Source of the DNA: Candidatus Hermodarchaeota archaeon
Lineage (GTDB): Archaea; Asgardarchaeota; Hermodarchaeia; Hermodarchaeales; Hermodarchaeaceae
DNA length: 17,877 nucleotides
Reading direction: 5' to 3'
NCBI GenBank assembly: GCA_016839365.1
Contig: JAEOUH010000081.1
Location: forward strand, 1-17,877
The notes beneath the pieces are model-generated. The model saw only the letters and a list, made by a program, of their open reading frames with translations. It searched no databases and was not told the origin of the DNA. Below, piece after piece: positions 1 to 17,877 of this stretch. Positions within the stretch are counted from its first letter, which is position 1, and every line of letters begins with the position of its first letter. The position numbers and the translations under genes were made by a program.

Positions 1-999
1 GAAACCTTGGAAACCTTCCGAAAGGAGGGAAAAACCATCATTCTCATTACTCACAAGCTCCGGGAACCAATGGCGTTATGTGACCGTATCACAGTGCTTC
101 GTGATGGTGAACTTGTGGGAACGGTAAATAAGAAAGAAACTTCAATGGAACAACTAGCAAAAATGATGGTTGGACGGAAGGTAGTCTTTAGGGTATTAAA
201 AACCCCTGCAAAGCCTGGTGAAACGATTCTTAAAATTAAAAATCTTCATGTTCTAGACGATCGAGGCCTTCCTGCTGTCAGAGGTATTTCACTTGATGTA
301 AAAGTCGGAGAAATTCTTGGCTTAGCCGGTGTTCATGGAAATGGACAACGGGAACTTGTTGAGGCCATATGGGGGCTCCGTAAACCCACTGATGGAGAAA
401 TACTCTTTGAGAAACAGAAAATCACCACAATGAATCCCCGGCAAGTACGTAGATTAGGAGTTGGCTTTATTCCAGAAGATCGACGAAAATACGGGCTAAT
501 TCTGGATTTCTCCACTAAAGAAAACTTGATACTTGGAGGGCATCATGAACCTCCCTTTGTCGCAGGTCCCAGACACATTCTCTTGGATGGAGCGACTATT
601 GAGGATTATTCTAATTTCCTGGTAAAGGACTACTCTATCCGATTACAAAATATAGAACAGCCGGTCTCTAACCTTTCTGGAGGGAATCAGCAAAAGGTTG
701 TAGCGGCTCGGGCATTAGGTCCTAATCCTAAGCTAATCCTTGCCTCTAATCCAACAAGGGGACTTGATGTTGGAGCCACCGAGTTCATACATAATACACT
801 CATTGCTATGCGAGACCGGGGTGTAGGAATTTTTCTTGTTTCGGGCGACTTGGATGAAGTTCGTAATCTTGCGGACCGTATTGCCGTTATCTTTGAGGGA
901 CGGATTGTTGCAATAAAGAGTCCGGAAGAAACCAATGAACGCGAACTGGGACTTCTGATGGCGGGCGAAACTGATAAAATGGTGCAGGAGCCAGCATGA
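1..999 (+). CDS. ABC transporter ATP-binding subunit, CUT2/nucleoside family with tandem NBDs (NupO/YufO-like); 5'-truncated by the window edge
   Basis: The frame is open from base 1, so the TTG at 7 is probably internal. It has the H-loop ITHKL of NBD1, then a degenerate Walker A (GVHGNGQRE), IPEDR, the signature LSGGNQQK and NPTRGLD of NBD2. Two permease genes follow. Confidence 0.95.
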   Translation, partial: ETLETFRKEGKTIILITHKLREPMALCDRITVLRDGELVGTVNKKETSMEQLAKMMVGRKVVFRVLKTPAKPGETILKIKNLHVLDDRGLPAVRGISLDVKVGEILGLAGVHGNGQRELVEAIWGLRKPTDGEILFEKQKITTMNPRQVRRLGVGFIPEDRRKYGLILDFSTKENLILGGHHEPPFVAGPRHILLDGATIEDYSNFLVKDYSIRLQNIEQPVSNLSGGNQQKVVAARALGPNPKLILASNPTRGLDVGATEFIHNTLIAMRDRGVGIFLVSGDLDEVRNLADRIAVIFEGRIVAIKSPEETNERELGLLMAGETDKMVQEPA

Positions 1000-2609
1000 T
1001 GAGCGAATCAGAACCAAATGAATACGAAATCTCTGAATGGCAAAAACCTGAAAAAAAACGTCGCGGAATTGGGGGCATCTTTGGAGGCCTCTGGAAAGCG
1101 TATGTGAATTTCCTCGACTGGTCTAACCTCAAACCATTATTGATTCAAATCGGATGGGCTATTAGTTCTATCATTCTTTCCATGTTTGTCGCATCACTGA
1201 TCATGTTAGCCACAGGTTACGACCCACGCATTGCCTTCGAAACACTCATTTTTGGAGCCCTGGATCAGCCCGACCAAATCTTGTGGTATGCGACACCTCT
1301 CATATTTACTGGCCTTGCTGTGGCCTTAGCTTTTAAGGCTGGTCTGTTCAATATTGGTGCTGAAGGCCAGCTGTATATGGGATCGATGGCGGCGACTGTT
1401 GTCGGATTCATGATCCTTCTTCCTCCTGTCATTCATCCCTTCATCGCTCTACTGGTAGGGATTCTTATGGGTGGTGTCTGGGCTTTAGTGCCTGGATTGT
1501 TAAAGGCTTATCGAGGTGCTCATGAAGTTGTTACCACAATGATGATGAGCTTCATTGCGATTCTCCTTACTCAATGGCTGGCAGCAGGACCTTTACAGGA
1601 GCCCGGTCAAATTCAACCACAGGCTCAAACTCCTCGCATCTTTATAACCGCTCAGCTTCCCAAACTCTTTGGTTCAAATTTCCTTAATTTTGGCTTCATT
1701 ATTGGAATCTTTGCAGTAATTGTTGTTTGGCTCTTACTTAACCGAACGGTTCTTGGTTATGAGATGCGTGCGGTCGGGAAGAGTGAAACAGCCGCGAGAG
1801 CCGCTGGTATTAACCCGAAGAAGATGATTGTTATCTCCCTTTTCATCAGCGGTTGCCTGGCAGGACTCGCTGGTGCTGTCGAAATCCTCGGATACCACCA
1901 CCGTTTCCGGGATGGGTGGTCTGCTGGTTTAGGATTTGATGGAATTACAGTGGCTGTACTTGGTGCGAATAATCCGATTGGCGTATTATTCGGAGCTATC
2001 TTTTTTGGGTTTCTCCGTGCAGGGAGCATACCGATGCAAACGCTTGGAGGCGTTCCTGCGGAAATGATTGATGTCATTCAGGGCCTTGTTGTACTGTTCG
2101 TTGCGGCTCCAAAGATTGTGCAATGGCTAGCAAAGAAAGGAATTGGATGGGCTAAATGGATAGTAAAGGAGCCGGTGAAGGCTACACCTATTTTCCTTGG
2201 AGCTATCATGGCATTAATTGGAGGCATTGCAGTTCTAGCTGTTGGTGCTGGAATGCTCGGGACTTTGGTACAAGCGGGTTTAATAGGAGATATCTTCAAC
2301 CTGATCATGACTGACCCATTCATTGCCACACATGTTGGCATCCTAACAGTAGCCCTAATATTCGGCTTAATTTCACTCGCCGTATTCTATGGTATGATAG
2401 TCACCCGAAGATGGTCTCCGATAATCCTTATCCCATCTTCAATTATCTGGATTGCCATCGGATACGTTACCATGATATTATACGGTGGAACTTTACTCAT
2501 TCCACTGGTTGTCCTAGGAGTGTTAGGAATGGTCTTTGCGATATGGAGTTTAATTCTCATATATAGACAAGACGTTTCCTACATGGAGGTGAAAACTAGT
2601 GCAACTTGA
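996..2609 (+). CDS. Nucleoside/sugar ABC transporter permease (NupP/YufP-like) with an extra C-terminal multi-TM extension
   Basis: ATGA overlap with the ATPase stop. Motifs GLFNIGAEGQ, GAHEVVTTMM, GYEMRAVG, GFDGITVAVLGANNPIG. Confidence 0.93.
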   Translation: MMSESEPNEYEISEWQKPEKKRRGIGGIFGGLWKAYVNFLDWSNLKPLLIQIGWAISSIILSMFVASLIMLATGYDPRIAFETLIFGALDQPDQILWYATPLIFTGLAVALAFKAGLFNIGAEGQLYMGSMAATVVGFMILLPPVIHPFIALLVGILMGGVWALVPGLLKAYRGAHEVVTTMMMSFIAILLTQWLAAGPLQEPGQIQPQAQTPRIFITAQLPKLFGSNFLNFGFIIGIFAVIVVWLLLNRTVLGYEMRAVGKSETAARAAGINPKKMIVISLFISGCLAGLAGAVEILGYHHRFRDGWSAGLGFDGITVAVLGANNPIGVLFGAIFFGFLRAGSIPMQTLGGVPAEMIDVIQGLVVLFVAAPKIVQWLAKKGIGWAKWIVKEPVKATPIFLGAIMALIGGIAVLAVGAGMLGTLVQAGLIGDIFNLIMTDPFIATHVGILTVALIFGLISLAVFYGMIVTRRWSPIILIPSSIIWIAIGYVTMILYGGTLLIPLVVLGVLGMVFAIWSLILIYRQDVSYMEVKTSAT

Positions 2610-3525
2610 TCCAGCTACACTAATTCTCTTTGGATGGATTATCAACTCGACTCTCCAAGTGGGAACTCCCCTTGTATTGGCAGGTTTAGGCGGGATGTTC
2701 TCTGAACGCTCCGGTATCGTCAACATCGCCTTGGAAGGAATAATGCTAATGGGTGCCTTCGCAGCTGTGGCCGCAACTTACTTCACCGACAATCCATGGA
2801 TAGGGGTGTTGGTGGCCATCATATCAGGAGTTCTACTTGCTGCGGTCCATGCTGTTATCTGCGTAAAACTCAAGGGCAACCATATCATCAGCGGTACAGG
2901 CATCCTCCTATTTGCAGCTGGATTTACTACTCTTATGCTATTTGTAATCTGGGGGGTACGTGGAGTATCTCCAGGAGTAACCCCACTTCCAGAAATCTAT
3001 CTTCCAGGTATCGGTTATCTCTCTCCACTCATCTTTATCATGTTCGCACTAGTTCCTGTTTGTTGGTTCGTCCTATACCGAACCCCATTTGGTCTTCGAC
3101 TCCGCGCTGCAGGAGAAGACCCCAGTACTCTAGATGCTGCAGGAATTAATGTTGAGAAGTATCGAATCTATGGTGTCCTCCTTAGTGGGGCTTTCGCAGC
3201 CTTAGGTGGGGCTCAGTTGTCCATTGGATTTGGATCCTGGTTTGGAAAGGGAATGACGAGTGGTCAAGGGTTCATCGCCTTAGCTGCTATGATCTTTGGA
3301 AACTGGAACCCCATCGGGATATTGATAGCTGGTTTGTTCTTCGGCTTTACTAGAGGTATCAACTTCGCACTCCAAATTGCCCCTGGCTGGGATTGGCTCG
3401 TGGGGGTTGGTAACTTCATTCAGATGATTCCATATGTCTCCGTCATCGTAGCCCTTGGAATTATTCGTCGGTCTATTCCGCCGAAGGCTATTGCTATCCC
3501 CTATATTAAAGAAAAGGAAATCTAA
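2599..3525 (+). CDS. Nucleoside/sugar ABC transporter permease (NupQ/YufQ-like)
   Basis: GTG start preceded by GGAGGTGA. Motifs SERSGIVNIALEG, GLRLRAAGEDP, GQGFIALAAMIFGNW, QMIPY. Confidence 0.95.
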   Translation: MQLDPATLILFGWIINSTLQVGTPLVLAGLGGMFSERSGIVNIALEGIMLMGAFAAVAATYFTDNPWIGVLVAIISGVLLAAVHAVICVKLKGNHIISGTGILLFAAGFTTLMLFVIWGVRGVSPGVTPLPEIYLPGIGYLSPLIFIMFALVPVCWFVLYRTPFGLRLRAAGEDPSTLDAAGINVEKYRIYGVLLSGAFAALGGAQLSIGFGSWFGKGMTSGQGFIALAAMIFGNWNPIGILIAGLFFGFTRGINFALQIAPGWDWLVGVGNFIQMIPYVSVIVALGIIRRSIPPKAIAIPYIKEKEI

Positions 3526-3616
3526 GATTTCGACAGAGTAAAACTCGGTTCAGTCTACCAAGAGAAACGTTTAACCATGTAATCAGTAGCTATTAGACTA
3601 TAAGGAACGTGATATT

Positions 3617-3784
3617 TTGAGCTCTGATGACGTATGCCAAGCATGTGGAAAAATGGTGCAAACCCCAATTAAATGCTCCAACTGCAATGCCACCTTTCAC
3701 GTGACTTGCGTAAAGAAGAAGAAACGATATGAATGCCCGGTCTGCGGACACGAATCAGATAAACATGAACTGCGATTTGGATGA
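3617..3784 (+). CDS. Small C4HC3 zinc-finger protein (PHD/Nse1 RING-like), 55 aa
   Basis: Translated by hand from TTG 3617 to TGA 3782-3784: MSSDDVCQACGKMVQTPIKCSNCNATFHVTCVKKKKRYECPVCGHESDKHELRFG. Pattern C-x2-C-x9-C-x2-C-x4-H-x2-C-x8-C-x2-C. AAGGAACGTGA lies just upstream. It fills an otherwise empty gap. Confidence 0.85.
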   Translation: MSSDDVCQACGKMVQTPIKCSNCNATFHVTCVKKKKRYECPVCGHESDKHELRFG

Positions 3785-3809
3785 CATCATTTCGCTTTTT
3801 GTGTGTAAG

Positions 3810-4292
3810 TTAAAGCTGCTTTAGTTTCTCCGCAGCCTCCTTAACGAAATCTGGAGCATTCCTCATTTTCGCTGTAGACAAGACCATAGCCCGGTAATTC
3901 CCGAATTGGTCAAGGGCAATATCAAGCTTACCACAGACTTCAGTGACAAATCCTGCTTTGTCCTCTGACAATTCAGTTTCGATTACGACCTGCGCGAAAG
4001 ACTTCTGGCTAGGTGCAATCTTACGTTCATGCTGAGGTTCACCAAAACAGGCGGTTACTGCAGTAATTTGTTCATCAGTGGACACACGAATATGCACTTC
4101 GACTTTCATTGTTCCTCGATCTGTGGTACTCGTCACCAGTTGAGCCGAGAAGGATCGATCATCCGTCCGTGCACTCAACCCGCCACCCATATCAGCTTCT
4201 TGGGGAACAATATCAAGTCTGTCGCAAATACATTTGAATGCCCTTTGAGCTGGTGGTACAGTTGGAAATTCATAACTAAGCTCTTTGTGCAT
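3810..4292 (-). CDS. Hypothetical soluble protein (~160 aa)
   Basis: Non-overlapping ORF with protein-like composition. AAAGGTG upstream favours ATG 4292 over GTG 4301. A TATA-like TTTTATTAA lies on the minus strand at 4349-4341. Confidence 0.75.
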   Translation of the reverse strand: MHKELSYEFPTVPPAQRAFKCICDRLDIVPQEADMGGGLSARTDDRSFSAQLVTSTTDRGTMKVEVHIRVSTDEQITAVTACFGEPQHERKIAPSQKSFAQVVIETELSEDKAGFVTEVCGKLDIALDQFGNYRAMVLSTAKMRNAPDFVKEAAEKLKQL

Positions 4293-4317
4293 CAGACACA
4301 CCTTTCAGAGCAATAAT

Positions 4318-4340
4318 GAAACCACTGAGTGAATGGTTTC
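4318..4340. promoter_or_regulatory. Inverted repeat GAAACCA-N9-TGGTTTC, possible operator
   Basis: Perfect 7-bp arms located between the minus-strand TATA-like box and the start of the 3810-4292 gene. Confidence 0.35.
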
Positions 4341-4434
4341 TTAATAAAATATCGTGTGAAATACCGTGAATCCAAGGAGTCCTAAATAAAACCCTATTCA
4401 TGATCTTGACGTTTGAGTCGGCTCTAGAATAAAG

Positions 4435-4450
4435 CACAAGCCTATATAGC
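4435..4450 (+). promoter_or_regulatory. Putative archaeal BRE/TATA promoter of the PLD gene
   Basis: CACAAG-CC-TATATAG shortly upstream of the ORF. Confidence 0.45.
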
Positions 4451-4460
4451 AAAATGCTAA

Positions 4461-5813
4461 ATGAGAATGAATGGTACCCACCGATTCATGGGAGACTTGC
4501 CAATGCGGCGAACAATTCTTACACGATTAATATTACTCCTCTTTATCGGGGTCATGGTTCTGCCTTTTTTGTCACCTGCCTCCGATACCTCGCTAAACAT
4601 CACTGCCCAACCTCCGGCTTTAGACAAACCCGCGTCGATTTATTCTGGCTCAGCGACTGTTACCTGTTACTCCTCGCCTGATTCAAGTTTCGACATCATA
4701 ATAGACCTTTTGCAAAACACCGAGAACGAAATGCAGATCATGGTATATGCACTCACCAACTGGTTTCTCATCAAAGAAATCCATGATGCCCTTGCCCGAA
4801 ATGGCACCATGGAAATCACCATCATTGTTTCTTGGAAATGGGCTTCACCGGCTGAGCGTTCACTCACAAAAGGCGCTTTCTACAACCTTTCACAAAATGC
4901 AGCCTTTGGATCCAATCTGCAACTCTACTTTTCCGAAGACACTTACCTTGAATTCACACATGCAAAATTCATGATTTTCGATCAAGAAGCACTCGTTGTG
5001 CAAAGTGCGAACTGGGCAAAATCCGGTGTTCCGCCTGCCAACAGCGCTGGGAACCGTGAATGGGGTGTAGTCATTGAACAACCTGATGTTATCGATTACT
5101 TCTATGATACCTTCATACATGACCTAACCCTTGATAATGTTGAACCCTACGTTCCTGTTATTGCTGATGAAGAAGAATTCACTGATAACATCTCGACAGG
5201 TTCCTATCCAGCACCATTCACTAGCCAAACGTTTTCTGGCTCCATGAGCATCCAATGTGTCCTCTCACCAGACAACGATATTCCAACGATTAAAGCCCTC
5301 ATCGACTCTGCCACCTCAGCCCTAAAGGTCCAACAGATGTATTCAAAGCTCGATTGGGATGGAGCTCCAAATCAATTCAATGATGCCATCATTGCAGCCG
5401 CTGCACGAGGAGTAGAATGCCAAGTCATTCTCGACAACCAGAGTTCCGGGATGCAAGAAGTAGCCAATCTGTTAATGGCTAACGGCGTGGATGTCCGATT
5501 CAGCAATCAAAACTATTTTGGTTGGACACACAACAAAGGCGTCATCGTTGATGGACAAAAGGTCCTCATCTCCAGCATCAACTGGAGTTATGAATCCACC
5601 CACGAAAACCGAGAAGCGGGAGTTATCATCACTCACTCAGGTGTCGCTAACTATTTCACCCAGATTTTCAACTGGGATTGGAACGCTGGCACAACCCTCA
5701 CGGCCCCCCCGCCCCCAGAACCAATTCCCTTAGAATACATCATCATCGGGGTCGTTGTAGTAGTCATCCTAGCGATTGGAGGGTGGGTTTACCAACGATA
5801 CCTGAAGAAGTAA
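4461..5813 (+). CDS. Secreted, C-terminally membrane-anchored phospholipase D-superfamily protein with two HKD motifs (nuclease or phospholipase)
   Basis: HAKFMIFD...QSANW...NREWGV and HNKGVIVD...SSINW...NREAGV. Signal-like MRRTILTRLILLLFIGVMVLPFLSPAS, so the true start may be ATG 4503. Ends in a PPPPEP linker, TM helix and RYLKK tail. Confidence 0.9.
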   Translation: MRMNGTHRFMGDLPMRRTILTRLILLLFIGVMVLPFLSPASDTSLNITAQPPALDKPASIYSGSATVTCYSSPDSSFDIIIDLLQNTENEMQIMVYALTNWFLIKEIHDALARNGTMEITIIVSWKWASPAERSLTKGAFYNLSQNAAFGSNLQLYFSEDTYLEFTHAKFMIFDQEALVVQSANWAKSGVPPANSAGNREWGVVIEQPDVIDYFYDTFIHDLTLDNVEPYVPVIADEEEFTDNISTGSYPAPFTSQTFSGSMSIQCVLSPDNDIPTIKALIDSATSALKVQQMYSKLDWDGAPNQFNDAIIAAAARGVECQVILDNQSSGMQEVANLLMANGVDVRFSNQNYFGWTHNKGVIVDGQKVLISSINWSYESTHENREAGVIITHSGVANYFTQIFNWDWNAGTTLTAPPPPEPIPLEYIIIGVVVVVILAIGGWVYQRYLKK

Positions 5814-5836
5814 GAATCCACTGAGGTAAGTGTCTA

Positions 5837-5885
5837 AGGAGAGGACACCCCCAGCGGCTGGGCTTCCTCTCCTCAAACCTTTTTT
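5837..5885 (+). terminator. Hairpin followed by a T-tract between convergent genes
   Basis: AGGAGAGGA (5837-5845) pairs with TCCTCTCCT (5865-5873), with an inner CCCAG/CTGGG stem, followed by a T6 run at 5880-5885. Confidence 0.5.
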
Positions 5886-5906
5886 GTAGCAATGGCTGAA
5901 GCATTA

Positions 5907-6164
5907 CTAATCATAAAACGGGATATCCCCGCTTAGAAATCTGTAGACAAAGCGCTTCAGGGCTGCCTCCCCTTCCAAAGTGGGTCCTGCCCGCCAGTGA
6001 AGTCGACATATATAATCTAATAGGGGTCGGAGCCGTTGTACCTGGTCGGCTCTTAGCATCGCACTATGCTGGGCTGGGTCACGGTGCGGCTGAAGCTCAC
6101 GGAGCACTTCCCACAAAATACGATCGGCTTCTGATTGAGGTTGCACCAGATAAGTCAAGTTCAA
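5907..6164 (-). CDS. Small hypothetical, probably helical protein (85 aa)
   Basis: TTG start with GAAGAGG upstream, tandem TAG TAA stops, and no overlap with neighbours. Confidence 0.6.
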   Translation of the reverse strand: MNLTYLVQPQSEADRILWEVLRELQPHRDPAQHSAMLRADQVQRLRPLLDYICRLHWRAGPTLEGEAALKRFVYRFLSGDIPFYD

Positions 6165-6308
6165 TACGCCTCTTCAGAAAAAAGATTCAGCACCTGCATA
6201 CTAAAAGCCAGAGAGGGCTAGTGATAAGTGAACAGCTTGCCAAAAGACCAAACCAGGCTCTTTGATGTGAAATGTTAATCACTTGGGCTTTGAAAGGGAA
6301 CGATTACA

Positions 6309-6342
6309 GTTCTCATGTTGAGAACGATACAAGAGTATAAGT
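6309..6342 (+). promoter_or_regulatory. Palindrome GTTCTCA-N3-TGAGAAC next to a putative BRE/TATA (AAGAG-TATAAG) of the GH38 gene
   Basis: Perfect 7-bp arms at 6309-6315 and 6319-6325. TATAAG at about 6336-6341. Confidence 0.45.
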
Positions 6343-6381
6343 CAACGAACCACACACCTATCCTCCTAAGTATCTCATCCG

Positions 6382-9336
6382 GTGGTTAAGGTGCCAAAGC
6401 TTCAAAAGGTGATCCTGGTTAGTCATACACATTGGGATCGCGAATGGTATCTTCCCTTTGAGGATTTCCGATGGTTATTGGTTAAGACTATAGATCAGCT
6501 CATCGATCTCATGGAAAACAATCAAAAATATCATTACTTCAACCTAGATGGCCAGACCATTATCCTCGAGGACTATCTAGAACTTCGACCAGAAAACCGC
6601 CAACGATTGCAACAACTCATTACTCAAAATCGCATACAAATCGGTCCATGGTATGTTCTCGCTGACGAATTCTTGGTTAGCGGTGAATCACTGATTCGCA
6701 ATCTACTCTATGGACATCAAACTGGTGGTCAGTTTGGGAAAGTGATGTCCATAGGATATGTCCCTGATTCCTTCGGACACATCGCCCAACTCCCCCAGAT
6801 TCTTAACGGCTTTAATATTACAACCAGTATTTGGTGGCGAGGATTAGAAGACAACGGAAAGACTCTACCGACAGAACTCCGTTGGCGCTCGCCTGATGGC
6901 TCAGAAGTGCTCCTAGTTCATTTACGGACGAGTTATTCAACCGCTGCAAACCTTCCTGATTCTGTTGATTCAGCATTGGCTCAAATCCTTATGCCGCTGA
7001 ATGTTCTGTCTCTCCGCGGAACCACTTCCGCTGCCCTTCTAATGAATGGAAGTGACCACCTCCCCCCTCAACCACACCTTCCCACACTCATTCATGCACT
7101 AAATCAACGTCTCCAATCTAAGGACATTTTGAGAGGAAAGCGAGTTTCACAATTACTTAGTGAGTTCGGGAAAAGCCCCATAGACAAAGAAGTAACTGGT
7201 CTTAATGAACTCAGTCCATTCATTGACCAATTGTTTACCGACTTCCTCAAAGAACTAGACGGGGTCACTTTCCATCACGGTACACTACAGGATTATATCG
7301 ATATCATCCGAAACGAAGCTTCCCTCGTAGGATTGCCTATTATTGAAGGAGAACAACACGCCAGCAAATACATCCCCGTTCTTCCTGGTGTATTTTCGTC
7401 TCGTCTCTATCTTAAACAAAAAAATTTCACATGCCAACAACTGCTCGAACGATGGGTTGAGCCCTTTAGCACTATCGCTTGGTGGCTTGGGGCTCCCTAC
7501 CCTACGGTTCCTCTCCAATACGCTTGGAAACTTCTCCTCCAAAACCACCCCCATGATTCTATTTGCGGTTGCAGTGTAGACGAAACCCATGCTGATATGG
7601 AGCGACGGTTCGCAGGAGTTCACCAAATCGGAAATCAGTTACTCGGCGAAGCCATTTCCTACATCAACCAACAAACCACCTCCAAACCTCCTTCAACACT
7701 TCCAAATCAACCTGTTGCGGCGTTCCGTGTGTTCAACCCCCATCCTTGGAACGCAACGGATATTGTCCGCATTCTTCTTCACCTACCAAACCGTAAAGAT
7801 GATCTAGCACACTTCACCCTCTATAATTCAGCTGGAGAAGCTGTTCCCTTCCAATGTCAGAAAGCAACAGCTCTCGATCCCACCATACAAAGGTCAATTG
7901 ATATCCATACCCTTCCTGAAATCTACTCAGGTGAACCACACGTCCCAGATCTTACACGCTATCTTTTGGTTACACTTCCTGTGCAGGAAATTCCTGGGTA
8001 CGGACACGCCTCCTTCTATTTAGCTCCCAAAACCTCTGAGGACACAATCCCATCAACTCCCACCCTCTCAATTACACAAAAGGATGAAGTATATTCTATT
8101 GAAAATCCATTCATTCGACTACGTATATCTACCCGGAACGGATCAATCAATCTGTATCATAAACCTACACACAAAGAGTACGACAATCTTCACGTTTTCG
8201 AAGACACAGGTGATATCGGGGACGAATACAATTACTGTCCCCCCGCTCAGGATTCCTGTGTCACCACGCAAGATATACCAAACACAAGGATAAGCATACT
8301 TGAAGCGGGGCCGATCACAAGTTCAATCCTGATTTCAACAAGGATTAAAGTTCCAAAAGAAATCCTTGCCAACCGCCGACGCCGAAGCTCCCAGATAGTG
8401 ACAATACCCATTCAAAGTCTAATCACAGTATCTGCCTATTCTCCACGAGTCGATATTCAAACCACAATAATCAATATGGCAAAGGACCATCGACTCAGAA
8501 TTCTTTTTCCAACAAACCTAAACGCTACCACTGTATGGGGAGACACTCCGTTACATGTCACGGAACGACCAAATAAAGCCGCGCCTCAAACATGGGAGGC
8601 TCAACTCTACCCCATGATAATGGACTACTACCTTACCTCAATTCTCAAGGCACCAAATATCAAAGGCAAACCCCTTGGTTGGTTCGAAGACTCCACAACC
8701 ACACACGCCCTCCAAAGCTTCGTAGATGTAAATGATGGCAAGGAAGGTTTGCTCATCGCTACAAGAGGACTCCCTGAATATGAGCTGATTGATGACGAAA
8801 AACGTACTATTGCCTTGACTCTCCTTCGATCAGTTGGATGGCTTTCCCGGGCTGACTTAACGACCCGCCGTGGAAACGCAGGTCCAGAACTCGAAACGCC
8901 AGGGGCACAATGCCTGGGACACCAAGTCATGCAATATTCCATATTACCTCACCCCGAGTCGTGGAGAAACAAGTTGACACTACGACAGGCTCAACTCTTT
9001 GTTACTCCAATGAGAGCCATCCAACTTTCCAATACAAATAATGGCCACCTCCTACCTGATCAAAGCTTTCTTTCAATCGATAATCCCCACTGCACCTTTA
9101 GCTGCTTGAAGAAATCTGAAAGCACCGATTCAACCATTCTCCGCGTATTCGAAATTAGCGGAGCTGCAGGAATGGCAAGAATCCAAACCCACTTGGAGGT
9201 TACAAAGGTTACTCCCGTCAACCTTAATGAAGAACCAACTAGCGATACTCCACTAACAATCTCAAATACATCTCATGTTGAAATGAGTATTGCTCCCTTT
9301 CAGATTCGTACTCTCCAGTTTAAAATAAAGAAATAG
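6382..9336 (+). CDS. GH38 alpha-mannosidase (MngB/mannosylglycerate hydrolase-like), cytoplasmic
   Basis: SHTHWDREWY (Zn ligands), LDGQ, GPWYVLADEF, nucleophile motif PDSFGH, NGSDH, QNHPHDSICGCS, LTLLRSVGWLSR. No signal peptide. The start may be GTG 6391. Confidence 0.95.
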   Translation: MVKVPKLQKVILVSHTHWDREWYLPFEDFRWLLVKTIDQLIDLMENNQKYHYFNLDGQTIILEDYLELRPENRQRLQQLITQNRIQIGPWYVLADEFLVSGESLIRNLLYGHQTGGQFGKVMSIGYVPDSFGHIAQLPQILNGFNITTSIWWRGLEDNGKTLPTELRWRSPDGSEVLLVHLRTSYSTAANLPDSVDSALAQILMPLNVLSLRGTTSAALLMNGSDHLPPQPHLPTLIHALNQRLQSKDILRGKRVSQLLSEFGKSPIDKEVTGLNELSPFIDQLFTDFLKELDGVTFHHGTLQDYIDIIRNEASLVGLPIIEGEQHASKYIPVLPGVFSSRLYLKQKNFTCQQLLERWVEPFSTIAWWLGAPYPTVPLQYAWKLLLQNHPHDSICGCSVDETHADMERRFAGVHQIGNQLLGEAISYINQQTTSKPPSTLPNQPVAAFRVFNPHPWNATDIVRILLHLPNRKDDLAHFTLYNSAGEAVPFQCQKATALDPTIQRSIDIHTLPEIYSGEPHVPDLTRYLLVTLPVQEIPGYGHASFYLAPKTSEDTIPSTPTLSITQKDEVYSIENPFIRLRISTRNGSINLYHKPTHKEYDNLHVFEDTGDIGDEYNYCPPAQDSCVTTQDIPNTRISILEAGPITSSILISTRIKVPKEILANRRRRSSQIVTIPIQSLITVSAYSPRVDIQTTIINMAKDHRLRILFPTNLNATTVWGDTPLHVTERPNKAAPQTWEAQLYPMIMDYYLTSILKAPNIKGKPLGWFEDSTTTHALQSFVDVNDGKEGLLIATRGLPEYELIDDEKRTIALTLLRSVGWLSRADLTTRRGNAGPELETPGAQCLGHQVMQYSILPHPESWRNKLTLRQAQLFVTPMRAIQLSNTNNGHLLPDQSFLSIDNPHCTFSCLKKSESTDSTILRVFEISGAAGMARIQTHLEVTKVTPVNLNEEPTSDTPLTISNTSHVEMSIAPFQIRTLQFKIKK

Positions 9337-9521
9337 TACAAAGCGATCTTTTGAATATAATTTTGGAATTTCAATGTGAGTGTAATCAAAATTTCATGTA
9401 AAAGAGATGGAAAAACCTTCCAAGTGAATCAGGCTTGAAGGTCGAAATAGCTGTGTAACAACCTCCTAGACCTCTTTCTAAGCACTAATAATTCTCTTCT
9501 GATATGAAACCGAAATGATTT

Positions 9522-9815
9522 ATGGGACGATTTTCATTTATAAGTTGGAGGTGGATGGCAATCGAGCCCAGATCAGACAAAATTTATTCTCCTGTTCAAA
9601 GGAGACCAAACCGTTGGCTGTTCCTCATTCTACTTTTTTGTGGAGTGTCTTGTTTGCTAATTGGGTTTACACTCTACACACTAGCTCCCTACCTAGCTTG
9701 GCAAATATTCCTTCCCGTAGATCTCCTCAAATGGATAGGCGCATTTGCATTCTACATTGGGCTCATCATCTTTTTCATTCTCGTTCTGGCCCATGTGGGA
9801 TTGCTTCACTCCTAA
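9522..9815 (+). CDS. Small membrane protein with 2 predicted TM helices
   Basis: Two long hydrophobic stretches (WLFLILLFCGVSCLLIGFTLY and WIGAFAFYIGLIIFFILVLAHVGLL). The start is uncertain (9522 or 9555). Confidence 0.65.
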   Translation: MGRFSFISWRWMAIEPRSDKIYSPVQRRPNRWLFLILLFCGVSCLLIGFTLYTLAPYLAWQIFLPVDLLKWIGAFAFYIGLIIFFILVLAHVGLLHS

Positions 9816-9978
9816 TACCCGATAACTAAAAATTTGGTGAATATAGAAAAAGAGACAACCAAGGGAATGTACTAAAACGATTAGAATTCAGCAAGCTTCG
9901 GAAGGCAATCCAAACAGTCGTACGACATCTCGATCACAAAGGAGATTTAAAGGATCAATTCCTTCTCGGTACGTATTT

Positions 9979-10725
9979 GTGTTAGGGTTCGTTGGGTCCC
10001 TCGTAAGTGGTATAGTCTTATTTTACAGTTCAATGTTTTTTTCGATAACGAATCATGATGTCTTCACGCTGCTTCTCTTCTCTGCAATACTCTTCTTCAT
10101 CGTTGCTGGGGCCTTTGGTGTCGTATCTGTTGTAGCGTGGGGTGTCGAAATTTCTGGAGATCGGTCAAGACTACGGGCACAACGAGCTAGGCATCGTCTG
10201 GACACTCGACGTCGCTACCGAACACTGAAAGGACAACGAAGTAATGCTGAATCATCAGAACCAACCCCCTCGATTCCTGATGACGGCGAAGCTACTGAAT
10301 ACGATGATGAGGAGGATGCTCGCGATCAGGACCTGCCAAAATGGCTTATACCACTTTTGAAGAATCGTCCAGCTGCCCTTGCCATTCACGATGATCTAAT
10401 CGTCACTTCGCAGTCACGGGATGAGATTGAATCAAAGTTCCAGTCACGCATCGATGATCTTGATTCTGAGAAAGTCATCATCCGCTATGAAGAGTCTGAG
10501 ACCGTTGATGTAGATGTATCATCGAAATTAGTTCACACAGAAGGGCTAACAGGTGCACCTTCTGCCCGCCTTTCTGAGACAGAAATCGAGAGAGAAGCCA
10601 TCCTCAATCTCCTTGGTGCCCTTGAACTTCAACACTCCGAAAACCGAATCACTTCGAGTTTCTATAAACGCAAGGGGAGGCAACTACGTAAACGGTTAGC
10701 TGAGATTACACGTAAGTCATCATAG
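9979..10725 (+). CDS. Membrane protein: 2 TM helices, basic then acidic linker, small alpha/beta domain, C-terminal SHOCT-like helical hairpin
   Basis: Hydrophobic N-terminus. The tail LLGALELQHSENRITSSFYKRKGRQLRKRL resembles L-x-x-L...G-x-I-S-x-x-x-Y-type helical hairpins. The frame is open back to 9847. Confidence 0.75.
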   Translation: MLGFVGSLVSGIVLFYSSMFFSITNHDVFTLLLFSAILFFIVAGAFGVVSVVAWGVEISGDRSRLRAQRARHRLDTRRRYRTLKGQRSNAESSEPTPSIPDDGEATEYDDEEDARDQDLPKWLIPLLKNRPAALAIHDDLIVTSQSRDEIESKFQSRIDDLDSEKVIIRYEESETVDVDVSSKLVHTEGLTGAPSARLSETEIEREAILNLLGALELQHSENRITSSFYKRKGRQLRKRLAEITRKSS

Positions 10726-10811
10726 TGTTTAGCCCAAGTTTGATCCTTCCAACCAAAAATCTTGTCTCTGTTTTGAAAAGCTGTAGTCAATTCCTCATGA
10801 CAGATTAGTGG

Positions 10812-11846
10812 GTGGTTCCTTTCTTGTTTTCTATATTGATAAGACCAAAGTATTTTGAATCCGTAATAATAAACTTGAAGAGGGTTCGTACAGATAAGTA
10901 CATCGTGAACCTATCCCTACAAGGCCAATTTCACCGGTATTTTCTCTTGTTATTACTATTTGGTTCTCTTTATTATCTGGCAGGTATTGCTCCTAGCCCA
11001 TTAGGTTCTTTCCTCCAATCCAACGGGAATCCTCGGGAAGGCTGGGCGGTTTTGATGGAGATGAATTTTTATTCCTCTGGCAATGATTTGGGCACCGGGT
11101 ATGCCGACACGCAGAAATGGAATTTAACCCTTCAGACATTGGGTTGGCAAACTCACCATATTCTCATCCACCAAGGCGAAATTACTCGGCAAACTGGGGA
11201 AGCTGCACTTCACTTTCTAGCAATGAATGCAGATGCGAATGATGTGGTTTTGTTCTTCGTTTTTGCACACGGTAACTATCTTCTCACGGATGTTCACTGG
11301 AATACTTGGTTCCCACAACAATGGATGAGCCTTGAAAGTCACGAAAAACTCTTTATTGTTGCCTCGTGTACATCTGAACTATTGCTTCAACCCCTCTATG
11401 ATGATCCCTCATCCCATATTCACATCGCATCGACGGAGGGGGACGAATACGCCTGGGCTGGACTGCCCGAAGAAGGGCTACCCATAATCGGTGAAATCTT
11501 CACTCATTTCTTCACCAACGCGTTAATCAATGGATCCGCCGATTCTAATACAGATGGCGAAGTAACCGTCGAAGAAGCCTTTGAGTTTGCCACTCCACTC
11601 AGCCGTAACTACATCACATCAGTGGTTTTTCCAGCATTCCCAGACTTTGCTGAGATGTGTGACAACACGGCACCTCATCCTGTGTTGGATGACAATTATC
11701 CTGACAGTTTCTCCCTCCAGGTTGATTTAGGGGATCCTCCTCTCATGCCCAGTGGGTTTCCTCCTGAGTTGGGCTTCCTCCTTGCTGGCATCATTGTTGT
11801 AATTTCAGTATTCGCCTTTGCATTCTACATGCGGCAAAGACGATAA
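10812..11846 (+). CDS. Membrane-anchored caspase-like peptidase (clan CD, C14/C13-like)
   Basis: DVVLFFVFAHG (His at 11268-11270) and KLFIVASC (Cys at 11367-11369) form the dyad. FTHFFTNAL..ADSNTDGEVTVEEAF is typical of prokaryotic caspase homologues. N-terminal hydrophobic segment and C-terminal TM plus RQRR. The true start is probably GTG 10905. Confidence 0.8.
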   Translation: MVPFLFSILIRPKYFESVIINLKRVRTDKYIVNLSLQGQFHRYFLLLLLFGSLYYLAGIAPSPLGSFLQSNGNPREGWAVLMEMNFYSSGNDLGTGYADTQKWNLTLQTLGWQTHHILIHQGEITRQTGEAALHFLAMNADANDVVLFFVFAHGNYLLTDVHWNTWFPQQWMSLESHEKLFIVASCTSELLLQPLYDDPSSHIHIASTEGDEYAWAGLPEEGLPIIGEIFTHFFTNALINGSADSNTDGEVTVEEAFEFATPLSRNYITSVVFPAFPDFAEMCDNTAPHPVLDDNYPDSFSLQVDLGDPPLMPSGFPPELGFLLAGIIVVISVFAFAFYMRQRR

Positions 11847-11861
11847 TCCGAAAGTCGAATA

Positions 11862-12653
11862 CTAGAGTTGGCTACGAATTCGACTGGGCACAGGATCTAA
11901 TATAATCTGATTCGTACGACGGGCCTGGCGGATAAACTCAAGTGGTGTCTCACTTCGTAAAAGAAACCGGAGTGTTTCATCGTCGATGAAGACGCCCAAG
12001 GTGGGCGAACCTATTTTTTGTCTAACGAGTTCAAGCAGTTTCGGATAATCTGTTTGCCAATCAGAAATCGTAATACTAGCTGGCTCTAATGCTTGTGTGG
12101 AAGTAATTCGATGGATTTGGCCATTTACCCCTTCGATGATCAGACTTGCCCAGATGGAGTTCTCCTCAAAGACTGTGAGGAGACAAAGATAGTTTGTGGG
12201 CAACGCATCCAATACACTGCGCGTCCGTTCGAAGAGTTTGAACAGACCCTTATTCCAGAATTCCTGAGGCCAAATGTAAAACCGTCTCCCAAATTCTTCT
12301 TCCAGACTGGTTTGGGCTAATTCCAGGTATTGGAAGATGTCCATTTCTGGAGTAAAAGCCCCCTGCATCTTCGCAATCAAGTAGACAACGAGCCCCTGCT
12401 CAATCATAAAGACTGCATCAACATCTTCTCTTTGTTGCATCTGTTGCACAAGGTTGGATGGTGTGGAAAAGGGACCCGTGAGGTCTGGTCTGATACCTTG
12501 AAGGGAATGATAGGCATGGATGATTTCAGCCCCTTTATATAGCAGGAAAAGTGCTCCACGCTCGCTCAAAAATTGAGGTAAGCTGGATAGTAAATTGAAC
12601 CAATGAGCAGTCGTCATATTAGTAAACTCATAATTTTTATCGAGACGTCTCAT
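11862..12653 (-). CDS. Hypothetical soluble protein translationally coupled to the glycosidase
   Basis: ATGA overlap with the upstream stop (12653-12650), GAGGTGG upstream, 263 aa of globular composition. Confidence 0.85.
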   Translation of the reverse strand: MRRLDKNYEFTNMTTAHWFNLLSSLPQFLSERGALFLLYKGAEIIHAYHSLQGIRPDLTGPFSTPSNLVQQMQQREDVDAVFMIEQGLVVYLIAKMQGAFTPEMDIFQYLELAQTSLEEEFGRRFYIWPQEFWNKGLFKLFERTRSVLDALPTNYLCLLTVFEENSIWASLIIEGVNGQIHRITSTQALEPASITISDWQTDYPKLLELVRQKIGSPTLGVFIDDETLRFLLRSETPLEFIRQARRTNQIILDPVPSRIRSQL

Positions 12654-14809
12654 CGAACCACCTCAAATATCCGTAATTCATGGGCTTGTAGTTCGATTTC
12701 CTGAGGGCCTTTATCAGGTAACTGTTCGCCGGTCCAAAGATCTCGAATTATCAAGCGTTTAGCTACATTCAGGGTAACTGATTGCGGTTGGTTAGTAGCA
12801 TTTACTTGGAATATCACAGTGGGGGCACGAACGCCCCAATGAATTTCATCAACAGATGGATTCTGCGCATCTCCGATAGCACTCAGATTTAGGTGCTTTA
12901 GGGAGTTGGTGATAACGGTTTCTGCTTCCAATGCCTCATCGCGATTCAAGGTTGGAGGCAAAGTGATTCCAAGATAGACGATGGTCCCTTTACTTACCTG
13001 AGTGACTTCTCCAGCAGGACGGTTTCCGGCTTGAATTCTATTGTCCACAAGGGTAAATGGATCGTGAAGCCCCACTAATGGTCGGCGGGTCGATGTAGGC
13101 TTAATACCCGAACGATCAATTATCACAGAGCACCCACGCATGTCCGTACCCAAATACGGCAACTCCGGACCAAGAATGGCTGTACCACCTCGTTCGACAA
13201 AATCCATTATCTTGGACTGCAACTCATCGGACATAAAATCGAAGCTCGGAATAATCAGGGCTTGATATCGGTTAAGCGATGGCAAGTCCATGTTGCTATC
13301 ACCGATAGCAAAGGGAATTTTGGAAAGAGTCAATCCCCAATAGTAGGCATCCCATAGGGCAGGGTAGGCTTTCTGAATCGTTTCTGTATAACTAAAGGTT
13401 CGGTTACTCAATAGCACATCATCTGGAATTCCCAACATATGAGTCAGCCAAGTGGAGTTTGTGCACATTCGGTGAAGCCGCTCATACTCGAAGTTGCGCA
13501 GCAACAATATGGGGACGTTACGCTGCAAGGTATGGAATTCAACTGTATTTAGCACCTCAAGTAATCGCTTCAGGAATGCTGAGTTGGCATCATCAGTTTC
13601 CCCCATCTCCGATATGGGACTTCCAAGCCAACGATCTCGTCCCACCAGCATATGAGCATTAAATCCCCGAAAACCATACATCAGCGCCACAACCATCGCA
13701 AACTGCTGATCTTCGGGCTTCAATCCTGGGCCCCAGGGCCAGATGCCAATTCCACTTTCAGAAATGTAAGGCAATCGGCTTACAGCACTAAGGTATAACG
13801 CGCCACGTCGAATTCTGTCATACTGTGACTGCCCGAGATAGAGCCCCACGCCTTGAATATCCAACTCCTTTTCTGTTCGCCCAACGGACAAAGGCAAAGA
13901 GGGGTAGGTGGATCGAGTATTATGCAGAGTAAGGACTCCACGAACCCCGCGTGACCAAAGCAAGCTAGTCAATACGCTAAGTGCTAATCCAACATAGTAC
14001 TCTTGGAATTCCATCCAATCTAGATACCGGGGGAGGGCTTCATGCTCAGTGGCTGCCAGGGCCCGTGGTGGCTCGATTTCGGTGAACCGACTGTACCGGG
14101 TACGATAGGCTCGGTTTAATCCTCCAATCGATGGATATTTACTATTTAGGTATTCATGATACCACCGCAATGCATGAGTTGAATAATCTGCGCTGAATGG
14201 GCCATTTAAAAAGATGCGTGGTAAATCGTTGTCAATGTGAACTCCGATAATTGGACCTCCAGGTGCGAGCTGTCGAGTGATGATAGGACAGACCGCATCA
14301 AAGAACTTTGATACCTCATCGTAGAACTTTTCACTAGCATAACTTGGCATAGGAAATGGATTCGGTATCGCAGGAATTATCACACGTGTCCCGTAGGAGC
14401 TTACAGCGTGAATCTCAGGATCATAGAGTAAGCGTTTCGGAAAACCATAGTGGTTGAGTTCAGCGTCAAGACAAGGTCCAAGGCGTACAATTGCGTAGAG
14501 TCCTTTATCACGGCACAGGGTAAGAAACGCTTCAATGTCGCGTTGTTTATCTGTCTTACCAAAATCAAATAGGTCGCTAGCTACTTCATGGACATTCCAT
14601 GGAATCGCTACAGAGACAATTCTGAAGCCTAGACCAGCTATCCGAGCAAGAATGGTCTCCCATCTTTTGGATGGAATTCGCCAATAATCGGCTGAGCCGC
14701 TATATAGGGGGAATTGCTCTCCCTCAACTTTGACGCAATATCCCTCAAGTTTCAGGGCTGGCTGCATGACTGCGCTTCGATCGTCGGCGCCTATACCGTT
14801 CTGCTCCAT
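12650..14809 (-). CDS. GH35/GH42-type (clan GH-A) beta-galactosidase-like protein with trimerisation domain; atypical catalytic motifs
   Basis: SGSADYWR, IPWNVHE, VRLGPCLDAE..GFP, GGPIIGVHIDND, ISESG, GH42-like YL..KY.SI..LNRAY and YQALIIP...IMDFVERGG. GGAGGT upstream supports ATG 14809 over GTG 14833. Confidence 0.88.
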   Translation of the reverse strand: MEQNGIGADDRSAVMQPALKLEGYCVKVEGEQFPLYSGSADYWRIPSKRWETILARIAGLGFRIVSVAIPWNVHEVASDLFDFGKTDKQRDIEAFLTLCRDKGLYAIVRLGPCLDAELNHYGFPKRLLYDPEIHAVSSYGTRVIIPAIPNPFPMPSYASEKFYDEVSKFFDAVCPIITRQLAPGGPIIGVHIDNDLPRIFLNGPFSADYSTHALRWYHEYLNSKYPSIGGLNRAYRTRYSRFTEIEPPRALAATEHEALPRYLDWMEFQEYYVGLALSVLTSLLWSRGVRGVLTLHNTRSTYPSLPLSVGRTEKELDIQGVGLYLGQSQYDRIRRGALYLSAVSRLPYISESGIGIWPWGPGLKPEDQQFAMVVALMYGFRGFNAHMLVGRDRWLGSPISEMGETDDANSAFLKRLLEVLNTVEFHTLQRNVPILLLRNFEYERLHRMCTNSTWLTHMLGIPDDVLLSNRTFSYTETIQKAYPALWDAYYWGLTLSKIPFAIGDSNMDLPSLNRYQALIIPSFDFMSDELQSKIMDFVERGGTAILGPELPYLGTDMRGCSVIIDRSGIKPTSTRRPLVGLHDPFTLVDNRIQAGNRPAGEVTQVSKGTIVYLGITLPPTLNRDEALEAETVITNSLKHLNLSAIGDAQNPSVDEIHWGVRAPTVIFQVNATNQPQSVTLNVAKRLIIRDLWTGEQLPDKGPQEIELQAHELRIFEVVR

Positions 14810-14936
14810 TGCGCTAGACCTCCGATTACCCACACCGGTTCTTTAACCAGAACCATCATTGCCGCAAATAGTCCAGTTTAAAGAACAGTGCTAACTCTCC
14901 CTGAAATAGGTTACTCTGTCTACTGGATTTGGGCTA

Positions 14937-15365
14937 TTAACTTGTGAAATCAAGTTTTTCGACAGGATCCGGATACATCTGACCTGGTTTCATGTATTCA
15001 ATCTTTTTCGGAACAAGGTGTAGAAGCGTAAATTTAGGGTCATCGGCGGATTTGAAGTAGTTGGAAAAAAACGATGTCTCTTTAGCTAGGCGACCACGAG
15101 TGGTTTTATCATTAATAATCTTCGCAAGTCCGCTGAACCGCACATACCCTCCACCCTCTTCGAAGCGAATCAGTCGAACTACTTCGATCTTTTCATTCTG
15201 TTTAATTTGGGTGACCTTCGCATTTGCGGTGCCGGTTAGGACAAAGAGTTCTCCATTATTTTCGACTAGTGTCACGGGACGTACCCGAGGTTGATTACCT
15301 TCAGCTGTTGCTAGGAAGATGTTATTTTCGCCCCTCAGCAGGTCTTCTACAGTAGGGATGTTCAT
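14937..15365 (-). CDS. Pyridoxamine 5'-phosphate oxidase-like FMN-binding split-barrel protein
   Basis: FLATAEGNQPRVRPV, K..QIKQNEKIEV, VRFSGLA, DDPKFTLL. GGAGGT RBS overlaps the upstream stop. Confidence 0.88.
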   Translation of the reverse strand: MNIPTVEDLLRGENNIFLATAEGNQPRVRPVTLVENNGELFVLTGTANAKVTQIKQNEKIEVVRLIRFEEGGGYVRFSGLAKIINDKTTRGRLAKETSFFSNYFKSADDPKFTLLHLVPKKIEYMKPGQMYPDPVEKLDFTS

Positions 15366-15377
15366 CCATTATACCTC

Positions 15378-16445
15378 CTATTTCTCCCATTTCTGTGTAA
15401 AGCCATGAACTAAGTCAATGGTGGATTTAATGTCACTTAACCGGAGTAGGGAAATCGCGGAATGAATGTATCGGCACGGTACAGAAACCACACCAGTTGG
15501 TACTCCTTGCCTGCTCTGAGAAATTGGACCTCCATCGGTGCCGCCACCCAAAGGTTGTTTATATTGGTAAGGAATCTTCAAACTAATCGAAATTTCTTCC
15601 AATGCTTCAAGAACCTTGGGATGAGCGATGAGAGTACGGTCCGCAACGGTAAGCGCTGGCCCTTTCCCCAGAGTTGTGGGGGATTTGTGTTTCGGAATTC
15701 CAGGCATGTCCCCCGCTGACGTACACTCAAGGGCTAGTGCAACATCAGGTTCCAGGGTATAAGCTCCCGTTTTAGCTCCACGGGTTCCGACTTCTTCGCA
15801 AACCGCGAAGTTCACGACAATTGTAGCTCTGTGATCTCGAGCTTTCGCTAATCGTCTTAAGACTTCTATGATGACTAAGCAACCAACGCGATCATCAAAG
15901 GCTTTGCCAGACACTGTATCGTCTGACAGTTCAACGAAGGGCTGCCAAATGGTCAACGGAGTGCCGACTCGGATACCCATTGCTTTCACGGCTTCCTCAG
16001 AAGACACGCCAATATCGACATAGAGGTCATCAATTGCTATCACCGTTTCTCGCTGTTTTGCGGTTGTCAGATGCGGTGGTGTTGCCCCAATCACCCCAAA
16101 TACTTGAACTGAAGGCTTAGTTCCCAGTGGTCTAATAACCACACGATGACCAGGTAGAATCCGCGGATCCCAGCCACCAATTGATGTCAATCGCAGGAAC
16201 CCTTTCTCATGTATATAGCTAACAATGAACCCAATCTCATCTGTATGTGCATCAAGTAAAATGCGTGGTTTCTCCTGCTTTCCCTTACGAATCGCAAGAA
16301 GATTCCCCAAGGGATCAACCCAAGCTTCGTCCACAAGTGGTTCTATCTCCTTGTGAATAATATCACGTGCATCGGCTTCAAAACCCGAGACACCAATCGA
16401 TTCGGATAGCTTTTGTAGAGTGGTGCGCTGCGCTTTATCAGACAT
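15378..16445 (-). CDS. M42-family (TET/FrvX-like) metallo-aminopeptidase
   Basis: AHTDEIG, GGWD, YVDIG, GKAFDDRVG, EEVGTRGA, GGTDG, PCRYIHS. All expected metal ligands are present. Confidence 0.95.
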   Translation of the reverse strand: MSDKAQRTTLQKLSESIGVSGFEADARDIIHKEIEPLVDEAWVDPLGNLLAIRKGKQEKPRILLDAHTDEIGFIVSYIHEKGFLRLTSIGGWDPRILPGHRVVIRPLGTKPSVQVFGVIGATPPHLTTAKQRETVIAIDDLYVDIGVSSEEAVKAMGIRVGTPLTIWQPFVELSDDTVSGKAFDDRVGCLVIIEVLRRLAKARDHRATIVVNFAVCEEVGTRGAKTGAYTLEPDVALALECTSAGDMPGIPKHKSPTTLGKGPALTVADRTLIAHPKVLEALEEISISLKIPYQYKQPLGGGTDGGPISQSRQGVPTGVVSVPCRYIHSAISLLRLSDIKSTIDLVHGFTQKWEK

Positions 16446-16631
16446 TTTGTATCACCAGAGTTTCTATGGCTCTATTGTGGTGTTTCATATCGATGTTTGA
16501 TTTAAGATTAGTGACCATTCCCCCAAAAGCCTTGAAAACGCCTCTCTCATATTGTAGAAACCTTTAATTGCCTTAAGACAAAGGCTAAACTCCCAGCAAA
16601 TTGAAGGGATGGCATTTGGGCGGTAGATTCT

Positions 16632-17681
16632 ATGACAATGCACTCGGTATTCATTTTTCTAGGATCCGGTGAAACCCTTGTTTCCCACACCTCACCCGTA
16701 GTGAAGCTAGAACAAACTCTTCTCACAGGACTCCTCACTGCAATCCGTGAATTTGGCCATGAAGCTATCTCAGAAGAAATTTCCACTATCGGTGCAGGTG
16801 AATACCGCTTCCACTATGATGTCTATGACCCCCTAATCACTGTGGGTCTAGCTGACGGTAACGCCGACGAACTCGAAGTCCAAGCTGTGCTACACAGTCT
16901 GAACGTCCTCTTCTACGCTCAATATGAAACGCTAATCAAGAAATGGAGTGGGGATGTTAAACCCTTCCAAACCTTCCTCCCGATTATCCATGAAGCTCTC
17001 ATTGCCCATAACGAACGCTCCCAAGTCGCCCAACGCCGCATTTCATCTGCTGAATACATCCTTGAGGTATTCGAAGACACACTTGATGTAGTACTCCTCA
17101 ATATCCTCGTTGGAAACGCCATCATCATAACTGGTGCTAAGAAAAAGAAATTCGAAGAACTCAGCGAAGCAATTGATAACGTGCTCCCATTTACTGTCCC
17201 TAATATGCCAGGAATCACGGATCTTGAGACAGCTCAGGGAATTCTTGAAAGCCGGGCAGAACAACGACGTAAACGACCAACCCTTCTCGGCGTATCCGAA
17301 AAGGTCTACCGCAGCCTCACTACCCCTGAAAACCTTGAACACTACCTGTTCGTGAATCTTACAAAGAAATCACCTGTTTTTATTGCACCGTTCAACCAAC
17401 CAGGAATGGACTTAGCAAAACAAGCCCTAGAGCTAGCCAAAGATGATCCCCCACTTCAAGCTAAGTTGCTTGAACTTCAACTCGAGACCCTACGTGCTCA
17501 ATTAACCAATTTCCTTGAGTTTCGTCGAAGTGCCCATCATTTCACCCTCGAACACCTACGAACCCTCCTTCACCTTGACTCTGAACGGTTCCGTCTTCTC
17601 ACCTATCTCTCTATGGAATCCATCCTTGCCCATCCAACCGAACCCGAGATGGAAACATTTCCTGAAGGCGAGACTGACTGA
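16632..17681 (+). CDS. Longin-domain protein with a C-terminal folliculin/DENN-like domain
   Basis: The N-terminal ~125 aa fit the longin pattern (HSVFIF..SGETL; LLTGLLTAIREFGHE; ISTI....YRFHY; LITVGLAD; F...Y...IKKWSGDVKPFQTF). LLNILVGNAIIITG....EELSEAIDNVLP...LLGVS fits the central DENN motif. Confidence 0.75.
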   Translation: MTMHSVFIFLGSGETLVSHTSPVVKLEQTLLTGLLTAIREFGHEAISEEISTIGAGEYRFHYDVYDPLITVGLADGNADELEVQAVLHSLNVLFYAQYETLIKKWSGDVKPFQTFLPIIHEALIAHNERSQVAQRRISSAEYILEVFEDTLDVVLLNILVGNAIIITGAKKKKFEELSEAIDNVLPFTVPNMPGITDLETAQGILESRAEQRRKRPTLLGVSEKVYRSLTTPENLEHYLFVNLTKKSPVFIAPFNQPGMDLAKQALELAKDDPPLQAKLLELQLETLRAQLTNFLEFRRSAHHFTLEHLRTLLHLDSERFRLLTYLSMESILAHPTEPEMETFPEGETD

Positions 17682-17703
17682 GCCATTGAGATTCTCCAAT
17701 CAT

Positions 17704-17778
17704 TCTGGAATGGCGCGCATTTTCTTTTATCGACGAGGTTGAGGTGAAGGCGCGCCAGTAAGCAAGAAATATTCCGGG
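17704..17778 (+). ncRNA. Candidate structured RNA element (nested stems or pseudoknot), unassigned
   Basis: TGGCGCGC/GCGCGCCA stem, outer TCTGGAAT/ATTCCGGG stem, and several G-U pairs that work only on the + strand. Confidence 0.3.
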
Positions 17779-17820
17779 CATTCTAATGTTCATTTAACCT
17801 ACATAATGACCGACTTAATT

Positions 17821-17838
17821 TTATTTTTCAAAAAATAA
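17821..17838. promoter_or_regulatory. Palindrome TTATTTTT-CA-AAAAATAA, possible operator for the next gene
   Basis: Perfect 8-bp arms, upstream of a TTTTTTAT TATA-like box and an ATG at 17872. Low complexity. Confidence 0.3.
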
Positions 17839-17877
17839 CCGTTTCAAGGCTTTTTTATGGAATTCTCTTCCATGTCC

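Follow-up and report, generated by a model that had tools for sequence, protein, structure and literature searches.

Gene, Flanking Signals, and Neighbors

The window (the whole stretch of DNA that was analyzed, 17,877 nucleotides from a Candidatus Hermodarchaeota archaeon) carries on its forward strand a gene for a 55-residue zinc-finger protein, hereafter the finger, with putative expression signals on both sides and a convergent neighbor. The features of the locus are the following:

3562-3575, + strand: BRE/TATA-like block GAGAAACGTTTAAC, ~45 nt upstream of the start codon
3602-3607, + strand: Shine-Dalgarno-like AAGGAA, 9-10 nt before the start
3617-3784, + strand: coding sequence of the 55-aa zinc finger, TTG start at 3617-3619, TGA stop at 3782-3784
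3635-3745, + strand: zinc-ligand core, C7 to C43; ligand codons at 3635, 3644, 3674, 3683, 3698 (His), 3707, 3734, and 3743
3713-3727, + strand: polybasic patch K33-K34-K35-K36-R37, where RING E3s have the E2-docking helix and its Trp
3764-3781, + strand: C-terminal tail H-E-L-R-F-G, family pattern [HYF]-x-[LM]-[RT]-[FYVM]-G-COOH
3790-3800, + strand: T-rich stretch (TTT, then T5 at 3796-3800), just 3' of the stop codon
3810-4292, - strand: orf163, convergent neighbor, 160 aa from the ATG at 4292

Regarding the gene itself, translation bore out the initial annotation, which had placed a TTG-start ORF for 55 aa at 3617-3784 (+). The frame is open only from 3590, after a TAG at 3587-3589, so that the TTG at 3617 is the first usable start; a protein begun at the in-frame ATG (M13) would lack the first two Cys ligands. 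The ligands are C7, C10, C20, C23, H28, C31, C40, and C43, and the translation gave exactly the spacing that had been claimed, C-x2-C-x9-C-x2-C-x4-H-x2-C-x8-C-x2-C, together with the KKKKR patch (K33-K36/R37), the last pair C-P-V-C, and a tyrosine two residues before ligand 7 (Tyr38). A relaxed C4HC3 pattern occurred once in the window and in none of 300 shuffles, and the motif is not a product of chance.

Conservation and dN/dS had been proposed as a check on the gene; orthologues were found, their frame is intact, and the median dN/dS is 0.083, with dN of ~0.1 and saturated dS. Variable sites are distributed over codon positions 1, 2, and 3 as 23, 14, and 52. These comparisons show strong purifying selection and establish the gene as real. 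Coding in the opposite strand or in another frame was rejected, as most orthologues have stops there and variation peaks at the third positions of the forward frame; a known RNA was likewise set aside, with no Rfam family above threshold anywhere in the window.

As for its distribution, intact orthologues were found in 13 of the 14 genomes of the genus and in all four of the sister genus, and a scan with the protein P0006 located the gene in a third, metagenomic lineage. The genus orthologues share the start position, which is TTG in eight and ATG in six. None of the eight ligands varies among 18 orthologues or in P0005 and P0006. The only genus genome without the gene, G004 (77% complete), also lacks the neighboring gene, and this absence is therefore probably an assembly gap. 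In the databases, searching 5.8 billion predicted proteins by indexed words gave only one candidate, P0002, which makes it plausible that the ORF was missing from the ORF track, as the initial annotation stated. Among 1.84 billion representatives there were only four clusters of the family: two match the ATG-start orthologues of L020 and L021, while of the remaining ones P0006 begins with Met and P0005 is without its N-terminus. NCBIfam has no model naming the 55-aa finger. The gene shows that routine annotation misses TTG-start micro-genes.

P0002 (88 aa) consists of the first 45 residues of the finger joined to a rubredoxin. A genuine finger-rubredoxin fusion was rejected: the two halves lie at separate loci in 19 of 19 genomes of the family, and the junction, on a contig of 1053 bp, falls on a word common to both halves, KKYKCTVCG. 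P0002 is probably an assembly chimera.

Regarding the flanking DNA, the core GAAA[C/T]GTTTAA of the upstream block is common to all 14 genus loci, there is hardly any variation in the flanking GAG or in the base that follows the core, and elsewhere the intergenic sequence shows no conservation. The sister genus carries its own conserved block, GATTTTAAGC, upstream of the finger gene. By analogy with the general archaeal BRE/TATA layout, the block may be the promoter of the gene. At the Shine-Dalgarno-like site, most genus orthologues keep AGGA or GGA equally far from the start, and the sister genus has AAGGAGAA. The T-rich stretch is possibly an archaeal oligo-T terminator, a weak assignment because the T-runs after the stop codon of the orthologues do not align.

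In the genus, the sister genus, and the third metagenomic lineage alike, orf163 and the finger gene are adjacent and face each other tail-to-tail; being convergent, the two are not co-transcribed. Searches of Pfam, NCBIfam, and PDB sequences found no match to orf163, and the ESM Atlas gave none that was usable. Its model (pLDDT 90) gave only generic alpha/beta sandwich matches for residues 1-94 (Z 6-8) and one structural match for the helical half (Z 6.0), with no convincing fold match. orf163 is a candidate partner of the finger and no more; the link consists solely of gene order conserved within one family-level clade.

Ligand Pattern and Predicted Fold

All 18 orthologues match the Pfam models C1_2, zf-RING-like, C1_1, and PHD with E-values between 1e-4 and 1e-6, every one of them below threshold. 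The best match of the window protein is C1_2, with 25.7 bits against a gathering score of 26; C1_1 scored 21.5 against 26.5, and both matches span only the C-terminal two-thirds of those models. The other scores were 22.0 against 26.6 for zf-RING-like (PF08746; best orthologue E 5e-6), 20.9 against 24 for PHD (PF00628; best orthologue E 1.4e-4), 18.3 against 27.3 for zf-RING_2, and 16.1 against 27 for zf-C3HC4_2, all RING models staying 8-13 bits under threshold for the window protein. The protein had initially been classed as PHD/Nse1-RING-like; its reading as a two-zinc finger of the PHD/RING class held, and its filing as a PHD or an Nse1-type member did not, because no Pfam gathering score was reached.

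The AlphaFold (AF2) model of the finger, a predicted fold with a pLDDT of 76.5, is RING-like in three dimensions. Nearly all of its best 50 neighbors in VIA-align are RING or U-box domains (Z 3.6-5.4), including RNF213 (Z 5.4) and Slx1 (Z 5.0) at 2.1-2.3 Å over 50-52 residues, and a few PHDs occur lower in the list; for a domain as small as this one, Z-scores of 4-5 are modest. Foldseek gave TM values of 0.55-0.63 to Nse1, TRIM2, and a chain of the TFIIH complex, and the nearest ESM Atlas clusters were one named "RING-type domain" and one bearing Prok-RING_1. The model suggests a minimal domain of the RING/PHD/C1 binuclear treble-clef class, which would bind two zinc ions in a cross-brace topology. 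A sequential, LIM-like pair of separate zinc sites is also compatible with the sequence alone.

The canonical RING pattern is C-x2-C-x(9-39)-C-x(1-3)-H-x(2-3)-C/H-x2-C-x(4-48)-C-x2-C. In the finger, ligands 3 and 4 form C-x2-C followed by x4-H and not the canonical C-x-H-x2, and its spacing differs from that of zf-RING_2 and zf-C3HC4. The description of this fold as mainly eukaryotic calls for a qualification: larger Asgard proteins commonly contain homologous fingers, and a RING of the host's own ubiquitin operon shares the C-x2-C-x4-H spacing.

Relation to Known Zinc Fingers

The closest demonstrable homologue is a finger in the center of Lokiarchaeial proteins of ~440 aa, to which hhalign aligned the Hermodarchaeial finger over 42 columns with a probability of 97.6% and an E-value of 2.8e-12; in the reverse search, a 439-aa Lokiarchaeial protein matched only the finger ORF among 19 Hermodarchaeial genomes. 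Both have the x9 and x4 spacings and the motif [DE][DE]-h-C-x-h-C-G...P-[IL]-x-C-x2-C-N-x2-F-H-x2-C-V...[FY]-x-C-P-x-C. This profile alignment identifies the finger as a free-standing homologue of the central finger in the Lokiarchaeial vWA-like/finger/zinc-ribbon proteins, whose N-terminal vWA-like region and C-terminal zinc ribbon are absent from the 55-aa protein. The Lokiarchaeial finger differs in its multidomain setting, its last loop of 18 residues, and an extra upstream C-x2-C; it also has Ile/Val and Tyr at two hydrophobic positions, whereas the Hermodarchaeial one has the Lys patch. The NCBI names of the Lokiarchaeial proteins include "RING finger protein" and "VWA domain-containing protein".

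The C-terminal RINGs of Nse1 (PF08746) and Slx1 have the same ligand order and the same C-x2-C-x4-H-x2-C center. Nse1 chains superpose on the finger model with TM 0.58-0.60 and an rmsd of 2.5 Å, and the Slx1 RING does so with Z 5.0 at 2.1 Å over 52 residues. Such atypical C4HC3 domains mainly hold partner proteins. The finger, however, stands alone, without the winged-helix and N-terminal region of Nse1 or the nuclease part of Slx1; it differs further in a far shorter last loop, in the polybasic patch, and in the conserved tail at its C-terminus. The surroundings of its gene showed no Smc5/6 or Slx4 context.

As for PHD fingers (PF00628), whose consensus is C-x2-C-x(8-21)-C-x2-C-x4-H-x2-C-x(12-46)-C-x2-C, the finger shares with them the C4HC3 order and, through ligand 6, the spacing; the F-H-x2-C-V core is common to both, as are acidic residues ahead of ligand 1. 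The initial annotation had called the last loop shorter than is typical; the loop between ligands 6 and 7 has eight residues in the genus (nine in one member), and ~14 in the sister genus and in P0005. Two residues before ligand 7, all members have Tyr or Phe and not the PHD Trp. The C1 consensus is H-x12-C-x2-C-x(13-14)-C-x2-C-x4-H-x2-C-x7-C; only six residues precede the first Cys of the finger, so that the N-terminal His-x12 is missing, and the protein does not fit C1 or DC1 (PF00130, PF03107).

Prok-RING_1 (PF14446), which includes bacterial proteins labeled "Phorbol-ester/DAG-type domain", comprises small stand-alone fingers like the present one, but its members are bacterial and the finger is archaeal. 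Twelve of the 18 orthologues match this model at E ≤ 0.01 (best 1.7e-4), all under the cut-off of 29.1 bits, and it is not among the matches of the window protein at E ≤ 0.01. An ESM Atlas cluster of 62-aa proteins, 34% of whose members carry Prok-RING_1, scored 0.92, without alignment-based support.

Archaeal C(P)XCG micro-proteins (HVO_2753/PRK14890) are likewise of 55-65 aa, with four Cys-pair knuckles that include C-P-x-C-G, and are often unannotated (PMC11241148). Their predicted fold is unlike that of the finger (TM 0.33-0.43). On the finger, the NCBIfam model PRK14890 scored 16 bits against an equivalog cut-off of 61, and the true member of the genome is encoded elsewhere (G000:C27:22893-23069, 66.8 bits); orthology to this ribosome-associated zinc ribbon was rejected on these grounds.

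E2-Docking Positions and the Host Ubiquitin Operon

The initial annotation had offered a minimal E3 ligase component as one possibility, which is weakened by the residues at four positions that engage E2 or E2~Ub in RING ligases, three of them occupied here by non-RING residues. Two residues after ligand 1 there is Ala9 in 14 of 14 genus members and Val in the sister genus; four after ligand 6 there is the invariant Lys35; and the residue after ligand 8 is Gly44 in 17 of 18 orthologues. The fourth, Pro41 after ligand 7, is kept in 12 of 14 genus members. In the alignment, then, the E2-docking hydrophobics and the linchpin Arg/Lys are missing, three of the four residue types being absent. In a small RING protein of Caldiarchaeum (srfp), the substitutions I30Q, W58A, and R69A at these positions abolished or impaired ubiquitylation (PMC5654768). 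Within the patch that takes the place of the docking helix, K35 and K36 are invariant and K34 is nearly so.

The same genome has a separate E1-E2-ubiquitin-RING operon on another contig than the finger gene. Its four genes are on the minus strand of L044, with E1 at 7319-8404, E2 at 8359-8820, ubiquitin at 9019-9255, and the RING at 9269-9664. Its RING, P0027 (131 aa), has Val, Trp (at ligand 6 + 4), Pro, and the linchpin Arg at the E2-docking positions, and shares with the finger the spacing C-x2-C...C-x2-C-x4-H-x2-(H/C)...C-P-x-C. The comparison of the two by hhalign showed no significant kinship, with a probability of 3.4%. Like the finger, P0027 and the archaeal srfp proteins of Caldiarchaeum and Asgard archaea (PMC5654768) are small cross-brace fingers, a topology predicted here for the finger; they differ in lying within the E1-E2-Ub operon and in having Val/Ile, Trp, and Arg, where the unlinked finger has Ala, Lys, and Gly.

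Regarding the C-terminal tail, G55 never varies, and conservation reaches 90% or more at E51 and R53; P0006 has the same ending, and P0005 has one extra residue after the Gly. Residues 51-55 of the model have a pLDDT below 50, which would fit a flexible docking motif.

Proposed Function and Alternatives

The reading favored here, though only tentatively, is that the finger is a non-catalytic docking module that holds two zinc ions and uses the Lys patch and the tail as contact sites; zinc binding, docking, and the choice of partner are all inferred. The gene would be an independently transcribed unit, and its protein would bind two zinc ions through seven Cys and one His, with ligands 1, 2, 5, and 6 on one ion and 3, 4, 7, and 8 on the other, as in the predicted cross-brace. 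The zinc scaffold would then offer K34-K36, at the site of the E2 helix of RING ligases, to an acidic partner surface, and the flexible tail ending in Gly may provide a second site. By analogy, the mode of docking would resemble that of the atypical C4HC3 RINGs of Nse1, Slx1, and TFIIH subunits, which hold partners together. Two observations are to be set beside a function in docking only: some residual contact with E2 is possible, given the Val of the sister genus at ligand 1 + 2 and the Pro that most members retain after ligand 7, and the Lys patch fits the binding of nucleic acid or acidic lipid as well as that of a protein.

Fingers of the RING/PHD class are central to eukaryotic ubiquitin and chromatin signaling, and Asgard archaea are searched for their forerunners. 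Here, one Asgard class keeps a free-standing finger of 55 residues under strong selection, with the E2-docking face replaced by a lysine patch, and the same finger is found inside large multidomain proteins of Lokiarchaeia. This conserved free-standing form therefore makes the gene a compact, easily expressed model for roles of such fingers before or beside ubiquitin ligation. The practical gain would be modest until a partner is found.

Among the alternatives, an unlikely one, which nevertheless deserves some weight, is a small zinc protein that binds DNA or RNA through the Lys patch and the knuckles, like the archaeal micro-proteins and ribosome-associated zinc ribbons. Little or no variation is seen at K34-K36, K12, and K19, Foldseek gives its lowest E-values for small archaeal zinc proteins bound to the ribosome (9znf_BV, 6e-3; 9fhl_C, 1.5e-2), there are weak sequence matches to the HVO_2753-like/PRK14890 family, and many archaeal C(P)XCG micro-proteins exist (PMC11241148, PMC10716476). 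Yet the TM to ribosomal zinc ribbons is 0.33-0.42 against 0.55-0.63 for RING domains, the low PRK14890 score and the true family member elsewhere in the genome speak against it, the net charge by residue count is only about +3 before the thiolate-zinc centers are considered, and the gene lies outside any ribosomal or RNA-processing neighborhood. The chances are slimmer that the finger recruits the E2~ubiquitin of the host as a minimal RING-type E3 or as a subunit of an E3. The predicted fold class is right for it, the host has E1, E2, and ubiquitin, the operon RING has the same unusual C-x2-C-x4-H spacing, the nearest matches of the family profile outside the family are RING-H2-like proteins (E ~1e-5), and the conserved Pro and the sister-genus Val are as expected of a RING. 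Against this stand Ala9, Lys35 where a Trp or other hydrophobic residue belongs, and Gly44 at the linchpin position, equivalents of the substitutions that disabled the Caldiarchaeum srfp (PMC5654768); furthermore, 55 residues leave no substrate-binding region, the RING Pfam models score below threshold, and the gene is unlinked to a ubiquitin operon that has a RING of its own.

A C1/FYVE-like finger that binds acidic membrane lipids and is tied to a nearby PLD-like enzyme seems improbable, in spite of C1_2 being the best Pfam match, the additional C1_1 match, the polybasic patch, the occurrence in three lineages of a PLD-like membrane protein at two genes' distance, and a related Asgard finger (L054) that passes the C1_1 threshold. 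The N-terminal His-x12 segment is absent, and the loop between ligands 2 and 3 has nine residues where C1 has 13-14, so that the lipid groove cannot form as in C1; there are no FYVE signature motifs in the finger, the PLD-like gene is a separate transcription unit, and shared gene order carries little weight inside a single family-level clade. Comparably doubtful is a PHD-type reader of an unmodified basic N-terminal tail, such as that of a host histone. The spacing is identical to that of PHDs up to ligand 6, the hallmark [IL]-x-C-x2-C-x3-[FY]-H-x2-C-[VI] aligns with PHF21A/BHC80, an aromatic residue is found two before ligand 7, and an acidic residue two before ligand 1 (D5, or E/D) in 17 of 18 orthologues recalls the E-D-x-C motif of H3K4me0 readers. 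The genome has just one clear histone gene, and it starts with MPREKTTRIIPIAP, a short extension in which Arg2, Lys4, and Thr6 are placed as in H3; this resemblance spans seven residues, however, and may be chance. The PHD score falls short of the gathering score, Tyr or Phe replaces Trp, the structural neighbors are mainly RING and U-box domains, and the basic K12, K19, and K34-K36 would disfavor a basic tail. The loop between ligands 6 and 7, which in PHD structures usually anchors the peptide N-terminus, is too short for this in the genus, with its eight residues. Improbable, too, is the specific form of this reading, a minimal archaeal PHD reader in which the first beta-strand and the acidic residues ahead of ligand 1 would bind the unmodified histone N-terminus PREKTTR...; if true, it would be a free-standing chromatin-tail reader predating eukaryotes, reader domains being currently regarded as eukaryotic innovations (bioRxiv 10.1101/2021.11.30.470311).

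Identity and conservation of the gene

The finger gene and its two downstream neighbours lie as follows:

3617-3784, forward strand: finger ORF, TTG start, TGA stop, 55 residues
3810-4292, reverse strand: orf163, 160 aa, convergent with the finger gene in every one of the three lineages
4461-5813, forward strand: PLD-like gene, 450 aa, two PLD-like (PLDc_2) domains, hydrophobic N- and C-termini

The finger ORF is a real gene. Reading 3617-3784 bore out the initial annotation on the 55-residue frame with its TTG start, the eight-ligand spacing C-x2-C-x9-C-x2-C-x4-H-x2-C-x8-C-x2-C (C7, C10, C20, C23, H28, C31, C40 and C43), the KKKKR patch (K33-R37) and a tyrosine, Tyr38, two residues ahead of ligand 7; a relaxed C4HC3 pattern has a single match in the window and none in any of 300 shuffled versions. 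The frame is open only from 3590, preceded by TAG, and a start at the first in-frame ATG would cost the protein its first Cys pair. The start codon position is common to all orthologues (TTG in eight and ATG in six cases within the genus), with an AGGA-type motif about 10 nt 5' of it; in the sister genus, AAGGAGAA precedes an ATG start.

Regarding conservation, for which the initial annotation had asked, a six-frame search of relatives found the frame intact in 13 of 14 same-genus genomes (64-87% identity) and in 4/4 genomes of the sister genus (49%); the frame disruption named there as refuting the gene did not appear, no stop being detected in any orthologue frame. In the one genus genome without it (390 contigs, 77% complete), the neighbouring gene is missing as well, and the locus is therefore probably unassembled there. 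As for selection, pairwise dN is about 0.1, whereas dS is saturated for 50 of the 78 pairs; the usable ones give a median dN/dS of 0.083. Over 54 codons, the first, second and third positions have 23, 14 and 52 variable sites; all other frames have stops in most orthologues, and no Rfam family matches anywhere in the window.

About 45 nt before the start, a promoter-like block, GAGAAACGTTTAA(C/T), is conserved in the genus; its core, GAAA[C/T]GTTTAA, is common to 14/14 genus loci, while the remaining spacer DNA is unconserved. The sister genus has a separate conserved upstream block, GATTTTAAGC. Both blocks are read as putative BRE/TATA-type promoters, which would make the finger gene its own transcription unit.

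Gene neighbourhood and distribution

The gene order in the genus is permease, finger (+), orf163 (-) and PLD-like (+). In the sister genus a metallophosphoesterase gene takes the permease's place upstream and the other three genes are retained; a third lineage, known from metagenome contigs, has the permease order again. Each of the three lineages keeps the PLD-like gene two genes away from the finger, and the constant element is the convergent finger/orf163 pair. The orf163 protein had no sequence match in Pfam, NCBIfam or the PDB; its confident AlphaFold model (pLDDT 90) has an alpha/beta sandwich (residues 1-94) and a helical half, with no convincing fold match, and the protein is only a candidate partner of the finger.

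Across the phylum (400 genomes), the free-standing finger was found in the family of this genome only, where 17 of 18 genomes have it. A HMMER search through all 1.84 billion representative proteins gave four finger-family clusters (56-71 aa), one of them, the P0006 type, belonging to the third lineage; C2H2 arrays and RING-H2-like proteins followed at E 1e-8 to 1e-4. One database protein, P0002 (88 aa, ENA, 1053-bp contig), appears to join finger residues 1-45 to rubredoxin at KKYKCTVCG; it is probably an assembly chimera, because finger and rubredoxin are separate genes in 19/19 family genomes. The finger's last knuckle and the first knuckle of rubredoxin are almost the same, and the word KKYKCTVCG is found in both.

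Fold class

The protein is predicted to be a binuclear treble-clef finger of the RING/PHD/C1 class, outside every curated sub-family. It reached no Pfam gathering score (C1_2, 25.7 bits vs 26; zf-RING-like, 22.0 vs 26.6; C1_1, 21.5 vs 26.5; PHD, 20.9 vs 24), and 18/18 orthologues match all four models. PDB sequence matches include synoviolin RING-H2, the PHF21A PHD and other PHD, RING and C1 fingers (E 1e-4 to 1e-2); the C2H2 and rubredoxin-knuckle matches that came with them are spurious.

The AlphaFold2 model, built from an 18-sequence alignment, has a mean pLDDT of 76.5, with a C-terminal tail predicted flexible (below 50 for the final five residues). Its best Foldseek TM-scores, 0.55-0.63 with weak E-values, are with the Nse1 RING-like domain, the TRIM2 RING and a TFIIH-complex chain; archaeal ribosomal zinc ribbons gave only 0.33-0.42. 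An exhaustive VIA-align comparison with 48,161 chains filled the top 50 almost entirely with RING and U-box domains, e.g., the RNF213 RING (Z 5.4, 2.3 Å over 50 residues) and the Slx1 RING (Z 5.0, 2.1 Å over 52), a coherent list though with modest Z, as expected at 55 residues. In the ESM Atlas, the neighbours are one cluster named "RING-type domain" and a small bacterial one, part of which carries Prok-RING_1. The C4HC3 PHD/Nse1-RING-like class first proposed therefore holds for the predicted fold, with a cross-brace assignment of the ligands likewise predicted, but not at the level of the PHD and zf-RING-like families, whose gathering scores are missed.

Multidomain homologues

In the phylum search, the finger repeatedly matched proteins of about 440 aa from another family (E ~1e-6), among them:

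L051:1196-2512, reverse strand: family member
L052:910-2265, forward strand: family member
L053:1251-2576, forward strand: family member

They contain, in order, a vWA-like N-terminal region, an extra C-x2-C, the central finger (C-x2-C-x9-C-x2-C-x4-H-x2-C-x18-C-x2-C), an acidic linker and, at the C-terminus, a zinc ribbon. At least 405 proteins belong to the family; most carry a Lokiarchaeota or Promethearchaeota label and most are hypothetical, and the names "RING finger protein" and "VWA domain-containing protein" also occur. The 55-aa protein is the free-standing homologue of their central finger, since the profile-profile match has a probability of 97.6% (E 2.8e-12) and a 439-aa query against 19 Hermodarchaeial genomes found no full-length form, matching only the 55-aa ORF. 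The vWA-plus-zinc-finger layout presumably recalls TFIIH p44/p34.

Two further Asgard proteins have other finger architectures: L054:1357-2520 (reverse strand) has a true VWA_2 domain and two fingers, the second passing C1_1 (28.9 vs 26.5 bits), and in L056:555-1490 (forward strand) a PCI domain is joined to a RING-H2, which passes zf-RING_2 at 39 bits, with further matches to the zf-rbx1 and ANAPC11 models.

Possible functions

Candidate surface residues that are invariant or almost so comprise K12, T16, K19, K34-K36, H45, E51, R53 and the terminal G55, and 17/18 members have an acidic residue two positions ahead of ligand 1. The tail, [HYF]-x-[LM]-[RT]-[FYVM]-Gly, is the very end of the protein except in one lineage, which has a single residue after the Gly; a conserved flexible tail of this kind would be typical of a short docking motif. 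By analogy with the RING-like domains of Nse1, Slx1 and TFIIH, the finger is tentatively read as a non-catalytic docking finger, whose lysine patch and tail would bind partner proteins. Nucleic-acid binding is about half as probable.

A minimal E3 component, suggested by the initial annotation, is improbable, though the predicted fold is RING-like. The host's ubiquitin genes allow a comparison:

L044 (G000:C71:30000-48000), about 6500-12900: complete Asgard ubiquitin/ESCRT locus, on a separate contig from the finger gene

This locus encodes E1 (ThiF with a Ub-like tail), E2, ubiquitin, a 131-aa RING, a 139-aa protein, UEV/Vps23-like, Vps28 and Vps36/EAP30. The operon RING has the PHD/Nse1-like spacing C-x2-C-x4-H-x2-H, yet keeps the E2-docking Val, Trp, Pro and Arg; C-x2-C-x4-H spacing alone is therefore no argument against a RING role.

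E2-docking positions in the operon RING and the finger
Before ligand 2: Val; finger Ala (genus), Val (sister genus)
Ligand 6 + 4: Trp; finger invariant Lys35
After ligand 7: Pro; finger Pro in 12/14 of the genus
After ligand 8: Arg; finger Gly

In a small RING protein of Caldiarchaeum, ubiquitylation is abolished by I30Q and impaired by W58A and R69A (PMC5654768). These residues correspond to the positions before ligand 2, at ligand 6 + 4 and after ligand 8, all altered in the genus (Ala, Lys35 and Gly), which makes a canonical E3 role unlikely.

Less probable still is a PHD-type reader that recognises a basic N-terminal tail. The only clear histone-fold gene is the following:

L057:1465-1713 (G000:C43), forward strand: histone-fold gene with a short N-terminal extension, MPREKTTRIIPIAP

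Its product begins with Arg2/Lys4/Thr6 as in H3 and also carries a basic C-terminal extension, YKQWKKTRR; however, the H3-like match is only seven residues long, and the last loop of the finger is short. Least probable, by a little, is a C1/FYVE-like lipid binder, to which the nearby PLD-like gene would point, but the finger lacks the C1 N-terminal His segment and long loop.

Relation to other fingers

Prokaryotic and Asgard RING-like fingers are established, including Prok-RING families, small RING finger proteins (srfp) in ubiquitin operons and binuclear treble-clef relationships (PMC4506424), and PHD and similar reader domains are regarded as eukaryotic innovations (bioRxiv 10.1101/2021.11.30.470311). 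RING-like fingers as such being known, what is new here is a lineage-specific, free-standing finger with an altered E2 face.

The genome's best PHD-model match (19.9 bits, under the cut-off) is a 246-aa membrane protein (L059:1453-2193, reverse strand; G000:C75) with a zinc ribbon at its N-terminus and, at the C-terminus, a PHD-like finger that closes with W-T-C-P-N-C. Finally, a 93-aa protein with several Cys pairs (L005:900-1181, forward strand; G000:C73) has a weak PRK14890-like match (22.9 bits), adjoins a ribonucleotide-reductase-like gene fragment and is conserved across the genus.
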